A stretch of DNA of 64,000 nucleotides, taken from assembly GCA_000092065.1 (NCBI GenBank), contig CP000581.1; one strand, written 5' to 3'. Positions 1 through 64,000 of the stretch are shown here, one piece after another; the first letter of the stretch is position 1, and every line of letters starts with the position of its first letter. The notes below the pieces were generated by a model. The model saw only the letters and a list, made by a program, of their open reading frames with translations, was not told the DNA's origin and made no database searches. The stretch comes from Ostreococcus lucimarinus (taxonomy: Eukaryota). The position numbers and the translations under genes are program-made.

Positions 1-351
1 CGCGCGCGGTCGATCGCGGTCTTTCGCGCGCGTTCGCGCTCGCGCGATCGCGCGCGTTCGCTCAGCGCACCGTCGCCGTCGCGCGCGTCGCGTTCGAGTG
101 TGCGGATCCGCGGTCGGCCTTTCGCGCGCGCGGCGCGGCATAAATCGCGCGACGCGCGCGGGCGTCGTATACGAGTGCGTCGGAGCGCCATGACGGGCGA
201 CGTTATCCGTCCGCGCTGCCGGGGCATCGCGGACGAGGTCCGTGTTTTAGTTTTCAATTCGTGTCCGTGTGTATGCTAGTTTCGCGGTGAAACGTCCCGT
301 CGCGCGCGCGACGCGCGTCGCCAGAGCGGCGCGTCGGCGCGCGCGTCGACG

Positions 352-2643
352 ATGCGGGCGTCGGCGCGGACGCCCGCGACGCCGGCGTCGACGTCGCGCG
401 CGCGCGGACGCGCGTCGAGCGCCGCGGTGCGGTGCGCGCGGATGGGCGCTGGGCGCGACGACGCGGGAGGCGGACGCGTCGCGCGCGACGTCGCGTCGCG
501 CGCGCGCGCGACGCGGACGCGCGAGCGAGGGTCGACGCGTCGACGCGGGCGATGGACGCGCGCGCGCGCGTCGTGGGGAAGCGACGCGCGGGCGGGGTAC
601 GAAATTTCGACGAGTTGGGACGATTACGACGACGAGGCGGACGACGACGAGAGAGGCTCGAACGAGGCGGCGGACGACGAGGAGACGGAGGAAGAGGAGA
701 GCGCGGCGGCGATCGTCGCGGTGGACGTCGTCGCGTCGCCGGAGTCGGTGTGGGCGTGTTTGGCGAGAGGGGAGAATTTGTCGGAGTTCGCGCCGACGCT
801 GCTCGTGGCCAAGCGCGGGCCGAAGCAATACGGATCGACGGAGACGGAGGTGCGATTGCTCGCGATGGATTACACGCTGTTCACGCCGAGAATGCTGAAT
901 ACGGTGAGCGTTCGGATCGTGGATAAGTCGAAGGGGCCACCGAACTGGGAAAACGGGCCGGCGAAGCTTGGATTTTTGGCGAGAAACGTCGACGAGCGAA
1001 GCGATTTCATGCTCGTGGGATCGTTTTGTATTCGGCCTATTTTTGGCGAATCGTACAAGTGCAGATTGGAGTACAGGGCTGAGTTGAGGCCGACAAATTA
1101 CGAAGTTCCAGCTGATGTCCTGCGCAGGGCGGTGGAGGAGAGCTTCCCGTTCGTCATCGCGAGCGTGACGAAGCAGGCGGTGAAGAGAGACCAACGACGA
1201 CTGCGGTCGCCGGGATTCCTGCCTCAGCTCGAGACCCCTTTCGGGGCATCCAGGGAACTGGCAAAGAAAGCGGACGATTCTTTAGTACCGAGTGGATATC
1301 TCGGATTGAGTGAGGTCAACGTCCCGACGCAAAACTCGGAATCGAGTCAAGACGAGGAGACGCCGGATGCCTCCAAACCCGCCGCGGTGCGGATGCGTCC
1401 GCGCGGCGAGACAGCCAAAGCCTCAGAGGCACCGAAGAGCTGGAGAGCTATCGGTGGTGGTGCGCAAGGAGAGAAGTGGTTTTCAAGCGACATTACCCCG
1501 TTTGAAAATCCAGGCTCGCTCGAGGTGCACATGCGACGGTACGATACGGACAGTTTGTTGCACAGACGCGCGCTGGCCGCGGTTCGCATCGAGGCGCCGC
1601 CGGCGTTGGTGTGGGATTTGTTGACGAATTACGAAAACATGCCAAAGTTCATGCCGCATCTCATGCACACTGAGTACATTCAAAGATATAATGCAGTCGA
1701 GCGTGAGGCGTCCGAAAAGATCAAACGATTGCGTCTCAGGCAAGTCTTCGTAAAGTGCGACCTCTTTCACGCCATCGAAGAGTCGACGGCGCTGGACGTC
1801 GTGCAGAAGGACGACCGCACCGAGTTACAGTTTCGCGTGTTACAGAACCCGAAATTCGGCGCGCTTCAAGGTAAATGGCTCGTCGTTCCGACCGAAGACT
1901 CCGCAGCCACGGTGTTGAAATTCGCCATCGAGGGCGTTGTGAGCAATGCTGGAATAGATGGGACGGCGAAAAAGGTGGACCCGCTCAACGAGCGCATCGT
2001 GTTTGAAGAGATTTCAACCATGCTCAAACAAGCGAGAGATTTCATGGAAGGAATTGCGAGTAAAGAGGTGCAGTCATACGGGAACGTCAACATCAAAGTC
2101 GCCGATCTTGTGCTGAAAGGCGCTGGAATGTCCGTCGACGAGGAAGACGCCGTCGACGAGCAAATCGTCGGCGCGCTCAACTCTGAAGCCACTGAAAACC
2201 AAGAGAAACAGATACAAGCGTTGAAGCGCGAACTTATCACTCTCGGCTTCGGCGAGAACAAGTGCATGCCGACGCGAGAACAGTTACGCGGCGGGCGTCA
2301 CTGGGACGCCATCCAGCAAATCGAAAGCCTCGGCGGTTTCGTAAAGGTGGCGCAACTTCTAGATTGGTCGGGCGCGAAGACGCGACCACGTGGGTATTGG
2401 ACACTGCGAACGTTGGAGTTGGAGATCAAAGACTTCATCGCCAACACAGAGGATCCGAATGTTCAACGGAACCCCCGAAGGATGCCGTCTCAGAAATCGT
2501 TGCGCGACGCCGGGCGAGCGGATATCGTCAATGCGCTCAAGCGTTTCGGCGGCGCCGAGAAAGTGGCGGCCAGCATGGGTCTCGAATTCGGTAGCGGCAA
2601 CAAACGTTCGTCCGCGAGCGCGCGCGGCGGCGGCGACGATTAG
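352..2643 (+). CDS. Tandem SRPBCC (START/Bet v1-like, COQ10/polyketide-cyclase-type) domain protein, probably organelle-targeted
   Basis: 763-aa ORF with ATG verified at 352. Two copies of the SRPBCC-type pattern (..VDVVASPESVWACLARGENLSEFAP.. and ..IEAPPALVWDLLTNYENMPKFMPHL..). The Arg/Ala/Ser-rich N-terminus followed by an acidic stretch resembles a transit peptide. Third codon positions are strongly G/C. Confidence 0.5.
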   Translation: MRASARTPATPASTSRARGRASSAAVRCARMGAGRDDAGGGRVARDVASRARATRTRERGSTRRRGRWTRARASWGSDARAGYEISTSWDDYDDEADDDERGSNEAADDEETEEEESAAAIVAVDVVASPESVWACLARGENLSEFAPTLLVAKRGPKQYGSTETEVRLLAMDYTLFTPRMLNTVSVRIVDKSKGPPNWENGPAKLGFLARNVDERSDFMLVGSFCIRPIFGESYKCRLEYRAELRPTNYEVPADVLRRAVEESFPFVIASVTKQAVKRDQRRLRSPGFLPQLETPFGASRELAKKADDSLVPSGYLGLSEVNVPTQNSESSQDEETPDASKPAAVRMRPRGETAKASEAPKSWRAIGGGAQGEKWFSSDITPFENPGSLEVHMRRYDTDSLLHRRALAAVRIEAPPALVWDLLTNYENMPKFMPHLMHTEYIQRYNAVEREASEKIKRLRLRQVFVKCDLFHAIEESTALDVVQKDDRTELQFRVLQNPKFGALQGKWLVVPTEDSAATVLKFAIEGVVSNAGIDGTAKKVDPLNERIVFEEISTMLKQARDFMEGIASKEVQSYGNVNIKVADLVLKGAGMSVDEEDAVDEQIVGALNSEATENQEKQIQALKRELITLGFGENKCMPTREQLRGGRHWDAIQQIESLGGFVKVAQLLDWSGAKTRPRGYWTLRTLELEIKDFIANTEDPNVQRNPRRMPSQKSLRDAGRADIVNALKRFGGAEKVAASMGLEFGSGNKRSSASARGGGDD

Positions 2644-2704
2644 AATTTAGCGAGCAGCAATTTTAGAGCGTTGTGTAATTTATATTTTCATTCGCGGAAT
2701 CAAG

Positions 2705-3364
2705 TCAGATGAAATACGTGAACACGTCGCCCTCCGAATCAATCTTCGTCGGATACACCGCCAACGGCACGGGCGTCGCCGCCTTCTTGAGTCCTCCCAA
2801 AAATTTGCGCATCATGGTATTTTGCGGACACCACGTGATCACCTCTCCCGTGGCCAAGTCGTACTCCGTGCCGTCGAGCGGCACGCGAATCGCCGCCCCG
2901 CTCGGTCCCTCGAACAGCTCCCCGTCGATGAGCGGATACTGATACGCCGTCGAGTTACACGCCGTGATGAAAACCATCGACCCATACTTCACCATGCAAA
3001 AGTTCCCATTCGCCAGCAGCAGCGCCTTGATCGGCTTCTCCTCGAGTTCGCTCACGTTGCCCACTTTAATCCACTTATCCTGCGCGCTCGACGTCGTCCC
3101 CATCGGTTTCCGCTCGAACTGCGCCCCTCCGTCGCGCGAGACCCCCCCGCGCTTCTTCTCCTTCTTCTTCCCATCGCTCTCGCTGAACTCGTCGTCCAGG
3201 ATGTCCCCGATCCCTCGTCGCTTCCCCGCGCGCGCGTCGACCGCGCGCTGACGTCGACCATCGCCGCGCGCGTTCGCGCGCGTCGCGCGCGCGCGTCGCG
3301 TCGCGTCGCCGCGCGCGCGCGCGGCCGCGAGCGCCGTCATCCTCGTCGTCGTCGCCGTCGCCAT
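2705..3364 (-). CDS. Rieske-like/NirD-like beta-barrel domain protein; cluster-ligand Cys/His apparently replaced
   Basis: 219-aa ORF with ATG verified (cat at 3362-3364). The C-terminal 130 aa follow the Rieske-fold pattern (W.KV...EL.E..........V.Y...V.A..C....PL..G......I.CP...FDL.TG). The two CxH/CPxH boxes read ACNSTAYQYPL and RVPLDGTEYDL. The N-terminus is Arg/Ala-rich and presequence-like. Confidence 0.4.
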   Translation of the reverse strand: MATATTTRMTALAAARARGDATRRARATRANARGDGRRQRAVDARAGKRRGIGDILDDEFSESDGKKKEKKRGGVSRDGGAQFERKPMGTTSSAQDKWIKVGNVSELEEKPIKALLLANGNFCMVKYGSMVFITACNSTAYQYPLIDGELFEGPSGAAIRVPLDGTEYDLATGEVITWCPQNTMMRKFLGGLKKAATPVPLAVYPTKIDSEGDVFTYFI

Positions 3365-3479
3365 CGTCGCCGTCGTCGCCGTCGCGTCGCGGAATCGCGC
3401 CGCGCCGCGCCGCGCGGCACATCAAAACGCGCCGATCGACGCCGCGCGACGACGCGCCGCGGCGCCGAGACCGCCGGCG

Positions 3480-5198
3480 ATGGCGCGCGGCGACGGCTCG
3501 AAACGCAACGCGTCCGCGCGCGCCTCGGCGCGGCGCGCGCGACGGCTGATCGTCAAGGAGTTCGCGCTGAGGCGATGCTTCGAATCGTTGGACGCGAGCG
3601 GGCGCGGGGAGATCGTCGTGCGCGCGTTCCTGGATCGATTGCGCGCGGACGCGGCGATGACGGACGCGCTGCAGGGAGCGACGGAGGCGTTCACGTCGAC
3701 GGAGATGCTGGACGGGGTGTTCGACGCGCTGGAGGAGGCGGCGGCGCGCGCGGTGCGGGTTGAGGAATTCTTGGAATTGTTCAGAATCAGCGCGATCGAG
3801 GCGAATAAGCGAGCGAAGGCGAAGAAGAAGATGGAAACGGAGGAGAGAAAGGCGCTCGAGGGCGGGAAGACGAACGCGGCGGTGAAGGAGGAGACGGCGG
3901 TGGAGAACGGAGCGACGAGAGTGGAGGGCGCGGGGGAGGACGCGCCGGAGATCGAGGCGCGGGCGGGGCGGAACGCGGAGGAGAACGCGGTGGTGCCGGC
4001 ACCGGAGCCGGAGGCGCGCGCGGCGCCGCCGAGGCCGCCGCCGCCGCAGGCTCCGGTTCAGGTGGTGGTTGACGCGAATTACCTCAAGCAAGTGTTTAAA
4101 TTGATCGACTACGACGGCAACGGCGAGGTGACGCTCGTGGAGTTCTTATCGGCTTTACACTCGAATCCGGAGATCGGAGCCTTGTTAGATGAAGGCACGC
4201 CCGCCGGCGACGACGTATCGAACGTTGTCAGCGAGGTTTTCTCAAGGATGGACGCCGACCAGAATAAGAGCGTTAACTTTGAAGAGTTCGTGGAGTACTT
4301 TACGGTGCAGCAAAACGCGCACTCGAATCACGCTCTGAACAAGCTGTCGAGAGACGAAAAGAAAGCGTTGCTAATGTCGTTCGATCAGGCAAAAGTTCGA
4401 AGCATGAGCGCGTTTAAGCGTGGCATTCGGTATGTCAGCAAGCAAGCGCTCAAAGCAGGCTTGCGAACGAGCGAGAAAGAAAAGAAGGAGGAGAACATGA
4501 GCAAAATACCGGATTCTGACTTGCTTGTCCTTAAATCATACTTGCGTGATGTGTACAAAATTGTGGATTACGAAAAGAACGAGCGCATCGTGTTGCAGGA
4601 GTTCCTGGACGAGCTCAGAGAGAGCCCCAACATCGCGCTCGCACTCGACGTCGGCAGCGACATCTCCCACGGCGCTGACAAGACGAAAAAGATGGTCGCG
4701 GTTATCTTCAAGGCGATGTCGATTGACGCAAAAAGGGTGGTGACATTTCCTGAATTCGTAAACTACTTCATCAAGATCGCGTCGGACTACTTTAACTCGG
4801 ATTCTCCTTTGTCGCAACAGAGCGTCGTGAGCGAGTCTCGAAGCGCCTCAGCGAATAGCACGATCGGCGCGTTTGTCGGGGAGTTGTTCAAGTTTGGGAA
4901 CAAAACGCCGTCTCCAGCACCTGTGGCCGAAGAACGGGTAGCGTCTCGGAATGGCCTTCGCCCTCACGGGGATGACGACTACATGGACGGCCTGGTTTAC
5001 GGCGACGATGAAAATGAGGATTTGGATCACACTGTTCACTTACTGCGTCATGAGTTACAACAAATGAATGCTGTTCTGGAAGAAAATCAGCATCAGAAGA
5101 AGATGAATAACGCACTCAGGTTGAAGCTGAATGTGTTGACGCACATGTACGCAAAGCAAAGCGCGGAATTCCAGGCACTGATTGACTCGATGAAGTAA
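3480..5198 (+). CDS. EF-hand calcium-binding protein with C-terminal coiled coil
   Basis: 572 aa, ATG verified at 3480. Several EF-hand loops are present (LIDYDGNGEVTLVEFL, MDADQNKSVNFEEFVEYF, IVDYEKNERIVLQEFL, LDASGRGEIVVRAFL). The C-terminus has a heptad-rich helix (LLRHELQQMNAVLEENQHQKKMNNALRLKLNVL). Confidence 0.55.
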   Translation: MARGDGSKRNASARASARRARRLIVKEFALRRCFESLDASGRGEIVVRAFLDRLRADAAMTDALQGATEAFTSTEMLDGVFDALEEAAARAVRVEEFLELFRISAIEANKRAKAKKKMETEERKALEGGKTNAAVKEETAVENGATRVEGAGEDAPEIEARAGRNAEENAVVPAPEPEARAAPPRPPPPQAPVQVVVDANYLKQVFKLIDYDGNGEVTLVEFLSALHSNPEIGALLDEGTPAGDDVSNVVSEVFSRMDADQNKSVNFEEFVEYFTVQQNAHSNHALNKLSRDEKKALLMSFDQAKVRSMSAFKRGIRYVSKQALKAGLRTSEKEKKEENMSKIPDSDLLVLKSYLRDVYKIVDYEKNERIVLQEFLDELRESPNIALALDVGSDISHGADKTKKMVAVIFKAMSIDAKRVVTFPEFVNYFIKIASDYFNSDSPLSQQSVVSESRSASANSTIGAFVGELFKFGNKTPSPAPVAEERVASRNGLRPHGDDDYMDGLVYGDDENEDLDHTVHLLRHELQQMNAVLEENQHQKKMNNALRLKLNVLTHMYAKQSAEFQALIDSMK

Positions 5199-5268
5199 AT
5201 ATTTCACGAGGTGCATCGCGATGATAGAAGAATTCTGCCGTGGTTATTGCAATATCTATTTCGATGCT

Positions 5269-7188
5269 TTAATCGATCTTGACACTTCCGTAAATCGCAC
5301 GAACGAATGCTAAACTCGCCAAGAAACCCACAGTGCCCGTGAGGATGAAGAATCCAAACGACAAAACCGACATGTACGAAAAGTAGATGAATGTCGTCAG
5401 TTTGTGCGTCACCACAAGCGTGGTGTGGTAGTAGACGATCCCGTACGCGAACATGTAGAACGCGGCCGCTCCACTTGTCAAGAACGATCGCCACCACCAA
5501 CGATAATCTTCGGCGCAGAGTTGGAAGTAGCACATGACGACGGTGATTTCCGCACACGTGACGACGAGAATGATGAAGACGAGCGCCAGGAAGCCAAATA
5601 TGTAGTAGAACTGCTGAAGCCAGATGCTAGTGAGGATGAAGAACAGCTCGATGAACACCGCCCCAAACGGAAGCACGCCTCCGATGAGAACGGCCACGGC
5701 ATCGTGCATGTACCAAGGCTGCGGCGGGATTTGGCGTGGAATCTTATTCGTTCGCACAGGTTCCTCCAAAGGCTCTCTCTTGAAACCCAAGTAACTCCCC
5801 ATGAAAGTCAGCGGGACGGAGATACCGAACCACAAGAACATGAGAACAAAATACGTTCCGAACGGGATCGCACCACTGCTCTTTTGACCCCAGATAAGAA
5901 CGTTCAACACCGTACCCACTGTGAAGACGACGCCAGGATACAACAAAGAAGCCTTGACGGCGTTCATCTTCCAAGTTTGACCTTTGAACATACGGAACAA
6001 AAATGCGCTGACGAAACCATTCACGAAGCTCATGATGACGTAAATCATCACCATAGCGGTCATGAGCCCACCTCGATTGGCGGGTGATAAGAACCCGAGA
6101 ACAGCGAAGAAGATGGTTACCGTCGTCATGCAGAGGAGTTGCACGCCCGTGCCGGCGAAGACGGAGAGCCAGGTGTAGTGCGCCGGAACGCGGAAGACGT
6201 CACCGTGAACCAACTTCCAACCAGACTCTTCTTGCGTTTCTTCAGCGGTTTCGAGCTGGTTATACACGGTAATATCGCGATGAAGCGTTCGCAGCATGAT
6301 GAGCGCCGTCATCACCGACAAGAAGAGCACAATCATCATGCTGTTGATGATGGAAAACCAGTGAATTTCATCGTCTGCCATCAAGAGATACGTATCCCAA
6401 CGGCTCGCCCACCGAATGTCACTCTCTTTGAATAGCGTGTCGTACGTGTACACGATTTCTTCACCCGGCTTGACCTCTTGCGGCGCGCTCCCCTCCGAAA
6501 CGTACACTTGCTGCCTCGGATCGCACGTTTTCAACAACGGCTTATCGTCGCTCCACTTCTTATACTTGTGATCCACGCTGAATGGCTCGCATTCGAATCC
6601 AACGATTCTACTCAAATCCGTCTCCTGATCCTTGTGATACAAGATCGTGAAGCGAATGTGATTATTCACGTACGCTTTCCCGTCCTCCGTCGTGAATCCC
6701 ACTGGATATCCGCGTTCGTACTTTTTCCTCGTCCCTTGCTCGTCCTCCACGTACCGCGTCATCCCCACCGGTAGATTATCCAATATCATCTGCACCCTGT
6801 ATTCGTCCTTGATCATTCCTTTCAGCGTTTTCGCTTCCTCTTCGCTCAACTGTTTCCGACACTGCACCTTGCACCGATCGTCGAATCGCATCTCCAGCGA
6901 GTACAGCGAATTCTCGATCCGATCTCCTCGCAGCACCTCCCCGAGGTTCTCCGCCGCGTGTTTTATCTTATCCGGTTTACAGTACGGCAGCGCGTAGTAA
7001 TCGTACGGCAACTGCGTGACCGTGGACGTGAGTTTGTTCACCTTGATGTACACCAAGTCGTCGCGCTCGTAATCGATCGGGGCGACGCCGGGGAGATAAA
7101 ACGCGCGCGCGGAGCCGACGCGACGCGCGAGCGCGCACGCGAACGCGACGAGGGCGACGACGCGCGCGTTTCGCGCGCGAACGCGCAT
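5269..7188 (-). CDS. TM9SF: Transmembrane 9 superfamily (nonaspanin, TM9SF) protein
   Basis: Strong family match: FYLPGVAP..YxxGxxL..VNKL.S..TQLPYDYY.LPYC plus nine C-terminal TM helices. The start is set at the internal ATG (7186-7188), which gives signal peptide MRVRARNARVVALVAFACALA. The ORF tool's upstream extension would overlap CSN2. Confidence 0.9.
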   Translation of the reverse strand: MRVRARNARVVALVAFACALARRVGSARAFYLPGVAPIDYERDDLVYIKVNKLTSTVTQLPYDYYALPYCKPDKIKHAAENLGEVLRGDRIENSLYSLEMRFDDRCKVQCRKQLSEEEAKTLKGMIKDEYRVQMILDNLPVGMTRYVEDEQGTRKKYERGYPVGFTTEDGKAYVNNHIRFTILYHKDQETDLSRIVGFECEPFSVDHKYKKWSDDKPLLKTCDPRQQVYVSEGSAPQEVKPGEEIVYTYDTLFKESDIRWASRWDTYLLMADDEIHWFSIINSMMIVLFLSVMTALIMLRTLHRDITVYNQLETAEETQEESGWKLVHGDVFRVPAHYTWLSVFAGTGVQLLCMTTVTIFFAVLGFLSPANRGGLMTAMVMIYVIMSFVNGFVSAFLFRMFKGQTWKMNAVKASLLYPGVVFTVGTVLNVLIWGQKSSGAIPFGTYFVLMFLWFGISVPLTFMGSYLGFKREPLEEPVRTNKIPRQIPPQPWYMHDAVAVLIGGVLPFGAVFIELFFILTSIWLQQFYYIFGFLALVFIILVVTCAEITVVMCYFQLCAEDYRWWWRSFLTSGAAAFYMFAYGIVYYHTTLVVTHKLTTFIYFSYMSVLSFGFFILTGTVGFLASLAFVRAIYGSVKID

Positions 7189-7313
7189 GGCGCGAGCGAG
7201 TTTCGCGACGCGCGCGCGAGTGAGGTCGGATGGGCTCGCGGAATCTGGCGCGTCGAGCGGGCGAGGCGCCGGCGCCGGCGACGAGGAGAAGAAATGTTTT
7301 ACAACGGTGACGG

Positions 7314-8545
7314 TCACGCGCGCGCGAGCTTCGAGGCGACGGTGAGATGGAGATCGCGTAAACGCTCGGACCAGTTGGCGAAGCCGCGAGCGCGAGCGAT
7401 GGCGTCGATGGCGCGCGGATCCTCGCGCGCGATGTGGACGACTTGCGCGCGTTGGTCGATTTTGGCGTCGACGCGGCGGTCGAGGATGAGGGAAACCATG
7501 AGGGACTCGACGTCGGGCTCGGGAATGTTGAGCTCGGTGGAGATGTAAGGGATCGTGATTCTGGTGTACGGCTCGATGAGTCTCAAGAGGACTTGGGTGC
7601 GGATGTTCTTCAGGAGATCCTCGACGTAATCGCGAATGAAGTCGTCGCCCATGACTTGCTCGCGATGCGTCTTGAGGAGTTGCTCGAATGCCGCGATATC
7701 GTTTCGTTGATACGCGCCAACGAGCGATCGCATGACGGTGACTTCTTTATCCTCGCGAAACGGTTTCACCTCTTGCGCGTCGAACGGGTCGACTTCGCTC
7801 TCCATGAGCATGTTCGCCAGGACCAGATATTTCAAGCACTGCACGCGTCGATCGCTACCGGCTTCGTCGTAGGATTTGAACGCTTCGAAGAAATCCGTCG
7901 CCGCGTTTTCCCAGTCGCGCTCTACCATGTACATCTTCCCACCGCACTCTCGAATAATGCCTAAGATTCGCGGATGCGGAATCGCCGACGTCACTTCTAA
8001 CGCCTTTTCGTACAAATCCTTGAGCTTCTTCGTGTTCTTTTGCGCCGTGTACATTTGTATCTCGATCGAGTACACCTCCAAAAGCTGCGTCCCTTTGCGC
8101 TGATCCACCGTGCCATCCTCATTTTGGCAACTCTTGTGCAGTTCCTTCAAAATCACCTGCATGCGCGCGAAATCTTTCGCGTCGAAGACCAGTTTACACA
8201 GCTTGAGATTCGTCTTGAACCACAGACGCTCGTTCTTCGTCTCTTCTAATTTTCTAAGCGTCGTCTCGTAAAACTCTTGCAAAAATCCCATATCCTCGTT
8301 CGACGCAATCGTATCTAATATCGAATTCAACACCTTTTCGCTGTAATTCCTCGTCACCGCGTCGTTGACGTACGTCAACAGCTCCTTGTACCGCTCCAGC
8401 ATCGCCCCCGCGTCGTTCATTTTATACAGCAGCTTGACCATTTGTTTCAACGCCTTGAACCCCCACTCGCCTTTCTCGTGCTCCATCGCGATCACTTCCT
8501 CGAAACCTTTCATCGCCGCTTCGTTCGCACCGCTCTCGAGCGAGC
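7314..8545 (-). CDS. CSN2: COP9 signalosome subunit 2 (CSN2), exon 2 (PCI domain)
   Basis: Near-colinear match to eukaryotic CSN2 (EKGEWGFKALKQM.K.......Y..LLTY...AVTRNYSEK.IN.ILD..S..........EFYETTL..L.....RLWFKTN.KL.KL). The acceptor AG lies at 8546-8547 on the minus strand. Phase-1 joining to exon 1 gives ..YYNAKG/SLESGANEAAMKGFEEV.. Confidence 0.85.
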
Positions 8546-8650
8546 CTACGGACGTCATCTCGCGTCAGTCGGGTCGTTTCGTCGCGCCGTTGACGCGTTC
8601 GCATTCGCAAGGGGACGCGCGTTCGTCCGTCGAGTCGTCGCGCGGCGCAC
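8546..8650 (-). other. CSN2: Spliceosomal intron (105 nt) in CSN2
   Basis: The exon-1 homology (MSDDDDYGFTYSDEDEFNEDEVDIENAYYNAK) ends at the donor AAAG|GTGCGC. The intron contains a CTGAC branch-like motif near its 3' end and finishes ..CGTAG|GC. Splicing restores continuous CSN2 homology. Confidence 0.7.
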
Positions 8651-8747
8651 CTTTGGCGTTGTAGTAAGCGTTCTCGATGTCGACCTCATCTTCGTTGAAC
8701 TCGTCCTCGTCCGAGTACGTGAATCCGTAGTCGTCGTCGTCCGACAT
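8651..8747 (-). CDS. CSN2: CSN2 exon 1 (acidic N-terminus)
   Basis: ATG verified at 8745-8747. The acidic N-terminus aligns with human CSN2 residues 1-45 (..DEDEFNEDEVDIENAYYNAK vs ..[21 protein letters not shown]). Confidence 0.75.
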
Positions 8748-8820
8748 GTTCGCGGCGAGGCGGCGACTGGGGTCGAGAGGTGGTTGCGTCGGTTGGGTCG
8801 CGCTCCGGCGGCGCTCCGTA

Positions 8821-9846
8821 CTATTGAACTTCTAAGACGCGTTGGCCTATGCGCATTAACAGCGCGCGACTCTTGAGCTTGGTGTACTCGTGAAGCTTGG
8901 CGTAGGCGTAGAGCGAACCGGCGAAGAGGGGAAGCCGCGCGCCCTTTAAGCCGTTGGCGGCGAAGACGAAGGCAAAGCTCGGGCCGACGAATTCGGCGAC
9001 GCGGCGAATTCCCTGAACTTGAATTTTGTTGTACATACTCACGATGAAGGCGAGCAAGCCGACCATGAGGTACCCACCGGTGAAAAAGTCGAGGTATTCG
9101 TGTATCGCGATGATGCGCGGGGCGTGGAACCAACTGTCGGCGCGACGCAAGTCGCGCCAAGGAGGGATCCAACGCACAAGACGATAGAAGAAGACTTCGA
9201 CGTAACACGTCGACGCGTGCAGCGTCACGCCTCGATGGGTCTGCACGCGCTTCATGGTGAGTTCTGCTAGGATGCGATCGATGCTCGGACGCGATCGCAA
9301 CATGTTTCGCGCTTGAAGAAACTGGCGTACGCGCGTCATAATGAGAAACGCCCCGTGGCTCGCCGCGCGACACAGCGCGGCGACGAAGAGCGTTAAGAGA
9401 AACACACCCACGACTGCGAACACCAACGCGGGCTCTTCTCGCTCTAAATAACGCGCCGCTCTCGTGCGCTCGAGATTGTACTGATATCCGCATTGATCGC
9501 AGCCGTAAAAGCTCCGAGGATTTCGACTGAGGTTTCTCCACTCGTTCAGGCACTCCACGTGCACCAACGCCATCGAACCTCGACACCGGCACGGCGAAAA
9601 CAACCGTCCGCCATCCTCACCCGAAAAACATATCCTACACAACCGTTCGTCGTCATCGTCGTCGTCGTCGTCGTCGTTCGTCGTCGCTCGGATTTCTCGA
9701 GCCGCTCGCGACGCGCGCGCGACGTTCTCGTCCTCGCGTTCCCTCGCCCTTCGCTCCTCCACCTCGCGTCGCTGCGCCTCCCATCGCGCGCGATGTTCCA
9801 ACGCTCTTCGTCGCAGCGCTTCCTGCTGCACGGTCGACATCGACAT
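8821..9846 (-). CDS. RING-CH (MARCH-type, C4HC3) zinc-finger membrane protein, E3 ubiquitin ligase-like
   Basis: CRICF....SPCRCRGS...VH.ECL..W.......C..C RING-variant motif, followed by 3-4 hydrophobic helices. A poly-Asp run (GTC)n precedes the finger. The first true ATG is at 9844-9846; the ORF-tool start at 9855 is a GTG codon. Confidence 0.6.
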   Translation of the reverse strand: MSMSTVQQEALRRRALEHRARWEAQRREVEERRAREREDENVARASRAAREIRATTNDDDDDDDDDERLCRICFSGEDGGRLFSPCRCRGSMALVHVECLNEWRNLSRNPRSFYGCDQCGYQYNLERTRAARYLEREEPALVFAVVGVFLLTLFVAALCRAASHGAFLIMTRVRQFLQARNMLRSRPSIDRILAELTMKRVQTHRGVTLHASTCYVEVFFYRLVRWIPPWRDLRRADSWFHAPRIIAIHEYLDFFTGGYLMVGLLAFIVSMYNKIQVQGIRRVAEFVGPSFAFVFAANGLKGARLPLFAGSLYAYAKLHEYTKLKSRALLMRIGQRVLEVQ

Positions 9847-9851
9847 CGCGT

Positions 9852-10193
9852 TCACGTCCCGCGCACGTCAAACCTCAAGTCTTCAAGCTTCAACCCAGCC
9901 TCGGCGAGGGATTGCTTCACCGCCATCTGATCGCTCACCGTCTTGATCCTTCGCGCGATATCGTCCACGGTCATGCGATGGACGTTAAACTGATCGCGCG
10001 CGCCGCTCGCGAACTCCACCGCGACGACCGGCGGCGCGGCGTCGTTGCGCACGCGCGGCTCGACGGCGCACTCGGGGTTGGATTTCGCCGCCTTCGCCGT
10101 GGTGACGCGGGCGAGGAACTCGCGCGCAGCCGTGCTGCGAGGATCGAGCGGGTTGAATTGCACGCGCACGCGCTTCAGGTGGCGCAAGGGCAT
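9852..10193 (-). CDS. MRPL53: Mitochondrial ribosomal protein mL53 (MRPL53-like)
   Basis: 113 aa from the internal ATG (10191-10193). Good alignment to human MRPL53 (LRHLKRVRVQFNPLDPRSTAAREFLARVTTAKAAKSNPECAV..VVAVEF vs [48 protein letters not shown]). Confidence 0.55.
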   Translation of the reverse strand: MPLRHLKRVRVQFNPLDPRSTAAREFLARVTTAKAAKSNPECAVEPRVRNDAAPPVVAVEFASGARDQFNVHRMTVDDIARRIKTVSDQMAVKQSLAEAGLKLEDLRFDVRGT

Positions 10194-10383
10194 GGAACGG
10201 GCGAACGCGCGGGTGACGACGCGCGCCCTCGAGTGCGGCGACGACGAACGGGACGACGGAGGTCGACGAGACGAGGGCGCTCGGATGGGGAATGAAGGAA
10301 TATTATACTGAATATTGAACCGCACACTGTGTGTCTATCTAGTTAACGCTATTGACTGCGTCCTACGCGAGCGCCGGTCGAAA

Positions 10384-11064
10384 TCAGAGGTTGAAGTCGG
10401 GAATGTCGTCGAGCGAAAAGTCTCGCGGCAGCGAGCTCGCGGGGTGGTCCGCGTCTCGAGGCATCAGGTCTTCCATGTGCTTCTCGAAATCGAGCTGCAA
10501 ATCCGCGACGGCTATGTTCATGGACGGCGTTTCCATCATCAACTTGGTGATTTCTTCGTGAAGATCGGGATTGGCGGTGTACGGCGTTCCGCCGAAGAGC
10601 GCGGCGTCCGCGACGCCGACGGCGCCGACCCCCGTCAAACCCGCATTTACTCCGGGCGTCAACACGGGTAATTCGCTCTTTTTCGCCCCCGACGCGTTCG
10701 ACGCGCGCGCCGGCGTCGCCGCCTCCACCGCGGGTGTCTTCGTTTGCGCGGTTTGTTTCCTCTTCGGCGACGCCTTCGCCTTCGCCTTCGCCTTCGCCTT
10801 CGGTTCGCCTCCTCCTCCCGCCTCCCCGTTCTTCTGCATCCACTCGTGCTGCTTCTCCAGCAGCGCGTTGAAGCGAATGATCTGATCCTTCACCTCCACC
10901 ATGACGCCGTACGCCTGAAAAAATTCCGGATTACTCTTCTCCAGCTGCCCCCACACCAGTTGCGTGAACACCGGGTCGATGTTCGCCAGCGCCTGCAGGT
11001 GCGCCACCACCTCCCTCTTCGACATGTACAACCGCAGCGAGCGTTCCAGCAAATTTTGCACCAT
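10384..11064 (-). CDS. Conserved plant-lineage protein (DUF3755-like: MVQNLLERSLRLYMSKREVV..IDP.FT.LVWGQLEKSNPEFFQAY)
   Basis: The conserved block starts at the ATG at 11062-11064. The C-terminal half has a K/A repeat (KAKAKAKA) and an acidic tail (..DFSLDDIPDFNL). The frame stays open upstream to 12090, antisense to RPC4, so an N-terminal extension cannot be excluded. Confidence 0.4.
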   Translation of the reverse strand: MVQNLLERSLRLYMSKREVVAHLQALANIDPVFTQLVWGQLEKSNPEFFQAYGVMVEVKDQIIRFNALLEKQHEWMQKNGEAGGGGEPKAKAKAKAKASPKRKQTAQTKTPAVEAATPARASNASGAKKSELPVLTPGVNAGLTGVGAVGVADAALFGGTPYTANPDLHEEITKLMMETPSMNIAVADLQLDFEKHMEDLMPRDADHPASSLPRDFSLDDIPDFNL

Positions 11065-11533
11065 GGCCACGTCGTTGACGTCCAGATTATTCGCCGCGCG
11101 CCACGGGTTCGCGCTCCACCCGTCTCCGCTCGCGTCGCCGCCCTCTCTCGCGCGTTCGCCCGCTCTCGCGCGTTCGCCCTCGTCCGCGCGCGCCGTCGTC
11201 GCTCTCGTCCCGTCGCCGTCGCGCCGCGATCGCTTTCGTCCCGTCGTCGTCGCTCGCGCGTCCGTCGCCGTCGTCGCGCGCGCGCTTCCGTCCGCGCGCG
11301 CCGTCGTCGCCCGCGCGCGCGCCCGCGGTCCCCGCCGCGGCGACGTCGCGCGCGCTCGCGTCGCGCCCTCGCGCTCGCGCGCGTCGCTCGCGCGCGCGGC
11401 GCGCGCGGTGGACATCCCGCGCGGCGTCGCGCGCGCGGGGCGTCGCGCGGCGTCGCGCGCGCGCTGTGACGCGCGCGCGACGTCGCGCGTCCCGGCGACG
11501 GCGCCGACGCGCGACCGCACGGCGCGGCGCGCG

Positions 11534-12703
11534 ATGTCGAGCGAGCGCGCGCGCGACGGACGCGGCGCGAGCGCGCGGTTGGGGAGCATACGCGCGAGCG
11601 CGGCGAGCGAGCGCGCGCGCGCGAGCGCGAGCGCGACGCGAGGGAAATCGGCGAGCGCGGGCGGCGGCGGCGATCGACGCGCGACGACGACGACGCGAGG
11701 CGCGCGCGGGAGCTCGAGGGAGCGGCGAGAGCGAGGCGAGGGCGCGACGCGCGCGAATCGCGCGGGCGCGGGCGAACGGACGAGCGCGGGCGAACGGACG
11801 GGCGAGGGCGAGGGCGAGGGCGAGGGCGAGGGCGAGGGCGCGGCGAGCGGGACGCCGCGACGCGCGGGACGCGCGGCGAGAGGCGCGAAAGAGACGACGA
11901 GCGCGAGCGGGGGGAAGCGCGGGAAAGCCGCGATCGGTGGTGCGTCGACGCGGAAAGCCGCGAGCGCGGTGGCGGTGAAGGAAGAAGTCGGCGACGCGGC
12001 GACGGCGGACGACGACGGCGAGGAGGACGGGTTGCCGGGGAAGGCGCCGGCGACGCCGTCGACGCCCGCGCGAGCGGCGGATGCGATCATGACGGACGCG
12101 CCGGTAGGCGTGCAGACGACGCCCGCGCGTCAGGCGCGGATGAGCAAGGCGAAGCAAGCGCAACTGGCGTTGGAGGAGGCTTCGAGGCGGATACAACCCG
12201 AACGCGCGACGACGGAGGAGATGTACGACGCCGAGGAAGATTGGACGGATAAGTCGCAGTATTACCCCACGGTGCTCACACGAAGTTCGCGCGAGGTCGA
12301 TGTCGGTGCCGTAGGCGATACGGTTCGCGAATCGACCGAGGACAAGTACGTGGTGCTTCAACTGCCGTCGGATTTACCGCTTCGCAAGCGCATCGCGAGC
12401 GAGGAGATGGACGTGGACGGCGTCGTCACGCTCAGAGACGATGATCCAGACGACGAAGATTCGGGTATGGTGCGTGGCGTGTCCGAACTCTCCAATGGAC
12501 AGCTCGGGGAATTGAAGATTCACGCCGACGGTTCGGCGAAGCTGTACATTGGAAACGCGGTGTTCGACGTCATGCGAGGAACGCCGTACCAACACTCGGA
12601 GCAGCTCGCTCGATTAGATGGGGATAGGCAACAGTGCGTCATCATGGGACCGACGATCGCGCGCATGACGTGCGTGCCGGACGTGACGCAGCTTTTGCTT
12701 TGA
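11534..12703 (+). CDS. RPC4: DNA-directed RNA polymerase III subunit RPC4 (C53-like)
   Basis: The C-terminal RPC4-family block (..SNGQLGELKIHADGSAKLYIGNAVFDVMRGTPYQHSEQLARLD...QCVIMGPTIARMTCVPDV) follows a basic, low-complexity N-terminus that includes a (GE)n stretch. ATG verified at 11534. Confidence 0.6.
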   Translation: MSSERARDGRGASARLGSIRASAASERARASASATRGKSASAGGGGDRRATTTTRGARGSSRERRERGEGATRANRAGAGERTSAGERTGEGEGEGEGEGEGAASGTPRRAGRAARGAKETTSASGGKRGKAAIGGASTRKAASAVAVKEEVGDAATADDDGEEDGLPGKAPATPSTPARAADAIMTDAPVGVQTTPARQARMSKAKQAQLALEEASRRIQPERATTEEMYDAEEDWTDKSQYYPTVLTRSSREVDVGAVGDTVRESTEDKYVVLQLPSDLPLRKRIASEEMDVDGVVTLRDDDPDDEDSGMVRGVSELSNGQLGELKIHADGSAKLYIGNAVFDVMRGTPYQHSEQLARLDGDRQQCVIMGPTIARMTCVPDVTQLLL

Positions 12704-12754
12704 GATGGACAAATTTTAGCTTTGCGTGACTGATCGTATTAATAAAAACTTTTA

Positions 12755-13939
12755 CTATCGCGCAACCGCCTTGGGCGCGTAAACCGACGCCCGCGCCGCA
12801 TCGCAGAAGTGTCCGACGTTCTCCTCCGGAGTGCCTTGAACCACACCGTGACCGACGTTCAAGATGTGCTTCCTGCTACCGGCGTCTCTCACGTTGTTCG
12901 CCACCTCTTGTCTAATGCGCTCCGGGCTCGCGAAGAGGTACATGGGATCCATGTTTCCTTGCAACACGCGATCCGGACCGAGCACCGCTCGCGCCTCGCT
13001 CATGCTCGTGTTCCAATCCAATCCAATTACATCCGCCGTAGATTTCTTGAGCTCGTGAAGCTTGCCGCATCCGCCGTTCGCGTGGAAGATGAGCGGAGTG
13101 TCCGGATAACGCTGCTTGACGTACGCGATGACGCGCTCGTTATACGGGTGGGAAAACTCGAGATACTGTTGCGGCGAAAGGTGGTGGGCCCAAGAATCGA
13201 AAATTTGCACCACTTGCGCACCACTGTCGATCTGATGGCACACGTACACACCGAGAGCGTCGGCTAACTTGGACAAAAACGCGTGCAGCGTCTCCGGATC
13301 TTGCGTCATGATTTGCTTCGTCGTCACCAAGTGTCGATCGCTCGAACCTTCCATGGCGTACGCCGCGAGCGTCCACGGCGAACCGATGAAACCAAGCATG
13401 GTGGATTGGCCTTCGATTTCTTTCCGAAGCGTGCTCAAAATCTCACGAACGAACGGCAATTGCGAATCTGGATCGTCCAGCTGCTTCATCGCCTTGACGT
13501 CGTCCATCGTCCTCACCGGCGTCACCACCGGCCCTTTCCCCTTCACGACATCGAACTCGATCCCCAACGCCGGCAACGGAGTCAAAATATCACTAAACAT
13601 GATAACCCCATCCGGCTTAAACGCCCGCCACGGTTGCATCGACAGCTCGATGGCGATCTCCGGCGTCTCGCTTCGGTGCCTGAACCCGTACTTGGTACTG
13701 TACGCGCGAAACTCCGCCATGTACCTCCCCGCCTGACGCATCAGCCACACCGGCGGTCGTTCCACGTCTTCCCCTCGCGCCGCGCGAAGCAAGATCGGAT
13801 CTTGGTTCCCTCCCGCCGCCGCCGTCGTCGTCGTCGTCCTTCGCGTTCGCATCCTTCGTCCTCGCGCGTCGCTCTTTCCGACGACGTCCCTCTTCGCCAG
13901 CGTCATCGCGCGCGTCGCGCCGATCGTCAACCCGTGCAT
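12755..13939 (-). CDS. UROD: Uroporphyrinogen decarboxylase (tetrapyrrole biosynthesis), plastid-type with presequence
   Basis: Canonical UROD motifs: ILLRAARGEDVERPPVWLMRQAGRYMAEFR, GVIMFSDILTP, DSWA. ATG verified at 13937-13939. Confidence 0.9.
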   Translation of the reverse strand: MHGLTIGATRAMTLAKRDVVGKSDARGRRMRTRRTTTTTAAAGGNQDPILLRAARGEDVERPPVWLMRQAGRYMAEFRAYSTKYGFRHRSETPEIAIELSMQPWRAFKPDGVIMFSDILTPLPALGIEFDVVKGKGPVVTPVRTMDDVKAMKQLDDPDSQLPFVREILSTLRKEIEGQSTMLGFIGSPWTLAAYAMEGSSDRHLVTTKQIMTQDPETLHAFLSKLADALGVYVCHQIDSGAQVVQIFDSWAHHLSPQQYLEFSHPYNERVIAYVKQRYPDTPLIFHANGGCGKLHELKKSTADVIGLDWNTSMSEARAVLGPDRVLQGNMDPMYLFASPERIRQEVANNVRDAGSRKHILNVGHGVVQGTPEENVGHFCDAARASVYAPKAVAR

Positions 13940-14177
13940 GTTACTCGTCTTTCGCCGCCGTCGGTGTTTCGGTCGCCGTCGTCGTCGCGTCGACGCGTGC
14001 GGCGCGCCGAGAGTCGCGGCGTGTGGATAAGCGTCCCCGTCGCGACCGACAACTCCCGGGTGTTTTCAATGCGCGCGTCCCGCGCCGCGCCCGCGCGCGC
14101 CGCCGCACTCCGCGCCGCGCCCGCGCTCGACGCGAACGAACGCCGAACTTCGGAGCGCACCGCGCGCGCGACGCGTC

Positions 14178-14852
14178 ATGGATCAGTTCGCCGCGCGCAT
14201 CGACGGCGTGCTGCATCACCTCGAGGACCAGGGCGTCGGTGGACGACAAATGCTGAAGATCGCGCGCGCGTCGACGTACGCGCAGATCGTGCTGGCGATG
14301 ATGGGATCGCTCGCGTTCGTCTACGGCACCGTGCACGCGTCGGCGCTCGCGCTGTCGCTGTACGCGGTGGTGGCGATGGAGATCAAGGCGCCGCGGTTGT
14401 TGAAAATCTACGCCGTGCTGCTCGCGGCGCTGACGATTACTGATTTCTTTTGGTTGGCCACGTACGCGGGACCGATCGGGAGCGGCACGACGGGGATGAC
14501 GGTGACGGTCGGACCGAACTCGGCGAACATCGACTCGTCGCTGATGTCGATCAAGTGGGGACTGTTGGCGTCGAGCGTGAATAACTTTTTTTGCCTGGTG
14601 CCGGAGCTGTTCGCGTTCTTCGTGCGCGTGGCGAGCGTGGCGCTGTGGGTGCTCATGTGGAGCAAAGGCTTGCTCGATGGGAACGACGGAAACGTGTATA
14701 ACGATCCGAATCTGTCGCACGGCGATGGGTCGTCGATGAAACACGAGCCGATACCGGGGTCGCCGGCGAGGACCGCGCGCGCGGGCGGCGACTTGTTCAC
14801 GGCGGACGGCGGATATCAAGACAGCGAGGGGTTGCTTTCGCGCGCGGTGTGA
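14178..14852 (+). CDS. Hypothetical multi-pass membrane protein
   Basis: 224 aa with 4-5 hydrophobic helices and normal composition. The opposite-strand ORF is Arg-rich junk. ATG verified at 14178. Confidence 0.35.
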   Translation: MDQFAARIDGVLHHLEDQGVGGRQMLKIARASTYAQIVLAMMGSLAFVYGTVHASALALSLYAVVAMEIKAPRLLKIYAVLLAALTITDFFWLATYAGPIGSGTTGMTVTVGPNSANIDSSLMSIKWGLLASSVNNFFCLVPELFAFFVRVASVALWVLMWSKGLLDGNDGNVYNDPNLSHGDGSSMKHEPIPGSPARTARAGGDLFTADGGYQDSEGLLSRAV

Positions 14853-14921
14853 CCTTTCGCGCGCGGTGTGAGATACAACACCAACCAAGTGTAATATTCT
14901 AGTGTTGTCGCTATACAACGT

Positions 14922-16340
14922 CTATCGCGCGTCGTCCACGATGCCAAAATCGGCGCGAACGCGAGCGAGTCTAGTCTCGACAAAGCGCGCGAATTCGGGT
15001 TCGGCGGCGACGAGCTTCTCAAAACCACCCTCTTCGGCGCACGCCGCGTCGTGCGCATCACACTCTTCGGTGGTGAGCAGGATGAGATTATCTAAAGATG
15101 CCGCGCGCGACGGGTTCCATCTCGTCAACGAAAGTGCGCTCGTGTTTCGCCAATACGCCTTGAGGCGTTTGTTTTGGTCGTCTCGAGCGCTCAGCGCGCG
15201 CCAAGTCTCGCGTACCAAGTACATCACTTGTTCTAAATCAACCGCCATGTTGGACACCTCCCTCCCACGCTCGCTCTCGCGCTCGCGCAACCGATCGAGC
15301 TGGGTTTCGTACTGCTTTGATTGAAGCACGATGACGGGCTCGCCCTCGAACGGCGCCTCGGCGAGCTCCGTCAACACGTGGCTCGCGAGCGCCATGCCGA
15401 AAATGGCGGGCACGCAGCCGAGCACGGGAATCGTGCGCACGCGGAAATTCGGAATGACTTGATAATCCGATAGCGTTTCTCCATCTTTGAGCTCCATCTC
15501 CGCCACGAGCTCGCATCGTTGCTTTTCGAGCGAAATCAACGCTTTTATTCCACCTTGAATCTTGTACTTTTTGTTCAATCGATACCGAACCGCGCGCGCG
15601 AGAGGGTCGGCGGCGCAGTCGGCGATGTCGGCGAACCGCAGTCTCGTTGGATCGCACTTCGCGCCGGCCCCACCAGAGGTGACGACGCGTAAGCCTCGGC
15701 GCGCGCACGCGGCGAGGAGGTCCACCTTGGTGTCAATGTTGTCGATGCAATCCACCACGAAATCCGGCGCGCGCCCATCGCCCCCCCACGCACCGAGCAG
15801 TTCATCCTCCGCGTCCTCTTCGTACATCGCCACGCGCGCGTCCACGTCGGCTTCTGGATAAATTTTCTCAAAATGCTTCTTCAGGCACGTCGCCTTCGCC
15901 GTGCCCACATCCGCGCGCGTCGCCGTCGCGTGCCTATTCAACGAGCTCAGGCTCACCTGATCGAAATCCACCACCCGCAACTTACCCACCCCAGATCTCA
16001 AAATCATGTGCGCCGCGTGCGACCCGACCCCTCCCAATCCGACGACGACCACGAACGCGTCCCGCACGCGCGTCTGCCCGCGCTCGCCGAAAAACTGCAC
16101 ATTTCTCGTAAACTGCTCTCGCAAAATCTCGTCCCGCAGGTCGTACGCCGTCGTCGTCGTCGTCCCGCCTCCCACCGACGCGCCGCGCGCGGCACCGCCG
16201 TCCTCGTCGTCGCGCGCGCGCGCGTTCGCGCCGTCCGCGCGCGCGCTCGCGCGCCGTCGCGCCTCAACCACCGCGACGCCGACGCCGACGCCGAGCGCGA
16301 ACGTCGCGCACGCGCGCGCGCACGCCTCGACGTCGCGCAT
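14922..16340 (-). CDS. TCD: ThiF/HesA-family E1-like enzyme, tRNA threonylcarbamoyladenosine dehydratase (TcdA/CsdL-type)
   Basis: Rossmann motif VVVGLGGVGS, then ..VDFD.V..SSLNRH.....D.G..K......H...I.P and ..FVVDCIDNIDTKV.L. ATG verified at 16338-16340. Confidence 0.7.
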   Translation of the reverse strand: MRDVEACARACATFALGVGVGVAVVEARRRASARADGANARARDDEDGGAARGASVGGGTTTTTAYDLRDEILREQFTRNVQFFGERGQTRVRDAFVVVVGLGGVGSHAAHMILRSGVGKLRVVDFDQVSLSSLNRHATATRADVGTAKATCLKKHFEKIYPEADVDARVAMYEEDAEDELLGAWGGDGRAPDFVVDCIDNIDTKVDLLAACARRGLRVVTSGGAGAKCDPTRLRFADIADCAADPLARAVRYRLNKKYKIQGGIKALISLEKQRCELVAEMELKDGETLSDYQVIPNFRVRTIPVLGCVPAIFGMALASHVLTELAEAPFEGEPVIVLQSKQYETQLDRLRERESERGREVSNMAVDLEQVMYLVRETWRALSARDDQNKRLKAYWRNTSALSLTRWNPSRAASLDNLILLTTEECDAHDAACAEEGGFEKLVAAEPEFARFVETRLARVRADFGIVDDAR

Positions 16341-16811
16341 CGCGCGCGTCCCGACGCGGGTCTCGCGCGCGCGCGGCGCCGCGCGCGATCTGGCGCGCCG
16401 GCGCGTCGTCGCGGCGTCGCGGCGTCGCGGCGCGCGCGCGCGATCGCGTGCGGCGCCAACATTTCGACCGACCGATAGCCGTACTGTTTACGTAGGTAGA
16501 TTCGCCACGTCACCATATATCCACAACGAAAAAATTACACCAACGTACTGTGAGTGAAACAAGACTGAGGACGTGTTTTTATCGAGGCTTCGCGGGAAAA
16601 AGGCGGCGCGCGCGATCGGATGACAGCTGGCAGCCGCGATCGCGATCGCTCGATGGGTCGCGCGCGCGCGCGCGCCGCAGTTGTCGACGCGCGGTGACGC
16701 ACGCCGAATCTCTGATCGAACGACCGCGCGAATCGCACGGTCGTCGACGAGTCCGCGAACAGTCGCGTGCACTCGAAACCGAGGCGAAGACAAAACCTCG
16801 ATCGTCGCAAG

Positions 16812-19103
16812 ATGGGTGTGTTCACGGATGCTGAAATCACGCCGCTCGTCGTCGCGGGCGTGCCGTTCTTGGGCGGCATCACGGCGTTGATGATGGTTGG
16901 CGTTCTCATGATGCGCGTCAACAAGGCGCCGTCCGGTGAGGGCGCGCAAATCGCGATCGCGAACCAAATCTCCGAAGGCGCGGTGGCGTTTTTGAAGACG
17001 GAGTACAAGTACTTGTTGCCGTTCGTCGCCGCGGTCGCGGCGTTCATCGTCGGTATCTTGGAAAGCCAAGACGCCCCGCCGATGTACGGCGCGGTGGCCT
17101 CCTTGAAGAAGGGTGGCTGGCAAACGATGCTTTGCTTCTTGGTCGGCGCCGCGCTCTCCGCGGGCGCGGGCTGGGCGGGCATGAGCGTCGCGACGAAAAC
17201 CAACGTCAAGACTATGGAAGCCGCGCGCTCGGGCTTGAACCAAGCGCTCCAAATCGCGTTCGCCGGTGGTGCCGTCATGGGCTTCTCCGTCGTCGCATTC
17301 GGTATTCTCGGTCTGACCGTCCTCTTCTACATCTTCGCCGTCGCTCAAAGCTCTCCGGGCGCCAGTGGGCAGGAGCTCGACATGCGTGACGCTATCCGTT
17401 ATCTCTCCGGCTTCGGTTTCGGTGCCTCCTCCATCGCGCTCTTCGCGCGTGTCGCGGGTGGTATCTACACCAAGGCTGCTGACGTCGGCGCCGATCTCGT
17501 CGGTAAGGTTGAAGCCAACATTCCGGAAGATGACCCTCGCAACCCGGCCACGGTCGCCGACAACGTCGGTGACAACGTCGGTGATGTCGCCGGTATGGGT
17601 GCTGATCTTTTCGAATCCTTCTGCGGCTCCATCATCGCGTGCGCCGCGCTTTCCAACAACCTCCGTGAAATGGCCTTGCCGTTCTGGATCTCCGGCTTCG
17701 GCATCCTCGCCGCGACCATCGGCTTCTGGACCGTCTCCACGAAGGATGACGCTTCCCAAACCGACCTCCTCCACGCCCTCCACCGTGGTGTGTACACCGC
17801 CTCTGTCCTCGTGATTGTCTTCGCCATTGCCTGCGTTGAGATCCTCTTCGACGGCAGCAAGCAAGGTTACAGGTACTTTGGCTGCGTCATCCTTGGTCTC
17901 GTCGCCGGTATTCTCATCGGCGAAGCCACCGAGTTCTGCACGTCTTACGCGTACGGTCCGGTCAAGTCCATCACGCACGCCGGTTCCGCCGGTGGTGCTG
18001 CGACTGTCATCATCCAAGGTCTCGGCATCGGTATGATCTCCGTGTTGCCGCCGACCATCATCATCGTCTCCACCGTCATCGCGTGCTTTAACGTCGGAGG
18101 CTCTGGTAACGAAGGTGTGTACGGTATCGCCATCGCTGCGGTTGGCATGTTGTCCACCCTCGGTGTCACCCTCGCCACTGACGCGTACGGTCCGGTTGCC
18201 GATAACGCCGGTGGCATCGCTGAAATGTCTCCGGACGTTCCGGACGAAGTCCGCGATCGCACTGACAAGCTCGATGCGCTCGGCAACACCACCGCCGCCA
18301 CCGGTAAGGGTTTCGCCATCGGCTCCGCTGTCTTGACCGCGCTTTCTTTGATGAACGCGTTCGTTAAGGATGTCCCGTACACCGTCGGAACCAACGATCG
18401 TGCGTTGGGCTCCGCCTTGACGCTCACCGACCCGTACGTGCTCTCCGGCGTCATCTTCGGCGCCATGTTGCCGTTCCTCTTCGCCGCCCTCACCATGCTC
18501 TCCGTGCGCAAGGCTGCTGGCGCGATCATCGTCGAAGTCCAACGCCAATTCCGCGACATTCCGGGTCTCCTTGAAGGCAAGGAAGGTGTCGTGTGCGATC
18601 ACATGGCGTGCGTCACCATGTGCACGAAGGCGTCCGTCGACGAAATGTTGATTCCGGGCATCCTCGCCGTCATGACGCCGATCGCCGTCGGTTTGCTCGT
18701 CGGCGCCAAGTGCCTAGGCGGTCTCCTCGCCGGTTCCATCTCGTCCGGTTTCATGCTCGCCGTGATGATGTCCAACGCCGGTGGCGCTTGGGACAACTCC
18801 AAGAAGTACATCGAAAACGAAAAGGTGTACGGCGGCAAGAAGTCTGACACGCACAAGGCGTGCGTCGTCGGCGACACCGTCGGTGATCCTTTCAAGGATA
18901 CCTCCGGCCCGGCTTTGAACATCCTCATCAAGCTCATGACCATCTTCTCCTTGACCATGGCCCCCGTCTTCCGCTCCGACTGGAAGACGTACTGGTACGG
19001 TCTCATCGTGCTCGCCGTCGAGATCATCTTCGTCGGCGCCGCGTACCACTACGTCTGGGTGGTCAACGGCGAGAAGTGCGTCCCGCCGGAAGAGAAGAAG
19101 TAA
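16812..19103 (+). CDS. H+-translocating inorganic pyrophosphatase (vacuolar-type V-PPase), K+-dependent class
   Basis: Full-length match with diagnostic motifs [27 protein letters not shown] and [14 protein letters not shown]. The GNTTAA(T) segment (Ala, not Lys) indicates the K+-stimulated type. Start is the ATG at 16812 (MGVFTDAEI). Confidence 0.95.
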
Positions 19104-19241
19104 GCAGTTATTCGCACCCCCCAATCTACAGTCGCCCTGATTGATGATTATTGACGAGTTAAATAAAAGCTTAATAGCGCAGCGGCGAAATGACCGCGCG
19201 CACTATTAATACAAACGAAACTAAACACTACTACCGATTCC

Positions 19242-19694
19242 CTACTGATTCCCCGCTCCGCTATCGTTCCAACCCCGTATCCACTCTCGCCCGTGCGCCG
19301 CCCTCGACGCCTCGCTGCTCTTTTCGTCTAAAAACTTCGCGCAGTGCGCCGCGAGCGACGCGTACGCCTCGTTCTCTCGCATCTCCCGCGGCGCCGTCTC
19401 CTGCGCCGTCAACCACTTGAACAGCTCCGGATTTTCAACGTCCAGCACCGCGTCCAGCGCGTCCAAGAATCCATCGCTCGTCGTCGTCGTCGACGCCATC
19501 GCGCGCGCCGCCCACTCGCCGACGACGATGTCCAGCTCCAAGAATCCGCGCTGCTTCGCGCGATACAGCGCGCGATTGATTCGTCGCCGTCTCGCGTCCG
19601 TCGCGTCGTCGCGCGCGTCTCGCGCGGTCGAGATCGCGCGCGCGCGCGTCGTCGCCGCCGCGCGAGACGCGCGTCGCGCGATCGCGCGCAGCAT
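19242..19694 (-). CDS. SDHAF2: Succinate dehydrogenase assembly factor 2 (SDHAF2/SdhE flavinylation factor)
   Basis: R..YR...RG.LE.D......A....A.......FLD.L....D.....W........P.....E...L family pattern (RINRALYRAKQRGFLELDIVVGEW..). The N-terminus is presequence-like. ATG at 19692-19694. Confidence 0.6.
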   Translation of the reverse strand: MLRAIARRASRAAATTRARAISTARDARDDATDARRRRINRALYRAKQRGFLELDIVVGEWAARAMASTTTTSDGFLDALDAVLDVENPELFKWLTAQETAPREMRENEAYASLAAHCAKFLDEKSSEASRAAHGREWIRGWNDSGAGNQ

Positions 19695-19949
19695 CGTCTG
19701 CCGCGCGCCGTCGCGCGCCGTCGCGCGGCGTCGCGTCGTCGCCAGTCGGGGGTCAAAAACGACGACTCGAGTCCTGACTCGAGCGGACCCCCTCGCCGGC
19801 GAAGCCCCCTTCGACGTCGCGTTATCCACTCCCGCGGCGCGGCGACGGCGCGGCGACGCGCCGACGGCGACACTTCGGCGCGCGCGAACGCACGCGAACG
19901 ACGCGAAAGGCGCACCCCGCGCGAACACCCACCGACGAGCGAACGCACG
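19695..19949. promoter_or_regulatory. Probable bidirectional promoter between SDHAF2 (minus) and the rhodanese gene (plus)
   Basis: A 255-bp CG-dinucleotide-rich spacer separates the two verified divergent ATGs. Similar short divergent spacers lie at 22145-22202, 51078-51129 and 40146-40361. Confidence 0.35.
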
Positions 19950-20708
19950 ATGGCGACGACGACGCGAGCGCCCGCGATGGCGCGGATGGCGATCCGAAAC
20001 ACCGCGACCCGCGGGAAGACGGCGAGCAAACGCGCGGTGGCGATGCGAGGCACCGAGCGCGTGGACGGAGGGATTTATAAGGAACCCCACCACGGGTTCA
20101 GCGATGAGTTCATCGAGGAGACGCTCGGGAAGTTCCCGGAAGAGGGCATCTGCGATAACCAGGAGGCGATGATTCTCGTCGTCGCGGGCGGGTACAAGAT
20201 TTTGGACGTGCGCGCGGATTCCGAGATTGATTTCGTGGGTAACTACCCGCGGGATCAAATCAACGGCTCGAAGTTCGTCGTGGCGTCGATCGTCAACGCG
20301 ACGCGCAAGTACGACAGCGAGAAGGGCGAAAAGGTGTACCAGCAAAGCGTCAACGCCGACTTCAAGGCGCAAGTTGAAAAATTGTTCCCGGATAAGGAAG
20401 CGAAGGTCATCGTCGCTTGCTCCGATGGCCGCAACCGCACGCTTCAAGCGCTTGAGACCATGGATGAAATGGGCTACGTCAACATCGTCGGTCTCCGCGG
20501 TGGCTACAACTTGTGGAACCGTCAATGGGATGCCAAGCTTCGCACGCGCAACTTGCCGGGCGTCTTCAAGGAAGACTACATCCACGGTGCCGACGGTTGC
20601 GGCGTGCACGCCACCGGTGCGGGTTTCCAAAACCAAGACGCGTTCCAATACGCTGACTGGAGAGACACCACCGAATGGATCGACACCCTTGAACCGGTCG
20701 CGGCGTAA
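19950..20708 (+). CDS. Rhodanese-like (sulfurtransferase/Cdc25-fold) domain protein, probably plastidial
   Basis: ILDVR...E.......VIVACSDGRNRTLQALE.L...GY.NIVGLRGGYN.W. The active-site loop is CSDGRNR. ATG verified at 19950. Confidence 0.65.
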   Translation: MATTTRAPAMARMAIRNTATRGKTASKRAVAMRGTERVDGGIYKEPHHGFSDEFIEETLGKFPEEGICDNQEAMILVVAGGYKILDVRADSEIDFVGNYPRDQINGSKFVVASIVNATRKYDSEKGEKVYQQSVNADFKAQVEKLFPDKEAKVIVACSDGRNRTLQALETMDEMGYVNIVGLRGGYNLWNRQWDAKLRTRNLPGVFKEDYIHGADGCGVHATGAGFQNQDAFQYADWRDTTEWIDTLEPVAA

Positions 20709-20845
20709 GCGAGCGTCTCGACGTTCTCTCGCAAAGCTTTATTAGTACACATTTACAACGCACACGATTCTGTGACGATTCTACAATATAACGCGATCTC
20801 ATCGCCGCTTGCGAGAGTTGAAATATGAACGAAACACACCTCCAC

Positions 20846-22144
20846 CTAGTCTCTGCCGTACGCGTTGATCCAATCCACGAGGCCCATGCTTGACGTCTCC
20901 ACTCGAGCGTCCGATCCCGAGCCCGCGATGGCGCCGATCTCGGCCGCGCCAAAAGTGGCGATTCCAGTGAAGACACCGGGAGGCGAGACTCGCATACGAC
21001 GTGATGAAGCAACGCCAACGCCAGTGAGTACGGCGTCGTGTTCGTATACGTCTAGAAAGGCAAAGCTCGTCTCGCCCTCCGCCGCCTCGAGCATCGCCTC
21101 AAGCGTCACGTAATGAACATCATTTCGATAATGATAGTGTCCGGGATGGTCGTGTCCTGCCAAACAAATCTTCACGCACCCACTGCTTTCTATGAGATCG
21201 GAGACCTCGTCGCTGTTCCAGGCGCTCATCTGATACCGAGCCGCGTCTCTGTGCAAGGCGTTGTGCGACGCGACGATGACTCGCTCGCGTTTCGCCGCCG
21301 CGTCGTTCAGCTCGTCCCGCAACCAGTCAAATTGAACGGGACCGATGCCTCCGCCCCAAGGAACGACATCCTCACGACCCTCGTCCACGGCGTCTTGCGC
21401 GAATCGCATCGCCGCATCGAACTCTGGCGCGTCTCGAGATACGTACCGCGGATTCAAATCCGTCGTGTCCAAAACGATTAATCGCCACCCTCTCGGCATA
21501 CTCGCGCTGTAATACGCCGCCTCGGCGTTCACGGCGCTTAAAAACACCTCTTTCCCGACGTTACAATCGTGATTCCCCACGCAGTGGAACATCCGCACCT
21601 TCGACGCGTTCACCAAATCCGCGACGACCGCCAAGTCTGTTCCGTTCTTTTCCGTCGTCGACGCGCGCATCGGCGTCCGCAGCACCGGCTTCGTCGTCTT
21701 ATCGTCCTCGTTGTACCCATCAAACAAATCACCCAAGTTCACGATTCCGCTCAGCGTCGCCGCTTCGTCTTCGAACGCGCGAATGCACTCTCGCAGTCGT
21801 CGCTCGCTCGCCCTGAACCGCTTCGTCCGCGTCGCGTCGTCCTCCCGCGTCTCGTCCACCTTATCGCCGTACTGCGCGTCCGCGAACACGCCCAGTCGAA
21901 AGCACCGCGTCTTCTCCACGCTCTTCAGCCGCGCGCTCGAGCCGACCGCGTTCACGCGCGGCGCCCGCGTCGTCCTCGCGTCGTCGTCGTCGTCGTCGTC
22001 GCCATCCTTCGTCCTCGCGCGCGCCCTCGTCGTCGCCGCGCCCGCGCGCGAACGCGCCGCACCGTTCGACCGCGTCGGCGGCGCTCGAAGCGCGCCGGCG
22101 CGCGTCGCCGTCGACATCGCGTCGCGCTCTGGCGCGCGCGCCAT
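20846..22144 (-). CDS. Calcineurin-like metallophosphoesterase (ADP-ribose/CDP-alcohol diphosphatase, ADPRM-like)
   Basis: FRLGVFADAQYGD, GDLFDG, HCVGNHD and ..ASHNALHR..AGHDHPGHYH metallophosphoesterase motifs. ATG verified at 22142-22144. Confidence 0.6.
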   Translation of the reverse strand: MARAPERDAMSTATRAGALRAPPTRSNGAARSRAGAATTRARARTKDGDDDDDDDARTTRAPRVNAVGSSARLKSVEKTRCFRLGVFADAQYGDKVDETREDDATRTKRFRASERRLRECIRAFEDEAATLSGIVNLGDLFDGYNEDDKTTKPVLRTPMRASTTEKNGTDLAVVADLVNASKVRMFHCVGNHDCNVGKEVFLSAVNAEAAYYSASMPRGWRLIVLDTTDLNPRYVSRDAPEFDAAMRFAQDAVDEGREDVVPWGGGIGPVQFDWLRDELNDAAAKRERVIVASHNALHRDAARYQMSAWNSDEVSDLIESSGCVKICLAGHDHPGHYHYRNDVHYVTLEAMLEAAEGETSFAFLDVYEHDAVLTGVGVASSRRMRVSPPGVFTGIATFGAAEIGAIAGSGSDARVETSSMGLVDWINAYGRD

Positions 22145-22202
22145 CGTGATTTCGAGTCGACCTCACTCGTCGTCGCGTCGCGCCGCGCGCGCGGGCGGCG
22201 TC

Positions 22203-25200
22203 ATGTTCGGCGGCGACGGCGCGGACGGTGCGAATCCGTTCGGCGCGCCGCGCGCGCGCGCGTTCGGGACGAGCGCGCGCGACGCGAGCGCGAGTCCGTT
22301 CGGCGCGAGCGACCCGTTCGGGCGCGGCGACGCGAGCGCGACGACGGCGACGACGGCGCCGGGAGGGGCGCCGGGCGCGGGCGGAGGGACGGCGACGCCG
22401 TTCGGGGGGTTCGGGGGGGGCGCGCCGGCGGCGAACGCGCCGGGGGGGGTCGGAGGCGCGAGCGGCGGGTTCGGCGGGTTCGGCGCGAGCGCGAGCGCGA
22501 GTCCGTTCGGGAGCGGGACGGGCGCGGCGGCGCACGGAGCGAGCGGTGGGGGTGGGTCGGCGTTTGGAGGCGGTGCGAACGCGTTCGGGGGTGGAGGGGC
22601 GTTCGGCGCGAGCGCGCCCGCGGCGAGCGCGAGTCCGTTCGGCGCGCCCGCGAGTCCGTTCGGGACGGGCGCGCCCGCGGCGAGCGCGAGTCCTTTCGGC
22701 GCGAGCGCGAGTCCTTTCGGCGCGAGCGCGAGTCCTTTCGGCGCGAGCGCGAGTCCTTTCGGCGCGAGCGCGAGTCCTTTCGGCGCGAGCGCGCCGCAAA
22801 CGGCGCCGTCGACGCCGTTTGCGCCCGTCGCGAGCTCGCCGTTCGGCGGCGGCCCATCGTCGACGACCGCGCTGGTGTTCGGCGCGTTCGGGGCGGCGTC
22901 GCCGAGCTCGACGCCGTCGCCTTTCGCGGTGAAGGTACCAGAACCATCGGCGGCGGCGTCGCCGTTCGGTGGCGGTGGGTTCAGCTTTAGCGCGTCTCCG
23001 ACGACTGCGCCCGCGAGTCCTTTCGGCGCGAGTCCTTTCGGCGCGGCGCCAGCGGTATCTTCGGCTCCGACCGGCGGGATCTTCGGCGTAGCGCCCACGA
23101 CAGGGGGGTTGAGCGCCACGGCATCGCCTTTTGCGCCTAAACCGGCCACATCTGGTTTCGCGTTCGGCGGCGCGAATCCACCAGAGGCGGAGAAACGAGA
23201 CGCCATCGCAAGTATTCCTGCGTTTGGTGGCGGCGCGAAAGCTTTCGTCCCGCCGAAGCCAAAACCCATTGCGGATAGATTAAACTTAGCTAGTGAAGCG
23301 CCATCGACGTCAAATGCTGCGGGCGATGAGACGGGCGAAATCACCACCTCGAGTGGTCACATCGTGGGTACGTGCGATTTGATGTGCCCGGCGAAGGAGA
23401 GAGAATTCAGGAGCGCGAACGGCGACTTGGAAGTGTTCGAGAGAGTCGACCCAGAGGATCGCATGAAGTCTCATCCAGATTTGTGCATTAAAAAATATAC
23501 GCGCATCGTTGATGAAATTACGCCTGACATGGTTCGAACGAAGAAAGGTTTACAGTTGGCGATAGATCAACTTTGGCGAATTCTCGACGCCGAGGACAAA
23601 GACTTCATGACAAAGAGCAAATTTCTTTGGGACAGGCTGCGATCTATTCGCCAGGATTTGAATTTACAGCAAATCACGGATTCGTTCGCGGTAAAGCTAT
23701 TAGAGCAAATGGTTCGTTACACCATCCTAGCCGAACACGAGCTGTGCGAGGCGACAGCGTCGGCGACGAACCCGGACGGGCACAATTCTCACTTGAATGT
23801 TGAGCAGCTGACGAAGACACTCACGTCTCTTCGACACATGTACGACGATCATGCCGATCGTGGTCAGCAACTCGGTATTGATGCCGAGGCCGAGATGTTC
23901 TGTTATCAGCTCTTGCTTCGCATCGACTCGCACGGACGCTACGCCGTGCAACGGTCGGAGATGTTGAACGATTTAAGGAGCGTCCGCGCTGAGGTGCTAA
24001 AGCATCGTGACGTTCAATTCGCGCTCCAGTGTCATCGTGCATATCACGAAAACAACGTCGCCCGATTCTTTCATCTTGTGAAAAAAGCGACGTACGTTCA
24101 AGCTTGCTGTCTGCACAAGTTCTTCAATAGCATGCGTGGTAAAGCGCTCGAGGTCATGAACACGACGTACGGCAAGTTCATCATGCCGATTACCGAAATC
24201 GCGCGTCTTCTGCATACGGATGATATGGAGACGGAGGCGTTGTGTATACATCACGGATTAAACGTCACCAGAGGTAAAGCCGGGGATAAACCACCTGCGG
24301 TGACTATGCGCGAATCGTCGTACATTTCTCCCGCGGAAGAGTTTCCAATCTCGCGCTCAGATTTAATCATGAACAAGCGAGCCGCTTCTTACTTGCTTGA
24401 GATCGTCGGTAAGGACGAATCGGTTAGGATTGCTGCCAAAACGCTCCCAACTATGAGTACACCCAAAACTACGCCACAATTGTCCGAAGCGGATAAACGC
24501 AAGCAGCAGGCTGATGAACTCCGAGCAAAGATTGCGTTGCGCGAATCGCAGCTCGAAAAGGAACGAGCCGCCATTCTCGCCAAGAAGAAGGAGATCGAAG
24601 AACGCAAGGCTGCGGAAAAGAAGGCTGCGGAAGAAGCTGAGCGAAAGGCTAAGGAAGCAGAGGAGGCGGCAAGGCGAGCGGAAGAAGAAGCGAAGGCTGC
24701 CGAGGCGAAGGCGAGAGCTGAGGCTGAAGCTGCGGAAGCCGAGCGAAGACGTCTCGCAGAAGAAGCCGCTCGAGCCAAAGCCGAAGCTGAGGCGAAGGCG
24801 CTCGCTGAGGCTGAGCGACGAAAAGCAGAAGAGGAAGCGGAACGTCAACGAGTACTTGCCGAGGAACGAGCTCGAGAGACAGCTGCCGCCGCACACCGGG
24901 CTGCAATCGCAAAAGCCGAAGCCGAAGCTCGCGCGCGCCGCGCTGCCGAGGCTGAGGCTGAGCGACTCCGTCTTATCGCTGAAGAGAACGCTCGACGTCA
25001 AGCGGCTGAGGCAAAAGCAGCGCGAAAGCGAGCGAAAAGGCACATGGCGATCCGCCGACTCACATTTTCTCTTTGGCGTATGAACTCGAAGGAGTTCAAG
25101 CGAGAGCGGTTGATCGGCGAAGCGCTCGCCATGGCAAGTCCTGCGCCGGCGCTGAATCTCGGCGGCAAGGCTCTCCTCGACGCGAGTGCGGCATCTGAGC

Positions 25201-26873
25201 GTCCGACGGACGCGCTTGCGCAACTTCGAAAGAAGATTGAATCTGTCCGCTCGCCAGAATTCGGCGTGCCTTTGGATGTTCCGCAAACCGTTGGATTGGC
25301 GCTGCACGAAGCTGCGGCCACCGCGGCGCCGAGCGCTCTTGTTTGGAAGTGTCTCATCTGCACTGGCGCGGAGGCAGACTCCGGAGCGAGCGCGTCATCA
25401 CGACCGAGGACGACTACAGCGACAATCGTCGCGGAGTGGCTGCGCACGAAACTTTCTCGGGGCGGAAGCGCACACGCGACAGAGCCTGGCACTGGGACGA
25501 TTTTGTCGCTCTACGGCGCCCGACTTCCACTTCCAGGAACTGATGAGGAAAATGATTACATGATGGGTCCTTTGGCCTGGATCGTCGTCAGAGACGTGCC
25601 AGCAATGATGGAAAATTCCAAAGGTTCCAACGCGGGCGCGTCATCGGCGATTTTCGTTCTCGATTGCGGTGGCGGCACGTGTGAGAGTCACGAGCTGAAG
25701 CGTCTTCGAGCGTTCAGCTCAGCGGTGAAGAGGAGTGAAGCGCCGCTTGTAATCTTCGTCGCATCGAGAGACAACACGAATCAGAACGATATCAAGAAAA
25801 GTATCACAAGTTCCGGCATCGAGGGCGCGTTGGTGATATTTCTTCCTCCGAAAGGTCCGGAAGAATGGTCCGACGACAAGTTGTCCGAAGTGCTGGTTTG
25901 GACGGCGGAACGCGCGCCAAAGGCGCCTCGACGCAGGATCGCATATCTTTCGGCAGAAATTGAAGAAGCGTTACGACCAGGCTATGTCAACTTGACGGTC
26001 AAGCCACGTGTGTCTCCGCGAGCGTGCATACGCGCGTTCAACGATGCCCTCGACCAGCTGGAGCATAAAATACTCGAAGCCGCGCAAACTGAGGACGGCG
26101 CTGAATGGCCGCCGGTTGAGATCGGTCTCGTCAACGCGGCGCTTCCGCCGCCTGGCTGGAGATCCAAGTCCCGTCGAACGAAAGTGTTAGATTTGTTGCA
26201 TTCCGTGCGCCTGCCAGATTTCGAGGCTGGAGAGAAGCCCGTGCGCGCTTTCATCGATTACGTCGCAGCGGTGTTACCGCACTACCCGAAAGACTACGGC
26301 CAATGCTTGCTCGCGCAAGCGCGATACGACCCGCATTTCCACAAGCTGCAAGACATTCCGTGGGTGACGCTGTTCCAAACTCTCATCACACTTCTGCTGA
26401 GCGGATTAGAGAGCCAAAGCCGCGACGCGTGCATCTACCTTCCTCCGGGTCATCCCTCGTACGACTTCACGCCGTACGAGCCCGAGCCGGAATTGCTCGC
26501 CGAACGCGCGTCTTCGAAGACGCCGACCGAAGCCTTTGACGACGCCACGAACCGCAAGCGCAAGCACGAGGCGCTCGCCACCGCCATCCCCGAAGCCAGT
26601 CGGTTCGAAGAGATCGACTCCGCACCCTTGGACAACGTTCGCGCCGTCTTGGACGATTTACGTCGCGACGTCGACGCGCACGCGCGCTTCGCCGACGCCT
26701 CCGAGCGTTGGCTCGCCGCGCTCGCGACCAACACCCCCGGCACCGCCGAAGACCCCGAATCGTTCGCCGACGCCGGCGAATCGGACGCGCATCTGACCGC
26801 GTTCAACGCGTCCGTCGCCGCCGAGCGCGCCGCCGAGGCGCGTCTCCGGCTTCTCCTCGACGCCGCGCCGTAG
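22203..26873 (+). CDS. SAC3: SAC3/GANP-family protein (TREX-2 mRNA export scaffold) with N-terminal FG repeats and a long E/A/K-rich charged helix
   Basis: SAC3/GANP domain: GTCDLMCPAKEREFR......FE..D......P.LC.KKY.R.......P...R....L....D.LW.I. The N-terminus carries about 40 FG/SPFGAS repeats. Residues roughly 930-1110 are (AEAKA/EERKA)n. The start is the first ATG downstream of the divergent neighbour (22203); the ORF-tool start at 21711 overlaps that gene. Confidence 0.75.
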   Translation: MFGGDGADGANPFGAPRARAFGTSARDASASPFGASDPFGRGDASATTATTAPGGAPGAGGGTATPFGGFGGGAPAANAPGGVGGASGGFGGFGASASASPFGSGTGAAAHGASGGGGSAFGGGANAFGGGGAFGASAPAASASPFGAPASPFGTGAPAASASPFGASASPFGASASPFGASASPFGASASPFGASAPQTAPSTPFAPVASSPFGGGPSSTTALVFGAFGAASPSSTPSPFAVKVPEPSAAASPFGGGGFSFSASPTTAPASPFGASPFGAAPAVSSAPTGGIFGVAPTTGGLSATASPFAPKPATSGFAFGGANPPEAEKRDAIASIPAFGGGAKAFVPPKPKPIADRLNLASEAPSTSNAAGDETGEITTSSGHIVGTCDLMCPAKEREFRSANGDLEVFERVDPEDRMKSHPDLCIKKYTRIVDEITPDMVRTKKGLQLAIDQLWRILDAEDKDFMTKSKFLWDRLRSIRQDLNLQQITDSFAVKLLEQMVRYTILAEHELCEATASATNPDGHNSHLNVEQLTKTLTSLRHMYDDHADRGQQLGIDAEAEMFCYQLLLRIDSHGRYAVQRSEMLNDLRSVRAEVLKHRDVQFALQCHRAYHENNVARFFHLVKKATYVQACCLHKFFNSMRGKALEVMNTTYGKFIMPITEIARLLHTDDMETEALCIHHGLNVTRGKAGDKPPAVTMRESSYISPAEEFPISRSDLIMNKRAASYLLEIVGKDESVRIAAKTLPTMSTPKTTPQLSEADKRKQQADELRAKIALRESQLEKERAAILAKKKEIEERKAAEKKAAEEAERKAKEAEEAARRAEEEAKAAEAKARAEAEAAEAERRRLAEEAARAKAEAEAKALAEAERRKAEEEAERQRVLAEERARETAAAAHRAAIAKAEAEARARRAAEAEAERLRLIAEENARRQAAEAKAARKRAKRHMAIRRLTFSLWRMNSKEFKRERLIGEALAMASPAPALNLGGKALLDASAASERPTDALAQLRKKIESVRSPEFGVPLDVPQTVGLALHEAAATAAPSALVWKCLICTGAEADSGASASSRPRTTTATIVAEWLRTKLSRGGSAHATEPGTGTILSLYGARLPLPGTDEENDYMMGPLAWIVVRDVPAMMENSKGSNAGASSAIFVLDCGGGTCESHELKRLRAFSSAVKRSEAPLVIFVASRDNTNQNDIKKSITSSGIEGALVIFLPPKGPEEWSDDKLSEVLVWTAERAPKAPRRRIAYLSAEIEEALRPGYVNLTVKPRVSPRACIRAFNDALDQLEHKILEAAQTEDGAEWPPVEIGLVNAALPPPGWRSKSRRTKVLDLLHSVRLPDFEAGEKPVRAFIDYVAAVLPHYPKDYGQCLLAQARYDPHFHKLQDIPWVTLFQTLITLLLSGLESQSRDACIYLPPGHPSYDFTPYEPEPELLAERASSKTPTEAFDDATNRKRKHEALATAIPEASRFEEIDSAPLDNVRAVLDDLRRDVDAHARFADASERWLAALATNTPGTAEDPESFADAGESDAHLTAFNASVAAERAAEARLRLLLDAAP
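22615..22800 (+). repeat. 21-bp tandem repeat (gcgagcgcgagtcctttcggc, about 6 copies) encoding (SASPFGA)n within the SAC3 FG domain
   Basis: Direct reading at 22680-22800 shows five perfect consecutive copies plus diverged flanking copies. Confidence 0.85.
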
Positions 26874-27047
26874 CCACGCCTCGTCGCGCGAGACGAATGT
26901 CGAATGCATCACAATCGCGCGCGCCGCGCCGCGCCGCGCCACCGCACGCGCCGCGCCCGGCGCGACCGCACCGGTGATCGAAATCGCCCGCGCCCGCGCC
27001 CGTCGCCCGCGCGCGACGCCGCGCCCGCGCGCGCGCGTCGTCGACGC

Positions 27048-28286
27048 ATGAAGACGGACGCCGCGCCGGCGGCGGCGGCGCCCGACGCCCCGAAGACGCT
27101 CTACCAGGGCGTCGAGCGCGATGGCTTCGGCATGCGCCTGCTCACGAGACTCGGATGGCGCGAGGGCCGCGGACTGGGGAAGAACCAGGACGGGATCGCG
27201 AGGCACATTCACGCGCGAAAGCGACAGGTGGGGACGGGGGTGGGCGCGGACGCGCGAAACGACGCGAGCGGCGCGAACGCGGTGGATTGGACGATGAACA
27301 CGGTCGCGTTCGATGACGTGCTGCGATCGTTGAATAGAACGCACAGCGCGGAAGAGTTGGAACGCGCGGCGAACGCGGAGAAGGCGTCGTCGTCGGATGA
27401 GGACGAGGACGAGGGGGCGAAGACGAAGACGCGAGGCGAGGCGAAGAAGCGAAAGATGACGAAGGAGGAGAAGAAGGCGGCGAAGAAGGCGGCGAAGAGG
27501 GCGAAAAAGAATGAAATCGTCGTGAATCGGTCGGTGGTGAGTCACGCGGGGAGGTATCATAAGCGAGAGTCGCAAAAGATGGTGTCGAATTATAGCGCGG
27601 AGGATCTCGGGGCGATTTTGGGCGGCGGATTCGTCGCGTTGCCAGAGGTGCGCGCGGACAACGCGTCCGCGTCCGCGAGCGCGTCGGACGCGGACGAGTC
27701 CATCCCGACGCCGACGAATAAGGAGAAAGAAAAACCCAAGAGACTCGTCGTCGTGGAGCGACCGAAGTGGGTCTTCGATCCGCCGCCGGAGAGCTGGTGG
27801 GGCTGGCGCGTCGGATTTCGCCCGGAGGGTCACGGTAAAAAACCTGAAGACGCCGACGCCGACGCACTCGAACGCAAGCGAGGCTTCGACGAGGACGATC
27901 AAGTGAACTTGTTTCAAGACACGCACGCGGGTGCGAATAAGAATCGACGCGGTTTGGGGGCTGGCCAAGGCCGCGACGCCGCGGCTGATTTTTCGGGAAC
28001 GAAGAAGACGTTCGGCGAAGGCGACGAGGTCAGCGACGCCGAGAAAGCCGCCGCGGCGAAAGCAAAGAAGGTGAAGTGGCTCAAAATCGGCGAGAAGATC
28101 CTCGAAAAGGCGTCGGGATCGATGAAGACGAAAAAATTCATCGAAAAGGTTTTGAAAAAGGCTGAGTGCGCGGCCGACGACTGCGACGCCGTCTATCGCG
28201 ACGCCGCGTTCCACTTCCTCTCTCGCAGCGGCGCGTTCACCAGTCTCGAAGAAGACGTCGTGAAGTTCACCGGCAAGAAGGCGTGA
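27048..28286 (+). CDS. G-patch domain protein, PinX1-like (N-terminal G-patch, Lys-rich C-terminus)
   Basis: YQGVERDGFGMRLLTRLGWREGRGLGKNQDGIARHIHARKRQVGTGVG matches the G-patch consensus and the PinX1 N-terminal arrangement. It is followed by a K/E-rich tail. ATG at 27048. Confidence 0.55.
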   Translation: MKTDAAPAAAAPDAPKTLYQGVERDGFGMRLLTRLGWREGRGLGKNQDGIARHIHARKRQVGTGVGADARNDASGANAVDWTMNTVAFDDVLRSLNRTHSAEELERAANAEKASSSDEDEDEGAKTKTRGEAKKRKMTKEEKKAAKKAAKRAKKNEIVVNRSVVSHAGRYHKRESQKMVSNYSAEDLGAILGGGFVALPEVRADNASASASASDADESIPTPTNKEKEKPKRLVVVERPKWVFDPPPESWWGWRVGFRPEGHGKKPEDADADALERKRGFDEDDQVNLFQDTHAGANKNRRGLGAGQGRDAAADFSGTKKTFGEGDEVSDAEKAAAAKAKKVKWLKIGEKILEKASGSMKTKKFIEKVLKKAECAADDCDAVYRDAAFHFLSRSGAFTSLEEDVVKFTGKKA

Positions 28287-28351
28287 CACAATTCCTAGCT
28301 CTACCACTACACTAGCCTAATATCTATCTCCGCGCGTCTCTAGCGACGTCG

Positions 28352-28879
28352 TCACAACACGCGCTCGCGAAACTCGTGTTGACACCGCAGGCACTGCACC
28401 AACACCAGCGACTCCCGTTCGCCGCCTCCCCATATCTCCGCCTTGCGAATGTCCCTACCACCGCTCACCATGACGTACCTGCACTCGACGTTCTCACACA
28501 TCGGACACGCGTACGCCTCGGTGTTGACGCCGTCGTCGAAGTGTCGCCGCGTTCGCCTTCTCGCGCATCGCTCCTCCGCCGCCGCCCGCGCCGCCTTCAC
28601 CGCCTCCGTCGCGAGCTCCGTCGCGTCCGCGCGCACCAACGCCTCGATGTCCGCCTCCCCCCGTCGCACGCGCGCCGCGAGCGCGTCGTTCCGTCGCAGA
28701 TTCGTCGCCAGCGTGCGCACGCACTCGCGATACCTCTTCGAGTTCGCGTCGCCGTCGGCGCGCTCGAGCGCGCGTCGCTCGATCTCGCGCGCGACGTCGT
28801 ACAGCGCCGTCTCATCGCGCACCGCGTCGCCGAGCATCAGCGTCGCGCGCGCGCGCACGTCGTCGACGTCGTCCGCCAT
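28352..28879 (-). CDS. TFIIS-like protein (TFIIS central domain + C-terminal C4 zinc ribbon; no N-terminal LW domain)
   Basis: The central-domain-like helix bundle is followed by ..YACPMCENVECRYVMVSGGRDIRKAEIW.....VLVQCLRCQHEF, matching the TFIIS/RPB9-type Zn ribbon. ATG verified at 28877-28879. Confidence 0.5.
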   Translation of the reverse strand: MADDVDDVRARATLMLGDAVRDETALYDVAREIERRALERADGDANSKRYRECVRTLATNLRRNDALAARVRRGEADIEALVRADATELATEAVKAARAAAEERCARRRTRRHFDDGVNTEAYACPMCENVECRYVMVSGGRDIRKAEIWGGGERESLVLVQCLRCQHEFRERVL

Positions 28880-28985
28880 CGTCGCGACGTCGCGTCGGCA
28901 GATGCCGCCGCGCGACGACGCCGCGCGCGACGCGTCGACGGCGCGCGCCGCGCGCGACGGGACGCCGCGCGCGACGTCGCGCGCG

Positions 28986-29807
28986 ATGTCCGCGCGCGAG
29001 CTCGCCGCGCACTGCGCGAGCGGCGCCGTCGCGGGGTGCGCGGTGGAGGCGGCGTTTTACCCGCTCGACACGATAAAGACGCGGCTGCAGGCGCGCTTAA
29101 GCGGCGAGCGCGTCGCGCTGCGCCGAGGACTGTACCGCGGACTGCTGGGGAACCTGGCGGGCGTCGCCCCGGCGAGCGCGCTGTTCTTCGCGGCGTACGA
29201 ACCGATGAAGGCGGCGCTGCGGCGCGACGACGACGGCGACGGCGGCGGCGGCGACGGCGCGAAGGAACACCTGCTCGCGGGCGCGGTCGGAGGACTGGTG
29301 TCGAGCGTCGTGCGCGTGCCGACGGAGGTGATAAAGACGCGAAGGCAGGTGGGCGCGATGGGTGGGGTGGGATTGAGGAGCGTCGTCGCGTCGAGCGGCG
29401 TCGCGGGGTTGTTTGTGGGATACGGGTCGTTTCTGTTGCGCGACTTACCGTTCGACGCGATCGAGTTCGCGGGGTACGAGTCGCTGAAGAAGGCGTGGGG
29501 AGAGATGAAGGGCGAGGACGGCGCGACCGCCGTCGAGGCGGCGGCGCTCGGGTCGATCGCGGGGGCGTTTACGGGCGCGGTGACGACGCCGCTCGACGTC
29601 GTCAAGACGCGTTTGATGACGAGCCCGGACGTCTATCGCGGCGTGTTGCAGTGCGTGCGGAAAACCATCGCGGACGAGGGCGCGCTCGCGATGTTCAAGG
29701 GCGTGCAGCCGCGCGTGCTTTGGATCGGATTGGGCGGCGGGTGTTTCTTTTCGGTGCTCGAGACGGCGCGAGGCGTTCTCCTTCCCGTCGACTCGCGGCG
29801 CTCGTAG
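28986..29807 (+). CDS. Mitochondrial carrier family protein (S-adenosylmethionine-carrier-like)
   Basis: Three Mitochondrial Carrier Family (MCF) repeats carry P.D..K.R.Q signatures (PLDTIKTRLQ, PTEVIKTRRQ, PLDVVKTRLM). Start taken as the ATG at 28986; an alternative ATG lies at 28902. Confidence 0.8.
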   Translation: MSARELAAHCASGAVAGCAVEAAFYPLDTIKTRLQARLSGERVALRRGLYRGLLGNLAGVAPASALFFAAYEPMKAALRRDDDGDGGGGDGAKEHLLAGAVGGLVSSVVRVPTEVIKTRRQVGAMGGVGLRSVVASSGVAGLFVGYGSFLLRDLPFDAIEFAGYESLKKAWGEMKGEDGATAVEAAALGSIAGAFTGAVTTPLDVVKTRLMTSPDVYRGVLQCVRKTIADEGALAMFKGVQPRVLWIGLGGGCFFSVLETARGVLLPVDSRRS

Positions 29808-29953
29808 CTAGGCGTATTAGTCAACCTAGATCGATTCTTTCCCGCGCGCGTCCCTCGCGCGCGTCGCGGTCGTCTCGCGCGCGTTTTACGTTTATCGAAA
29901 CCGTTCGCGCCGCGTCTCGGCGTCACTTCGCGCCGCGCGGACGCGCGCGCGTC

Positions 29954-31432
29954 ATGCGCGCGTCCGCGCGTCGCGCGCTCTCCACCGCGCGCCCCGCGCG
30001 CGCGTCCGACGTCTCGCTCGACCTCCCGCGCGTCGTCGCGGGCCAACCGACGCGCGCGACGCACCCGCACGTCATCGCGTCCGCCGCCGACCTCACGCCC
30101 GGCGTCTCGCGCGCCGAGTACGCCGCGCGCCGCGCCGCGCTCGCGCGCGCGATGCCGCCGCACAGCGCGGCCATCTTCGCCGCCGCGCCGGCGCTGCGAT
30201 GGCCCGGCACGGCGATCCCGGCGGGGAAGTACAGGCAAGACGCCGATTTCGCGTACTACACGGGGGTGACGCAGCCGGACTGCGTCGCCGTCGTCGAGCG
30301 AGGACGAACGGAGGACGACGTGCGGTACGCGCTGATCGTGCCGAAACGATGCGAACGACACGCGCAGTGGGACGGCGAGCGCATCGACGCGCGAGCGGGG
30401 GAGACGGTGTTCGGCGCGGACGCGGCGTACGAGGCGGACGAGCGAGCGGCGGCGTACGCGACGGAAGCGGTGAGAAACGCGCGAGGAGGGGTGTTCGTGG
30501 ACTTGGATAAGGTGGATGAGGACGCGAGCGTCGTGCACAGGGCTTTGGGGGCGCGCGCGCGCGGAGGCGGGGGAGGAGACGGGGTTCGACCGGTGCGCGG
30601 GATGTCGCACCGGTTGCGGTGGCGCAAGAGCGACGCCGAATTGGCGTTGATAAAAAACAGTGTAGATTTAGACGTACAGGCGTTCGTGAAAGCGTTTCAG
30701 ACGAGTCGCGCGGGAGCGACCGAGGCAGACGTCATGGCGCAGCACGAGGCGGCGTGTAGAATCGGTGGCGCCGACCGTTTGGCGTATCCATCCGTCGTGG
30801 GTTCGGGCGCGGGCGCGTGCGTCGTGCACTACCATCAGAACGATAAAATGCTCGAGGATGGAGATTTACTGTTAATGGACGCGGGATGCGAGCTCAACGG
30901 TTACGTGAGCGACATCACGCGCACTTGGCCCATAAGCGGGCGGTGGACGCAGGCGCAGCTCGACGTGTACTCGGTCGTCCTCGAGGCGCACGACGCGTGT
31001 CTGCGCGCCGCGCGCGTGGACGGCGAGACCTCACTCATGGATATCCATCGGCTCTCCATCGACGTTCTCGCCAACGGTCTCGCCAAGCTCTTACCCAATA
31101 CCTCCGCCCGCGCGCTGATTCGCTCGGGCGAGTACGCCAAATATTACCCCCACTCCGTCGGTCACTGGTTCGGCGCCGACACCCACGACGTCCCATCCGT
31201 CGCCGTGTCCACCCCGTTCGAGCGCAACGTCGCCTTCACCATCGAACCAGGTTTATATTTCTCCCCCCACGACCTCGACGTCCCCGCCGATCTCCGCGGA
31301 ATCGGCGTTCGCATCGAAGACGACTGCGTCGTCGACGCGAACGGTGCCGTCGTCGCTCTCAGCGCCGCGCTCCCCACCGATCCCGACGCCGTCGCCGCGC
31401 TCGCTTCTTCCACGTTTTTCCGCCCCGTGTAA
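29954..31432 (+). CDS. Xaa-Pro aminopeptidase (M24B, APP/XPNPEP3-like) with organelle presequence
   Basis: AMP_N-like N-domain, then the M24 metal-ligand motifs (DAGCELNGYVSDITRTWP, HSVGHWFG.D.HD, TIEPGLY, RIED). Start is the in-frame ATG at 29954 (MRASARRALSTARP). Upstream, the ORF runs antisense to the carrier gene. Confidence 0.8.
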   Translation: MRASARRALSTARPARASDVSLDLPRVVAGQPTRATHPHVIASAADLTPGVSRAEYAARRAALARAMPPHSAAIFAAAPALRWPGTAIPAGKYRQDADFAYYTGVTQPDCVAVVERGRTEDDVRYALIVPKRCERHAQWDGERIDARAGETVFGADAAYEADERAAAYATEAVRNARGGVFVDLDKVDEDASVVHRALGARARGGGGGDGVRPVRGMSHRLRWRKSDAELALIKNSVDLDVQAFVKAFQTSRAGATEADVMAQHEAACRIGGADRLAYPSVVGSGAGACVVHYHQNDKMLEDGDLLLMDAGCELNGYVSDITRTWPISGRWTQAQLDVYSVVLEAHDACLRAARVDGETSLMDIHRLSIDVLANGLAKLLPNTSARALIRSGEYAKYYPHSVGHWFGADTHDVPSVAVSTPFERNVAFTIEPGLYFSPHDLDVPADLRGIGVRIEDDCVVDANGAVVALSAALPTDPDAVAALASSTFFRPV

Positions 31433-32732
31433 TTCGTAAGGACGCGGCGCTTCCGAAGCGGCGCGCCGCGAAACCGCCACTTGGCACCAAAGTAATTTAA
31501 ATCATAACCCACGCCGGACTGAATGCCCAGTGCGTACAGCTGGCACCGCGCCTCTTTAAATACGCACACGCCCGATTTTCATAGCTTTCCGAGCTTTCGG
31601 AACGCCGCGCCCGCCATCGCGCCATCTCACGACGCGTCGCATCCACGCGACGACGCGCGCTGAGAGTTCGCGCTCGCGCTCACGCACACGATCGATTCTT
31701 TCGCACCGATCGCGCCGCAGCACGACGAACGAACGCACCGATCGCCGTGGGAAGACGCTTCGAATCGCGACGCGCGCCGTTTCTCAGTCACCCTCACGCG
31801 TGCGATGCGCGTCGAACGATGGTGAGCCTGAACGCGCGACGGAACGAACGATCGAGCAGCAATAAAGCGTCAGAGATTATCAACGGATTTCTCTCTTCCC
31901 CGGTGCGAGTGTTTTATTCCATTCTCTTCATCTGCGCGCTCGAGGTGCGCGATTTCGTCGACGCGATGCGGCGCGCGCGGAATCATCGCGAAGGCGCGTG
32001 TCGCGGCGCGATCGACCGGGCTCGACGCGAGACTGACGACGCGCGCGCGTGCGATCGGTGATTACGAAGGTTTTACTCTGGTCCGTGGTTCTCGTGCCCG
32101 GGCGAACGTCGGGGGCGTGGAACGACGCGGCGAGAGCGTACTACACGCGCGAGACGGTGCGTCAACGTTCGACGCGTTTGGCGCGCGATTTGACTTGACT
32201 CGATTCGACGACGCGCGGTTGACTTTGAGGCGACTTTTGAGCGTTACGAGGCGATGGAGCGATGGAGACGGAAGCGCGCGCGATGGAACGCGATGGATCG
32301 ACACTGACGGGCGCGAACGCGGGATTTTGAACGCACAGGTGAACTTGTCGAGCGCGTACGGAGCGAGCGTGCGCGTGCCCATTCCGGCGATAGACTTGAG
32401 GAGTCTAGCGCTCGCGTGGAGACAAGAGAGTTCTTGGCAACAGAAAGCGTTGTCGGTTGTATCTACTGCGCTATTACCCAGTAAAGCGCAGCAGACGAAA
32501 CAATCGCTACAGGCACGTCTTAGACATCTAGACGAGCAGCTTTTGATCGGCGGAACGGCCGAGTCGGGGGCGAGCGAAGCGGCTGCCGCGAACGCAAAGG
32601 TTTTTTCTCTCTCCTTTTAGAGAGTGTATTCTTTGTGTATCGCTATATTGCTTTCGCTAGTCATTGACTCTAGTTTCTACAAGACAAGAACTCTTTCGTT
32701 CGTTCACGCGAACGACGAGAAATAAAACAACC

Positions 32733-33998
32733 ATGGGGAAGAAGGAAGTGTCCGCGACGACGCTGCTCGGTAGACGTGGACGGTTGACGAGACCTCGGCG
32801 ACATGGAGAGGAATATGTCGAGGTTTCTATGGCAACCGCAGCGCAATCAAGCGCATTAAAGGACATCGGACGATTTGTCCCAGTGAAGGATATCATCGCC
32901 GGTGGTTTGGCTCGAGCGGCGAGCCAAAGTACGATTCATCCTTTGGACACCGTCAAGGTGCGCATGCAAGCCACGCTCAAGGGCGTCGCCGGCGCCGCGG
33001 CGCCGACGCCTCCGAGCGTTGGTAAGTACGGAGTCGGCCTGAGTGCGGTCTCCAACGGCGCGGTCAGCCTCGGGAAGAGGTCGTTGGCGTCAGCGGCCAA
33101 GGCTGGGGCTACCAAGTTTACTTCTGAAGTAGGCATGATGTACAAGGGATGTTTCGGCGCCGCTACGGGTGCGGGCATCGCCATCGGCGCATACTTTGCA
33201 TTTTACGGCACGGCGAAGAAGCTGCTCCAAGAGAAATCCGACATGCCAGTGTCGCAGATTGCGTTTGTGGCGGGTGGTATCGGTGCCCTTGGATCTTCCA
33301 TCGTCAAGGTACCCGCCGCTGTGTGCATTCGCTCGGTACAAGCCGGTGTGTACCCGAACGTCATCGCCGCCGGCCGCAGAATCACCGCGGCCGCCGGTCC
33401 CCGGGGTTTGTTCACCGGTTACATTCCAACGCTCCTTGAAGACGTGCCCGACATGGCCGTCAAGTTTGCAGCGTATGAGACTCTTCGAACGATGCATCGC
33501 TCGTTCATGAAGAAGAGCAAGGATGAAAGTAGCACGGGTGCGGACATCGTGATGGGTCTCATCGCGGGTTCCGTCGCCGCTGCCGCGACTACTCCTTTGG
33601 ATGTGGTGAAAACCCGGATGATGTGCAATGCCTCATCTCGACCCAGCTTCGGTGGCGCCATCATGGGCGTTTGGAAGGACTCGCCTCCGGGCGTCGGTCG
33701 CGTCCGAACGTTCTTCACCGGCGTTCGCCCGCGAGCAGTCTCCAACGGTATTAACTCCGCCATCTTCTTCTGCTTCTACGAAGCTCTCCGCTCCGGTTTG
33801 GTCAAGGCCGAAACCGAACGCGAACAACAGCGTCTGCAGGAGATCAACGCGTCGAATGCGGCGATGAAGAATTCCCGCCGCGCTTACAGCGGCGTTTCTG
33901 TTGACGCCGTTCATTACTCCACGCCGTCTCATGTGGGACGCGTTACGGAGGCGAGCATGACGCTCGCGCTCGCCAAGAAAAATAGAAAGAATGCCTAA
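32733..33998 (+). CDS. Mitochondrial carrier family protein
   Basis: PLDTVKVRMQ, PAAVCIRSVQ and PLDVVKTRMM repeats. The ATG at 32733 (aacaaccATGG) follows an AT-richer leader. Confidence 0.75.
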   Translation: MGKKEVSATTLLGRRGRLTRPRRHGEEYVEVSMATAAQSSALKDIGRFVPVKDIIAGGLARAASQSTIHPLDTVKVRMQATLKGVAGAAAPTPPSVGKYGVGLSAVSNGAVSLGKRSLASAAKAGATKFTSEVGMMYKGCFGAATGAGIAIGAYFAFYGTAKKLLQEKSDMPVSQIAFVAGGIGALGSSIVKVPAAVCIRSVQAGVYPNVIAAGRRITAAAGPRGLFTGYIPTLLEDVPDMAVKFAAYETLRTMHRSFMKKSKDESSTGADIVMGLIAGSVAAAATTPLDVVKTRMMCNASSRPSFGGAIMGVWKDSPPGVGRVRTFFTGVRPRAVSNGINSAIFFCFYEALRSGLVKAETEREQQRLQEINASNAAMKNSRRAYSGVSVDAVHYSTPSHVGRVTEASMTLALAKKNRKNA

Positions 33999-34206
33999 GT
34001 ACGGTTGGCATGCTTTCTCGACCAGTTTTGTCTTGTGAATAAAAATTGAAGAGCTCTTCATGAAATGTTTTTCGTTTGATCCTTCTGCTCGACGCGCGGC
34101 GAGCCACTCGTTGTTATAAAGTTCTCGTTTCGATAATTGACAAACTAAGATGGACTACTATCGGGCGCGTCACTCATGGGATATGAACGCGACGTTCATT
34201 GCGTTT

Positions 34207-34941
34207 TCACTTGATCGGCGCATCTTGCGTCGAGTTGGCGAGCGACAAAGCCTCGGCGTGCTGGCGCGCCATGGAGGCTCGCGTGGCGTCGACGTAGTTT
34301 AAGATTTTCAATCTTGGGCCAGGAGGAATCCGCACTTCTTGCAACGCGCTGTCGTTCAGCAACAACAGCGTGTCATCCGTCAACAGCCCTTTCCGAAAGT
34401 TCTTTTCATACTTTTCCAACCCGAGCGTCGCGAGCATGTTATTCGCGTGCGCGTAGTAGTGATCCTGCGCCGCGTCCTTCCCGCTAAACATTTGTCCAAC
34501 CTTCATGAACGCCCCATTCAACAGCGCAAATAACGCACCGGTGCGCACCGCATCCGTCGCCACGCCAGCCGCGTCCTTCGGCGCTTCCCCGCCCATCGCC
34601 CCCGTGGACGACCCCGTCGCCGCGCCGACGAGGCTCAACGCGCTCCCCGCGCCGAACATCGCCATCATGGAGCCTTGAATATCCTCCACGCCGCCGCGGT
34701 ACTTTTTAATCGCCAGCGTCAATCCACCCTGCACCGCGGAGAACACCGCCAAGTTCAACGCGAGCACCTTGGGCGGTCCACTAAACGATCCTTGCGCCGC
34801 CATCGGGGGTTTATTCGGCATCGTCGCCGCCTGCGCCTCGAGCGACTTGTTCATCATCCCCAAGCCGTAGCCCAGCACCGAGCCTTGCAGCGCACCGCCC
34901 GCGGCCGTGATCCCGACCTCGACCTGCGCGCGAGTTCGCAT
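34207..34941 (-). CDS. Tim17/Tim22/Tim23/OEP16-family membrane protein with C-terminal SAM domain (HP30-like)
   Basis: The N-terminal Gly-rich 4-TM PRAT-like region (GYGLGMMN...G.......G..) is followed by a SAM-like fold (MLATLGLEKYEKNFRKGLLTDDTLLLLNDSALQEVRIPPGPRLKIL). ATG verified. Confidence 0.55.
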   Translation of the reverse strand: MRTRAQVEVGITAAGGALQGSVLGYGLGMMNKSLEAQAATMPNKPPMAAQGSFSGPPKVLALNLAVFSAVQGGLTLAIKKYRGGVEDIQGSMMAMFGAGSALSLVGAATGSSTGAMGGEAPKDAAGVATDAVRTGALFALLNGAFMKVGQMFSGKDAAQDHYYAHANNMLATLGLEKYEKNFRKGLLTDDTLLLLNDSALQEVRIPPGPRLKILNYVDATRASMARQHAEALSLANSTQDAPIK

Positions 34942-35313
34942 CGTCGCATCTTTCGTCAGTTTACGCCCGCATCGCGTCGCGTCGTCGCCTCATCGCGTCA
35001 TCGCGCGTCGCTTTCTCGACGGCGGCGATCCAATCATCGTTCGACAATCATCATCGCGCGCCGTCGACGCGCGCGTCGCGTCGCGCGCACCGGGTCGGAC
35101 TGCGCCTTGAGCCACGCGTCGAAGCTCTCTTTCTTCGCCGCGAGCGTCTTGCCGAGGTCGCTCATCGCGCGCGTCGTCGGACCCGCGCGCGCGCGAGTGT
35201 GCGGCGATCGTCCCGAGCCGCCGGCGCCGTCCAGAGGGCCGCGCCGCGACGCGGCGGTTTCGTCGTTAATGTTACACCCCGCGCGCGAGGAAACGCGGCG
35301 CGGGCGCGAAAAG

Positions 35314-35835
35314 CTACTCGCGCGTCGAAATGGCTTTTTTACGTCGCTTCTTCGCGCGGCGACCGTCGTCGTCGTCGCGCGTCGCGCCCCGGACGCGCGG
35401 CGCGGCGTCCGCCTCGGCTTCGGCTTTGGCTTCGGCGCGCGCCGCGCGCTCGCGTTTCAATCGTTTACGCTCGGCTTTGCTCATGTGCCGCTTCTCGGGC
35501 GCGAGCGCGTCGGTCGGGTGCGCTCGAGCGCGCGACGCGCGTTCGACCGCTTTTTGCGCGACGAGCGCGGCGCGACCGCTCGAGGACGCGTCGGCGTTCG
35601 CCGTCGCGCGCGGCGTCGACTCGGGCGCGCGCGAGAGCGCGCGCGCGTCGGGCCGCTTCGTCGCCCCGAGCAGGGATTCCGCGGTCATCGTCGCGCGGAG
35701 ATGTTCGAGGAGTTCTTTCTCTCGCGCGTCGACCGCTCTGGGCGCGCGCAGGCGCTCGGCCTCGGCTTCCTGACGCTCGAGCGCGGCGCGGTTGGCGGCC
35801 GCGACGGCGATTCCGGAATACTTGGCCGTGCTCAT
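35314..35835 (-). CDS. Hypothetical small basic protein (KKRRKK nuclear-localisation-like C-terminus)
   Basis: 173 aa with ATG verified. Codon third positions are G/C-biased like neighbouring genes. There is a charged helix and a basic tail (KRERAARAEAKAEAE...RRAKKRRKK). No family recognised. Confidence 0.35.
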   Translation of the reverse strand: MSTAKYSGIAVAAANRAALERQEAEAERLRAPRAVDAREKELLEHLRATMTAESLLGATKRPDARALSRAPESTPRATANADASSSGRAALVAQKAVERASRARAHPTDALAPEKRHMSKAERKRLKRERAARAEAKAEAEADAAPRVRGATRDDDDGRRAKKRRKKAISTRE

Positions 35836-36022
35836 GGCGCGCGCGCGACGACGCGCGCGCTTGGTGGACGCGCCTGGTGGACCGGACGCGCGCGCGGCGG
35901 AGTGGCGCGCGGCGGCGTGGAGTGCGCGAGTCGAGCGCGGCGCGAGGGCGAGTCGTCGTCGTCGCCGCTCGGCGATGGATTTACAAAGGCGCGCGATGCG
36001 CGCGACGGTGCGCTATGAGGGT

Positions 36023-38839
36023 CTAAAAGTTCCAATAGTAATTCTTTCCGGAGGATTGCCTGTTGACGCGAGGCTTTGAACGGCGGGAATTCGGGGACAT
36101 CCACGGCGCGTCTTGGCCGAATTGGAAATCGTTCGGCGTCGGCGCGGACCAGGTGTTTGATCTCGTGAAGGAGCGTTCGTAGCTCGCGTGTCGCTCTCGT
36201 TGGGCGCGAATGCGTTCAGTTTCGTCGTACACGCGACGAAGTGCCTGGTCGCTCAACTGCGCGTTGGTTTCGCCGATGAGCTTGAAGAGACGGTCGGCGT
36301 CGTCGTGAAGTTCAGACGCCGGAGCCCACGACGGCATGTTCCGATTCGCCTTGTCTGGGTGATACTTCAGCGCCAACGCGCGATACGCCTTCTTAATATC
36401 CGTTTGCGTCGCCTTGTCTTTCAGCTCATCCAAACCGAGGATTCGATACATGTCAACCTGCGAGTTCGCCTGCGTGGTTTTGGTCGTTTCGAGCCTTCGA
36501 AGGCGATCCGTCGCCATCGCCAGAGCGTTTTTGCGCTCCTGAGCCGTGGCGAATAAGTCATATTGCGCGTTTCCGGCGATTTCGACGTACGAACGCAAGT
36601 CTCGGATCGCATCGTCCCAGCATCGAATGCTCTCGTGCAACGTCGCGCGTCTGCTCAGCGCCTTGATGTTCCAAGGATTTAACGCCAACGCTCTGCCGCA
36701 ATCGGCCAAGGCGTTGAGAAACTCGTTCAAACCTTGATACGCGGCGGCACGATTACCGAGCACGATTGAACAATACGCGGCGGCAACTGGCACCTTACCC
36801 GCGTCGAACGCGAGAGTGTAAGATGCGACGGCTTCGGCGTATTTCTCCGCGTTGAACATCTTATTGCCGTCCTCTTTACCTTTGAGCATCGTTCGCGCCA
36901 TTTCGATTGCTTCCTCGTCGACGTCGCATTCCGACACGCTTTTGACGTACTCACACGCGGCATGTGGATCCCCTTTACCCAGTAGAGCTGAAAATGTGAA
37001 CTCGGGCACCCAACCTTCCTTGGATAGGCCGAGCGTTTCGATTTCCGAGATGAAAGCGCTCGCCTCGTGGTACGCGCCGCACGCGATTAGCAGTGCCGCC
37101 TTGGCTTCGACGAACGGCTTCCCAAACTCACTCGATGAAAGCAGCGGATAACTCGACAACGCCGCGACGCTCTTGACGACTGATTCGTACGTCTCATCGA
37201 GCTTTCGCGCGCGACTGTCGCTGTAAAGCCTAGGAAGACCAGGCACACACGCTCGAAGTTTGAGCGAAGCGCCGAGCACCTTCGACAAATGTTCGGAAGC
37301 GGCTTTCGCTTCAATCTTCGCATTCTCGACATCAGCGTCCTCAGACGTCGAAAGCACCTCCAGAAAATCCATCGCGGTACCAAAGCTACCTAATTTCATG
37401 TGACACGCGGCCACGCGAAGTTGAGCACGAGTGTACGACGCATCCGCGCGAACGGCTCGCTCGCAATCGGTGAGCGCTTTGAGTATAAGAACGCGATACT
37501 CATCGTACGGCGTAGACTCGTTCGGAATCATCATCCTCGCCGCCGCTCTGTTGGTCAGTAATACTGCCGCGTCGCGACCGACAAAGGTGTCGATTTGCAC
37601 CCCCAGAGGGCTCTCGTCGCCCTTACCGGCGTTGGTTCGAGGCGCAGAGGCGAACACCATAATCGCTCTGCTATACATCTCGTCCGCTTCAACGTACTTC
37701 TCCTCGCGGTACAGCGCGTTACCTAATTGCCTGAGCCTTTCAGTCTCTTCGGAATCGCGTGAGTGAAGCGACATCTGCGATGCGGCTTGCTCGATATCCC
37801 CGACACTCACGCTCGGGCTCTCCGTCGCCGCGGCGATCGGCGGGCGTCTGTCCCGTCCGGCGCGTTGCGCGTACTTGAAACTTCGGCTGTGCTTGGCGAG
37901 CGCGGGAGAGTCATCCGCGCCCATCTTAAAATCGCCGCTCGACTTTTCCGCAGATCGCGTCGCTCGCACCGTCGGGGTCGTTTTCGTCGGCGGTGGTGCG
38001 GTGAACGTAAACTGCCTCGGCGTCGGCGCCTCAAAAATTGGCGATTGCGGTGACGTACCGAACACGCTCGCGTCACTCTTCGTCGACGCCGGCGTCTCCA
38101 CGCGTTCTACCGCGGCCTCCACGCGTAACGCACTCGCTCTACTTCTAAACGACGCGCTCTTCTTTGTTCCACTCGTCGAAGCGGCGCCCATGGTGAACGT
38201 CCTCGGCGGCGTAAACCGCGCGCCTTCGCTCGCCTCTGAATCATTCGGTGAATCCACCACCATAGGTTCCGGCGACGTCATCGGATCCGGTGACCGCGCC
38301 GGTTCCGACGCCGTATCCTTTTCAAACTCCGCGTCCAACGATCTCGCCGCTCGCGGCGCCCCCGAGTCCTCTCGCGTCAAATTTTGCTGGCTCGCGCTCC
38401 GCGCGCGCCCCGGACTCTTCTCCGGCATCGCCCGCAGCTCGAACGTCTTCACCGGGCTCTCCCGCCCCGACGACGTCGCCTCTCGTTCCAACTTCTCCGC
38501 GAACGCCCCCCAAGTCGCGCGTTCATCGCCCCCTCCGCGCTCGCTCCTCGCCGCGCTCGCCCTCGGCGTCCTCGCCGCGCCGTTCGCGCGCGCGCGAAAA
38601 CTCCGTCCCCTCTCCACCCGCGCCCGACCCGCGTCGCCCGCGCCGAGATTAAACCGCGTGAACCCATCCTCGACGTCTTTCACCGCGTCTCGCCCGCTCG
38701 TCGCCGCGCCGTCGCGCTCGGGCGCCGCGTTTTCGTCCGTCGTCGTCCCGCGGCTGGCGCTGCTTCCCCTCTCGCGTTCGTCCGTCCCTCGCGCGCGCGC
38801 GTCGACGTCTCGCGCGGGCGCGTCGCGCGGCGCGGACAT
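36023..38839 (-). CDS. TPR-repeat plus C-terminal J-domain co-chaperone (DNAJC7/TPR2-like) with long disordered N-terminus
   Basis: J domain: DMYRILGLDELKDKATQTDIKKAYRALALKYHPDKA. It is preceded by several TPR-like repeats. The first true ATG is at 38837-38839; the ORF-tool start at 38971 is a TTG codon. The N-terminal 400 aa are Ser/Ala/Arg-rich. Confidence 0.7.
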   Translation of the reverse strand: MSAPRDAPARDVDARARGTDERERGSSASRGTTTDENAAPERDGAATSGRDAVKDVEDGFTRFNLGAGDAGRARVERGRSFRARANGAARTPRASAARSERGGGDERATWGAFAEKLEREATSSGRESPVKTFELRAMPEKSPGRARSASQQNLTREDSGAPRAARSLDAEFEKDTASEPARSPDPMTSPEPMVVDSPNDSEASEGARFTPPRTFTMGAASTSGTKKSASFRSRASALRVEAAVERVETPASTKSDASVFGTSPQSPIFEAPTPRQFTFTAPPPTKTTPTVRATRSAEKSSGDFKMGADDSPALAKHSRSFKYAQRAGRDRRPPIAAATESPSVSVGDIEQAASQMSLHSRDSEETERLRQLGNALYREEKYVEADEMYSRAIMVFASAPRTNAGKGDESPLGVQIDTFVGRDAAVLLTNRAAARMMIPNESTPYDEYRVLILKALTDCERAVRADASYTRAQLRVAACHMKLGSFGTAMDFLEVLSTSEDADVENAKIEAKAASEHLSKVLGASLKLRACVPGLPRLYSDSRARKLDETYESVVKSVAALSSYPLLSSSEFGKPFVEAKAALLIACGAYHEASAFISEIETLGLSKEGWVPEFTFSALLGKGDPHAACEYVKSVSECDVDEEAIEMARTMLKGKEDGNKMFNAEKYAEAVASYTLAFDAGKVPVAAAYCSIVLGNRAAAYQGLNEFLNALADCGRALALNPWNIKALSRRATLHESIRCWDDAIRDLRSYVEIAGNAQYDLFATAQERKNALAMATDRLRRLETTKTTQANSQVDMYRILGLDELKDKATQTDIKKAYRALALKYHPDKANRNMPSWAPASELHDDADRLFKLIGETNAQLSDQALRRVYDETERIRAQRERHASYERSFTRSNTWSAPTPNDFQFGQDAPWMSPNSRRSKPRVNRQSSGKNYYWNF

Positions 38840-39197
38840 GGCGCGACGCCGCACCGTCGACGCGCGTCGCGCGCGCGCTCGGCGCGCGTCGCGGTGTTGT
38901 GCGGACCCGCGGGCGCGCAGCGGCGCCGTAACGGCGCGAGCGCGCTGCGCCGCCGCGATAACCGCATTCAATAGTAGCGCCCGCGCCCGCGCGTCTTCGA
39001 GAGCGCGCGACGACGAGGTCGTTCATTCATTCGTTGATTATCACAGTGATCGCGCGATGTGGTGCTACATAGGTCGTGAAGCGAACGAGCGCGGATTCCG
39101 CCGCGGCTTCGTTCGCACAACCGTCTCGAATCATGAACGCTCTTCGCGTCATGTTCGATTCGGTGGATACAATCGACAGATTCGATCGGCGCGGTGA

Positions 39198-40145
39198 TCA
39201 AAGATCCATAATCACGAGGCGACCGAGGGAGTCCTTCGCGAATCCCATGCCCGAGGGCATGAGATGCTTTTTTGTGCCGTCGAGACCGAGAAACGGTTTC
39301 GTCGCCGACGGCGGCAACAGCGCAAAAAACGGCGTCGATTTCAGCTGCTCCTGACGGCGCGCGTGATCGATCTCGAGAGCCTGGCGCTTGTTCGACTTTG
39401 GTCGCTTCTCGAAGATTCGCATCTTTTCGCAGAAGCGCGCAAGAGGGTCGTAACAGTCCATCTGGTCGCCACCGAACTCGCCCCCCTTGGCCAAAAATCG
39501 ATTCACCGGCGCACCCGGCTGAACCCCCGTGGCGCACTCCGCCGCTCTCGCGAGTTCGACGCTTGAGAATTTATACCGTCGATTCAAATCACTGATTTCC
39601 TTTCTAACCTCACCCGGCGTGAGCCAGGTCTCGCCGTCGATCTCCACGTCCGAGACGTCTGGCAGCTTCCCGCGCGAGTTCGCCTTCGCGTTCGCCGCGC
39701 CGCACGAATCTCTCGCCGGAATCACCGCGCTGTTCGGCAGCCCTCCGACGTGTCGATTCATCGTCGACGCCAACGGCGATCGCGCCGAAATCCCACTCGA
39801 GCCCGCGCCCGCGTCTCGCGCCCGCAGCGTCGCCCCGACGCTCTGACTCTTCATCTTCTTCTCGCGCCAGAAAAAGTAATCCGCCGCCGCGTACGTCCCG
39901 TTTTCCATCGCGCGCCACTTATTCTTGTAATGCCCCGCCATAAACTTCCCGAACGAGTTCGAATTCACGCCCAGGAGCGCCTGAAAAGACGTCACCGAGA
40001 CGTCGAATTCCGCCAAAAACTTTCGAATCTTCGTTCGCAGCGTCGTCGGATTCGTCGCTCTCACGCCGCGCGTCTCGTCGTCGTACGCGTCCAAGAGATC
40101 GTCGTACCCCGGCGGGCGCGCGACGGCGTTTCGGTTTCGCGGCAT
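39198..40145 (-). CDS. Hypothetical protein (no family recognised)
   Basis: 315 aa from the first true ATG (40143-40145); the ORF-tool start at 40211 is TTG. Composition is balanced and not Arg-skewed (..YFFWREKK.., ..DCYDPLARFCEKMRIFEKR..). Confidence 0.4.
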   Translation of the reverse strand: MPRNRNAVARPPGYDDLLDAYDDETRGVRATNPTTLRTKIRKFLAEFDVSVTSFQALLGVNSNSFGKFMAGHYKNKWRAMENGTYAAADYFFWREKKMKSQSVGATLRARDAGAGSSGISARSPLASTMNRHVGGLPNSAVIPARDSCGAANAKANSRGKLPDVSDVEIDGETWLTPGEVRKEISDLNRRYKFSSVELARAAECATGVQPGAPVNRFLAKGGEFGGDQMDCYDPLARFCEKMRIFEKRPKSNKRQALEIDHARRQEQLKSTPFFALLPPSATKPFLGLDGTKKHLMPSGMGFAKDSLGRLVIMDL

Positions 40146-40361
40146 CGCACGTTCGCGCGAGTCGACGCGGAGTGTCGACGCGGGCGCGCGCCGTCGTCGT
40201 CGCGCGTTCAAATTTTGAAAACGGATTTAGGGTTTATGTCTAGCGCCGTCGGTCGCGCGCGTCGCGGCGCGTTAGGTCTCCCGCGGCGTTGAATGCGTCG
40301 CGACGCGCGCGCGACGCCGCGCATCGCGAGGCGGCGCCGCACACCTCGACGCCGCGCGACG

Positions 40362-40646
40362 ATGAAGTACGTCGTCGTCAGCGGTGGCGTCGTCAGCGGC
40401 CTGGGCAAGGGCGTCACCGCGTCCTCCATCGGCGTCCTGCTCAAGGCGTCCGGGCTGCGCGTCACGAGCGTGAAGATCGACCCGTACATCAACATCGACG
40501 CGGGGACGATGTCGCCGTTCGAACACGGCGAGACGTACGTGCTCGACGACGGCGGCGAGAGCGATCTCGATCTCGGGAACTACGAGCGGTTCGTGGACGT
40601 GTCGCTGACGAGAGATCACAACATCACGACCGGGAAGGTGTACCAG
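40362..40646 (+). CDS. CTPS: CTP synthase, exon 1
   Basis: [61 protein letters not shown] is a canonical CTPS N-terminus. The exon ends ..GKVYQ at the donor CAG|GTGCGC. Confidence 0.9.
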
Positions 40647-40803
40647 GTGCGCGAGACGACGGGCGAGGCGAGAGGGACGATTTGTTTTTTCGTCGTTGTT
40701 TGAAAATGAACAACAGCTCCGAGGCGCGAACGCGAACGCGAACGCGAACGAATGGTCGGCGCGAGACTGACGGTGCGGTGACGCGGGTTCGATGTGAACG
40801 CAG
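40647..40803 (+). other. CTPS: Spliceosomal intron (157 nt) in CTP synthase
   Basis: The exon-1 frame hits a stop 19 codons past the donor. CTPS homology resumes at 40804 (SVISKEREGKYLGKTVQVVPHITD). The intron runs GTGCGCGAG...GACTGACGG...GAACGCAG| in phase 0, and contains a (GCGAAC)4 repeat. Confidence 0.8.
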
Positions 40804-42282
40804 AGCGTGATATCGAAGGAGCGCGAGGGGAAGTATCTCGGGAAGACGGTGCAGGTGGTGCCGCACATCACGGATGAGATTCAAGACTGGATCGAGCGCG
40901 TGGCGCACGTGCCGGTGGACGGGACGGATAACGTGCCGGACGTGTGCGTGATCGAGCTGGGGGGGACCGTGGGTGATATTGAATCGATGCCGTTCATCGA
41001 GGCGCTTCGACAGTTTCAGTTTCGAGTGGGGACGGAGAACTTTTGCTTGATTCACGTGTCGCTCGTGCCCGTCGTCGGCGCCGTCGGAGAGCAAAAGACC
41101 AAGCCGACGCAGCACTCGATCCAGGCGTTGCGTTCGGCGGGGTTGTCGCCACACATGCTCGCGTGTCGCTCAAAGCACCCGCTCGAGCAAAGCGTCATGG
41201 ACAAACTCGCGCTGTTCTGCCACGTGAACCCGAAGTGTATCATCAACTTGTGCGACGTGAGTAATATTTGGCACGTGCCGCTGGTGATGCTCGAGCAGGA
41301 CGCGCTGAGGAATATCATGTCCCAACTGCAGCTTCCGTACGCTGATCCGGACATGCAGCAATGGGAGTACCGCGCGAAAAAGTGGGACGCCGTCACGACG
41401 CCCGTCACCATCGCACTCGTCGGAAAGTACACTGGTTTGGGCGACTCGTACTTGTCCGTCACCAAGGCTTTGCTGCACAGCTCCATTGCGTGCGATCGTA
41501 AACTCGACTTGTTGTGGGTCGAAGCGAGCGATTTGGAGGAGGAAACGAAGAGCGAGGATGTGTCCAAGTACGAAGCGGCTTGGGAGAGCGTCAAGAAGGC
41601 GCAAGGCATCTTGGTTCCGGGTGGTTTCGGCGGTCGCGGTACCGAAGGGAAAATGATCGCCGCCAAGTACGCGCGCGAGAACAAGGTTCCGTACCTCGGT
41701 ATCTGCCTCGGGATGCAGTGTATGGTGATTGAGTACGCGCGCAACGTTCTCGGTCTGTCGGACGCGCACTCAACGGAGATGGAACCGGAAACGAAGAACC
41801 CGGCCGTCATCTTTATGCCCGAAGGGAGCAAGACGCACATGGGCGGCACGATGCGTCTCGGCAGTCGAAGAACCATCTTCCAAACGCAGGATTGCATCTC
41901 CTCTCGCTTGTACGGATCGGTGCCGCACGTTGACGAGCGTCACCGTCATAGGTACGAAGTGAATCCGGAAATGGTGCCTCAGCTCGAGGCGGCTGGATGC
42001 AAGTTTGTCGGCAAGGACGACACGCAGTTGCGCATGGAGATTTGCGAAGTCGACGGCCATCCGTTCATGGTTGGCTGCCAGTATCACCCCGAGTACAAGT
42101 CTCGTCCTGGACGACCCTCTCCGCTTTTCATGGGGCTCATCCTCGCCGCGAGCTCTCAACTCGGTGAGTACAACTCGGACGAGGCGATCGCCGTTCGCAA
42201 GAGCGCAGCCTATAGCGAACACAACTCCGTGCTCACCAGTCCACTCAAGGTGCTCCGACAGAACGTCTCCCCATCCAAGTAG
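40804..42282 (+). CDS. CTPS: CTP synthase, exon 2 (synthetase core and glutamine amidotransferase domain)
   Basis: KYLGKTVQVVPHIT, the GATase triad region (GICLGMQ..., H..RYE.N) and the C-terminus are all present. The ORF tool's leading 'M' is a GTG codon downstream of the acceptor. Confidence 0.9.
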   Translation, partial: SVISKEREGKYLGKTVQVVPHITDEIQDWIERVAHVPVDGTDNVPDVCVIELGGTVGDIESMPFIEALRQFQFRVGTENFCLIHVSLVPVVGAVGEQKTKPTQHSIQALRSAGLSPHMLACRSKHPLEQSVMDKLALFCHVNPKCIINLCDVSNIWHVPLVMLEQDALRNIMSQLQLPYADPDMQQWEYRAKKWDAVTTPVTIALVGKYTGLGDSYLSVTKALLHSSIACDRKLDLLWVEASDLEEETKSEDVSKYEAAWESVKKAQGILVPGGFGGRGTEGKMIAAKYARENKVPYLGICLGMQCMVIEYARNVLGLSDAHSTEMEPETKNPAVIFMPEGSKTHMGGTMRLGSRRTIFQTQDCISSRLYGSVPHVDERHRHRYEVNPEMVPQLEAAGCKFVGKDDTQLRMEICEVDGHPFMVGCQYHPEYKSRPGRPSPLFMGLILAASSQLGEYNSDEAIAVRKSAAYSEHNSVLTSPLKVLRQNVSPSK

Positions 42283-42521
42283 ACATCGACATCGTACACT
42301 AATCGCCTCTGAAGTAAGTACTAGGAACTTATACGTTGTAGTTGGCTCATCGTTACACAAATCTATGAACGACTTTCCCTTGAAAGTTTCTCCGCGCCGC
42401 GCGTTCGCCTCTCAGCGCGCGGCGTCCACGCCCGCACACCCAGACCGCGCGCGCGAACGCACCGCTCTCGGTCGTCGACGGCGACGATCGGTGCGCGAGC
42501 GTCCTCAGACGTCTCGCGCGC

Positions 42522-45086
42522 ATGTCGCGCGACGACGCGCGTCGACGGCGCCACCGCGCGTCGTCGCGCGTCGTCTCGACAACGGTCTACTCAAAGGCCG
42601 CGGCATGTTTCATCGTCGCGCTCTTCGCCGTCATCGCGCGCGCGCAGCGACTGCCGACGTACGTGCAGCCGCCGTACTTGCAAAGCATATCGCCGGACAC
42701 GGGGCACGTCGTGGGAGGAACGACGGTGACGATATACGGGGGGGGATTCCAGAATCACGCGGGACTGGCGGCGCGGTTCGCGTATTACGACTCAAACACC
42801 GGGACGGCGGAGGTTGACGTGGTTCGGGCGACGTACGTCGATTACGGCACCATACGAGTGGTGACACCGCCGAGAAAATTTGCGGCGAGCGTGCACGTGA
42901 CGGTGACGAATAACGGGATTGGATACAGCACGACGCCGTTGAATACGGATGACGCGGGGACGTACGCGTTGTTTGAGTACAAATCCAACGCGCCCGCGGG
43001 AAGTTGGACGGTGAAAAACGCCACAGGGCACGCGTTCGGCGGGGCGGTGGTGGAGATTACGAATCCGTCGCACACGACGAGCACGAGATCGACGGATAAT
43101 AATTTTCTCCCCGGGGTGCACCTGCGATGTAGGTTTGGAAATCCATCAGACGCGTCGGCGACGACAAATTTGACGATCGGCACGGCGACGAAGACGGCGG
43201 AACATCCATGGTTCGGGCGTGGTGGTAATATCGGGTACACAGTGACGTCGAACCGCTTGAATGGTGGTTCCGCGATGGAAGGTCCGTCGTTTATTTTACG
43301 ACGAGGAACGACGTACACGTTTACGGTGAGTTCGACTGGACATCCATTTTATTTATCTTCTGTAGAGCCATCCATGTGGGAAAAAAGCAACACGCCAACG
43401 GCCACGCTCACGACGGCGACAGATAGCGGTTCGGTGACCTTCGCGCCGGATTCTAACACGCCAGATTATGTGTTTTATCACAGCACTAGCGGAGCGTTCA
43501 TGGGCGGTATGATCACCGTCGTAGATTCAGGCGCGGCAGATTTCGAGACTGGTGCTGCCAACGCGAATACGGTACGCGCGGAATGGGTTTCATACAACAA
43601 AATCCGCTGTATCGCCCCAACGTCGGTGAGCGCGCTGGACGACAACGCGGATCATGGCGGAAATCAAGTGACAATCTTTGTCTCAAACGACGGCGTATCG
43701 TACCACAGCGGGCAGGGCGGCGCCGACTCGGCAACACCCACTGATGCAGGTACTGGGTCCACGTTCACCTACTTCGGCAACACGGCGTTTACAGACGTTC
43801 CTCTGTATTTTCTTGGGTCTGGCGCTTCGTACAGCGGAGGTGTCGCTCTTGAGTTAACGTCGTCCAAGCACGCCGTGAGCACAATTTACGCTCAAGACGG
43901 CACGAAGGACGGCACTGCGGCGACGGCGTATGCAAGCGCGAAAACATCGCATGCGACGGAAGCGTCACTCGTAGTAGGTTCTGGTAACGCGGACGACCTC
44001 GTGGTAGAGGGAACTTTTACAGGAAACGGAATCGCGTGGTTCGAAATCGTCATCGACGACGCAACAAGTGGCGCTGAAACATTTAGATGGCGACTGCACG
44101 CGGGCGTCGGTTCGAACGTAGCCTGGGTCGAAACCGCCCGAGCAATTCCTGTCGGTGTTTTCGGGGGCACCATATCCCCATCGGGGTTATTGAGTGACGG
44201 AATAAGCATTCGTTTCACGTCTTCCGGAGGCCATCATTTGCTCGGCGACCGCTGGATCGTAAGAGTATACGGTGGCAATCCCAACGTTATTTCCGCACGA
44301 ACAACGCACGAAGAAACGACGTACGCGGCGAGAGGGCCATTCTTTGGAAACACGGAAATCACCATCATCGGTGAATCCTTCTTTCCATCGAATGGTATGT
44401 GGTGCAAGCTATACGATAGCGACACCACCGTCACGCATACCGTGCCGGCGTATTTCGACAACATGAAACGAGTGCGATGCATAACGGAAAAGCATGAGCC
44501 TCGCTCGGGTGGTGAAGTTCCAGGGACTTTTCGACCTTGCTTCTACAAGAATATTCAACTGAGTTTGGATGATAAGTCGACGTTCAGCGTGGTGAAGTCA
44601 GACGTGAAGTTTCTCTACTGCGACATTTACGTTTCAAAATCTGGTTCAGACGCGTACGGTGATGGTACGCCAAACGCGCCGTACCTCACGCTGCAGCGCT
44701 CGATTGAAGCTGCTCTCGGCGAAGCACGGTCGTATGACATTCGTTATAACCTAGACGACCCCGACACGGGCATTCGGCTTCCTTCAGAACATCGCAACGT
44801 CAAGTTTGGCACGGCTTCAAAGATTCCCGTCAATAAAGGCTTTGGTTACTTTGTCAACCGCGACAAGGTGCGCGTCAAGACTGGAACGTACGCTGGAGCG
44901 GGGAACGTAGGATTACACCCTCTCGGTAAGATGCTCGAGGCGGAGGCGAAAGATGGAGCCGTCACTATCGATTGTGGGGCTGAGGGGTACACGGGAATGC
45001 TCGTCAACGGCGATCGTCATGGTACAGAAGAAGTCACGAATTCCGGGAGCGTGTCGTTCTTTGGAATCACTCACGTTAATTGTTAA
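42522..45086 (+). CDS. Secreted/cell-surface protein with multiple IPT/TIG-like beta-sandwich domains
   Basis: N-terminal signal-anchor (AACFIVALFAVIARA). At least three IPT/TIG-like segments are present (PYLQSISPDTGHVVGGTTVTIYGGGF...RVVTPP; ...IRCIAPTS; GPFFGNTEITIIGESFF...RVRCITE). Thr/Gly/Ser-rich throughout. ATG verified at 42522. Confidence 0.5.
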   Translation: MSRDDARRRRHRASSRVVSTTVYSKAAACFIVALFAVIARAQRLPTYVQPPYLQSISPDTGHVVGGTTVTIYGGGFQNHAGLAARFAYYDSNTGTAEVDVVRATYVDYGTIRVVTPPRKFAASVHVTVTNNGIGYSTTPLNTDDAGTYALFEYKSNAPAGSWTVKNATGHAFGGAVVEITNPSHTTSTRSTDNNFLPGVHLRCRFGNPSDASATTNLTIGTATKTAEHPWFGRGGNIGYTVTSNRLNGGSAMEGPSFILRRGTTYTFTVSSTGHPFYLSSVEPSMWEKSNTPTATLTTATDSGSVTFAPDSNTPDYVFYHSTSGAFMGGMITVVDSGAADFETGAANANTVRAEWVSYNKIRCIAPTSVSALDDNADHGGNQVTIFVSNDGVSYHSGQGGADSATPTDAGTGSTFTYFGNTAFTDVPLYFLGSGASYSGGVALELTSSKHAVSTIYAQDGTKDGTAATAYASAKTSHATEASLVVGSGNADDLVVEGTFTGNGIAWFEIVIDDATSGAETFRWRLHAGVGSNVAWVETARAIPVGVFGGTISPSGLLSDGISIRFTSSGGHHLLGDRWIVRVYGGNPNVISARTTHEETTYAARGPFFGNTEITIIGESFFPSNGMWCKLYDSDTTVTHTVPAYFDNMKRVRCITEKHEPRSGGEVPGTFRPCFYKNIQLSLDDKSTFSVVKSDVKFLYCDIYVSKSGSDAYGDGTPNAPYLTLQRSIEAALGEARSYDIRYNLDDPDTGIRLPSEHRNVKFGTASKIPVNKGFGYFVNRDKVRVKTGTYAGAGNVGLHPLGKMLEAEAKDGAVTIDCGAEGYTGMLVNGDRHGTEEVTNSGSVSFFGITHVNC

Positions 45087-45152
45087 GCACATTGATTAGC
45101 TTTAGAATACAACAATGCGTCGTGCGAATGTATTAGTTGCACGTGCCTCCTC

Positions 45153-46457
45153 TCATGTTTCACCATTTTTTTCCTCGGGGGCCGTCTCGCCGGACGCGAC
45201 GAGAAGCGTCAAGTCCGTCCACGATCCGCGTCGGTCTGACTTGCTCAAGCCACCCTTCTTCGGCGAAGACACACCAGCGTGTACTAAATCAGTAAGACTT
45301 CCTTTTCTCGCGTTCTTAAGGTCACCGAACGAGGCAACCTTGACCATATCACTCAGCAAACCCGTACGGCTCGGCACGCGATCCAGCGCAAAATCTCGCT
45401 GAAGGTGCTCAGCTTTGCCCATACCCACGGCTGCGAGCGCGTTGGCACCATCCATGCGCACCATACCAGTCATATTGACGCCACTAGCGATGCGTTTGAT
45501 CGCGGCGTGCGCGGTCTTGATGGCCACCGCTTCCGCCTGCCTGTGATCGTCTTCGGTACCGGGTTCGCTCTCCTCGACTTCTTGAGCGCGTTCGTGGGAT
45601 TCGTATTCGTGTCCACCATCCAAATCCTCGAGTGCGCGTTTTCGATCGTCGCAGAGCACTTCTTCGCGCTCGAAATCCACGGACGATCGTCCGTCGACGC
45701 TCAAGCGAGCCGTGACGTTGAGAGAGCGGCGCGACTTTACGTTGAGTCCACGAAGCGCGCGCTCGGCGGCGGCGGCGGCGGCGGCGAGCTCTGAACTCTT
45801 CTCCGCGATCGTCTTCGCGAAACGATTCGGACTGATGCTTCGATGCCCGTAAATGTAACACCCAGGGGGCACTTCGCTCATCGAGCGCTTGCTCGGTAGT
45901 AGCTCGCTCGCGCCGTCAAAGTTGGCGACGATTACGGTGCCGTCGTCGTCGCGAGTGTACTTCAACTCGTACTCTCCGCTCACGTCTCGAGCCGCGAACA
46001 CGCGCACGCTCTTGGAGTCAAACACGACGAACGCAAACCTTCCGCGAAGTTTCGGCAGCGCCTTGGTGCCGAACGTCTTATACAAGTGACACACCAGCTC
46101 AGCTTCGTAGCACCGTCCGCCGACGAGCTGCCTCGCCGCCTCGAGCGCCGACGGCGCGGTATCCCCTCGTCGTCCCTCGTCCGAGAACAACCGCCACGCC
46201 AAGTAATCAACATTCGTCAGGTGTCCCACGAACGACACGATGAGCTCGTTATCCGTGAACGCCTGTATCCCCGGCCCGACGCTTATCGCCACGCCGCCCC
46301 CGTCCAGCGCGCTGCTCGACTTTTTAAACTCCAGCGCGTTCAGCGCGTCCTCCAGCGCGTCCTCACCGCCCTCGCGCGCCGCCGATCCCGTCTCCCGATT
46401 CACCCGCAGCGTTTTCGGCGGCACGACGCACAGAAACTTCCCCACGCGGTCTCGCAT
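45153..46457 (-). CDS. Class-II glutamine amidotransferase-like / asparagine-synthetase-domain protein (DUF3700-like) with long C-terminal extension
   Basis: The N-terminal 200 aa follow the Ntn-GATase pattern (..ALNALEFKK..D.GGVA..., GHLTNVDYL, RFAFVVFDSKSVRVFAARDVSGEYEL). The C-terminal half is charged and low-complexity. ATG verified. Confidence 0.45.
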   Translation of the reverse strand: MRDRVGKFLCVVPPKTLRVNRETGSAAREGGEDALEDALNALEFKKSSSALDGGGVAISVGPGIQAFTDNELIVSFVGHLTNVDYLAWRLFSDEGRRGDTAPSALEAARQLVGGRCYEAELVCHLYKTFGTKALPKLRGRFAFVVFDSKSVRVFAARDVSGEYELKYTRDDDGTVIVANFDGASELLPSKRSMSEVPPGCYIYGHRSISPNRFAKTIAEKSSELAAAAAAAERALRGLNVKSRRSLNVTARLSVDGRSSVDFEREEVLCDDRKRALEDLDGGHEYESHERAQEVEESEPGTEDDHRQAEAVAIKTAHAAIKRIASGVNMTGMVRMDGANALAAVGMGKAEHLQRDFALDRVPSRTGLLSDMVKVASFGDLKNARKGSLTDLVHAGVSSPKKGGLSKSDRRGSWTDLTLLVASGETAPEEKNGET

Positions 46458-46667
46458 CGTCCCGTCGCGCGACGACGTGCCCCGCGCGCGCTTCGCCGCG
46501 AGCGATCCCGCGCGCGCCTCGGTCCCGTCGCGCCGGCGTCCGCGTCGCCGTCGTCACCGCCGTCGTCGCCGTCGCTCGCGCGCGCGTCGTCGCTCGCTCG
46601 CGCGTCGCTCGCGCGCGCGTCTCGCGTCGTTATCGTCGTCGCGCGCGTCGCCACGTCAGCGCGCGCG

Positions 46668-46790
46668 CCCGCGATCGCGCGCGATCGATCGCGATCGATC
46701 GATCGATCGATCGCGCGCGATCGCGGCGCCGCGATCGATCGACGACGCGCGATCGATCGCGATCGATCGCGCGCGATCGCCGACGTCGCC
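46668..46790. repeat. Array of CGATCG palindromic units (gcgatcgatcgcgatcgatcgatcgatcgatcgcgcgcgatcg...) in a divergent promoter
   Basis: About 16 copies of the 6-bp palindrome CGATCG in tandem or overlapping, lying between the starts of the GATase-like gene (46457, minus) and NUP98 (46964, plus). Confidence 0.8.
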
Positions 46791-46963
46791 GTCTCGTCTC
46801 TCGTATACAAACACTCCAGATCGCCGTCGCGCGTCGACGCGAGGCGCGTCGACGCGCGTGATAAATTAAGTAAATCACACGCGCGCGGCGCCGACGCGTG
46901 CGATTTTCGCCGCGCGCGAGAAATCGCGACGCGCGCGTCGGCACGTCGCGACGCGCGGTCGCG

Positions 46964-49900
46964 ATGGCGTTCGGTGGATTCGGTGGGTTCGGCGCGGCGC
47001 AGCAGCCGCCGTCGCCGTTCGGCGCGGCGCAGCAGCCGCACAGCGGCGCGTTCGGCGCGACGGGGGCTCGACCGGCGACGACGGGCGCGTTCGGCGGTGG
47101 ATTCGGGGGGCAGGGCGCGGCGAGCGGGGGGTTCGGGAGCGCGATCGGCGGCGCTGGGAGCGGCGCGCCGGGCGCGGCGCGGGCGGTGGCGGACGCGTGC
47201 AAGTTTTGGAACCGCGGGAGCTGTAAATTCGGGGCGCGGTGTAACAATAAGCACTGCTGTTCAAAGTGCGGATCGACGGCGCATCGCGCGGTGAGCTGCT
47301 CGATGACGCCGGGGGTGAGCGGATATCGAGCGACGCGGGTGATGGATAAGGAGCTGTTGACGCCGGGGACGTCGTACGCGATGGTGCACTCGATCAGCGC
47401 GATGCCGGAGAATTTGGGGAAGAGCGCGGAGGAGATTCGGGCGGCGGCGTACGCGAGCGCGGATCAGCCGGCGACGAGCGCGGGTGGGTTCGGGGCGCCG
47501 GCGGCGACGAGTCCGTTCGGGGGGACGACGGGGGGAGGAAGCGCGTTCGGGGGGGCGAGCGGGGGAGCGTTCGGAGCGAGCGCGACGCCGGCGAGTCCGT
47601 TTGGGGCGCCGAGCGGGGGTGCCTTCGGAGCGTCGACGTCGACGCCGGGCGGTTTCGGGGCGTCAGCCGCGCCGAGCGCTTTCGGCGCACCGTCGGGAGG
47701 CGGAGCGTTCGGATCATCGCCCACGGGTGGGTTCGGGGCGCCCGCGGCGGCGCCGAGCCCGTTTGGCGGCGCCGCGACGCCGTCCGCTTTCGGAGCGCCC
47801 GCGAGTTCGGCGCCGAGCGGCGGTTTGTTCGGGTCCACGACAGGCGGTTTCGGCGCTTCTCCGGCGTCTTCCGCGTTCGGGGCGCCGTCGACCACGAGCG
47901 CGTTCGGGGCGAGCGCGCCGACGCCGGGTGCTTTCGGCGCCACGCCGTCGGCGAGTCCGTTTGGGGCGGCGCCTTCGACGCCGGGCGCGTTTGGGGCGCC
48001 GGCTTCGACGCCCGCTTTCGGCGCATCGGGCGCGTTTGGCGCCGCACCGACGCCGAGTGCGTTCGGAGCGCCGTCGTCTACGCCCGCGTTCGGTGCAGCG
48101 CCCGCGTCTAGCCCTTTCGGCGCCGCGCCCGCGGCGGCGAGTCCGTTCGGCGCGGCGCCGTCGACGCCGGCATTCGGTGCGGCGCCGACACCGGGCGCGT
48201 TCGGCGCGGCGCCATCATCCGGTGGCGGACTGTTCGGCGCGGCGCCTTCGACGGGTGGTGGTTTGTTCGGTGCGTCTGCGCCTTCCACTCCAGGCGCGTT
48301 CGGCGCGAGCACGCCCGCGCCCGGAGGATTTGGCGCTCCAAAGCCCGCGGGCGGGCTGTTCGGCGCTGCGCCGTCGACGCCAGCGACTGGGGGGCTGTTT
48401 GGTGCTAGTACAGGTGCAACCACTCCTGGCTTCGCCGGTTCAACGCCAGGGTTCGGCGCAGCACCGTCCACGGGTGGTTTGTTTGGCGCCTCGGCTCCGG
48501 CAACCGGAGGCGGCGGTTTGTTTGGCGCCGCGCCGTCTGCGGCGGCGACGCCTGCGTTCGGTGGATTTGGCGCGTCTGCGGCGACACCCGCGTTTGGTGC
48601 ATCTTCTGCGGCGTCCGGTGGTTTGTTCGGTGCATCCGCGCCGACTTCTGCGCCAAGCGGTGGACTGTTTGGCGCCGCGCCGACGTCTTCGCCCGGCGGC
48701 GGTTTGTTCGGCGCTTCGGCACCGGCGACCGGCGGTGCCTTCGGTGGCGGACTTTTCGGTGCCGCGAAGCCCGCGAGCGGTGGACTTTTCGGCGCCGCCC
48801 CGACGACCGGAGCTGCTCCTGGTGGCGGACTGTTTGGTGCGTCGGCTCCGACGTCGGCGCCGAGCGGCGGTTTGTTTGGCGCGGCTCCGACGGCGGGTGG
48901 TGGATTGTTTGGCGCTTCCGCACCCGCCGCTGGAGGTAGCATTTTCGGCGCAGGGGGGCTTGGAGCCTCGCAGCCGGCGATGGGTGCGCTCGTACCTTTC
49001 GGCGCTCAGCCTGCCGTTGCGTCCACTCCGTACGGGTCACCACTTCAGCCTCCGCAGCTCGCGCTGGCGACGACGGACCAAGCCCAAGCGAAGAGATCTT
49101 TGCTCGGTAAGATGCAAAGCCCAGCCGCTGGTGCCGCGGCGACGGCATTCCCAGTGCGTTCGCTGACGCCACGCTCTCCTTGGCTCACGAGCCGCGGTGG
49201 GTTAAGCCGCGAACCGAAGCCGCGTGGCGGCGCGTCTTTGCCGTCTCCTGGAGGCGCGGCACAAGCCATCGGAACACCCACTTCGGCTGCTCGCCCTGGG
49301 AGCGCGGTGTCCGTGGCCACGCCATCGAGTGGTGGGTGGTTGTTCAAGCCACGCGAGAATCCTCGCGCGCTCTTCATTCGCCCAGAGGGTGTTTCTGCTT
49401 CGCCAGCGCCGTCAGTCGCGCTCGCGGTTTCGCCGACGCGCGCAGATCAAAGCCCGGAACGTCGTCAAGTCCATTTCGCAGAGGACAAAGAAAACACTCC
49501 GGGTAAAGGCGCACCGGTTAGTCACAATATCATCATGCCGAAGCTCACTTCTGAAGGCTACAGCATGAACCCGACGCTTGAACAAATGGAAAGAATGTTT
49601 GAGCGCAGCGGCGACGACGCCCTCGCGGCGGTGGACAACTTTTCTGTGTCGAACGAAGCTTTCGGTCGCGTAAAGTGGCTCGAGCCCGTCGATGTTCGTG
49701 GCTTGGATCTCGATAAAATCGTGTCTTTCGAGCAGGCGTGCTTGTGCCTGTACCCCGAAGATCAAGGTATCGAGCCGCCGGAAGAGGGTGAAGGTTTGAA
49801 GAAGCGCGCCGAGGTAACGCTGTACGGAATCTTGCCGAAGAAGTCTGGCACCGCCGCCAAGGAAAAGTATCGCGAGAAGATTGTGAAACAAACCGAAAAA

Positions 49901-49966
49901 GCGGGCGCCGAACTCGTAGAATACAACCCAGATACAGGGATTTGGAAATTCATCCTGCAACTTTGA
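46964..49966 (+). CDS. NUP98: Nucleoporin NUP98-like: GLFG/FG-repeat domain, embedded CCCH+CCHC zinc fingers, C-terminal autoproteolytic (Nucleoporin2) domain
   Basis: More than 60 FG/GLFG repeats. The C-terminus (..KRAEVTLYGILPKKSG....KQTEKAGAELVEYNPDTGIWKFIL) aligns with the NUP98 autoproteolytic domain. At 47198-47299 sits C-x7-C-x5-C-x3-H followed by C-x2-C-x4-H-x4-C. Start is the ATG at 46964 (MAFGGFGGFG). Confidence 0.8.
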   Translation: MAFGGFGGFGAAQQPPSPFGAAQQPHSGAFGATGARPATTGAFGGGFGGQGAASGGFGSAIGGAGSGAPGAARAVADACKFWNRGSCKFGARCNNKHCCSKCGSTAHRAVSCSMTPGVSGYRATRVMDKELLTPGTSYAMVHSISAMPENLGKSAEEIRAAAYASADQPATSAGGFGAPAATSPFGGTTGGGSAFGGASGGAFGASATPASPFGAPSGGAFGASTSTPGGFGASAAPSAFGAPSGGGAFGSSPTGGFGAPAAAPSPFGGAATPSAFGAPASSAPSGGLFGSTTGGFGASPASSAFGAPSTTSAFGASAPTPGAFGATPSASPFGAAPSTPGAFGAPASTPAFGASGAFGAAPTPSAFGAPSSTPAFGAAPASSPFGAAPAAASPFGAAPSTPAFGAAPTPGAFGAAPSSGGGLFGAAPSTGGGLFGASAPSTPGAFGASTPAPGGFGAPKPAGGLFGAAPSTPATGGLFGASTGATTPGFAGSTPGFGAAPSTGGLFGASAPATGGGGLFGAAPSAAATPAFGGFGASAATPAFGASSAASGGLFGASAPTSAPSGGLFGAAPTSSPGGGLFGASAPATGGAFGGGLFGAAKPASGGLFGAAPTTGAAPGGGLFGASAPTSAPSGGLFGAAPTAGGGLFGASAPAAGGSIFGAGGLGASQPAMGALVPFGAQPAVASTPYGSPLQPPQLALATTDQAQAKRSLLGKMQSPAAGAAATAFPVRSLTPRSPWLTSRGGLSREPKPRGGASLPSPGGAAQAIGTPTSAARPGSAVSVATPSSGGWLFKPRENPRALFIRPEGVSASPAPSVALAVSPTRADQSPERRQVHFAEDKENTPGKGAPVSHNIIMPKLTSEGYSMNPTLEQMERMFERSGDDALAAVDNFSVSNEAFGRVKWLEPVDVRGLDLDKIVSFEQACLCLYPEDQGIEPPEEGEGLKKRAEVTLYGILPKKSGTAAKEKYREKIVKQTEKAGAELVEYNPDTGIWKFILQL

Positions 49967-50117
49967 TGAACGGGATGAACGATTTGACACGTCGCGAAAA
50001 ACGGACCGCGCGAAGGAAAGATCCTTCCTAAGCCACCACGGTGAGCGACAAATAAGCACAACATCATTTAGTAGGTTTTGTAATAAGAGACGAATGATCT
50101 CACTACATATGAATGAA

Positions 50118-51077
50118 CTAACGATCGGCAGCTGGTAAGTACACGCCACCCTTTCCGACGACCCAACGCGCGCCGCATTCGGACAGTTTCGCGAACGCTT
50201 GGGCAAACTCGAAGAAGAACGCGTCTTGGTCGCGAGCGTAGCGCATAAAATGCGGTGCGAATCCGGGATCGGTATGTAAGACGCGATCAGTGCTCAACCA
50301 TAAAAGATTTTTGTCATCCGATCCACCCTCGGTGAAGTACGAGTTGTCGAATTTCAGCCAGCAAGAGGTCCACGACGCCCCACCCGGCATGCCGAAATCG
50401 CCGTCTCCATCACCCTTTGGACTAAACGGACACCCGCCCGTGTACTTCGTCGCATTCTTCACCCCGTACCCGTACTCCGTCGTCCCACTTCTTTCCTTAA
50501 ACGCCCTCCCGATCGTGTGCGCCCCGCTCAGCGCCACGATTTCTCTGTCGTCGAATCCGAGTCGCCCGAATACTCTTCTCAAATGTTCCCCGGGCGTCTT
50601 CGACCCATCGCCGAACGGCGCCTCCGCGTCCGGTAGATTCCCCTCCCTCGCCGGTTCGTCGGAATCCTTCCGTCCGTACTTCATCGGAATCCGTGGTCCG
50701 CCCGCGCTTTCGATCGCGCACGCGCCGCACAGCTGAATCGCGTCCGCGTGGCTCAGCGCCGGAAACCGCTCGACGATCTCTCGCGCGTAACCCAACGCCT
50801 TCTTCAGGCCCGCGTTCGCGCCGTGCGCCAACTCGGCGTCGAACCTGATCGACCCGTTCGCGCCGCCGCACCTCGGCCACGCGTCCGCCGCCGTCGCGTC
50901 GAACGTTCCCGCGTCGTGCCACGCCAATCGCACCATGATTGGATGGCACTTTCGCGCGTCGAGCATCGCGAACGCGGCCTCGCGCGCGCCCTCGAGCGCG
51001 CGGCAGTACTCCCGCGCGTCGTCGTCGATGAAGTGCTCGCGCACGGCGCCGACGCGTCGCGCGGGGGCGGTGGACAT
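50118..51077 (-). CDS. APX: L-ascorbate peroxidase (class I haem peroxidase)
   Basis: Distal and proximal haem-pocket motifs: IMVRLAWHDAGTFD, LSGAHTIGRA, and the proximal His/Trp region. Start is the ATG at 51075-51077 (MSTAPARR). The longer ORF-tool N-terminus runs antisense through the neighbouring SDR gene. Confidence 0.85.
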   Translation of the reverse strand: MSTAPARRVGAVREHFIDDDAREYCRALEGAREAAFAMLDARKCHPIMVRLAWHDAGTFDATAADAWPRCGGANGSIRFDAELAHGANAGLKKALGYAREIVERFPALSHADAIQLCGACAIESAGGPRIPMKYGRKDSDEPAREGNLPDAEAPFGDGSKTPGEHLRRVFGRLGFDDREIVALSGAHTIGRAFKERSGTTEYGYGVKNATKYTGGCPFSPKGDGDGDFGMPGGASWTSCWLKFDNSYFTEGGSDDKNLLWLSTDRVLHTDPGFAPHFMRYARDQDAFFFEFAQAFAKLSECGARWVVGKGGVYLPAADR

Positions 51078-51129
51078 CGCCTCGCGCGTCGACGGGCGGC
51101 GAAAAGTGTCGTCACTTCGCGCCGACGTC

Positions 51130-51981
51130 ATGACGGCGCTCGTCACGGGCGCGACGGATGGGATCGGCCTGCACACCGCGCGAAGGCTCGCGGCGAGCGG
51201 GCGCGACGTGCTCGTGCACGGACGAGACCGCGAGCGCGTGCGAAGCGCCGTCGAGGCCGTGCGGAAACACGCGCGCTCGGAAAAACAAGTCATCGAAGGC
51301 TTGACGCGAGACCTCTCGTCGTTGGAAGACGTGCGCGCGCTCGCGCGCGACGTCGTGGACGGACGCGGGGACGTGTCGATGCTGTTCAATAACGCGGGGG
51401 TGTACTCGACGAAGGAGACGCGGTGCGCGAACGGGCACGAGATGACGTTCGCGGTGAACGTGCTGGCGCCGTTCGCGCTGTGCGGGTTACTGTTACCGAC
51501 GCTCGCGGCGAACGCGCGGCGAACGGGGACGAAGTCGAGCGTGTTGAACGTGGCGTCGATTTCGGCGGCGCCGGCGATTGATTTTGACAACTTGCGGTGC
51601 GAAAAGATGTTTTCGCCCCACGGGTCGTACGCGCAGAGCAAGGCGTGCATGAAGGCGTTCTCGTACGAGCTGTACGATAGATTAGCGAGAGGAGCGCTAT
51701 CCGGGGCGAGCGTGGAAGATTTAAACGTGTTCTCGTGCGATCCAGGGACCGTGAACACGAAAATGCTGTTGGCGGGATGGGGTCGGTGCGGTATCGAAAC
51801 GTACGAAGCGAACGATGAATTTACAATCATGGTGGACGACATCGAAAGGAACGGCGCGAAACACAACGGGGCGTACTTTGTTAACGCCGCACCGCAACCT
51901 CGTCGAAGCGAGGCCGGTGATGTAGACCAGGCGAAACTCTGGCGACTCCTCGAACAAGAAACGGGCGTCGTCTACGCCTAA
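51130..51981 (+). CDS. Short-chain dehydrogenase/reductase (SDR, retinol-dehydrogenase-like)
   Basis: TGATDGIG cofactor motif, NNAG, and the YAQSK catalytic Tyr-x3-Lys. ATG at 51130. Confidence 0.8.
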   Translation: MTALVTGATDGIGLHTARRLAASGRDVLVHGRDRERVRSAVEAVRKHARSEKQVIEGLTRDLSSLEDVRALARDVVDGRGDVSMLFNNAGVYSTKETRCANGHEMTFAVNVLAPFALCGLLLPTLAANARRTGTKSSVLNVASISAAPAIDFDNLRCEKMFSPHGSYAQSKACMKAFSYELYDRLARGALSGASVEDLNVFSCDPGTVNTKMLLAGWGRCGIETYEANDEFTIMVDDIERNGAKHNGAYFVNAAPQPRRSEAGDVDQAKLWRLLEQETGVVYA

Positions 51982-52025
51982 GATGAACTGTTGATGAACT
52001 GTATTTCTACTACTATCGCTATCTA

Positions 52026-53747
52026 TCATCTACGAACGACGACATAATGGCGCGAACGCCGGCGCGCGCGACGTTTTAGCGCTAATCGAATACGAACGAC
52101 ACAGAACAAGAGCGTCGAGCTGATGAGAAACGCGTGCCAATACGTGTACCATCCACTTTCGTCGTCGGGCGTCGTCGCAAAGTCTTTTTCGACTGCTCGC
52201 AACGGTTCGTCCTCCCGTGCGTCCTCGAAAGAGTGGAGTTCGTCTTCAACCTTGTCGTCCCGGACAGTCGACGCTCCATCATTCATAGGCTTGTTTAAAT
52301 CATTCTGAGTTTCCGTCTCCTCCTTCACCGCTTCTTTCTCAGGCGGACAACAACGAGACTCGCATCGCACCGTACACGTGTCGCAAGATCGCGGACAACT
52401 TTGCAGCATAAACGACGGGTTCTTCTCGCATTCACCGTCGTGCGCCCATCCGCAACACATATCATTCGTGTCTCGACATTCTTCTTCGTCGTCGTCACCG
52501 CCGCCGCCGCGAAATGTGTCGTCGGTGTTCTTTCGCTCGCTGCACGACAACACGCCGCGAGCGTCCTTTGAACAAGAGTAATGTATCTTGCGAGTATCGA
52601 TCGGATTCGCGATACCGCATCGCTCTATCGCGTACTGGCGCGTCGCGTTGTACAAACCCCACGCGCACACTAATGCGACCTCGTCACGCCGACGTTGAGG
52701 GCCTTTGCTTCGCAATTCGGCGAGCGTTGGCGGCCGTTGAAACAACTCTGGGGTCGGACATCCGAGTACAGATCTGTGAAACCATTGCTTATCGAACGCG
52801 TAATCTTGGACGTTGAACGTCAAGCCGTAGTGCAAAACGACGGGAAATCTAGAATCACTCGGTGGATCGTACCCAGGATACAGCATGAAGTCGTCATGCA
52901 CTTGAAACGTGATGCCCACCTCCGCCGCGGCGAAGACGTACCCGTACATTTCGGATATCCACGGCGGACCGTATTTGCCGTTCGCGTTGTATATGTCTCC
53001 GGTGTTAGCCCAAGAGTCCGGGTCCTGACGCACTTCCTCGGTCCAATACAGCCATCTCGGCGCGAGTTTGCGCATATCCTCCCTGTGCATCACCGTGAAA
53101 CCGCCCACTTGCTGCGCCTTTTCCACGTTCCGCACGCGCGCCTTCACTCCCATGTGACTCTCCGGTTGGGTCCCGATCAAGTACCCATACTTCGCGCTCA
53201 CCGGCGCCCCTCTTCGCACACCGAGTAAATCCACCGTCATCGGCGCTCGAAAGATCATATCCGCGTCTAACACGATTATAAAGTCCGCCGTCACCTCGGC
53301 GTTCGTCAACCAGTGATGAATACTAAACGGCTTGTTATACGCCGTGTACGAATCCTTCGTCACCGGATGCGTGGCGTAATTAGGATGCACGTGCGTGTCC
53401 GGAACCACTCGCAAACTCGGCGAGTTCTCGTCGTCGCACGCCATGAGTCGAGTGAATTTACCCCTCTGTCCGACGCGTCGCCAACTGTCGTACAACCCGT
53501 ACGACTGCCAATCAAAGTACCCGTTACACTCCGTGCTGAACACCGTGTGCATGCTCGCGCCGTCGCGCGCGTCCGCGACGCCGCGATCGTCGCCCGCGTC
53601 GCCTCCGAGCGCGTCGGCTTCGCTCGAGATCGCCGCGACGCTCGCGAGCGTCGCGCACATCGCGCGCGCGAATCCATTCGTCCCGACGCCGCGCCGCGCC
53701 GCGCGCCGTCGACCGGCGCGTCGCGCGCGCGCTTCGTCGCGCGCCAT
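52026..53747 (-). CDS. Peptidyl-serine alpha-galactosyltransferase / hydroxyproline O-arabinosyltransferase family glycosyltransferase (SGT1/HPAT-like), with ShK-type domain and C-terminal TM anchor
   Basis: Family hallmarks: HTVFSTECNGYFDWQS.GL, ...HW.....DF...LDADM, WISEMYGY.FAAAE, YPGY. ShKT-like CRDTNDMCCGWAHDGECEKNPSFMLQSCPRSCDTC. C-terminal hydrophobic WYTYWHAFLISSTLLFCVV. Both the ATG at 53747 and the ATG at 53660 are valid. Confidence 0.75.
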   Translation of the reverse strand: MARDEARARRAGRRRAARRGVGTNGFARAMCATLASVAAISSEADALGGDAGDDRGVADARDGASMHTVFSTECNGYFDWQSYGLYDSWRRVGQRGKFTRLMACDDENSPSLRVVPDTHVHPNYATHPVTKDSYTAYNKPFSIHHWLTNAEVTADFIIVLDADMIFRAPMTVDLLGVRRGAPVSAKYGYLIGTQPESHMGVKARVRNVEKAQQVGGFTVMHREDMRKLAPRWLYWTEEVRQDPDSWANTGDIYNANGKYGPPWISEMYGYVFAAAEVGITFQVHDDFMLYPGYDPPSDSRFPVVLHYGLTFNVQDYAFDKQWFHRSVLGCPTPELFQRPPTLAELRSKGPQRRRDEVALVCAWGLYNATRQYAIERCGIANPIDTRKIHYSCSKDARGVLSCSERKNTDDTFRGGGGDDDEEECRDTNDMCCGWAHDGECEKNPSFMLQSCPRSCDTCTVRCESRCCPPEKEAVKEETETQNDLNKPMNDGASTVRDDKVEDELHSFEDAREDEPLRAVEKDFATTPDDESGWYTYWHAFLISSTLLFCVVRIRLALKRRARRRSRHYVVVRR

Positions 53748-53848
53748 CCCTCACGAGTTCGCGCGTCTCCAATCCATGCGTCGCCGCGCGTTAAAGTGAG
53801 AAAACTGTTGTTACAACGTCGTTCGACGATTCGTTCCGACGCATGCGT

Positions 53849-53892
53849 CATTCATTCATTCGTTCGTTCGTTCGTTCGTTCGTTCGTTCCGT
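53849..53892. repeat. (TTCG/TTCA)n tetranucleotide microsatellite
   Basis: cattcattcattcgttcgttcgttcgttcgttcgttcgttcc, located in the roughly 800-bp spacer between the divergent SGT1-like and YrdC genes. Confidence 0.8.
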
Positions 53893-54563
53893 CGCGCCTC
53901 ACGAGCGCTACGTCGGCCCGATCCGCCAAAACGCCCGCGCCTTCGCCTCCGCGCTCGCCGTCGCGCCTCGCGCGTCGTCCATCGACGCGCGTCTCGACGC
54001 CGCGTCCTCGTCGCCGCTCGCCCTCGGCTCGCGCGTCTCGTCGACGCTCGCGCGTCGTCGCCTCGCCTCCGCCGCCGCCGCCGCGAACACGTTCCCGGCG
54101 CAGTCCCCGTAGGGGTCCTCGCCGAGAAACGTGACGTCTTCGTCCGTCCACGACATCATCCATCGATCGGCGAACGTCGACGGCGCGCGCGACGCGTCGT
54201 CGGCGGCGTCGGCGGTCGATCCGCGCGGTGCTGACGCGGCGCGTCGGCGCGATGCGTCGGCGTCGTCGCGTCGCGTCGTCGTCGACGCGGGCCCGCGCGC
54301 GGAGTAGAGCTTGCTCGCGAGGTCGCGAAACATCGAGGTTCGGTCGGCGCGCGCGTCGGACGTCGTCGTCGGCGCGCGCGTCGCGGTGTCGCGTCGGCGG
54401 TCGGGGTCGGTGCCGAGGCGTTCTTTTTGTATGCGCAAACAGTCAGACGACGCGTTTCCCGAGGCGCATCATCGCGCGCAGAGTCCCCCGCCGGCGCGAA
54501 TCGTCGCGACGCGGATTCGGCGCGTCGCGCGCGGCGCATCGCGACGCGCGCGTCGCGGTCGAG

Positions 54564-55376
54564 ATGTCGCGCGCGACGTCGCTCGCGCGCGCGATCGCGC
54601 CGCGGGCGCGCGCGCGCGACGCGACGCGACGGCGAACGGGCCGGGTCGCGGGACGCGACCGGCGTCGCGTGCGTCGCGCGGTCGTCGCGCGCGCGACGGG
54701 GGAGGACGCGACGCGTCGACGCGCGATCGACGCGAGCGATGCGAACGCGGTGGCGCGCGCGGCGGCGGCGCTGCGACGCGGCGGCGTGATCGCGGTGCCG
54801 ACGGATACGATTTATGGATTCGCGGCGAGCGCGGCGAACGGCGACGCGGTGCGGCGGTTGTACGAGATCAAGGGGCGACGCGCGGGCGTGCCGCTGGCGA
54901 TCGCGGTGGGAGACGTGCGCGACGTGGGGACGTACGGTGACGATGGACACCTGAGAGAGGGCGCGCTGGCGCGGTTGCTGCCGGGACCGACGACGGTTTT
55001 GTTGCGGCGACGGCGCGGCGACGCGGGACGCGCGACGCCCGAGTTGAATCCGGGGGTGGATTTGATCGGGATTCGCGTGCCGGCGCACGATTTCGTGCGC
55101 GAGGTGTGTCGCGCGCACGGCGGAGCGATCGCGCTGACGAGCGCGAATAGATCTGGGGAGACGAGCGCGACGGCGGCGGAGGAGTTCGCCGAGCTCTGGG
55201 ACGCGTGCGACGAAGTCTTCGACGGGGGGGCGATTCCGGCGAAGCGTTTAGGAAGCACGATCGTGGATTTGAGTTCGCGCGCGAATGATTTTGCCATCGT
55301 TCGCGCGGGCGAGCGCTGCGACGAGCTCGTTCGCGTGCTCGAGGGCGAGTTCGCGATGACGCGGCGAGACGCGTGA
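54564..55376 (+). CDS. YrdC/Sua5-domain protein (threonylcarbamoyl-AMP synthase, t6A biosynthesis)
   Basis: G.....PTDT.YG....A.....V.R...IK.R....PL.....D.....Y, ..LPGP.T..LRR and ..IG.R.P.H.....L.....P...TSAN.SG form the YrdC fold signature. ATG at 54564. Confidence 0.7.
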   Translation: MSRATSLARAIAPRARARDATRRRTGRVAGRDRRRVRRAVVARATGEDATRRRAIDASDANAVARAAAALRRGGVIAVPTDTIYGFAASAANGDAVRRLYEIKGRRAGVPLAIAVGDVRDVGTYGDDGHLREGALARLLPGPTTVLLRRRRGDAGRATPELNPGVDLIGIRVPAHDFVREVCRAHGGAIALTSANRSGETSATAAEEFAELWDACDEVFDGGAIPAKRLGSTIVDLSSRANDFAIVRAGERCDELVRVLEGEFAMTRRDA

Positions 55377-55546
55377 CGCTCGGCGGCGCTCGGCGGCGCG
55401 TCGCGCGCGTTCGCGTTCGACGTTCGATTCGCGACGACGCCGTCGTCATCGCGCGCTTTTCGTGTGATTACGCGCGACGCGTGGCTAGCTAGAAATAAAC
55501 GATCGTCCGATCGTCCGATCGTCCGACCGCGCGACGCGCGCGTTCG

Positions 55547-55996
55547 TCACAAATCCTTCCCTCGCACCTTCCCGTCCTCGGCGTCCTTGAACGCCCCCCA
55601 CGTCCGTCGAAACAACCACGCGTAATCCCTCGGCCTGCACGCGTTCAGGTCCGCGCGCACGTCCTCGGGGTTCGTGTACGCCACCGCGAGCGGCACGCAC
55701 GCCGCGAGATACGCGACGCCGAACGTGGGAAACAGCGCGAACGCCACCGGATGCCCGCGCGCGACCTCGGCGTGCGCGAGCGCGCATCCGCCGGCGAACG
55801 CGAGCGTCGCGCACGCGAACGCGGCGATGATCGAACGCGCGAGGTCACCGGTGGCGACGCGCGCGCGCGCGCGGTCGCCGCGCGCGACGTCGAGCACGCC
55901 TCGAGGCATGCGAGCGCGAGAGTGACGCGACGCGGACGACGACGACGGACGACGGGTCTTCGAAGGGTCTTCGAAAGCGAGCGGTGTGGCGTTCAT
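55547..55996 (-). CDS. Hypothetical small membrane protein (2-3 TM helices)
   Basis: 149-aa ORF with ATG verified. Hydrophobic segments SIIAAFACATLAFAGGCALA and FPTFGVAYLAACVPLAVAY. No family recognised. Confidence 0.3.
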   Translation of the reverse strand: MNATPLAFEDPSKTRRPSSSSASRHSRARMPRGVLDVARGDRARARVATGDLARSIIAAFACATLAFAGGCALAHAEVARGHPVAFALFPTFGVAYLAACVPLAVAYTNPEDVRADLNACRPRDYAWLFRRTWGAFKDAEDGKVRGKDL

Positions 55997-56034
55997 GGTT
56001 CGTGCGATGCGTCGAGTCGGGTCGGGTCGGGTCG

Positions 56035-57183
56035 TCAGCGATCGGAGGAAGACGCGTCGTCGGCGTCGACGGCGGCGCCGCGCTGGTGGAGGAGCATGCG
56101 GCGAAGGACGACTCTGCGGAGCTGGGATTCGCTGACTTCGACGTCGGCGTCCGAGGCGTCGTCGACGTCGGCGTCGACGCGAGGCGAGCCGGCGCGAGGG
56201 CGCTTGCGCGCGTCGTCGGTTCGGGGATGCGGCGACGCGCTCTTGGCGTCGGCGCTCGGCGAACGCGAACGCCGGGGACGATCGTCGAAGCGCTCGGGCG
56301 GAACGACGAAGGTCGGCGGCCTCGAGGCGAGCGCGGCCAATAAATTCGCCTGCGTGGTCATGATGTCCGTGATCATGGACTTTAAGCGCTGCACGTCTCG
56401 CGCTTCCTCGTCTCGCATCGATTCGAGCGCTCGAACGCGGCGCTCGACGGAGACGAACGCGTCTCGCGACATCGGCGTTTCCAAATCGGCGTCGCGCGAG
56501 ACCGGCGCCATCTCCGGCGATATCCGATGCGCTCGCGCGACGTTCTGCGACGACAGGCGAAGCGCACTCGGCGCGCTCGCGTCGAGCGTCGGCGTCGACC
56601 CGCTCGCCACGCGTCCATCGCGTCGTCGATTATCGAAGCCCGCCAGCGGCTGCGATCTCGGCTGCGATTCGCGCGGCGTCCCGCGCGCGTCCATCGCGCC
56701 GCTCTCGACGATCCCCAATCCCTGCCCCCACCCCCCGACGCCGTAAATCCCCTCCTGCGACGATCCACCGACGGCGAGGTACGCGGGCGCGCGCTCCGGG
56801 TGCGCCTTCCCGTTCGTCCCGTCCGCGCCGCCGATCGCGCCTCCGCGCCGCGTCTCGACGCGCGCGTCCCCGTCCCCATCCTCCGCGCCGCCTCGCGCCC
56901 GATGTTCTCGCGCGCGCGCGTCCATCGTCGCCTCGCGCCTCGCGCATCGCGCGCGTCCGTCGTCCGCGAGCGCGTTCGCGCTCGGAAACGGCGGTAAGCG
57001 CGTCGTCGACGCCGCGCGTCGTCGCGATGCGTCGCCCGCGCCGTCGCTCGCGCGCGCGTCCGATCGCGCGTGCGCGTCGCGCGCGCGCGCGGCGTCGGTC
57101 CACCCGTCGCGGGCGAACGCGTACGCGGTTTCGTACGCGCGCGGTCGCGTCGCGCGCCTCGGCGGCCACGCGCGGTCGTCCAT
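56035..57183 (-). CDS. Hypothetical protein (Arg/Asp/Ala-rich, short coiled-coil segment)
   Basis: 382-aa ORF with ATG verified. Only the central part (..VERRVRALESMRDEEARDVQRLKSMITDIMTTQANLL..) looks non-repetitive. Coding status is uncertain given the GC3-driven ORFs in this genome. Confidence 0.25.
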   Translation of the reverse strand: MDDRAWPPRRATRPRAYETAYAFARDGWTDAARARDAHARSDARASDGAGDASRRRAASTTRLPPFPSANALADDGRARCARREATMDARAREHRARGGAEDGDGDARVETRRGGAIGGADGTNGKAHPERAPAYLAVGGSSQEGIYGVGGWGQGLGIVESGAMDARGTPRESQPRSQPLAGFDNRRRDGRVASGSTPTLDASAPSALRLSSQNVARAHRISPEMAPVSRDADLETPMSRDAFVSVERRVRALESMRDEEARDVQRLKSMITDIMTTQANLLAALASRPPTFVVPPERFDDRPRRSRSPSADAKSASPHPRTDDARKRPRAGSPRVDADVDDASDADVEVSESQLRRVVLRRMLLHQRGAAVDADDASSSDR

Positions 57184-57326
57184 CGTCGCGTCGGCGAGTG
57201 CCGGCGACGCGCGCGGTCGATCGGTCGCGATTCCGCGCCGGTTCGTCTTCCCGAGGCGCGCGCGCGGCGCACCGCGACGCGCGCGCGAGATCGACGGCGA
57301 CGAGGACGACGACGACGACGGGACGA

Positions 57327-57917
57327 ATGCGAACGCGCGCGCGCGCGCGAAGCGTCGGCGTCGCCGTCGCGGCGAGCGTCGCGCTGCTCGCGGGAAGGGC
57401 GCGCGGCGACGCGCGCGCGAGGCTGGAGGGGACGCGCGACGACGCGGTCGCTATGCGCGTCGCGGCGTTCGCGCCGTGCGAGGAAACGAACGCGCGAACG
57501 CGCGTAGAGATGTGTTTTGAACACGACATCGCGAGTGGGGACGCGGCGTGCGCGATCGGCGAAGGGACGATTCGACGCGCGCGCGACGGGACGGAGGTCG
57601 GGGATTCGTGCGGCGCGATGGAGATCGCGGACGGACGCGTCGTCGTTCGATTGCGAACGGGCGAGCGTTCCTGCGCGGTGCGCGAGGGCGATGCGTTCAG
57701 AATCGAGGCGTATTACGAGTGCGCGAGCGATGGACGACTGTTCCCGTATTCGACGCTCTTGCTCGGCGAAGTCGTGGCGTTGGCGGATTCGGCGATTTAC
57801 TTGGCCGAAGCCGCGCACGAGCTCGAACAAGCCGTCGAGACCCAAGATGAAGAACGGGAACACGAAGAAGACGACCGCGCGACGTCTTTCACAATCTACT
57901 GGCCAGCATCTTTTTAA
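57327..57917 (+). CDS. Hypothetical secreted Cys-containing protein
   Basis: ATG at 57327 gives signal-like MRTRARARSVGVAVAASVALLAG. The mature part has 8 Cys and normal composition, with a C-terminal acidic stretch. No family recognised. Confidence 0.3.
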   Translation: MRTRARARSVGVAVAASVALLAGRARGDARARLEGTRDDAVAMRVAAFAPCEETNARTRVEMCFEHDIASGDAACAIGEGTIRRARDGTEVGDSCGAMEIADGRVVVRLRTGERSCAVREGDAFRIEAYYECASDGRLFPYSTLLLGEVVALADSAIYLAEAAHELEQAVETQDEEREHEEDDRATSFTIYWPASF

Positions 57918-57939
57918 ATGGCGGGATGGTTTTTACAAT

Positions 57940-60900
57940 TCATCGACCCTTAAAGTCGCTATCTGATTCGCCGCTATCGCTCGGGTCGTCCTCGTCGAAG
58001 TCGTCGTCTGAGATTTTGTAATCGTCAGCGTCCTCTTCTTTTTTCTTTTTATCTACCACGTCCATGCCATCGGCGTCATCTTCATCATCCATGTCGTCGT
58101 CGTCGTCGCCGTCGTCGACACGATCGTCGTCGTCGTCGAAATCCGTCGCGGGGCGCGACGCGGGGAATCGGTCCATCGGATCAGTCGACGCGTCGATGAC
58201 TATGCCGAGATTTTCGATCATTTCAGCGCTGGTCAGGTACTTTTCCAACGGGAATAGGCATTTTTCGTAGTACTTTCTCATGGCAAACGACGCGCTCGTT
58301 TGCGTACTCAAATCACGGCCGAGCGTACGCGCAACCACTTTCCAAAACTTGCAGCGCGTGACTTGTTCGTATCCTCCGAGGTGCATGGCTTCTATGAACA
58401 CGCGGTGCAGATTCATCTGCGCGCCGCAAAATATCGGGGCTTGAGGAATAACACCACCCGCGAAGGCTTCTGCGCGGAACTTGTCGAAATCCCTGCGGTG
58501 GTCGCCCGAAGGCCATCCCAGTCGTCGCGCGATGGCTTTGCACTGTGCGATGAGAGTCATGTCTTCGGGAGACAGTTCCCTTTCGTGATCCACGGGAGCG
58601 GGGCCTTCGTGCACGGGATCGTGGTACTTTTCGGGTGCCGCGATTATTTCCCAAGGCGAGACCCACATGTAGTCTTCGGGATCACTATCGAACACGACCA
58701 TGACGGTTTCCCAACGATCAGGGCTCGAACGGACTTTCCGCACGCGACCAAGGTAATAGACGCAGCCATCGACAGACACGATCCCGCGCGCTTCGTTTTC
58801 CGCATCGACGCCCTCAAAGTGCATAATGATGCGACTTCCGCCGTCCCAAGGTTTCTCATCGACTTCCTGGTACTTCGACCATGGTAAAACGTACTCGGCA
58901 ATGTCTCCTCCGGCGTAAAGAGGCGCTATGATGAGTCTTCGTTCATCCTTTGCTTCCTTTGCGTCGGCTTGCTCTGCGTCGGCACTTTGTCTCCGCGTGC
59001 TCGGGAACTGACTTAACTCAGGATCATCGAGAAGTAGACACATCAACCAAGCGCAAGGCGGCGTATCGCCATCACTTGCAGCGTTGCGCCGCGGAGCTTC
59101 GCTTCCTCGATACGCCGTTCCGAGCACCACACACCGCTCGACCGGTCGCAGCGTATTCACATCAATCCAGTTTCGTGGACGCGACTTCTTGTCAACGTAT
59201 CGGTTATACGTCTTCACCAAACCTCTTTTGATGACAGCGACGACTTCGCCGGTATTAATTGCACCAACGCCGTGGGAAACGCCGGTGCACATTTGAAACG
59301 CGCCTTGCGACATTCGTTGAGGATCTTGAACGAGAAATCTCAGAAACTGATTCACCAAGTTTGCCGCGCGGCGGACTGTTAGAGGAGGTAACGGATCCAG
59401 TAACTCTGGCGCGGCTAAAATATCGTTTATTCCCGGAATAGGTTCCGATACTTCAGGAGCAGCGGTTGTCCCTTCAAGCTCCGCCTCTGTTCTCGGTCCG
59501 AAAACGTAATACCGCAGCTGCGCCAACCAAGTGGGTTTAGCATCTGGCCAGGCGACGTCATCCATCAAACCCGCTTGCGCGCAGACAATTTCTATCCCGG
59601 GCAAAACCTTCAAAAGTCTTACGAGAGATTGCTCAGATGCATTCAGCGCGCTTTCAAAATGTGTGCACGTTCTAATGAAACGATCTATCCAACGCATATC
59701 TCCAGTCCGCCAAAACGGTGCGGAGTGGAGAATAAACTTGACGGCGTTGAAAAGTCGAGACGTCAACTTCGCATCGTCGACAGAACCCAGAGCGACGTCA
59801 TCAAGATTCGCATAACCGTCCATCGCCAAAGTTTCGGACAATATTTCAACCTTTTTCCTTCTATCATCGTCGCTCAGTTCTGGCGCATCGGCGTCTCCGT
59901 CGACGGCGTGCGACATGAGTCGATGGAGTTTTGTGATGTATCGCTCGTTGTCATACTTTGGGTTGCACCAATAGCTCAACGCGTCATACTCTACAGTTCC
60001 TGGGGTGTACACGCCCCATCTTGAAGCACACTCTACTAGACCGGAAACGTTGCGCCGGCAATCTGGTGTATTCGCAGCGTCCTCTGAAAACGGCGCATCT
60101 TCGACTGGTGGACCAGCCATTGGTTGTTTGGGATACTCTACGCCGTCGATGACTTGCGACGATGCGGCGTCTTCGTCGCCATCGTACCATCCCAGTGGAG
60201 CAGTTTCGACAAACAGACGCCCCGCGTTGTTCGTACCGCCGAGGGCAAAGTATCTCCTACCCTGCTCGTCCACAGCGACAGGCTTACCTCGCGAGATGAC
60301 TGCGCGCTCGACGGCTTCAGACTTCCACTTCATCAGCTGCTCACGGCGATAGTCGGCAAGAGTGGGTGGTTTCACCAGTTCTTCGCTCGCGTCCGTTTCA
60401 TCGACTTCCATAGACACCGATTCGTCAGCATCATCTACGACCTCGGGATTCTCATCCTTTACGTTGATCTCTTTGCTGGTTTCCTTCTTTTTCTCCTCCG
60501 TCGGTTTTGGAACCTCGGTCGCGAGCGTGGGCGGGTTGCTGTGAAAATCGCCTGTTCTCCGCCGCGCGCGCACGTCATCGTAAATCTCCGTGAAGTATTC
60601 CCGGATGGTTTCACTCTCTAAGGCGATAGAACTAAGTGCAACCGCCAAAGCTATTCTGTGGACGGGCGAAAAACTCTCTAAAACTTCGCCCTTGTCCAAC
60701 TTTGCCACTGCCTCCAGCGCGGGCTTTCGCATTCGCGCGTTGACGCCCATTTGAAACTCAACAATCAAGTTATTCGCTCTATCTTGCCAATCCAACTCCC
60801 CGATGTCGTTCAACCCAAGAACGGGAGCGTCCCACCAACGCGCGCGCGTAGGCGCTGATCTAATCGTTTCTTGATCGATCGAATCTATGCGGCCCTCTGT

Positions 60901-62148
60901 GACGCGCAAACAAGACACCATGAAATCGCGCAATAGCGTCGCCTCTGCAGCTCCAAGATCACTACCGAAGAATGCTTTCGCGAAACGCTCAAGCGTCGAG
61001 CGTGGGCAGTACATGACGCTTGCAAACACTTGTGCGAAATCCCAAAGCGTGAGCAGCTCTGCCTGCAGATGTGGGCCGATGTGCGAATACTCGGGAAGAA
61101 TCGGCGACGCGGGCGGCGGAGGCTCTAGTCTCGGCACTCGAGGCTTGCTTTCCGATTCCTTCTCGGCCTTCTTCTCAGCCCTCAACTTTTCGCGCCTGGC
61201 GCGATCACGCTCTAGTCGCGATGCCTTCGTCGCGGAACCCAGCTGGTGTTTCTCTGTCGTCCACGTTTGCAAAGCTGTCAAAAATTGCGGCGCCGGGACG
61301 TCGGCTTCTTCGCTCGCCGTCGGCGGTCGCAGCGCTTTACATCTCACCAAAGTCTCGATTTGAGACACGATGAAGAATCCATCACCAACGATGTCCGCGT
61401 GCGTGTACTTGTACGCGCTGGTATCCTTCGATTCGCGTATCTCCTCTTCCGTGCACCCGTTCAACGCGGCTTCCTTTTGCGCCTCCGCCGTGGTATCGCC
61501 CAACATCTTCGCCGCCTTCGTCGGCGTTTTCACCGCCACCGGTACATCATGCGCCACGACGGGCACACCAAGAATGATATCTAAGCCTTCCTCCAGCGAC
61601 AATTCCCAGTTCTTCACCAATGCTCGAACGATCGCGTTGGTGAAGTTTGCGCGACGCGTCGTAACTGTCACGTACTTTTCAAACCTCGGAGCCGGGTTCA
61701 ACAGCTTGTACCACGCCCGCGGCGTCACGAGCCACAACTCGGGCTCGTCTCCACCGTACTTAATCGTCCAATCGTGCACCTCCATGAGCTTTAACGCGTG
61801 CGGAGGTTTGTCCTGCGGCGTCAACGGCGCCGCCAAGACCTCGCTCGGCAACCCGTGCTCGCCGCCCTCCAACTTCCTCGCTCTTCCCAGCACGAGCACC
61901 CGGTTCGGTCTCGACCCGTGCACGCTCACCGCTTTACCCTCCGCGAACTTATCCCTGAATTCGTACTCATCCAGCACGCGCATCGGCAGCGTCTGTCCCT
62001 CGACCTCGGACGGCGCCGTCGCGTCCCTCGCCGCCGCCGCCGCCTCCGCCGCCGCGCCGTCGCCCTCGTCGCCCTCGCGCGTCGCTCCGCGCGTCGTATC
62101 GCGCGCGACGGCGTCCTCGTCGTCGACGTCCGCGCCCGCCGTCGCCAT
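57940..62148 (-). CDS. Large chromatin-associated protein with DDT domain, a Tudor/BAH-like beta-barrel region and a C-terminal ARID DNA-binding domain; acidic tail
   Basis: DDT-like LQAELLTLWDFAQVFASVMYCPRSTLERFAKAF. ARID: ..FDKFRAEAFAGGVIPQAPIFCGAQMNLHRVFIEAMHLGGYEQVTRCKFWKVVARTLG....SASFAMRKYYEKCLFPLEKY. The poly-D/E tail ends ..DDPSDSGESDSDFKGR. Start set at the ATG at 62146-62148. The ORF-tool N-terminal extension (to 63063) is Arg-rich and antisense to the FIST gene. Confidence 0.65.
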   Translation of the reverse strand: MATAGADVDDEDAVARDTTRGATREGDEGDGAAAEAAAAARDATAPSEVEGQTLPMRVLDEYEFRDKFAEGKAVSVHGSRPNRVLVLGRARKLEGGEHGLPSEVLAAPLTPQDKPPHALKLMEVHDWTIKYGGDEPELWLVTPRAWYKLLNPAPRFEKYVTVTTRRANFTNAIVRALVKNWELSLEEGLDIILGVPVVAHDVPVAVKTPTKAAKMLGDTTAEAQKEAALNGCTEEEIRESKDTSAYKYTHADIVGDGFFIVSQIETLVRCKALRPPTASEEADVPAPQFLTALQTWTTEKHQLGSATKASRLERDRARREKLRAEKKAEKESESKPRVPRLEPPPPASPILPEYSHIGPHLQAELLTLWDFAQVFASVMYCPRSTLERFAKAFFGSDLGAAEATLLRDFMVSCLRVTEGRIDSIDQETIRSAPTRARWWDAPVLGLNDIGELDWQDRANNLIVEFQMGVNARMRKPALEAVAKLDKGEVLESFSPVHRIALAVALSSIALESETIREYFTEIYDDVRARRRTGDFHSNPPTLATEVPKPTEEKKKETSKEINVKDENPEVVDDADESVSMEVDETDASEELVKPPTLADYRREQLMKWKSEAVERAVISRGKPVAVDEQGRRYFALGGTNNAGRLFVETAPLGWYDGDEDAASSQVIDGVEYPKQPMAGPPVEDAPFSEDAANTPDCRRNVSGLVECASRWGVYTPGTVEYDALSYWCNPKYDNERYITKLHRLMSHAVDGDADAPELSDDDRRKKVEILSETLAMDGYANLDDVALGSVDDAKLTSRLFNAVKFILHSAPFWRTGDMRWIDRFIRTCTHFESALNASEQSLVRLLKVLPGIEIVCAQAGLMDDVAWPDAKPTWLAQLRYYVFGPRTEAELEGTTAAPEVSEPIPGINDILAAPELLDPLPPLTVRRAANLVNQFLRFLVQDPQRMSQGAFQMCTGVSHGVGAINTGEVVAVIKRGLVKTYNRYVDKKSRPRNWIDVNTLRPVERCVVLGTAYRGSEAPRRNAASDGDTPPCAWLMCLLLDDPELSQFPSTRRQSADAEQADAKEAKDERRLIIAPLYAGGDIAEYVLPWSKYQEVDEKPWDGGSRIIMHFEGVDAENEARGIVSVDGCVYYLGRVRKVRSSPDRWETVMVVFDSDPEDYMWVSPWEIIAAPEKYHDPVHEGPAPVDHERELSPEDMTLIAQCKAIARRLGWPSGDHRRDFDKFRAEAFAGGVIPQAPIFCGAQMNLHRVFIEAMHLGGYEQVTRCKFWKVVARTLGRDLSTQTSASFAMRKYYEKCLFPLEKYLTSAEMIENLGIVIDASTDPMDRFPASRPATDFDDDDDRVDDGDDDDDMDDEDDADGMDVVDKKKKEEDADDYKISDDDFDEDDPSDSGESDSDFKGR

Positions 62149-62616
62149 CGCGCGCGCGCGTCGCGCGCCGTCACCCGCCCGTCGTCGGTCGGTGCGGTGC
62201 GTTGAAGATCCGCGACCGCCGCCGCGCCGCCGCGCGCGCGCGATTCGCGTCGCGTCGCGCGCGTCGCGTCCGCGCCGGCGATTCGCGTCGCGCGTCGCGC
62301 CGCGTCGCGCCGCGTCGCCGTGCGCGCGCGGGTGTGCGCGCGCGTCGTCACATCTCGACTCGTCCCGTCGATGACGCCGCGACGCCGCGTCGCGCGCGCG
62401 CTCGCGGACGCGCTCGCGGACGCGCGCGCGCGCGCGTCGCCCGCGCTCGAGCGCGCGGACGCCGCGCCGTCGCCGCGCGCGCGCGCGTCGCCGCGCGCGA
62501 CGACGACCGGTCGACGCTTCGCGACGGCGGCGCGAGACGACGGCGACGACGACGACCGGGCGCGGGCGACGACGGCGCGGACGACGGGAACGCCGTCGTA
62601 CGCGTTCGCGTCGGCG

Positions 62617-63783
62617 ATGTCGCGCGCGACGTCGCTCGAGGACGCGGTGCGAGCGTGCGCGCGAGACGTCGCGCGAGGGCTCGGTCGAGGTCGGGACGCG
62701 ACGTGGGCGCAGTTGTTCGTCTGCGGTGACTACGACGAGGACGCGGTCGCGCGCGCGGGCAAGCTGACGCGTGAATTGCTCGGTGGAACGTCGGTGTCGC
62801 TCGTGGGAGCGGTGGTGCGAGGAGGGGTGGGCGCGGAGGGGATGACGGAGTCGGGCGTGGCGTTGACGGCGGCGGCGATGCCGGGGACGACGACGGCGAC
62901 GTTTCGAGCGACGAAATCGGCGCTTCCGGCGATCGACGACGGGAGCGCGTGCTCGTGGGTTGATTTGGCGAAGAGTTGCGAGAACGAGGGCGAGACCGTG
63001 GGGGTGACGGTGTTCGCGGATGCGTCGTTCGAGCACGTGGGCGAGCTGCTGACGCGCTTGCACGTGGCGATGCCGAACAGCGTCGCGCTAGGAGGGGTCG
63101 TGGACGAGGGGAGTCTCATGTTTTTGAACGATGACGTCGTGCGACGAGGAGCTGTCGCTTTGCTCATTCGTGGTGAGTTCGAATTGGACACGCACGTCGC
63201 GCACGGCGCGCGACCGGTGGGACCCGTGATGTCGTTGACTCACGCGCACGACAACGCGGTGTTGGAGCTCGACGATTCGCCCGCACATCCGCTGCTGTTG
63301 GAAACCCTCGAGCAGTTGCCAGAGAACTCTAAATCGCTGCCCGTCATGCTCGGACTCGGGGTGAGTGGCTCTAAAGGTCCGTTCGTGTGCCGCGATATTT
63401 TATCCGTGGGCGAAACCGGGGGCGTGGAAGTCGCGTCGATGGCTTTGCAAGAGGGCGACGTCGTACAATTACACGTGCGCGACGGGAACTGGGCGAAAGA
63501 GCACGCGAATCGCGTGATTGAAAAGTGTGCCGATAGTGCGAAAAAAGTGAGTAGTGAGGAGTTGGGGTCAGAGAACTCGACAGGTGCCATGATATTCGCG
63601 TGTGGCAACGGCAACCGAATGCACGCCAGCAATTTTCGCGAACGCGTTCCGGGGACGCCCCTCGGCGGCGCGTTCTTGCGCAGCGAAATCGCGCCCCTTG
63701 CAAAAGGTCGTGCGAGTAACGTGCTGTCACACACGAGCACGATAGGAATTTACCGTAAACGTAAGAAATCGGTGTCGATGTAA
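62617..63783 (+). CDS. FIST-domain (FIST_N + FIST_C) protein
   Basis: Two-lobed FIST-like pattern ending ..GAMIFACGNGNRMHASNFRE.....PLGGAFLRSEIAP. Start taken at the ATG at 62617. An upstream in-frame ATG at 62371 would add an Ala/Arg-rich presequence. Confidence 0.55.
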   Translation: MSRATSLEDAVRACARDVARGLGRGRDATWAQLFVCGDYDEDAVARAGKLTRELLGGTSVSLVGAVVRGGVGAEGMTESGVALTAAAMPGTTTATFRATKSALPAIDDGSACSWVDLAKSCENEGETVGVTVFADASFEHVGELLTRLHVAMPNSVALGGVVDEGSLMFLNDDVVRRGAVALLIRGEFELDTHVAHGARPVGPVMSLTHAHDNAVLELDDSPAHPLLLETLEQLPENSKSLPVMLGLGVSGSKGPFVCRDILSVGETGGVEVASMALQEGDVVQLHVRDGNWAKEHANRVIEKCADSAKKVSSEELGSENSTGAMIFACGNGNRMHASNFRERVPGTPLGGAFLRSEIAPLAKGRASNVLSHTSTIGIYRKRKKSVSM

Positions 63784-63806
63784 CGCGCGCTCTATGTATA
63801 TTAAAT

Positions 63807-63954
63807 TCAATCTCGATCAGAAACTTGCGCGTCGACGTCGATAGTATCTCCCGCTGAGCCACCCCCGTAGCTTTTACGACCACCACCCTGCTGACCACCC
63901 TGCTGAGCGCCGCCCATGCCGCCCATGTCGCCCATGCCGCCCATACCGCCCATA

Positions 63955-63986
<32 letters not shown>

Positions 63987-64000
63987 TCGAGCGTTCATCT
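63807..64000 (-). CDS. 3' end of a gene running off the window: probable DnaK/Hsp70-type chaperone C-terminus with (GGM)n repeat
   Basis: ..GGMGGMGGMGGMGGMGGMGDMGGMGG...GDTIDVDAQVSDRD* resembles the Gly/Met-rich linker and short acidic tail of organellar Hsp70s (..DVIDADFTD..). The upstream part lies outside the window. Confidence 0.3.
63898..63990. repeat. 9-bp tandem repeat (catgccgcc)n, encoding (GGM)n on the minus strand
   Basis: Ten near-perfect copies are directly visible at the window end. Confidence 0.85.

Follow-up and report, generated by a model that had tools for sequence, protein, structure and literature searches.

We found that two genes on the minus strand of a 64-kb stretch of Ostreococcus lucimarinus CCE9901 chromosome 1 (64,000 nt, hereafter the window), one for the mitochondrial ribosomal protein mL53 (ORF1) and the other for a RING-CH (RINGv) membrane E3-ligase-like protein (ORF2), are arranged in a way which, judging by related genomes, probably reflects a single transcription unit. 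On this reading, to which we give a probability of roughly 0.55, mL53 and RINGv would be carried by one dicistronic mRNA and made as two separate proteins, with leaky scanning giving access to the second ORF in Ostreococcus. Both ORFs would be driven by a promoter within the 190 nt that precede mL53. In Ostreococcus, the mL53 AUG sits in a weak context, with a pyrimidine at -3 and C at +4, and would capture some of the scanning 40S subunits. The others would bypass both it and the two internal in-frame AUGs, each with C in the -3 position, and would begin translation at the RINGv start, the first AUG in a good context (purine at -3). With a stop-to-start distance of just 2-32 nt, reinitiation at the RINGv AUG by ribosomes which have finished mL53 may contribute as well, and this route would probably matter more in Bathycoccus.

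Gene identities and junction

An earlier sequence-only reading of the window had described mL53 and RING-CH genes on the same strand, 5 nt apart, with RING-CH in the -1 frame relative to mL53, and had put forward three explanations with no preference among them. Reading of the minus strand bore out the spacing and the frame, and Pfam matches to MRP_L53 in ORF1 and RINGv in ORF2 showed that both genes had been correctly named. At the junction the last mL53 codons (ttt gac gtg cgc ggg acg) are followed by TGA (9854-9852), acgcg (9851-9847), ATG (9846-9844), tcg and a second ATG in the frame of ORF2 (9840-9838). Feature coordinates are listed in Table 1.

ORF1 matched Pfam MRP_L53 (PF10780) at 55.9 bits (cut-off 25.3) over the full 53-position model, and its length falls within the range of about 100-130 aa expected of an mL53 carrying this domain. 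The protein is an exact match to ABO94171.1 of O. lucimarinus CCE9901 and is named mL53 in UniRef and NCBI. All 11 aligned mL53 orthologues share the N-terminus MPLRHLKR, and the length of 113 aa and the stop position are invariant across Ostreococcus lineages.

ORF2 matched Pfam RINGv at 48.9 bits (cut-off 21.6) over residues 70-119. As expected of a RING-CH E3 ligase, the C4HC3 RING-variant domain appears to be followed by transmembrane segments, the hydrophobic segments being judged by eye. The closest solved structures to the RING domain were the RING-CH domains of Doa10, c-MIR/MARCH and K3; a mitochondrial MARCH5-like identity was considered and set aside, as the similarity is generic to RING-CH proteins (Doa10, MARCH, K3). 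Purifying selection was evident on both ORFs in the orthologue alignments. We take the RINGv start at ATG 9846 to be real, because a conserved N-terminal block (EALRRRALEHRARWEA, from about residue 8) follows the first Met in all orthologues, including those in which RINGv stands alone. The next in-frame ATG beyond 9840 falls within the RING domain.

Among the 21 same-strand gaps of an approximate ORF map of the window, the one between mL53 and RINGv was the smallest; gaps of 30, 38 and 125 nt came next, and half of all gaps exceeded about 260 nt (median). Other tandem gaps of 30-73 nt are present in the window. Scans of the junction with Rfam, for tRNAs and for RNA folding gave sub-threshold chance matches only, no tRNA and a folding z of -0.03. 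The region from 10194 to 10383 is presumed to act as the promoter and 5' UTR of the mL53-RINGv unit. It includes a 20-mer, ttcaatattcagtataatat (10319-10300), which is richer in AT than any found upstream of the other genes in the window.

Table 1 Features of the mL53-RINGv locus (positions in the window)
Feature	Positions	Strand	Remarks
ORF1, mL53, 113 aa, XP_001415879.1	9852..10193 (ATG 10193-10191 to TGA 9854-9852)	-	Translation and Pfam
ORF1 start context cgttccATGc	10191..10199	-	T at -3, C at +4; weak Kozak-like
Internal in-frame ATG of ORF1, Met74	9972..9974	-	Invariant; context catcgcATGa, C at -3
Internal in-frame ATG of ORF1, Met90	9924..9926	-	Lineage-variable; context gatcagATGg, C at -3
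TGA closing the ORF2 frame	9868..9870	-	7 codons upstream of the RINGv ATG; frame scan
Inter-ORF spacer acgcg, 5 nt	9847..9851	-	Without ATG; read from sequence
ORF2, RING-CH (RINGv) membrane E3-ligase-like, 341 aa	8821..9846 (ATG 9846 to TAG 8823-8821)	-	Translation and Pfam
Gap from RINGv stop to ATG of next same-strand gene (CSN2/PCI, exon 1 from 8747), 73 nt	8748..8820	-	GC-rich
Intergenic region upstream of mL53, 190 nt	10194..10383	-	Presumed promoter, 5' UTR and 3' end of upstream gene

Comparison with related genomes

We examined orthologous loci for the same adjacency, a check which had been proposed with the sequence-only reading, and found that the pair is kept in every sampled Bathycoccaceae lineage with a spacer of 2-32 nt, so the pairing is more than a chance juxtaposition. 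Within Ostreococcus the spacers were 5 nt in O. lucimarinus, 10 nt in the lineage of contig L055, 11 nt in O. tauri and 14, 2, 22, 32 and 32 nt elsewhere; the Bathycoccus spacer was 4 nt. None of the nine junction types (eight from Ostreococcus and one from Bathycoccus) has an ATG in its spacer, and in all nine there are two colinear, separately terminated and conserved ORFs with a short inter-ORF region, which is the arrangement looked for in a bicistron. This tight spacing accompanies protein identities across the paired lineages of just 54-79% for mL53 and 32-64% for RINGv.

Outside O. lucimarinus the unit has flanking regions of ordinary size, with 127-230 nt upstream in Ostreococcus and 285-360 nt downstream in other Ostreococcus clades, and in Bathycoccus about 500 nt upstream to a divergent gene. 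Mamiellaceae-like relatives have the two genes unpaired, mL53 with a convergent downstream neighbour (L059-L062) and RINGv with a divergent upstream neighbour (L020-23 and L053-54). Of the nine spacer lengths, six equal 2 modulo 3. A conserved relative frame was considered on this basis (2, 5, 11 and 14 nt) and rejected, since common descent, with the start codon moving by multiples of 3 nt, accounts for the pattern and the 4-, 10- and 22-nt spacers break it.

We also looked for contigs which might derive from transcripts, among contigs encoding the proteins and in a metagenome. No RNA-derived contig was found among the multi-gene contigs retrieved, every one of which keeps the CSN2 intron and is thus DNA-derived, and contigs L024, L027, L055, L057 and L058 are too short for an RNA or DNA origin to be judged. 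Among the latter, Logan contig L024 from an O. tauri-like strain (1,583 nt) runs from 50 nt upstream of the mL53 ATG to 93 nt past the RINGv stop and has no poly(A) tail. Its span across both ORFs lends the dicistron weak support; it is also compatible with a random DNA fragment, since 29% of random fragments of this length that hold the RINGv ORF would terminate in flanking intergenic sequence on both sides. The 5' UTR implied by L024 would be at least 50 nt, and the entire upstream intergenic region in O. lucimarinus is 190 nt. No MMETSP transcript of mL53 or RINGv was present in the protein cluster lists, and our literature search found no long-read transcript study for Ostreococcus, Bathycoccus or Micromonas. 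According to PMC4815162, short-read assemblers join neighbouring genes of these genomes where they lie close together.

Start contexts and out-of-frame ATGs

The start codons of the two ORFs differ in context. In 9/9 Ostreococcus representatives, the ORF1 start keeps a pyrimidine (T or C) at -3 and C at +4 although the bases around it have turned over; this is the weak Kozak context looked for in the first ORF of a bicistron. The ORF2 start has A or G at -3 in the same number (aacgcgATGt, with G at -3, in O. lucimarinus). For comparison, a purine was present at -3 in 27 of the 36 first ATGs of window genes (75%). The one unpaired lineage available as a control, with the stand-alone mL53 orthologue on L059, has A at -3 (gggaggATGc). 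This pattern fits leaky scanning in Ostreococcus. Bathycoccus is a poor fit, because its ORF1 has G at -3 and, among four internal in-frame ATGs, two in good context; reinitiation would suit this genus better than leaky scanning.

Expected numbers of out-of-frame ATGs were obtained by within-gene permutation of synonymous codons and were read against an empirical baseline ratio of 0.60, which was the ratio in other genes of the window (221 observed vs 368 expected). A null based on pooled codon usage was discarded, as nearly all control genes fell below its expectation. ORF1 contained 1 out-of-frame ATG against 14.7 expected in eight lineages, a statistic which comes from about five homologous sites in related lineages and is overdispersed among genes. 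ORF2 contained 43 against 63.4 expected in seven Ostreococcus lineages. The baseline-corrected Poisson P for the ORF1 deficit was about 0.0014, assuming independent lineages. The deficit lies at nt 114-228, with 0 observed against 8.9 expected; the overdispersion is illustrated by one other window gene with 0 observed against 6.4 expected. At the homologous site the stand-alone mL53 orthologue has two out-of-frame ATGs (GAT GAT G), again in a single unpaired lineage. In-frame Met codons are not depleted in ORF1, the total ATG density of which (0.88 per 100 nt) is within the range of the window.

Separate promoters, reinitiation or fusion

The same spacing might instead result from two overlapping monocistronic units, in which the coding sequence of mL53 contains the promoter and TSS of RINGv, the mL53 poly(A) site lies in or beyond the RINGv ORF, and the 5-nt gap is mere extreme genome compaction. 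We regard this as possible but doubtful. It draws on the compactness of the genome, in which convergent gaps measure 61-208 nt and the GC-rich gap between RINGv and CSN2 only 73 nt, and on overlapping UTRs documented in the related genus Micromonas (PMC4815162). The window also contains a SAC3/GANP and G-patch tandem pair 30 nt apart, and a further pair 38 nt apart. The SAC3/GANP ORF lies upstream in its pair and, at 1,696 codons with 40 ATGs, could not be passed by any scanning mechanism; promoters embedded in upstream coding sequence, or overlapping UTRs, therefore probably occur in the O. lucimarinus genome. These 30-nt and 38-nt gaps, and the Bathycoccus ORF1 context with no weak-Kozak signature, count against the dicistron.

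However, an embedded promoter does not predict a weak ORF1 start in 9/9 Ostreococcus representatives where the unpaired lineage has a strong one, nor, short of a RINGv 5' UTR of exceptional length for this genome, an avoidance of out-of-frame ATGs which extends to 120-230 nt before the RINGv ATG. In addition, the spacer does not exceed 32 nt in any lineage, while flanking spacers measure 73 to 360 nt. Synonymous sites in mL53 showed no excess of constraint: across seven lineages, 11 of the 65 invariant degenerate codons were identical in all, with no clustering in the 3' half. This argues against a conserved embedded promoter, though weakly, since promoters need not be conserved. An AT-rich patch inside mL53 was tried as a sign of a RINGv promoter and rejected, as the statistic does not discriminate (the upstream median and the coding-sequence null are both 0.40).

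Termination-reinitiation was raised in the sequence-only reading together with co-transcription. Of the two, the dicistron is favoured by the comparative signals, and reinitiation did not hold as the main route, for which leaky scanning is favoured except in Bathycoccus. A dicistronic mRNA in which RINGv is translated largely by reinitiation at an AUG 2-32 nt past the mL53 stop, after a full-length ORF of 113-127 codons and with the coupling kept since the ancestor of Ostreococcus and Bathycoccus, seems unlikely to us. It would account for the stop-start distance of at most 32 nt in all lineages, as leaky scanning has no need for a short spacer; published green-algal inter-ORF medians are 212-260 nt. 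It would also account for the tolerance of in-frame ORF1 AUGs (two internal in Ostreococcus, four in Bathycoccus) where out-of-frame ones are nearly absent, because only in-frame starts bring ribosomes to the ORF1 stop beside the ORF2 AUG, and for the good start context (G at -3) of ORF1 in Bathycoccus. In addition, by the account of Onishi and Pringle given in PMC11291117, synthetic spacers of 6-10 nt gave bicistronic expression in Chlamydomonas. On the other hand, reinitiation is generally inefficient past ORFs of more than about 30 codons without special elements. The weak ORF1 context in Ostreococcus is not predicted by it, junction structure is ordinary (z = -0.03), and no motif conserved at the nucleotide level beyond what coding explains was found at the 3' end of ORF1. 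Green-algal experiments showed an ORF2 output inverse to the Kozak strength of ORF1, which speaks against reinitiation (PMC11291117).

The last suggestion of the sequence-only reading, that the two ORFs encode a single fused protein by way of an unrecognised intron, a -1 frameshift or readthrough, or that RINGv starts elsewhere, failed and is highly improbable: only the closeness of the ORFs, the -1 frame in O. lucimarinus and the 2 modulo 3 spacers speak for it, whereas each protein has its own conserved ends, the mL53 length and stop are invariant in all Ostreococcus lineages, spacers of 4, 10 and 22 nt alter the frame relation, and stand-alone RINGv orthologues begin at the same N-terminal block with no mL53 domain. 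The ORF2 frame is moreover closed 7 codons upstream of its ATG, and this TGA (9870-9868) confines a frameshift fusion to a 16-nt window; neither a heptamer of the form X XXY YYZ in gtgcgcgggacgtga (16-nt permissive window) or its homologues nor a stimulatory structure at the junction was found. A single GT...AG candidate intron crosses the stop; it measures 30 nt, is found to lack conservation and would not bring the two ORFs into frame.

Discussion

Overlapping and multigene transcripts occur in microsporidia and nucleomorphs. In green algae, nuclear bicistrons translated by leaky scanning have been described by Gallaher et al. 2021 (PMC7896298) and Duenas et al. 2024/2025 (PMC11291117/PMC11892635), and experiments on such mRNAs from Chlamydomonas, Chromochloris and Auxenochlorella have demonstrated this mode of translation. 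Published loci include REX1S-REX1B (14-nt inter-ORF), TOM22 and OST4. Overlapping stop and start codons are also among the published examples, and the reported hallmarks are a weak ORF1 Kozak context, a short 5' UTR and ATG depletion (PMC7896298, PMC11291117). The mL53-RINGv locus resembles these bicistrons in having a small ORF1 followed by a larger ORF2 in an unrelated frame, a very short ATG-free inter-ORF region, a weak ORF1 and a good ORF2 context and an arrangement conserved across genera. Depletion of out-of-frame ATGs upstream of ORF2 may be a further resemblance. It differs from them in being known from sequence alone, in that in-frame ORF1 Mets are not depleted and in the Bathycoccus ORF1, which does not have a weak start. 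The pair is absent from the supplementary lists of the leaky-scanning paper (PMC11291117), and the published bicistron studies cover O. lucimarinus and Micromonas only by colinearity of Chlamydomonas orthologues, without transcript evidence.

Two other kinds of system can also be compared. The overlapping units of compact genomes, such as the convergent pairs of Micromonas (PMC4815162), share with this locus an extreme gene density and spacers too short for a promoter and terminator. However, these are described as by-products of compaction without translation signatures, whereas start contexts and ATG distribution shift with the pairing of mL53 and RINGv. Calicivirus TURBS reinitiation, and the synthetic Chlamydomonas bicistrons with 6-10 nt as cited in PMC11291117, are alike in placing the stop and AUG a few nt apart and in tolerating in-frame AUGs; in contrast to TURBS reinitiation, no TURBS-like element was identified at mL53-RINGv and its ORF1 is long (113-127 codons).

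Chlorophyceae and Trebouxiophyceae are known to have bicistronic nuclear mRNAs, while for Mamiellophyceae, an ecologically dominant class of picoplankton, the published evidence consists of colinearity only. If the dicistronic reading is true, mL53-RINGv would be a lineage-specific bicistron which arose in the ancestor of Bathycoccaceae. The locus would also amount to a natural experiment, in which pairing goes with a weak start of mL53 and an absence of out-of-frame ATGs, and the unpaired Mamiellaceae-like state with a strong start and with ATGs at the corresponding site; it would then reveal how the merging of two genes into one transcription unit during compaction remodels translation signals. 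Were reinitiation the route, the locus would provide a natural example of a nuclear mRNA on which reinitiation past a long ORF is efficient, contrary to other green-algal experiments, and the output of a membrane E3 ligase would be tied stoichiometrically to synthesis of a mitoribosomal protein. If instead a promoter is embedded in mL53, the locus would be an extreme yet ordinary product of compaction.

The natural inter-ORF regions of 2-14 nt could serve as compact co-expression elements for Ostreococcus engineering. Gene finders which require a minimum intergenic distance will mis-model pairs such as mL53-RINGv. The current NCBI model of RINGv (XP_001415878.1) is labelled 'partial', has 313 aa and is truncated at the N-terminus; it should begin at 9846.

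The mL53–RINGv gene pair

The genes for the mitochondrial ribosomal protein mL53 and a RING-variant (RING-CH) protein, RINGv, follow one another on the minus strand at a distance of 5 nt (...ttt gac gtg cgc ggg acg TGA acgcg ATG tcg ATG tcg acc...), and the junction coordinates of the sequence-only reading all proved correct. A Pfam MRP_L53 match spans the full mL53 model (55.9 bits, cut-off 25.3), and an identical protein, XP_001415879.1 (ABO94171.1), is encoded on a 1.15-Mb contig of O. lucimarinus CCE9901. RINGv is in the -1 frame relative to mL53; its RING-variant domain lies at residues 70–119 (Pfam, 48.9 bits, cut-off 21.6) and the closest solved structures are the RING-CH domains of Doa10, MARCH and K3. 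In NCBI it is a 313-aa "predicted protein, partial" (XP_001415878.1) beginning VEERRA, which misses 28 N-terminal residues of the ORF, the conserved N-terminal block among them. Because this block, EALRRRALEHRARWEA, starts 8 residues past the first Met and is common to all orthologues, distant stand-alone ones included, the translation start must be 9846 or 9840. A run of nine Asp residues (GAC/GAT repeat; protein P0027) N-terminal of the RING domain varies in length among natural RINGv variants (338–344 aa), and a chimeric Logan contig joins the RINGv N-terminus to a Myb-domain protein at this run.

Features of the mL53–RINGv locus and of other closely spaced genes in the window
Feature	Position	Strand	Details
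A_thal_3526-domain gene	10384-12090		upstream of mL53
(aaggcg)5 repeat	10771-10800	-	encodes KAKAKAKAKA
mL53 ORF	ATG 10193 to TGA 9852	-	113 aa
TGA shutting RINGv frame	9870-9868	-	seven codons upstream of RINGv ATG
mL53 stop TGA	9854-9852	-	read from sequence
Inter-ORF spacer	9851-9847	-	acgcg, 5 nt
RINGv first ATG	9846-9844	-	read from sequence
RINGv ORF	ATG 9846 to TAG 8821	-	341 aa
Poly-Asp run	9645-9670	-	within RINGv
RINGv stop to CSN2 ATG	8748-8820	-	73 nt
SAC3/GANP ORF	21783-26873	+	1,696 aa
G-patch ORF	26904-28286	+	460 aa; unrelated to SAC3/GANP, 30 nt past it
382-aa ORF	57183-56035	-	no Pfam match
149-aa ORF	55996-55547	-	no Pfam match; 38 nt past 382-aa ORF

We suggest, with a probability of roughly 0.55, that the pair is expressed as one dicistronic mRNA giving two proteins, RINGv being reached in Ostreococcus by leaky scanning; reinitiation may contribute, especially in Bathycoccus. 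No RNA-derived contig was found among the loci gathered, and this reading and that of a promoter embedded in mL53 were judged by sequence signatures. One Logan contig of 1,583 nt (L024), nearly identical to O. tauri, spans from 50 nt upstream of the mL53 ATG to 93 nt past the RINGv stop; it has no poly(A) tail, and a random DNA fragment of its size containing the RINGv ORF would look alike 29% of the time. The intron of CSN2, the next same-strand gene (PCI domain, one intron), was retained in every contig long enough to test.

Conservation of the pairing

Orthologous loci were gathered by exact-protein look-ups and one metagenome scan. The same adjacency was kept throughout the Ostreococcus lineages and Bathycoccus, with spacers of 2 nt (L025/L035 group), 4 nt (Bathycoccus; TAA tgca ATG), 5 nt (O. 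lucimarinus group), 10 nt (its close relative L055), 11 nt (O. tauri; NCBI GCA_000214015.2, GCA_002158475.1), 14 nt (L016 group), 22 nt (L050/L056 group) and 32 nt (L046 and L052 groups), and no spacer in these lineages contained an ATG. No sampled paired lineage has more than 32 nt between the two genes. On the outer sides of the unit, Ostreococcus has spacers of 73–360 nt, and in Bathycoccus the distance from mL53 to a divergent GST gene is about 500 nt. Nucleotide identity of mL53 within Ostreococcus is only 67–79%, and the RINGv proteins of O. lucimarinus and Bathycoccus are 32% identical over a full-length alignment (E = 7e-60). The A_thal_3526 upstream neighbour, which contains the hexanucleotide repeat, is likewise syntenic.

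Linkage is absent in more distant Mamiellales: stand-alone mL53 (L059-L062) is 54% identical and followed by a convergent RCC1-like gene, and the RINGv orthologues P0018 and P0016 have divergent upstream neighbours at 110–310 nt. The pairing therefore dates to the Ostreococcus/Bathycoccus ancestor or earlier, and the locus offers a natural contrast of paired and unpaired genes.

The Bathycoccus cluster includes B. prasinos CAL6345297.1, with a GC content of about 0.50 at its loci. Its mL53 models (P0136 and others; L063-L066) are abundantly of 84 aa (427 contigs, including a 1.38-Mb NCBI contig), and a 127-aa form coexists. In some strains a further ATG overlaps the stop codon of mL53 (ttTAATGc), just 5' of the RINGv start.

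Translation signals

Bicistronic mRNAs of nuclear genes are well established in Chlamydomonas, Chromochloris, Dunaliella and Auxenochlorella, with inter-ORF distances down to 14 nt or even overlapping ORFs; for O. lucimarinus and Micromonas only the colinearity of Chlamydomonas orthologues was examined, the evidence being listed as "colinear" (PMC7896298, PMC11291117). Neither mL53 nor a RING-CH partner appears in the accessible part of the supplementary lists of the leaky-scanning bicistron study, and a literature search found no long-read transcript study of Mamiellophyceae. We regard mL53–RINGv as a new candidate among known algal bicistrons, not a new kind.

Under the published leaky-scanning model, ORF1 should have a weak Kozak context, the 5' UTR should be short and ATGs should be scarce before ORF2 (PMC7896298, PMC11291117). 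In all nine Ostreococcus representatives the mL53 AUG is preceded by T or C at -3 and followed by C at +4, although the surrounding bases vary by lineage (cgttcc, cgtcgc, tcctcg, tctcgc, taccat, gttccc), whereas position -3 of the RINGv AUG is A or G in 9/9; a purine occupies -3 in 27 of the 36 first ATGs of the window. The stand-alone mL53 orthologue starts gggaggATGc, with A at -3.

Out-of-frame ATGs were compared with permutations keeping each gene's protein sequence and codon usage. In mL53 of 8 paired lineages 1 was observed against 14.7 expected (ratio 0.07), compared with 43 against 63.4 (0.68) in RINGv of 7 Ostreococcus lineages and 221 against 368 (0.60) in 34 other window genes; after the 0.60 baseline the mL53 deficit has a Poisson P of ~0.0014 with lineages treated as independent. 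About five homologous dipeptide sites, in lineages that are related to each other, underlie this statistic, and it is overdispersed, one unrelated window gene having 0 observed against 6.4 expected. The deficit falls mainly at nt 114–228, 120–230 nt upstream of the RINGv AUG (0 against 8.9). Precisely at the homologous ...GAT GAT G... site, two out-of-frame ATGs occur in the stand-alone orthologue. Other features of mL53 count against leaky scanning: its total ATG density is ordinary (0.88 per 100 nt), scanning must bypass the in-frame Met74 (invariant) and Met90 (variable), and in Bathycoccus position -3 is G and the ORF contains four further in-frame ATGs, two in good context.

Gene spacing and alternative readings

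In a less probable reading the RINGv TSS lies inside mL53 and the two genes are overlapping monocistronic units. In the window, a rough map of 36 ORFs (picked by length and GC3 > GC2 periodicity) gave 21 same-strand gaps of 5, 30, 38, 125, 146, 162, 183, 187, 190 nt and upward, the smallest being mL53–RINGv. The genome is generally very compact, with convergent gaps in the window of 61–208 nt. The most important evidence against relying on the dicistron is the 30-nt SAC3/GANP–G-patch pair (both first ATGs with C at -3), along with the 38-nt pair. At the former there must be an embedded promoter, UTRs that overlap or a splice not yet recognised, since leaky scanning could not cross 1,696 codons; O. 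lucimarinus thus very probably places promoters or UTRs inside neighbouring genes. The lack of space for a promoter at the junction, raised earlier, does not on its own speak for a dicistron. The 38-nt pair could represent a further tight tandem arrangement or one gene whose intron went unrecognised. Against an embedded promoter, mL53 synonymous sites vary freely: only 11 of 65 invariant degenerate codons were identical in all 7 lineages, without a 3'-half cluster, and so give no sign of a conserved embedded element. Downstream, the 3' end of RINGv and the promoter of CSN2 must extend into coding sequence, unless the unit includes a third gene. The gap before CSN2 is GC-rich without an AT-rich patch in O. 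lucimarinus, and measures 285–360 nt in O. tauri and other clades.

The observed combination of tolerated in-frame AUGs, avoided out-of-frame AUGs and an always short stop-to-start distance is what a dicistron with RINGv translated mainly by termination–reinitiation would predict, but experiments published for other green algae speak against this mechanism and we consider it unlikely.

The proposal that a splice or frameshift joins the two ORFs did not hold, and a fusion protein is highly improbable: mL53 is exactly 113 aa with the same stop position in all Ostreococcus lineages, stand-alone RINGv proteins begin at the same conserved block without an mL53 domain, no lineage has an X XXY YYZ heptamer in the 16-nt stretch permissive for a -1 frameshift, junction RNA folds no better than shuffled sequence (z = -0.03), and the frame relation is not conserved, since six of the spacers have lengths congruent to 2 mod 3 and those of 4, 10 and 22 nt do not. 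Rfam and tRNA scans at the junction were negative. Two metagenome gene calls from another Ostreococcus clade (P0015, 543 aa; P0019, 391 aa) run from RINGv via frameshifted sequence into the CSN2 N-terminus (MSDDDDYGFTYSDEDE...); these look like artefacts of assembly or gene calling, not genuine fusions.

Follow-up and report, generated by a model that had tools for sequence, protein, structure and literature searches.

A SAC3B/GANP-type protein of Ostreococcus lucimarinus with a long FG-repeat head and a charged, single-alpha-helix-like stretch proposed as a spacer

We analysed a window of 64,000 nucleotides from the alga Ostreococcus lucimarinus CCE9901, focusing on a single uninterrupted open reading frame at positions 22203-26873 on the plus strand (1556 codons plus stop). 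Its translation matches RefSeq XP_001415553.1 and UniProt A4RRE0 (1556 aa) residue for residue, and its N-terminus, MFGG, is kept in O. tauri and other species in the alignment. This entry had been named a SAC3/GANP/THP3-domain protein in the databases beforehand. Long antisense reading frames over 22163-23347 on the minus strand were dismissed as a by-product of the GC-rich repeats described below. The features of the locus are as follows.

22203..26873, plus strand: complete single-exon coding sequence of a SAC3B/GANP-type protein (reading-frame translation, exact database match)
22203..23237, plus strand: N-terminal FG domain, aa 1-345 (FG counts, composition)
22680..22793, plus strand: exactly periodic 21-bp array, a 114-bp run that holds 5 full units and another 9 bp and encodes (ASASPFG)n
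23016..23045, plus strand: two more CCT-type copies of the SPFG unit (AGTCCTTTCGGC), about 240 bp 3' of the array (TRF 23012-23045, period 15, 100% matches)
23382..24269, plus strand: SAC3_GANP (PCI-type) domain, aa 394-689 (Pfam PF03399, E = 5.2e-77)
24486..25037, plus strand: E/A/R/K-rich, single-alpha-helix-like spacer, aa 762-945 (charge pairing, absence of Gly and Pro, AlphaFold2)
25038..25136, plus strand: end of the helix with a putative centrin-binding (CID-type) motif, HMAIRRLTFSLWRMNSKEFKRERLI (pattern fit, alignment)
25320..25922, plus strand: alpha/beta domain, aa 1040-1240, with a predicted G-domain-like (Arf/Sar/Rab-like) fold and no P-loop
25947..26432, plus strand: helical domain, aa 1249-1410, packed behind the G-like domain in the prediction (homology to land-plant 'SAC3 family protein B')
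26433..26870, plus strand: tail, aa 1411-1556 (invariant columns, AlphaFold2)

The original prediction, made from the nucleotide sequence, described the product as a TREX-2 scaffold of the SAC3/GANP type built from an FG-repeat head, a canonical SAC3/GANP domain and a charged helix. All three modules were found in the reading frame. The Pfam match spans positions 1-288 of the 289 in the profile, and the best solved relative of the domain is human GANP (PDB 8r7j, 1.2e-36), with yeast Sac3 at about 1e-14; no other Pfam family matched in the protein. Word-indexed homology searches with the algal SAC3 domain and with the SAC3 region of human GANP yielded only fragments of at most 590 residues. Among Ostreococcus species the domain aligns without gaps at 84-90% identity. 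By analogy with characterised homologues it would correspond to the M-region, which in those proteins binds THP1/PCID2 and SEM1/DSS1. The FG-rich N-terminus and the SAC3 domain lie in one reading frame, and this layout is kept in O. tauri, in four other Ostreococcus-clade sequences and in Bathycoccus prasinos. The product is an ordinary member of the SAC3/GANP family, the scaffold by which mRNA is coupled to the nuclear pore, notable only for its long FG-repeat head and its rigid-looking charged helix of constant length among related species. Two further modules, a centrin-binding motif and a C-terminal region of 500 residues, had been missed.

The FG head is rich in Ala, Gly, Ser and Pro, nearly uncharged (17 charged residues of 345) and presumably disordered. 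An initial estimate of about 40 FG motifs proved to be an overcount: the whole protein has 30, with 29 in aa 1-345, where there are only 35 Phe residues, and one at aa 1020. Within the head, Phe is followed by Gly in 29 of 35 cases at a Gly frequency of 0.217 (binomial P = 2e-14), 13 motifs read SPFG, and the median FG spacing is 10 residues. Across Ostreococcus species many of the FG columns do not vary, while the spacers bear indels (58% of columns with a gap in the alignment). An FG-type N-terminal region upstream of the PCI domain is kept in six Ostreococcus species and in Bathycoccus, whose head shares the SPFG flavour. In Micromonas-like sequences of the Mamiellophyceae the N-terminus is short and contains 0-1 FG.

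A perfect 21-bp tandem repeat reported at 22680-22800 was recovered as five units of GCGAGCGCGAGTCCTTTCGGC, starting at 22680, 22701, 22722, 22743 and 22764, in a periodic run that ends at 22793; TRF stretches the array imperfectly to 22623-22793 (8.4 copies, 85% matches). The variant of the unit in which Pro is encoded by CCT is confined to the five array copies and the two at 23016 and 23031, whereas older copies use CCG. This distribution and the perfection of the nucleotide repeats support the recent expansion that had been proposed for them, and because the 21-bp units are perfect, the array appears to be gaining or losing units even now, through replication slippage or unequal exchange. 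In a comparison of copy number, which had been suggested as a check, O. lucimarinus-like metagenome contigs carry assembled arrays of 2, 3, 4 and 5 units, but we did not take copy-number polymorphism as proven because the lengths of 51, 72 and 93 bp coincide exactly with the shortest array that a de Bruijn assembler with k of about 33, 55 and 77 would produce from a longer one.

FG repeats had been held to be a feature of metazoan GANP that yeast Sac3 lacks, so that their presence in an alga would be phylogenetically informative. Published work does not support this view. Fungal Sac3 likewise combines an FG-type N-terminal region with a PCI-containing M-region: degenerate FG repeats were proposed for S. 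cerevisiae Sac3N by Fischer et al. 2002, and in Chaetomium Sac3N there are ten prominent FG motifs, which bound Mex67:Mtr2 and neither CRM1 nor Kap104 (PMC4509546). In human GANP, the product of the MCM3AP gene, the modules come in the same overall order of FG N-region, PCI domain, CID and large C-terminal domain (PMC12216326), and the FG region, GANP(1-313), binds NXF1 (PMC2869303). Because FG motifs are documented in fungal Sac3N, the algal FG head represents an expected state, not an informative exception. What sets it apart is its size, with 29 motifs against a cluster of only six in human GANP and few, degenerate ones in yeast Sac3. The receptor for FG motifs in fungi and animals is the NTF2-like domain of Mex67/NXF1, and plants are not known to have Mex67/NXF1 (PMC8421043, PMC8421220); one possible consequence is that the FG head has no canonical partner here.

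The same observation would suit a different role for the head, namely that it makes the protein a functional FG-nucleoporin of the basket, contributing to the permeability barrier or to general karyopherin docking instead of specifically recruiting a receptor for mRNA export. Its 29 FG motifs lie in uncharged sequence of the cohesive type, and residues 1-340 of GANP share 23-32% identity with FG nucleoporins (PMC2869303). However, neither Nucleoporin_FG nor any other nucleoporin family in Pfam matched the algal SAC3 protein at E <= 0.1, whereas Nucleoporin_FG matched a NUP98 gene in the same window at 5e-25. The FG motifs of ctSac3N are also selective, as noted above, and the FG head is absent from Micromonas-like sequences and from land plants, which argues against a fixed part of the pore. 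We therefore consider a nucleoporin role unlikely. The NUP98 gene itself, which had been predicted to lie 20 kb away, is the reading frame at 46874-49963 on the plus strand, and it starts 20.0 kb past the stop codon of the SAC3 gene; it contains 60 FG and 15 GLFG motifs and a Nup98 S59 autopeptidase domain (Pfam, 4e-25). Functional meaning in this proximity was dismissed: NUP98 is a gene of its own, set apart from the SAC3 gene by several others, and in a compact genome, with neighbouring genes tens of bases apart, a distance of 20 kb gives no sign of a link between the two.

Downstream of the SAC3 domain, the predicted stretch of about 540 nt rich in Glu, Ala and Lys (24540-25080) was confirmed with nearly the same limits, and is also rich in Arg. 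In 30-residue windows, aa 778-950 (nt ~24534-25052) consist of at least 80% E/A/K/R/Q; the helix contains 34% Ala, 23% Glu, 16% Arg and 11% Lys, with 51% of residues charged, and lies in a run of 213 residues free of Gly and Pro. Opposite charges are paired from i to i+4 in 45 cases, against 24.2 +/- 3.9 in shuffled sequences (z = 5.3), and like-charge pairs at i+3/i+4 are depleted (z = -3.7). The stretch had been described as a series of AEAKA/EERKA heptads, a description that did not hold. Hydrophobic residues (L/I/V/M/F) make up 9% of the helix and show neither a 7- nor a 3.5-residue periodicity nor a favoured heptad register, and TRF found no tandem repeats in the DNA beneath it. AlphaFold2, run on the monomer, predicted one continuous helix of 217 residues, aa 762-978, with confidence of about 50 in its middle rising to about 80 at both ends.

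These properties place the stretch beside the ER/K single alpha-helix (SAH) domains and the designed A(EAAAK)nA rigid linkers. In common with SAH domains it is free of the helix breakers Gly and Pro, is enriched in opposite charges from i to i+4, lacks a hydrophobic heptad seam and is predicted as one long isolated helix, which at about 185-215 residues would be long by comparison. It does not share the predominantly charged make-up of classical myosin-type ER/K motifs; being 51% charged and 34% Ala, it is closer to the EAAAK/EAAAR type. Of the two structures first offered for it, a single helix or a coiled coil, the charge pairing and the AlphaFold2 model support the former, and the stretch looks like a single alpha-helix and not like a heptad coiled coil. 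One alternative is that it oligomerises TREX-2, as a coiled coil of two or three chains or as an Ala-zipper. In favour of this are the length of the helix, its freedom from Gly and Pro and its 34% Ala, for which packing in an 'alacoil' is conceivable; Chaetomium TREX-2 also assembles into higher-order annular particles when reconstituted (PMC4509546), and a monomer run of AlphaFold2 cannot reveal oligomers. Against this stand the scarcity of L/I/V/M/F with no periodicity or register, and the combination of opposite-charge enrichment with like-charge depletion that is the signature of an SAH. On balance, we regard oligomerisation through this helix as improbable.

The predicted helix is also constant in length. 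In an alignment of six Ostreococcus species none of its 184 columns contains a gap, and identity there is 77-81%, a figure inflated by the low-complexity composition, against 66-70% for the globular C-terminal domain. In Bathycoccus-type proteins the Gly/Pro-free helix spans 224-228 residues with a different composition (Ala 12-13% against 31%, and more E/K/R), and that of the Bathycoccus orthologue is nearer to classical ER/K motifs (E 27%, K 14%, R 21%, A 13%). The distance from the end of the SAC3 domain to the Trp of the putative centrin motif is 258-274 residues in Ostreococcus and Bathycoccus. The absence of indels in six Ostreococcus species and the retention of length in Bathycoccus suggest that the helix is a length-constrained spacer. 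They also bear on the suggestion that slippage and GC-rich composition gave rise to both the FG repeats and the charged helix as neutral filler of low complexity, with no function under selection. The FG region is indeed 76% GC (80% at third codon positions, GC3), carries many interspecies indels and a slippage-prone perfect repeat, and its array is assembled with 2 to 5 copies. However, the coupling of Phe to Gly is far above composition (P = 2e-14, as above), many FG columns are invariant, and the helix keeps its length even in the lower-Ala Bathycoccus protein. Neutral filler is accordingly a very improbable account of the two regions.

At the end of the predicted helix, around aa 946-972, lies the putative centrin-binding motif. 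The residues F955-S-L-W958-R fit the pattern [F/L/I]xxW[K/R/Q] common to the centrin sites published for AtSAC3B, yeast Sac3 and GANP (PMC8622359), an assignment made at the level of sequence; L953, F955 and W958 are invariant, and in an alignment of 23 sequences that includes land-plant SAC3B at least 90% of rows have Trp at the motif column. A peptide from this site of Arabidopsis SAC3B binds centrin/CML19 in vitro (PMC8622359). A phmmer search of the 80-aa CID region against PDB sequences gave no match at E <= 10, the solved Sac3/GANP CID structures included. In yeast, two Sus1 and one Cdc31 coat the long helix of the CID, whose centrin site, KFFEKWQ, is centred on a Trp (PMC8622359). The yeast linker from the M-region to the CID (residues 551-723) is no charged rod; it is reported to be flexible, with a CID of random orientation (PMC4991852). 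In the alga, the position of the Sus1/ENY2-binding segments upstream of the centrin site is taken by the E/A/R/K helix.

This arrangement could mean that the helix is chiefly a protein-binding platform, for example for ENY2/Sus1-like proteins, which wrap the Sac3 CID helix in yeast and human, and that it is conserved for partner contacts and not for length. The coated yeast CID helix is a precedent, helix identity exceeds that of the globular C-terminal domain, and AlphaFold2 confidence reaches about 80 at both helix ends. Two Sus1 sites, however, take only about 60 residues against 185 here, and Arabidopsis ENY2 is not a TREX-2 subunit according to Pfab 2018 as cited in PMC8421043. In addition, Bathycoccus holds the length and charge pattern of the helix but not its sequence, which a constraint on physical properties fits better. 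A platform role thus seems to us improbable, and we favour the length-constrained spacer.

The region C-terminal to the motif relates the algal protein to land plants. A phmmer search with aa 1000-1556 retrieved proteins that also carry SAC3_GANP, including 'SAC3 family protein B' of Cryptomeria (3.3e-6) and of Impatiens (5.6e-4), and aa 1040-1240 and 1249-1410 together appear from this homology to form a SAC3B-type C-terminal module common to land-plant SAC3B; such a domain was not detected by sequence in fungal Sac3. The first part was compared with the small GTPases of the Ras/Arf superfamily: it is predicted to adopt a G-domain fold, at a sequence identity of 8-14%. It lacks the P-loop GxxxxGK[S/T], any GK[ST] and NKxD; the loop behind strand 1 reads WKCLICTGAEADSG (family consensus WKLLxCSG), and a DxxG-like LDCGGG is confined to Ostreococcus. 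Searching Pfam at E <= 10 with the C-terminal region and five full-length homologues gave no credible family C-terminal to SAC3, and SAC3_GANP alone exceeded its curated cut-off. The tail begins with a low-confidence AlphaFold2 segment containing an invariant, NLS-like basic patch (RKRK, aa 1451-1454), followed by two conserved helices at aa ~1478-1508 and 1520-1553.

Land-plant SAC3B (the At3g06290 family) shares with the algal protein the SAC3_GANP domain, the column-aligned centrin motif and the homologous C-terminal domain, and its motif Trp lies about as far beyond the SAC3 domain (234-250 residues, against 258 in O. lucimarinus). In contrast, the land-plant proteins of Impatiens and Cryptomeria have no N-terminal FG cluster (1 FG in Impatiens; 7 scattered in Cryptomeria, 1 of them before the SAC3 domain), and their linker has no E/R/K helix, the longest Gly/Pro-free run being 48-55 residues against 213 in the alga. 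Because land-plant SAC3B lacks the helix and all but lacks an FG head, and Micromonas-like proteins have 0-1 FG, neither the FG head nor the charged helix is required for SAC3B function generally.

From the observed domain identities, helix properties, motif alignment and conservation pattern we built a working model that takes all binding partners, the placement at the pore and the role of the spacer from homology. The FG head (aa 1-345) would serve as a multivalent docking surface for a transport receptor that binds FG motifs. The SAC3/PCI domain (aa 386-700) would bind THP1/PCID2 and SEM1/DSS1 to give an M module that handles RNA and helicase. Helix 762-978, with its first ~185 residues a self-stabilised SAH, would provide a spacer, semi-rigid and about 28-32 nm long at an assumed 0.15 nm per residue, leading to a centrin-binding motif that is part of the pore-anchoring CID module in characterised homologues. 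The protein would end in a degenerate GTPase-like SAC3B domain and a helical domain, followed by the NLS-like patch. We give this model as a whole a probability of roughly 70%. A bolder version is that in Ostreococcus and Bathycoccus an SAH has replaced the flexible or ENY2/Sus1-coated linker between the M-region and the anchor, serving as a ruler of about 30 nm under selection that sets the reach of the mRNP-handling module and FG head from the basket, with the FG head binding the green-lineage mRNA export receptor; this version is speculative, and we think it doubtful.

Together, these data describe an expected housekeeping orthologue already catalogued in RefSeq and UniProt, and they leave the understanding of TREX-2 unchanged; the P-loop-less, GTPase-like fold predicted for the SAC3B C-terminal domain adds a little to annotation. 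The indel-free charged linker, which has the same length in Ostreococcus and Bathycoccus although its composition differs, offers a clean natural case of what appears to be a length-constrained TREX-2 spacer, in contrast to the yeast linker, which is reported as flexible. A large FG head on a green-lineage SAC3B, in a lineage where no plant receptor of the Mex67/NXF1 type has been found, also provides a concrete bait for its binder. If the bolder version is true, this small-genome alga would be a route to the green-lineage mRNA export receptor.

The interval 22203-26873 on the plus strand is a single unbroken ORF, 1556 codons long and closed by a stop. Its translation matches O. lucimarinus CCE9901 XP_001415553.1 (ABO93845.1, UniProt A4RRE0) over the full length, a protein named 'predicted protein' at NCBI and 'SAC3/GANP/THP3 conserved domain-containing protein' in UniRef. 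The domain search proposed in the original prediction returned a significant Pfam match to SAC3_GANP (aa 394-689, E = 5.2e-77), and among solved structures this domain is closest to human GANP (1.2e-36), followed by yeast Sac3 (about 1e-14). This gene is thus the orthologue, already present in databases, of a well-studied scaffold. The original prediction was largely right in substance and right in its functional label, but wrong in details and in its evolutionary argument. The features of the window considered here are as follows.

Features of the window
22144 (ATG), minus strand: divergent metallophosphoesterase gene, 58 bp from the SAC3 ATG
22203-26873, plus strand: SAC3 gene
22680-22793: exactly periodic 21-bp run, 114 bp
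26904 (start): G-patch gene downstream of the SAC3 gene, 30 bp past its stop codon
42384-45083, plus strand: open frame of 900 codons containing an IPT/TIG domain (Pfam 2.9e-15), plus 9 FG dipeptides
46874-49963, plus strand: NUP98 homologue with Nucleoporin_FG and S59 autopeptidase domains

Gene packing around SAC3 is extremely tight (22144-22203 and 26873-26904); given gaps of only 58 and 30 bp, promoter and terminator signals must overlap the adjacent genes. Farther away, the IPT/TIG frame is unrelated to the SAC3 finding. The NUP98 homologue, as predicted, is real, with 60 FG and 15 GLFG motifs. Because its ORF ends three residues past the S59 domain (residues 894-1027 of 1030), no Nup96 part is joined to it in that reading frame.

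In Bathycoccus prasinos and in each of the six Ostreococcus species sequences examined, a single ORF holds both the FG region and the SAC3 domain, and nothing in these sequence comparisons pointed to separate transcripts. The N-terminal MFGG recurs in O. tauri and further sequences of the Ostreococcus clade, and aa 346-385, which join the two modules, are conserved coding sequence. The FG head (aa 1-345) holds 29 of the 30 FG motifs in the protein, fewer than the roughly 40 first counted. Gly follows Phe at 29 of 35 positions in this region, far above chance at a Gly frequency of 21.7% (P = 2e-14). Thirteen of the motifs are SPFG, the median spacing is 10 residues, and charged residues number only 17 out of 345. 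The opposite strand and other frames here are also open for up to 394 aa (e.g., 22163-23347, minus strand); we rejected these ORFs as genes, regarding them as by-products of composition and repeats in a GC-rich region.

Within the head, the predicted perfect tandem repeat is present as five head-to-tail copies of GCGAGCGCGAGTCCTTTCGGC, the first at 22680, with older imperfect copies upstream (TRF 22623-22793). The amplified unit encodes Pro as CCT, a variant confined to the five array copies plus 23016 and 23031, whereas nine other PFG motifs of the region use CCG; this restriction supports the proposed recent expansion. We compared six O. lucimarinus-like metagenome contigs (five from a left-flank scan and L001, reached earlier via protein P0014), all 98.7-99.8% identical to the window. 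Their arrays have 2, 3 or 4 units, versus 5 in the reference, with one of the two 3-unit contigs ending within the array and so having at least 3. Differences are of whole 21-bp units between identical flanks. However, 51, 72 and 93 bp are what a de Bruijn assembler would emit as its shortest path through a longer array if k lay at about 31-52, 52-73 and 73-94, respectively. The assembled lengths coincide with collapse minima at common k, and copy-number polymorphism is no more than plausible.

The module order matches the textbook GANP/Sac3 layout of FG region, PCI domain, CID (bearing the Trp-centred centrin-binding motif) and large C-terminal domain (PMC12216326). It had been argued that FG repeats occur on metazoan GANP but not yeast Sac3, making algal repeats phylogenetically informative. 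This fails because fungal Sac3N has such motifs: degenerate repeats are proposed in S. cerevisiae, and Chaetomium has ten prominent ones (PMC4509546), which bind the Mex67:Mtr2 NTF2-like domain but not CRM1 or Kap104 (PMC4509546). GANP(1-313) binds NXF1 (PMC2869303); according to reviews, Mex67 is not found in plants and Arabidopsis ENY2 lies outside TREX-2 (PMC8421043; also PMC8421220). Across sampled SAC3 proteins the FG head is patchy, occurring in Ostreococcus with 23-32 FG, in Bathycoccus types with 12-21, in an oomycete with 22 and in one further lineage. It is absent from Micromonas-like sequences and Impatiens SAC3B. Some metagenome-derived models may have the N-terminus cut off.

The E/A/K-rich stretch lies where predicted (aa 778-950, 30-residue window). 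Across residues 760-950 Gly and Pro are missing altogether, and Ala accounts for 34%, Glu for 23%, Arg for 16% and Lys for 11%. Opposite charges pair at i/i+4 45 times (24.2 +/- 3.9 in shuffles, z = 5.3), and like charges are under-represented at i+3 and i+4 spacings (z = -3.7). L/I/V/M/F make up only 9% of residues and show no 3.5- or 7-residue periodicity. This pattern points to a single alpha-helix, not a coiled coil, which upholds one half of the original description and discards the heptads. An AlphaFold2 model (aa 740-1556, 19 homologues) predicts one unbroken helix at aa 762-978 (pLDDT near 80 towards both ends, falling to about 50 midway), which would span about 28-32 nm at 0.15 nm per residue. 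GC3 is just 0.48 in the helix-coding segment 24486-25037, versus 0.80 (FG), 0.61 (SAC3) and 0.63 (C-terminal) elsewhere.

The CID and C-terminal module had been overlooked. At its far end the helix carries HMAIRRLTFSLWRMNSKEFKRERLI (aa ~946-971), in which L953, F955 and W958 are invariant. Centrin-binding sites are reported in AtSAC3B (1050-AKAKLKLIIRLWKRWSSRQSELRERR), yeast Sac3 (797-KFFEKWQ...) and GANP (...YLQRWR) (PMC8622359); these share [F/L/I]xxW[K/R/Q], to which the algal F-S-L-W-R conforms. When 23 SAC3B-type proteins were aligned with MAFFT, at least 90% of rows had Trp in this column, and land-plant SAC3B sequences line up at the site. In Ostreococcus the Trp lies 258-268 residues past the end of the SAC3 domain; the spacing is 263-274 in Bathycoccus-type proteins, shorter in land plants (234-250) and longest in Micromonas-like sequences (374-412). 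Because no sequence match to solved CID structures was detected, the putative CID stays a motif-level assignment. For aa 1000-1556, HMMER against 1.8 billion representatives found just 19 proteins at E <= 1e-3; the distant matches carry SAC3_GANP, among them the 'SAC3 family protein B' entries from Cryptomeria and Impatiens, which makes the gene a SAC3B-type orthologue.

Conservation by region in six Ostreococcus species (identity to O. lucimarinus; alignment columns with a gap)
FG head: 41-46%; 58%
SAC3 domain: 84-90%; 0%
Charged helix (184 columns): 77-81%; 0%
Globular C-terminal domain: 66-70%; 1%

The yeast linker between the SAC3/PCI region and the CID has been described as flexible (PMC4991852), in contrast to the algal charged rod, and in the land-plant SAC3B proteins examined it is likewise not a charged helix. 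A narrow literature search found no description of such a rod, the sole feature here so placed. The Gly/Pro-free helix measures 224-228 residues in Bathycoccus-type proteins versus 211-222 in Ostreococcus, whereas its Ala content is 12-13% versus about 31%, with E, K and R higher in Bathycoccus. The linker has thus retained its length and charge pattern but not its sequence, which argues for constraint on a physical property. What distinguishes this SAC3 orthologue is its unusually large FG head, its length-conserved linker with single-alpha-helix character and an uncharacterised C-terminal domain resembling a P-loop-less GTPase fold (aa 1040-1240).

What the first reader, a model, noticed from the sequence alone, without database searches (positions are those of the whole stretch)
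52026..53747. SGT1/HPAT-family cell-wall glycosyltransferase fused to a ShK (ShKT) domain and anchored by a C-terminal TM helix
The catalytic region matches the plant/algal peptidyl-Ser alpha-galactosyltransferase and Hyp O-arabinosyltransferase family (HTVFSTEC..YFDWQ, WISEMYGY, YPGY). Downstream lies a six-Cys ShK-like module (C.D....CC.W...G.C..NP.FM...C..SC..C), and the only strong hydrophobic helix is at the extreme C-terminus. This implies type-I topology like Chlamydomonas SGT1, not type-II like HPATs. ShK domains are otherwise typical of prolyl-4-hydroxylases acting on the same HRGP substrates. The fusion may mark a substrate-recognition module shared across the Hyp/Ser-glycosylation pathway.
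Basis: partly seen in the sequence, partly recalled or inferred. Interest (0 to 1): 0.55.

Follow-up and report, generated by a model that had tools for sequence, protein, structure and literature searches.

The report
Algal SGT1-type glycosyltransferase with ShK domain
This is a genuine but ordinary gene of a marine green picoalga: a membrane-anchored sugar-transferring enzyme related to the plant enzyme that puts galactose on serine in hydroxyproline-rich proteins, and its small cysteine-rich ShK module is the standard accessory domain of this enzyme family in algae.

Summary
The ORF at 52026..53747 (minus strand, 573 aa) is real. It has a signal-peptide-like N-terminus, one GT-A catalytic module (Pfam HPAT family, E=2e-21), a ShK domain (above Pfam's cut-off), a disordered acidic stalk, one C-terminal TM helix and an Arg-rich tail.

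The best named homologues are land-plant peptidyl-serine alpha-galactosyltransferases (SGT1, GT96), at 40-45% identity per module. The closest solved folds are retaining alpha-1,3-Gal/GalNAc transferases (GT6).

The fusion is not unusual. Among 78 near-full-length representatives of this family, 50 carry a Pfam ShK domain, placed between the catalytic module and the TM helix. They include Mamiellophyceae, Chloropicon, Tetraselmis, Trebouxiophyceae, Chlorophyceae, Mesostigma and a haptophyte. UniProt already labels several "ShKT domain-containing protein". Land-plant SGT1 is the derived form, with two tandem catalytic modules and no ShK.

The ShK is the same subtype as on algal prolyl-4-hydroxylases (about 52% identity). 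In plant type-2 P4Hs this domain was shown experimentally to be a Golgi-localisation and membrane-association domain. That makes a localisation or complex-assembly role more likely than substrate recognition.

I could not compare it directly with HPAT (GT95) sequences. Verdict: a new member of a known kind, of low to moderate interest.

The parts
52026..53747 (-). Complete single-exon CDS (573 codons plus stop) of the SGT1-like/ShK type-I membrane glycosyltransferase
   Evidence: ORF list. A 99%-identical database protein, P0001. The exact protein occurs on metagenome contigs. Colinear orthologues.
53610..53747 (-). N-terminal targeting region, residues 1-46: an Arg-rich n-region, the hydrophobic core A29-I40, and an A-D-A motif before L47. 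This is a probable cleavable signal peptide. An alternative start at Met30 (nt 53660) is possible.
   Evidence: Hydropathy. Orthologues and land-plant SGT1s have hydrophobic N-termini at the same place. 544-aa database variants exist. No SignalP was run, so the cleavage site is inferred.
52524..53564 (-). Luminal catalytic GT-A module plus a conserved Cys-containing C-terminal extension (residues 62-408)
   Evidence: Pfam PF23452 over residues 67-312. AlphaFold pLDDT is mostly above 90 over residues 62-408. Foldseek top hits are GT6 retaining alpha-1,3-Gal/GalNAc transferases (E about 2e-9). 40-45% identity to each module of land-plant SGT1. C330, C377, C392 and C402 are invariant.
53259..53267 (-). 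D161-A-D163, a DxD-type motif. Its role in binding the nucleotide-sugar and metal is inferred.
   Evidence: Invariant in 27 algal orthologues. D161 and D163 are conserved in at least 90% of 78 family representatives. Both modules of plant SGT1 have LDADM.
52938..52961 (-). W263-I-S-E-M-Y-G-Y270, the most conserved family motif and probably part of the active site
   Evidence: W263, E266, M267, Y268 and G269 are conserved in at least 90% of 78 representatives and invariant in the orthologues. The functional role is inferred.
52374..52481 (-). ShK (ShKT/Tox1) domain, residues 423-458, with the six canonical Cys plus an extra one (the C431-C432 doublet)
   Evidence: Pfam PF01549. Match to the MMP23 ShK structure. 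AF2 pLDDT 78-90 with short helices at 431-450. The Cys residues are invariant in orthologues. 50-60% identity to ShK modules of algal P4Hs.
52341..52373 (-). Cys-rich extension after the ShK domain (C462, C466-C467-P-P)
   Evidence: C462 is nearly invariant, and the CCPP motif is conserved in the Mamiellophyceae-type orthologues. Function unknown.
52152..52340 (-). Acidic, low-complexity luminal stalk (residues 470-532)
   Evidence: AF2 pLDDT is below 50 over residues 472-532. Length and sequence are not conserved among orthologues.
52077..52151 (-). Single C-terminal transmembrane helix (about residues 533-557)
   Evidence: The only strong hydropathy peak. AF2 predicts a helix at 532-565. Present at the same place in nearly all full-length algal and plant homologues.
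52029..52076 (-). Short Arg-rich cytosolic tail (KRRARRRSRHYVVVRR)
   Evidence: Read directly from the sequence. The Arg-rich tail is conserved in the closest orthologues. Any role in ER/Golgi retrieval is inferred only.

Best explanation
The gene encodes the picoalgal, single-module form of the SGT1 (CAZy GT96-type) family. The closest relatives suggest a Mamiellophyceae alga, probably Ostreococcus-like.

It is a type-I membrane glycosyltransferase of the ER/Golgi. A signal peptide sends the N-terminus into the lumen. A GT-A catalytic domain with a DxD motif sits in the lumen. It is tethered through a ShK domain and an acidic flexible stalk to one C-terminal TM helix, followed by a short Arg-rich cytosolic tail.

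The most likely reaction is retaining transfer of alpha-galactose from UDP-Gal to Ser residues next to hydroxyproline runs in secreted or surface Hyp-rich glycoproteins. This activity is inferred from homology, not shown.

The ShK domain is the ancestral accessory module of this family. It is the same subtype as the Tox1/ShK domain of P4Hs. It most likely acts as a disulfide-stabilised protein-binding module that holds the enzyme in the correct Golgi/ER sub-compartment, or in a complex with the hydroxylation and glycosylation machinery.

Shown here: domain composition, conservation, fold and topology heuristics. Inferred: donor and acceptor specificity, localisation and ShK role.
For: - Domains: Pfam HPAT-family and ShK hits above their cut-offs.
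- Homology: the best named homologues are land-plant SGT1, with whole-protein E about 1e-130 to 1e-141. Identity is 40-45% to each of their two modules. Chloropicon and Micromonas-like orthologues are named 'peptidyl serine alpha-galactosyltransferase' by NCBI.
- Distance from the HPAT model: the window protein scores 76.9 bits on PF23452. Plant SGT1 scores about 68 bits per module (135 bits over two stretches).
- Fold: the AF2 model is confident (pLDDT above 90 over residues 62-408). Its nearest solved folds are GT6 retaining alpha-1,3-Gal/GalNAc transferases that use UDP-Gal or UDP-GalNAc.
- Conserved motifs: the DAD and WISEMYGY motifs are invariant.
- Topology: there is only one strong hydrophobic segment, at the C-terminus, and the N-terminus looks like a signal peptide. 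Plant SGT1s have the same layout.
- ShK is ancestral and standard: 50 of 78 representatives have a Pfam ShK domain, always between the catalytic module and the TM helix. Taxa span prasinophytes, core chlorophytes, Mesostigma and a haptophyte.
- Same ShK subtype as P4H: mean identity is 0.52 to P4H ShKs and 0.50 to SGT ShKs of other species.
- Experimental precedent: the Tox1/ShK of plant type-2 P4Hs targets GFP to the Golgi, increases membrane association and needs its cysteines (PMC11275109).
- Background: SGT1 is GT96, localises to the ER and Golgi, and requires Hyp in its substrate (PMC4908140).
Against: - No enzymatic or localisation data exist for this protein or any algal ShK-bearing homologue.
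- Identity to characterised SGT1 is only 40-45%, and the family is large and diverse (1,538 representatives at E<=1e-3). Donor or acceptor specificity may therefore differ.
- I could not include HPAT1-3 or Chlamydomonas SGT1 sequences, so GT96 membership and orthology rest on named best hits and a rough, unsupported NJ tree.
- This protein already has a TM anchor, so a luminal localisation domain is less obviously needed than in soluble type-2 P4Hs.
- Similarity between the SGT and P4H ShK modules may only reflect the general green-lineage ShK consensus. I had no control set of ShK domains from unrelated algal proteins.
- The signal peptide is inferred from heuristics and orthologues, not from a trained predictor.
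Confidence: 0.6

Rival explanations
1. The ShK domain is a substrate-recognition module. It would bind Hyp/Pro-rich acceptor proteins and be shared by P4H and SGT so that both engage the same HRGP substrates.
For: The same ShK subtype is found on algal P4Hs and SGT-like enzymes, which act successively on the same motifs. ShK is retained between the catalytic module and the TM helix across very distant lineages, which implies strong selection. In one lineage a P4H-ShK gene lies directly upstream of the SGT-ShK gene (the merged model P0040).
Against: Land-plant SGT1 recognises Ser-Hyp4 substrates without any ShK domain. Type-1 plant P4Hs also lack it (PMC11275109). The published experiments on Tox1 show Golgi targeting and membrane association of a GFP fusion that has no catalytic domain or substrate context. 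The P4H-SGT adjacency is absent in the window and in three other lineages I checked.
Confidence: 0.15
2. The enzyme is not a Ser alpha-galactosyltransferase. It would be a family member with another specificity, for example a Hyp O-arabinosyl- or O-galactosyltransferase, or a transferase acting on scale or surface glycans.
For: The Pfam model that matches is named for HPAT, and GT95 and GT96 are related families (PMC8012813). Identity to SGT1 is only 40-45%. The family is very large and diverse in algae and other protists. Chlorophyte Hyp glycans differ from those of land plants (PMC5371791).
Against: All named top hits are SGT1, and none is HPAT. Type-I topology matches SGT1, whereas HPATs are type-II. 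The rough tree follows organismal phylogeny, as expected for one orthologous lineage. The closest solved folds are retaining alpha-Gal/GalNAc transferases.
Confidence: 0.2
3. The ShK module has a role unrelated to trafficking or substrate. Examples are covalent dimerisation through the extra cysteines, acting as a rigid spacer, or binding an ion channel or other membrane protein as animal ShK domains do.
For: The luminal part has an odd number of cysteines. There is a conserved extra Cys in the ShK (the CC doublet) and a conserved C-x3-CCPP extension in the closest relatives. MMP23's ShK domain, the best PDB sequence match, binds a potassium channel (PMC11275109 discussion).
Against: The CC doublet and the CCPP motif are confined to the prasinophyte clade, whereas the ShK domain is family-wide. 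There is no evidence for channel binding in any plant or algal ShK domain.
Confidence: 0.05

Closest known systems
SGT1, peptidyl-serine alpha-galactosyltransferase (CAZy GT96; Arabidopsis At3g01720, tobacco, Chlamydomonas; Saito et al. 2014)
   Same: The catalytic module is homologous (40-45% identity) and shares the DAD and WISEMYGY motifs. Both have a signal peptide plus a C-terminal TM helix, i.e. type-I topology. The type-I description of SGT1 in the original paper is from my own recollection, because that paper is not held.
   Different: Land-plant SGT1 has two tandem catalytic modules, 59% identical to each other, and no ShK domain. The window protein has one module followed by ShK. I could not determine whether Chlamydomonas SGT1 carries a ShK domain.
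HPAT1-3, hydroxyproline O-arabinosyltransferases (CAZy GT95)
   Same: Same Pfam superfamily model (PF23452). GT95 is described as related to GT96, and both act on the same Ser-Hyp(n) motifs (PMC8012813).
   Different: HPATs are type-II Golgi proteins with an N-terminal signal anchor. This protein has a signal-peptide-like N-terminus and a C-terminal anchor. No HPAT appears among the 120 best homologues. No direct sequence comparison was done.
Plant and algal type-2 prolyl-4-hydroxylases with a C-terminal Tox1/ShK domain
   Same: Same ShK subtype (C-x-D-x4-C-x2-WA-x2-GEC-x2-NP-x-FM-x3-C-x2-SC-x2-C), with about 52% identity to algal P4H ShKs. Both are luminal enzymes of the Hyp-glycoprotein pathway.
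   Different: The catalytic domain is unrelated (2OG-Fe(II) oxygenase). Type-2 P4Hs have no TM helix and depend on Tox1 and the catalytic domain for Golgi association (PMC11275109). Here the ShK domain sits next to the protein's own membrane anchor.
GT6 retaining alpha-1,3-Gal/GalNAc transferases (human GTA/GTB, bovine alpha3GT, Bacteroides BoGT6a)
   Same: These are the closest solved folds to the predicted catalytic domain (Foldseek E about 2e-9, target-normalised TM-score 0.5-0.64). They share the GT-A fold, UDP-Gal/GalNAc donors and alpha-retaining chemistry.
   Different: Sequence identity is only 9-12%. They use glycan rather than peptide acceptors, animal GT6 enzymes are type-II, and none has a ShK domain.
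Algal proteins already in databases with the same architecture (Chloropicon primus 'peptidyl serine alpha-galactosyltransferase'; 'ShKT domain-containing protein' of Myrmecia, Coccomyxa and Raphidocelis)
   Same: The same catalytic-ShK-TM layout, and homologous throughout.
   Different: They come from different lineages (41-66% identity for the aligned algal orthologues). None has been characterised experimentally, and none is discussed in the literature I could search.

Membership tests
SGT1 / CAZy GT96 | The catalytic module is homologous to characterised SGT1, and is closer to SGT1 than to other named families | tested here: met
   All of the top named hits are SGT1 (whole-protein E about 1e-130 to 1e-141). 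Identity is 40-45% to each module of Phoenix, Marchantia and Salvia SGT1.
SGT1 / CAZy GT96 | Type-I membrane topology (cleavable signal peptide, luminal catalytic domain, single C-terminal TM helix) | tested here: met
   Hydropathy shows only a C-terminal TM helix and a short N-terminal hydrophobic core. Plant SGT1s and the algal orthologues have the same layout. AF2 predicts a helix at 532-565. These are heuristics only; SignalP and DeepTMHMM were not run.
SGT1 / CAZy GT96 | Formal CAZy assignment to GT96 rather than GT95 | not tested
   No CAZy/dbCAN tool and no HPAT sequences were available. The afdb50 library was unavailable. The only indirect evidence is the PF23452 score, 76.9 bits here against about 68 bits per plant SGT1 module.
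SGT1 / CAZy GT96 | UDP-Gal:peptidyl-Ser alpha-galactosyltransferase activity that requires neighbouring Hyp | not testable with these tools
   This is a biochemical property (PMC4908140). The only supporting observation is fold similarity to retaining alpha-Gal transferases.
SGT1 / CAZy GT96 | Two tandem catalytic modules, as in all land-plant SGT1s examined | tested here: not met
   The window protein has a single module. This is the algal form, shared with Mesostigma and the chlorophytes.
HPAT / CAZy GT95 | Type-II topology with an N-terminal signal anchor | tested here: not met
   The N-terminal hydrophobic core is only about 12 residues long (KD19 1.22), and the protein has a C-terminal TM helix. 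HPAT topology is taken from PMC8012813.
HPAT / CAZy GT95 | Match to the Pfam HPAT-family model PF23452 | tested here: met
   76.9 bits against a cut-off of 23.9. The model also matches bona fide SGT1, so it does not discriminate between the two families.
HPAT / CAZy GT95 | Closest homologues are HPAT1-3 orthologues | tested here: not met
   None of the 120 best homologues is named HPAT. The name 'Hydroxyproline O-arabinosyltransferase-like domain-containing' appears only on SGT1-type two-module proteins.
ShK / ShKT domain (PF01549) | Profile match above the gathering score, with the six-Cys pattern | tested here: met
   26.9 bits against a cut-off of 20.9, covering the full model length 1-37. 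The six canonical Cys are invariant in orthologues. Matches the MMP23 ShK structure 2k72.
ShK / ShKT domain (PF01549) | Compact helical fold held by three disulfides (C1-C6, C2-C4, C3-C5) | tested here: inconclusive
   AF2 gives pLDDT 78-90 and short helices at 431-450. I could not inspect the disulfide geometry, and the extra Cys (C431/C432) makes the pairing ambiguous.
Tox1 Golgi-localisation domain of type-2 P4H | Same ShK sequence subtype as the P4H Tox1 domains | tested here: met
   Mean identity is 0.52 to 11 algal P4H ShK modules, and up to 0.60.
Tox1 Golgi-localisation domain of type-2 P4H | Sufficient to retain a secretory reporter in the Golgi, and dependent on its cysteines | not testable with these tools
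   This was shown only for tobacco, Arabidopsis and rice P4H Tox1 domains (PMC11275109).

The most novel reading that the evidence does not exclude
The ShK/Tox1 module is an ancient shared address or assembly tag of the Hyp-glycoprotein modification pathway. It would predate the split between chlorophytes and streptophytes and also occurs in a haptophyte. It would bring P4H and the SGT-type transferase to the same still-unidentified Golgi receptor or into one complex. The membrane-anchored SGT-ShK enzyme could even be part of the membrane platform to which soluble P4H-ShK enzymes attach. Land plants would then have lost the tag from SGT1 when the catalytic module was duplicated in tandem.
Probability: 0.25. 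Interest if true: 0.55.

Novelty: new member of a known kind. Interest (0 to 1): 0.3.

Why it matters
For the genome scan, this is a correctly read but ordinary conserved gene. Its wider value is comparative. Outside land plants, the SGT1-type transferase normally carries the same ShK/Tox1 module as type-2 prolyl-4-hydroxylases. The characterised land-plant enzyme is a derived tandem-module form without it. I found no discussion of this in the searchable literature.

The Golgi receptor of the Tox1 domain is still unknown (PMC11275109). A second ShK-bearing enzyme in the same pathway, in a tractable picoalga with few genes, offers a simple way to test three alternatives: whether ShK is a localisation tag, a complex-assembly module or a substrate-binding module. 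It also indicates that wall-less picoalgae keep a Ser/Hyp O-glycosylation machinery.

Tried and rejected
- A ShK-only homologue search (residues 416-470), meant as a census of ShK partner proteins, returned nothing because no candidate shared three 5-residue words.
- The AFDB50 fold search, meant to compare SGT1 and HPAT1-3 by name, was unavailable.
- The original SGT1 paper could not be read by DOI or by PMC id.
- SPPP-type motifs at 47-49 kb on the minus strand looked like a possible HRGP substrate gene. They are the antisense frame of a GLFG-repeat nucleoporin gene and were rejected.
- A conserved P4H-SGT gene neighbourhood was suggested by the merged model P0040 and by matching contig lengths. 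It was not confirmed within 7 kb in the P0014, P0018 and P0002 lineages or in the window.
- A search of viral contigs for relatives of the gene, as possible prasinovirus homologues, found none.
- An N-terminal signal anchor (an ordinary type-II HPAT) was rejected on hydropathy and on comparison with orthologues.
- An organelle transit peptide, suggested by the Arg/Ala-rich N-terminus, was rejected. The protein has a disulfide-rich ShK domain and a C-terminal TM helix, and its orthologues have clear signal peptides.
Full report
**Observation.** The minus-strand ORF 52026..53747 encodes 573 aa. Pfam gives two domains above their curated cut-offs. The HPAT-family model PF23452 covers residues 67-312 (76.9 bits, E=2.3e-21). 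The ShK model PF01549 covers residues 423-458 over its full length (26.9 bits, E=7e-6). The ShK block also matches the solved ShK domain of MMP23 (2k72, E=1.4e-3). It is the only ShK-pattern match in all six frames of the window. The exact protein is found on several marine metagenome contigs with identical neighbours. A 76%-identical orthologue lies in a syntenic locus: YrdC/Sua5, small ORF, this gene, short-chain dehydrogenase, peroxidase, nucleoporin. Transcriptome-derived orthologues such as Mantoniella have the same layout.

**Anatomy and topology.**
- Hydropathy finds one strong segment, 539-557 (KD19 1.94).
- The internal peak at about 150-175 is the core beta-strand that carries the DAD motif.
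- The N-terminal stretch 26-41 is short (KD19 1.22; 11-residue windows reach 2.05). It follows an Arg-rich n-region and precedes an A-D-A motif, which is the layout of a signal peptide.
- Orthologues and all land-plant SGT1s have hydrophobic N-termini at the equivalent place, followed 20-30 residues later by the HT[VIL]FS[TV]EC start of the catalytic domain.
- The AlphaFold model (27-sequence alignment, mean pLDDT 77.7) is confident for residues 62-408 (mostly above 90), for the ShK domain (78-90) and for a helix at 532-565.
- The linkers 409-421 and 472-532 have pLDDT below 50, so the ShK domain is flexibly tethered between the catalytic domain and the membrane.
- The deduced order is: signal peptide, luminal GT-A domain, ShK, a short C-x3-CCPP extension, an acidic stalk, the TM helix, and an Arg-rich cytosolic tail. 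This is type I.
- No trained signal-peptide or topology predictor could be run, so the cleavage site is an inference. 544-aa database copies match a start 29 residues downstream, at Met30.

**Family assignment.** The 120 best homologues fall into two groups.
- Algal proteins of 490-760 aa carry PF23452 and usually PF01549.
- Land-plant proteins of about 800-900 aa are mostly named 'peptidyl serine alpha-galactosyltransferase'.

BLASTP shows that the land-plant proteins contain two tandem copies of the module, 59% identical to each other in Phoenix. The window module matches each copy about equally, at 40-45% identity. On the Pfam HPAT model the window protein scores 76.9 bits and plant SGT1 about 68 bits per module, so it is about as far from that model as genuine SGT1. 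No HPAT-named protein appears among the hits.

The literature states that GT95 (HPAT) and GT96 (SGT1) are related families and that HPATs are type-II Golgi proteins (PMC8012813). SGT1 is GT96, is found in the ER and Golgi, and needs Hyp next to the acceptor Ser (PMC4908140). Foldseek against the PDB returns GT6 retaining alpha-1,3-Gal/GalNAc transferases almost exclusively among its top 50 hits (E about 2e-9, target TM-score 0.5-0.64, 9-12% identity). That is consistent with a GT-A retaining alpha-galactosyltransferase. The DAD motif (161-163) and the WISEMYGY motif are invariant in the orthologues and at least 90% conserved across the family.

A direct comparison with HPAT sequences or CAZy HMMs could not be made. 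The AFDB library was unavailable, and the original SGT1 paper is not held.

**How unusual is the ShK fusion?** It is not unusual.
- An exhaustive search with the catalytic module alone found 1,538 cluster representatives at E<=1e-3, and 158 at E<=1e-30.
- Among the 145 newly retrieved representatives out of the 150 best, 58 have a ShK Cys pattern. It almost always lies 30-100 residues after the catalytic module and before a C-terminal TM helix.
- A Pfam scan of the 77 representatives of at least 450 aa plus the window protein found PF23452 in all 78 and PF01549 in 50. The only other partner domain was PA, in 2.
- Named members with the same layout come from Chloropicon, Mantoniella, Tetraselmis, Micractinium, Myrmecia, Coccomyxa, Chlorella, Raphidocelis, the early-diverging streptophyte Mesostigma and the haptophyte Diacronema. 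UniProt already calls several 'ShKT domain-containing protein'.
- A rough NJ tree of the catalytic modules (no support values, midpoint-rooted) roughly follows organismal phylogeny. It places the two land-plant modules in two separate groups within one ShK-less streptophyte clade.

The simplest reading is that catalytic-ShK-TM is ancestral, and that land-plant-type SGT1 lost the ShK domain and duplicated the module.

**What the ShK domain probably does.** A search with the P4H-ShK part of a merged gene model (P0040) retrieved algal prolyl-4-hydroxylase C-termini with ShK domains. The window ShK is on average 52% identical to these (maximum 60%). It is 50% identical on average to the ShK modules of SGT-like enzymes from other species. 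The two enzyme classes therefore use the same ShK subtype. I had no control set of ShK domains from unrelated algal proteins, so this may only be the green-lineage consensus.

- it targets secretory GFP to the Golgi;
- it increases membrane association;
- it requires its cysteines.

They postulate an unidentified integral-membrane receptor. Land-plant SGT1 and type-1 P4Hs handle the same substrates without a ShK domain. The weak point is that this protein already has its own membrane anchor. The P4H-SGT adjacency seen in P0040 is not found in the window or in three other lineages.

**Context.** The neighbours show no functional link, as expected for a compact eukaryotic nuclear genome. They are YrdC/Sua5, a short-chain dehydrogenase, an ascorbate-peroxidase-like gene, a GLFG nucleoporin, and an asparagine-synthase-like gene with DUF3700/GATase_7 domains. 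Window GC is about 0.51-0.72. Together with the identity ladder to Mantoniella-, Bathycoccus- and Micromonas-like sequences, this suggests an Ostreococcus-like Mamiellophyceae alga. That is an inference, not a demonstrated identification. PMC5371791 reports SP3-4 repeat proteins encoded in O. tauri and Micromonas, and no Hyp-Araf4 in O. tauri. No viral relatives were found.

**Verdict.** The gene is a new member of a known kind. The comparative point, that ShK is the ancestral accessory domain shared with P4H and lost in land-plant SGT1, did not appear in the literature I could search. It is of modest specialist interest.

Noticed in passing
P0083 (Phoenix), P0024 (Marchantia), P0036 and P0209: not in the window: Land-plant SGT1 proteins consist of two tandem copies of the catalytic module, 59% identical to each other in Phoenix. 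Both copies keep the LDADM motif. In a rough tree the module-1 and module-2 copies of liverwort, moss and angiosperm sequences form two separate groups, so the duplication predates land-plant diversification.
   Followed up: partly
P0040 (783 aa, ENA contig of 407 kb): This is a merged gene model: the C-terminus of a prolyl-4-hydroxylase plus its ShK domain, then a signal peptide and the SGT-like module, then a frameshifted ShK. In that alga a P4H-ShK gene therefore lies directly upstream of the SGT-ShK gene on the same strand. The adjacency was not seen in four other lineages.
   Followed up: partly
window 52341-52460 (residues 431-432 and 462-469): The prasinophyte-type SGT ShK modules have a conserved extra cysteine (a CC doublet at the second Cys position) and a conserved C-x3-CCPP extension just after the ShK domain. 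Both are absent from P4H ShKs and from most other SGT-like clades. This gives an odd number of luminal cysteines, which could allow an intermolecular disulfide.
   Followed up: no
window 46898-49966 (+): A 1,022-aa ORF with GLFG/FG repeats and a C-terminal Nucleoporin2 (Nup98-type) region. Its antisense frame (47464..48942 -) gives a long, spurious Pro-rich ORF with SPPP motifs that could be mistaken for an extensin-like gene.
   Followed up: yes
window 50118-51981: An ascorbate-peroxidase-like gene on the minus strand (319 aa in the metagenome gene calls) sits tail to tail with a short-chain dehydrogenase gene on the plus strand (283 aa). The mechanical ORFs overlap heavily because of the high GC content, so ORF lengths in this window overstate gene lengths.
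   Followed up: partly
window 54228-55376 (+) and 53908-54438 (-): A YrdC/Sua5-family gene lies upstream of the SGT-like gene. Between them is a small conserved ORF (about 141 aa in the gene calls) with no Pfam match. Both are syntenic in the 76%-identical relative.
   Followed up: no
P0216/P0354 (Diacronema lutheri) and many unnamed metagenomic representatives: The SGT-like catalytic-ShK-TM architecture also occurs in a haptophyte. A large clade of unnamed metagenomic sequences is of unknown taxonomy. The family is therefore not restricted to the green lineage.
   Followed up: no
alignment A2 (family representatives): Two of the 78 near-full-length SGT-like representatives carry a PA (protease-associated) domain, the only accessory Pfam domain other than ShK.
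   Followed up: no
window 53660 (Met30): Several database copies of this protein are 544 aa long, which matches a start 29 residues downstream, at Met30 rather than Met1, so the true start codon is ambiguous. Either start keeps the hydrophobic core of the signal peptide.
   Followed up: partly

Follow-up and report, generated by a model that had tools for sequence, protein, structure and literature searches.

The minus strand of a 64,000 nt window of the Ostreococcus lucimarinus genome (contig CP000581.1, assembly GCA_000092065.1) encodes a 1402-residue protein in which a replication-foci domain (RFD), a DDT domain, WHIM1 and WSD motifs, a double Tudor-like module of the DD-AD or crypto-Tudor type, an ARID domain and an acidic tail follow one another from the N to the C terminus (Table 1). 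The identity, order and conservation of these domains are directly observed, and place the protein in an uncharacterised family, the named members of which are all green algae. Its sequence suggests that it is a large nuclear chromatin protein, probably (with a probability of around 0.6) serving in chlorophytes as the targeting, or accessory, subunit of an ISWI complex that spaces nucleosomes.

Table 1. Features of the coding sequence and of the encoded protein; coordinates are positions in the 64,000 nt window.
Feature	Residues	Coordinates	Strand	Basis or remark
Whole coding sequence		57940..62148	-	1402 codons + stop 57940-57942, intronless
DNMT1-type replication-foci domain (RFD/RFTS)	52-193	61570..61995	-	Pfam PF12047
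Conserved continuation of RFD	to ~300	61249-61569	-	
Basic charged linker	301-345	61114..61248	-	31% Lys+Arg (composition count)
DDT domain	360-418	60895..61071	-	Pfam sub-threshold here; orthologues, distant homologues, hhalign
WHIM1 motif (..FSPVHRIALAVALSSIALESETIREYF..)	476-519	60592..60723	-	mapped from distant homologues
Acidic low-complexity linker	546-596	60361..60513	-	33% Asp+Glu; length variable among orthologues
WSD (WHIM2, D-TOX E) motif	622-754	59887..60285	-	Pfam in homologues, mapped
Helical middle region	761-955	59284..59868	-	conserved in close orthologues; no Pfam match
First Tudor-like barrel	~965-1042	59023..59256	-	equivalent to ARF DD and first barrel of PHIP crypto-Tudor
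Second Tudor-like barrel	1067-1172	58633..58950	-	equivalent to ARF AD and second barrel of PHIP crypto-Tudor
ARID/BRIGHT DNA-binding domain	~1216-1310 (Pfam core 1234-1302)	58219..58503	-	Pfam PF01388
Poly-acidic C-terminal tail	1336-1402	57943..58143	-	55% Asp+Glu

The list of open reading frames and their translations shows a minus-strand frame running uninterrupted for 1402 codons from an ATG at 62148 to the stop codon at 57940-57942, and the encoded protein is identical over its full length (100%) to XP_001415894.1 (UniProt A4RRG0) of O. lucimarinus CCE9901. Long spurious ORFs are frequent in the surrounding GC-rich DNA, as would favour a gene-model artefact in which at least two neighbouring genes have been fused by read-through. 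However, this frame remains open over 4.2 kb without a break, the NCBI gene model for 57940-62148 is identical to it, collinear single ORFs are found in more than 20 divergent homologues, at identities down to around 20-28%, and the linkers between the domains are conserved too. Such an artefact is extremely improbable; the region is one single real gene, and the original prediction of one protein of 1400 aa agrees with its length, its database match and its collinear single-ORF orthologues.

An initial search retrieved 13 collinear homologues. Searched exhaustively with HMMER, 1.84 billion representative sequences gave no more than 85 matches; many of the long ones among them have the RFD-DDT-WHIM1-WSD-AD-ARID order unchanged. 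In total the collinear architecture is present in around 25 divergent proteins, which answers the question of whether the fusion is conserved. All of the family members that can be named are chlorophytes (Ostreococcus, Haematococcus and Pedinophyceae), the range extending to Chlorophyceae and Pedinophyceae besides Mamiellophyceae, and to that extent the suggestion that the protein is lineage-specific holds. Bromodomains occur in only two distant members, at the N terminus. The proposal that a DDT domain, a barrel and an ARID domain share one protein was correct, all three being found together and conserved, but it under-described the architecture: the N-terminal RFD, WHIM1, WSD and the first Tudor-like barrel had all been missed.

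The RFD is a strong match to Pfam PF12047 (E = 3.8e-32, 111.7 bits), covering profile positions 2-142 of 144, and is found in all 11 homologues searched with Pfam. The family profile also matches solved DNMT1 chains at E = 9e-9, with two RFD matches per chain; for shorter DNMT1 chains, 3epz among them, the E values are 3.6e-7 to 7.6e-6. In the alignment, the basic linker that follows carries a conserved RLERDRARRE motif. The RFD of DNMT1 recognises ubiquitinated H3 and PAF15 on replicating chromatin. Although the full-length RFD and these structural matches recall DNMT1/MET1, neither BAH domains nor a C5 cytosine methyltransferase catalytic domain were found in the 1402-residue protein at E <= 1 in Pfam, hence it is not a methyltransferase of this type. 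So strong a DNMT1-type RFD is notable because, according to reports, DNMT1 has been lost from the Mamiellophyceae and DNMT5 retained; it therefore appears to be an RFD that the lineage has kept outside DNMT1.

In the O. lucimarinus protein alone, the DDT domain scores 15.3 bits (E = 0.023), below the Pfam cut-off of 22. However, it was matched in 10 of 11 homologues, two orthologues reaching the cut-off (22.3 bits), and scores 26.6-37 bits in distant family members, from which it maps through the alignment to the O. lucimarinus residues. Using hhalign, residues 355-418 align with bona fide ACF1-like WAC-DDT-WSD proteins with 96% probability (E = 4.9e-9). By these comparisons the DDT domain is real at the level of the family, though sub-threshold in this sequence alone; the original prediction was right about its presence, but it lies at 26-30% of the length of the protein rather than in the middle, and the outcome in which Pfam recovered an ARID domain with no DDT was not the one obtained. 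WHIM1 exceeds its 19.1-bit Pfam cut-off in four distant homologues (P0116, P0130, P0138 and P0155). The WSD, which contains GKPVAVDEQGRRYFALGG and ..WGVY..L..WC...ER, is matched in 9 of 11 homologues (at best 25.8 bits, the cut-off being 25.4) and exceeds the cut-off in P0130, P0150 and P0155; in the exhaustive search, the family profile retrieved ACF1-like WAC-DDT-WSD proteins at E = 4e-6 to 2e-4, with their WSD regions included. With WHIM1 and WSD lying downstream of DDT in that order, a full module of the putative ISWI-binding type is present. Weighing against the reading as an ISWI subunit, besides the sub-threshold DDT score, the DDT-WHIM region gave no reliable model (pLDDT 40.5), and the family profile of this region had no match by sequence among solved structures. 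The stretch between the WSD and the barrels, predicted to be helical in a low-confidence model, is conserved in close orthologues, P0013 and P0098; in P0140 a single short part of it is matched. It may contain an equivalent of WHIM3.

The original prediction had also noted a segment resembling a Tudor- or BAH-type barrel. A barrel of Tudor type is indeed found, and there are in fact two; the fold is not that of a BAH domain, hence a BAH-domain reader was rejected. Over residues ~1067-1172 the Pfam ARF_AD profile gives E = 3.7e-5, below the cut-off in this sequence, but is matched in 11 of 11 homologues, and the family profile reaches E = 1.4e-9 against the ancillary domain in solved structures of ARFs. 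The structure prediction that had been proposed for this region gave a double-barrel model with a pLDDT of 79.9, for which the top 14 Foldseek matches are all ARF DNA-binding domains; 160 residues align to that of ARF1, including the upstream DD-like barrel. The second barrel ends in a conserved VSPWEI motif, and conserved aromatic positions in its region, which bear on a possible aromatic cage for methylated H3K4, are F1111, Y1132 and F1153. Despite this DD-AD double barrel, the protein is not an ARF: neither B3 nor PB1 has a Pfam match in the 1402 residues, and the model has a loop of around 20-30 residues at the place of the B3 insertion. Nor does it belong to the PHIP/BRWD proteins, with which it shares the crypto-Tudor-like module only, no WD40 propeller or C-terminal bromodomains being matched by Pfam. 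The PHIP crypto-Tudor reads methylated H3K4, and the DD-AD fold of ARFs descends from it; in ARFs the Tudor cage is reportedly blocked and histone reading is reported to be without functional importance (PMC11685440). Because the homologous ARF cage is reported to be blocked, it is uncertain whether the algal barrels read histones.

The C-terminal ARID domain was correctly recognised: it scores 46.3 bits in Pfam (E = 5.6e-12) against a cut-off of 24.1, is present in all 11 homologues, and by sequence matches PDB entries for ARID5B (5.3e-7), ARID1A and ARID3A, with ARID4A chains matching at E = 0.005-0.007. Such domains bind DNA, often with a preference for AT-rich sequence. The acidic tail that had been described is likewise borne out by its composition, and ends in a conserved SDDDFDEDxxSDxGESDSDF motif; invariance across the 11 homologues holds for D1381, D1385, S1390, D1391, D1396 and D1398, and very nearly for F1384.

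A chlorophyte protein in which the ARF ancillary domain is flanked by ARID, and which is not found in land plants, has been described by Mutte et al. 2018 in eLife (PMC5873896). The shared AD and ARID pair and the common algal group make it most likely that this is the same family, although it was reported to have the AD and ARID alone ('only AD'), whereas here a DD-like barrel, RFD, DDT, WHIM1 and WSD are present too. Hence the reader-plus-ARID part of the combination is not new, being known since 2018; for the RFD and DDT/WHIM parts of the family, no description was found in the literature. ARID4A/B (RBBP1), the analogy originally drawn, share the general plan of Royal-family barrels adjoining ARID, but the hybrid Tudor and PWWP/RBB1NT upstream of ARID and the chromo barrel downstream of it were not found, and membership was rejected.

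ACF1/BAZ1A, WSTF/BAZ1B and Itc1 have DDT, WHIM1 and WSD in identical order. WSTF-ISWI is active at replication foci (BAZ1B review), which parallels the algal RFD; however, BAZ proteins lack the RFD, the double Tudor and the ARID, and neither WAC, MBD, PHD nor bromodomain had a match in the 1402-residue protein at E <= 1 in Pfam, hence strict membership of the BAZ1A/1B/2A/2B group was rejected. In the Arabidopsis CRAF complex (CHR11/17-RLT1/2-ARID5-FHA2), the DDT proteins RLT1/2 are joined with ARID5, which reads H3K4me3 and AT-rich DNA to recruit the ISWI complex (PMC10980423). The alga has a DDT-WHIM module, a fold of methyl-lysine-reader type and an ARID on one chain, as a fusion of the same logic, whereas in CRAF they are separate polypeptides, the reader is a PHD finger rather than a Tudor-like barrel, and RLT has a homeodomain; neither PHD nor homeobox was found in the algal protein by Pfam.

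Modules of the DDT-WHIM1-WSD type in ACF1/BAZ, Itc1, Ioc3 and plant RLT/DDR proteins provide the docking contact with the ISWI ATPase and with linker DNA. The DDT and WHIM modules form the pocket that binds the SLIDE domain of ISWI (PMC8536118). Since the algal module is complete, a role as an ISWI partner is the most reasonable reading, and the original suggestion of an ISWI partner or reader gains accordingly, with ISWI binding itself inferred from domain content. In such a complex the module would make these docking contacts, and the three added modules would direct the motor to its sites of action: the RFD through ligands like those of DNMT1, the double Tudor-like barrel possibly through methylated H3K4, as read by PHIP, and the ARID by contributing DNA binding, often to AT-rich sequence. 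Contact with histones, or regulation of the other modules, may fall to the conserved acidic-aromatic tail.

The low scores of DDT and WSD in Mamiellales, at or below the Pfam cut-offs, are consistent with divergence, and ARID is the best-scoring C-terminal domain; the protein could accordingly be an ISWI-independent, ARID-type DNA-binding regulator of transcription, with the Tudor-like barrels and RFD as protein-interaction modules and DDT-WHIM as a degenerate relic. We consider this unlikely, as the positions of DDT, WHIM1 and WSD are conserved family-wide and signature residues, among them LWDF and G..D..GRRY, are invariant, which argues for selection on the module and not decay. The strength and completeness of the RFD, in a lineage reportedly without DNMT1 that has kept DNMT5, might instead point to an adaptor for the maintenance of DNA methylation, bringing DNMT5 help at replicated, ubiquitin-marked chromatin, with DDT-WHIM mainly a scaffold. 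Such a role is doubtful for a family that is also found in Chlorophyceae and Pedinophyceae, and hence is not a replacement specific to Mamiellophyceae, and in a protein with no methyltransferase, SRA or BAH domain in Pfam. It is partly compatible with an ISWI subunit.

DNMT5 methylates nucleosome linkers in Mamiellophyceae. As a wider role of the proposed ISWI subunit, it is conceivable, if quite improbable, that the protein links replication-coupled chromatin marks to nucleosome spacing in chlorophytes, critically so in Mamiellophyceae, as an RFD-guided remodeller replacing targeting of the DNMT1 type. Behind the replication fork, ubiquitinated H3 or PAF15 would be sensed by the RFD; the double Tudor would sense histone methylation, whilst DDT-WHIM would drive ISWI to form a regular linker array, then methylated by DNMT5. 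If so, this single-chain counterpart of RLT-ARID5 would suggest that the coupling of a remodeller, an ARID and a methyl-reader is ancient in green plants.

The gene on the minus strand is a single unbroken reading frame of 1402 residues, whose translation is 100% identical along its full length to XP_001415894.1 of O. lucimarinus CCE9901; the gene model of the original prediction is hence the public one. The same protein is entered in UniProt as A4RRG0, an 'ARID domain-containing protein', and is otherwise public as a 'predicted protein'; the O. tauri orthologue takes its name from the 'DNMT1 replication foci domain'. Taken mechanically, the ORF would start further upstream at a GTG codon, and this extension is Arg-rich, enters the divergent neighbouring gene and is missing from most orthologues.

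The coding sequence has a GC content of 56%, against 62% for the entire window, with 53-57% across the gene body (window 58001-62000), 69-71% in the flanks and 69% in window 62001-64000, which includes the gap between the start codons of this gene and of a FIST-domain gene lying head-to-head with it. These start codons are around 220 bp apart, and the gap is probably a bidirectional promoter common to both genes. Downstream there is nearly no intergenic space, as a convergent neighbour lacking any Pfam match ends 22 bp from the stop codon. In two stretches, several frames hold many long overlapping ORFs, of 100-490 residues and with Arg/Ala-rich translations, which look like by-products of DNA of approximately 70% GC rather than genes. 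Around 8.5 kb away on the same chromosome is a gene with a precomputed Pfam WSD match, the N-terminal 475 residues of which have no Pfam match; on this annotation it is predicted to be a second WHIM-type protein close to the gene described here.

Features of the gene, its surroundings and its product, with Pfam matches in the single O. lucimarinus protein and among 11 individually scanned homologues
Feature	Position	Pfam match (E; bits; cut-off in bits)	Homologues with match
RFD-DDT-ARID gene (-)	window 57940-62148 (ATG 62148, stop codon 57940-57942)		
Upstream ORF extension (-)	upstream of ATG 62148, as far as GTG 63063		
FIST-domain gene (+)	window 62371-63783		
Gap between start codons	window 62149-62370		
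Convergent neighbour, 177 residues	window 57384-57942 region, ends 57917		
Overlapping ORFs	window 55751-57917 and 62149-63063		
WSD-annotated gene, 946 residues	L001:1-1425, equivalent to window ~70724-72148, past window end		
RFD	residues 52-193	3.8e-32; 111.7; 22	11/11
DDT	residues 363-415	0.023; 15.3; 22	10/11
DDT, mapped from homologues	residues 360-418		
WHIM1, mapped from homologues	residues 476-519		
WSD, mapped from homologues	residues 622-754		9/11
Double barrel	residues ~965-1172		
First barrel	residues ~965-1042		
ARF_AD	residues 1086-1168	3.7e-5; 24; 27	11/11
ARID	residues 1234-1302	5.6e-12; 46.3; 24.1	11/11

Scanning the single protein against Pfam gave four matches, with a DNMT1-type replication-foci domain (RFD), ARF_AD and DDT recovered besides ARID. 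The strongest of these, RFD, spans profile positions 2-142 of 144, yet was missing from the domains originally listed. The C-terminal ARID that had been predicted is plain, its region matching ARID5B, ARID1A and ARID3A among PDB sequences, as is the poly-acidic tail: Asp and Glu make up 55% of the last 67 residues, which carry the conserved terminal motif SDDDFDED..SD.GESDSDF. This acidic-aromatic tail would appear to resemble histone-binding acidic motifs. In precomputed Pfam annotations, the protein and its homologues have RFD and ARID alone, except for one that also has ARF_AD; neither the first barrel nor the DDT-WHIM module is given.

A first homologue search returned 13 proteins of 1358-1565 residues, with identities from 53-63% down to 28%, all of them collinear and carrying both RFD and ARID. 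When 11 were scanned individually, the DDT cut-off was reached by two orthologues, at 22.3 bits, and the WSD cut-off by one (25.8 versus 25.4 bits). Word-indexed searches with the full-length alignment and with a Tudor alignment found nothing beyond close relatives; distant members were reached only by an exhaustive search, in which a profile of residues 330-1200, excluding the RFD, ARID and tail, was run with full HMMER against 1.84 billion representative proteins. This yielded only 85 proteins at E<=1e-3, 16 of them at E<=1e-30, so few as to make this a rare family. Among the distant matches, the long ones share the domains of the Ostreococcus protein and their order, and several exceed the Pfam cut-offs for parts that are weak in it: P0116 (DDT 26.6 bits, WHIM1 23.5 bits), P0150 (DDT 37 bits, WSD 27.8 bits), P0130 (RFD, DDT, WHIM1 at 23.3 bits, WSD at 25.7 bits, AD and ARID) and P0156 (all six domains). 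The weakest matches were genuine WAC-DDT-WSD (ACF1/BAZ1-like) proteins, aligned via their DDT or WSD regions. All named members are Chlorophyta, namely O. lucimarinus, O. tauri, Haematococcus lacustris (Chlorophyceae) and Pedinophyceae sp. YPF-701, the remainder being metagenome proteins. Hence the family extends beyond the Mamiellophyceae, and the fusion is indeed conserved in other green algae.

Some variation is found between the distant members. P0155 (Pedinophyceae sp. YPF-701, CAG9463943.1) and P0181 have an N-terminal bromodomain before the RFD, giving the order Bromo-RFD-DDT-(WHIM1)-WSD, followed by ARF_AD in P0155 and by the barrel and ARID in P0181. P0150 has a C2H2-zinc-finger-like insertion (CPVCGKDF...HCFKTGH) within its DDT domain, at residues ~505-530. 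The P0138 cluster from H. lacustris comprises ten related entries of 465-1700 residues, seven of them on one 12.4-Mb contig, which suggests either local gene duplication or fragmentation of the family in assembly or annotation.

The DDT match is sub-threshold in the O. lucimarinus protein alone. A Mamiellales-based profile nevertheless matched P0130, P0136, P0116 and others at E=1e-14 to 1e-28, and P0150 at 2.6e-8, in HMMER; the best-matching stretch in P0130, P0136 and P0150 is the DDT region, and these proteins have Pfam-significant DDT domains. Carrying the Pfam matches of homologues through the family alignment, A4, placed DDT, WHIM1 and WSD consistently for five to seven independent homologues each. 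When the DDT-WHIM alignment of the family and one made from three WAC-DDT-WSD proteins were compared profile to profile, 70 columns matched with a probability of 96% (E=4.9e-9); they correspond to residues 355-418, which cover the segment originally quoted as DDT. Signature motifs of the module are visible in the sequence (LWDF...F...L..PP.PL.RF..A; LLRD.H.ALLR; Y..L.P..R+..L.AL......FR; G.P.G.D..GRRY..LGG....G+.FVE...WG.Y....L..W.....ER). Transitive homology, mapping and profile-profile comparison hence agree in pointing to a genuine DDT domain, as had been predicted. The DDT-WHIM region profile had no match at E<=10 among PDB sequences, and an AlphaFold2 model of residues 330-1200 (871 residues, 8-sequence alignment) was too poor for use (pLDDT 40.5, pTM 0.22).

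Between this module and the ARID, the original prediction placed a Tudor/BAH-type barrel likened to that of ARID4. For residues 945-1195, a profile from a 16-sequence alignment of close and distant members matched the ancillary domain (AD) of ARF structures (MpARF2 6sdg, E=1.4e-9; AtARF1 4ldx, 1.4e-8), including the terminal VSPWEI/E motif. The AlphaFold2 model from the same alignment (pLDDT 79.9, pTM 0.75) has two beta-barrel units, and ARF DNA-binding domains took the first 14 places when it was searched against the PDB with Foldseek (E=5.9e-8 to 1.1e-5), followed by the Sgf29 tandem Tudor at 7.7e-3. Since the 160 residues that align to the ARF1 DNA-binding domain are around twice the length of an ancillary domain, the upstream segment, with its conserved motifs G(D)xVxVxRxG, RPVER..V...YR and PPCxWLL, was identified as the barrel of the ARF 'dimerisation domain' (DD). 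The region is hence a complete DD-AD double barrel with no B3 insertion, and the Tudor-type part of the prediction stands in this form, whilst a barrel of BAH or ARID4 type finds no support. DD-AD without B3 is the arrangement of the PHIP/BRWD crypto-Tudor, which is an H3K4me reader, binding methylated H3K4 in PHIP, and the ancestor of the ARF scaffold (PMC11685440); weak BRWD_AD Pfam matches in three distant members point to the same type. It is uncertain whether the algal barrel reads histones, because the homologous cage in ARFs is reportedly occluded (PMC11685440).

The family profile of residues 45-300 matched solved DNMT1 chains of approximately 1500 residues with two RFD matches each (E=9e-9), which we take to be of the plant MET1 type, and shorter DNMT1 chains including 6pzv, 5wvo and 3epz (E=3.6e-7 to 7.6e-6). 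The RFD of DNMT1 binds ubiquitinated H3 and PAF15. Mamiellophyceae including O. lucimarinus are reported to have lost DNMT1 and to keep DNMT5 (Funabiki et al.), so the RFD of this protein occurs in a lineage that reportedly has no DNMT1. That it might be a decayed DNMT1 gene is ruled out, as the Pfam scan found no BAH or methyltransferase domain in the 1402 residues and chlorophytes of different classes share the architecture. A role chiefly in methylation maintenance alongside DNMT5 is possible, and would be partly compatible with the role in an ISWI complex favoured below.

One conserved polypeptide carries, in order, the RFD, a basic linker, DDT, WHIM1, an acidic linker, WSD, a helical region, the double Tudor-like barrel, ARID and the acidic tail. 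DNA binding is a property of ARID domains. DDT and WHIM motifs form a pocket binding the SLIDE domain of ISWI as well as linker DNA (PMC8536118), and Arabidopsis DDR-ISWI interactions have also been cited. All functions proposed for the protein are predicted from these domains; most likely, it would bind ISWI and act as an accessory subunit of a chlorophyte ISWI complex, which up to three reader modules may recruit or regulate. That the protein is instead an ARID transcription regulator acting independently of ISWI is less likely, because the DDT-WHIM signatures are conserved. Two genes fused into one model are a very improbable alternative, rejected because many homologues are collinear single ORFs and even the linkers are conserved.

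The predicted ISWI accessory subunit has a close functional parallel in the Arabidopsis ISWI complex CRAF, in which RLT1/2 (DDT-WHIM) are joined by ARID5, whose reading of H3K4me3 and AT-rich DNA recruits the complex (PMC10980423). In the alga, equivalent activities, as judged from domains, lie on one chain, and the reader-type fold is Tudor-type in contrast to the PHD reader of CRAF. The protein is not a BAZ, ARF, PHIP, DNMT1 or ARID4 protein proper; it belongs to the broader DDT-WHIM class and to the ARID proteins, and can be placed among DDT-WHIM ISWI-accessory proteins, its ISWI role being a predicted one. This unusual architecture is real and has been conserved. In the searchable literature we found no description for this family of DDT-WHIM1-WSD, of the full DD-AD double barrel or of either with RFD, an earlier mention in the catalogue of WHIM architectures (Aravind & Iyer 2012) being possible. 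A chlorophyte protein with AD and ARID, most likely of this family, was earlier described as 'AD only' (Mutte et al., PMC5873896), which needs extending to the full DD-AD module. In chlorophytes, the crypto-Tudor scaffold behind the ARF DNA-binding domain also adjoins another domain that binds DNA, ARID.

If the ISWI prediction is correct, this would be an accessory subunit whose targeting modules occur in a combination unseen in animal, fungal or land-plant ISWI complexes, and the first ISWI partner with a DNMT1-type replication-foci domain. Functions that Arabidopsis divides between RLT1/2 and ARID5 are naturally fused in it, which bears on the evolution of plant ISWI complexes. The protein is also a candidate for how picoalgae, whose very compact genomes have unusual linker methylation, arrange their nucleosomes in arrays; its architecture suggests that nucleosome spacing in picoalgae may be coupled to histone methylation and to marks associated with replication, which is testable in a tractable organism, Ostreococcus tauri being open to genetics.
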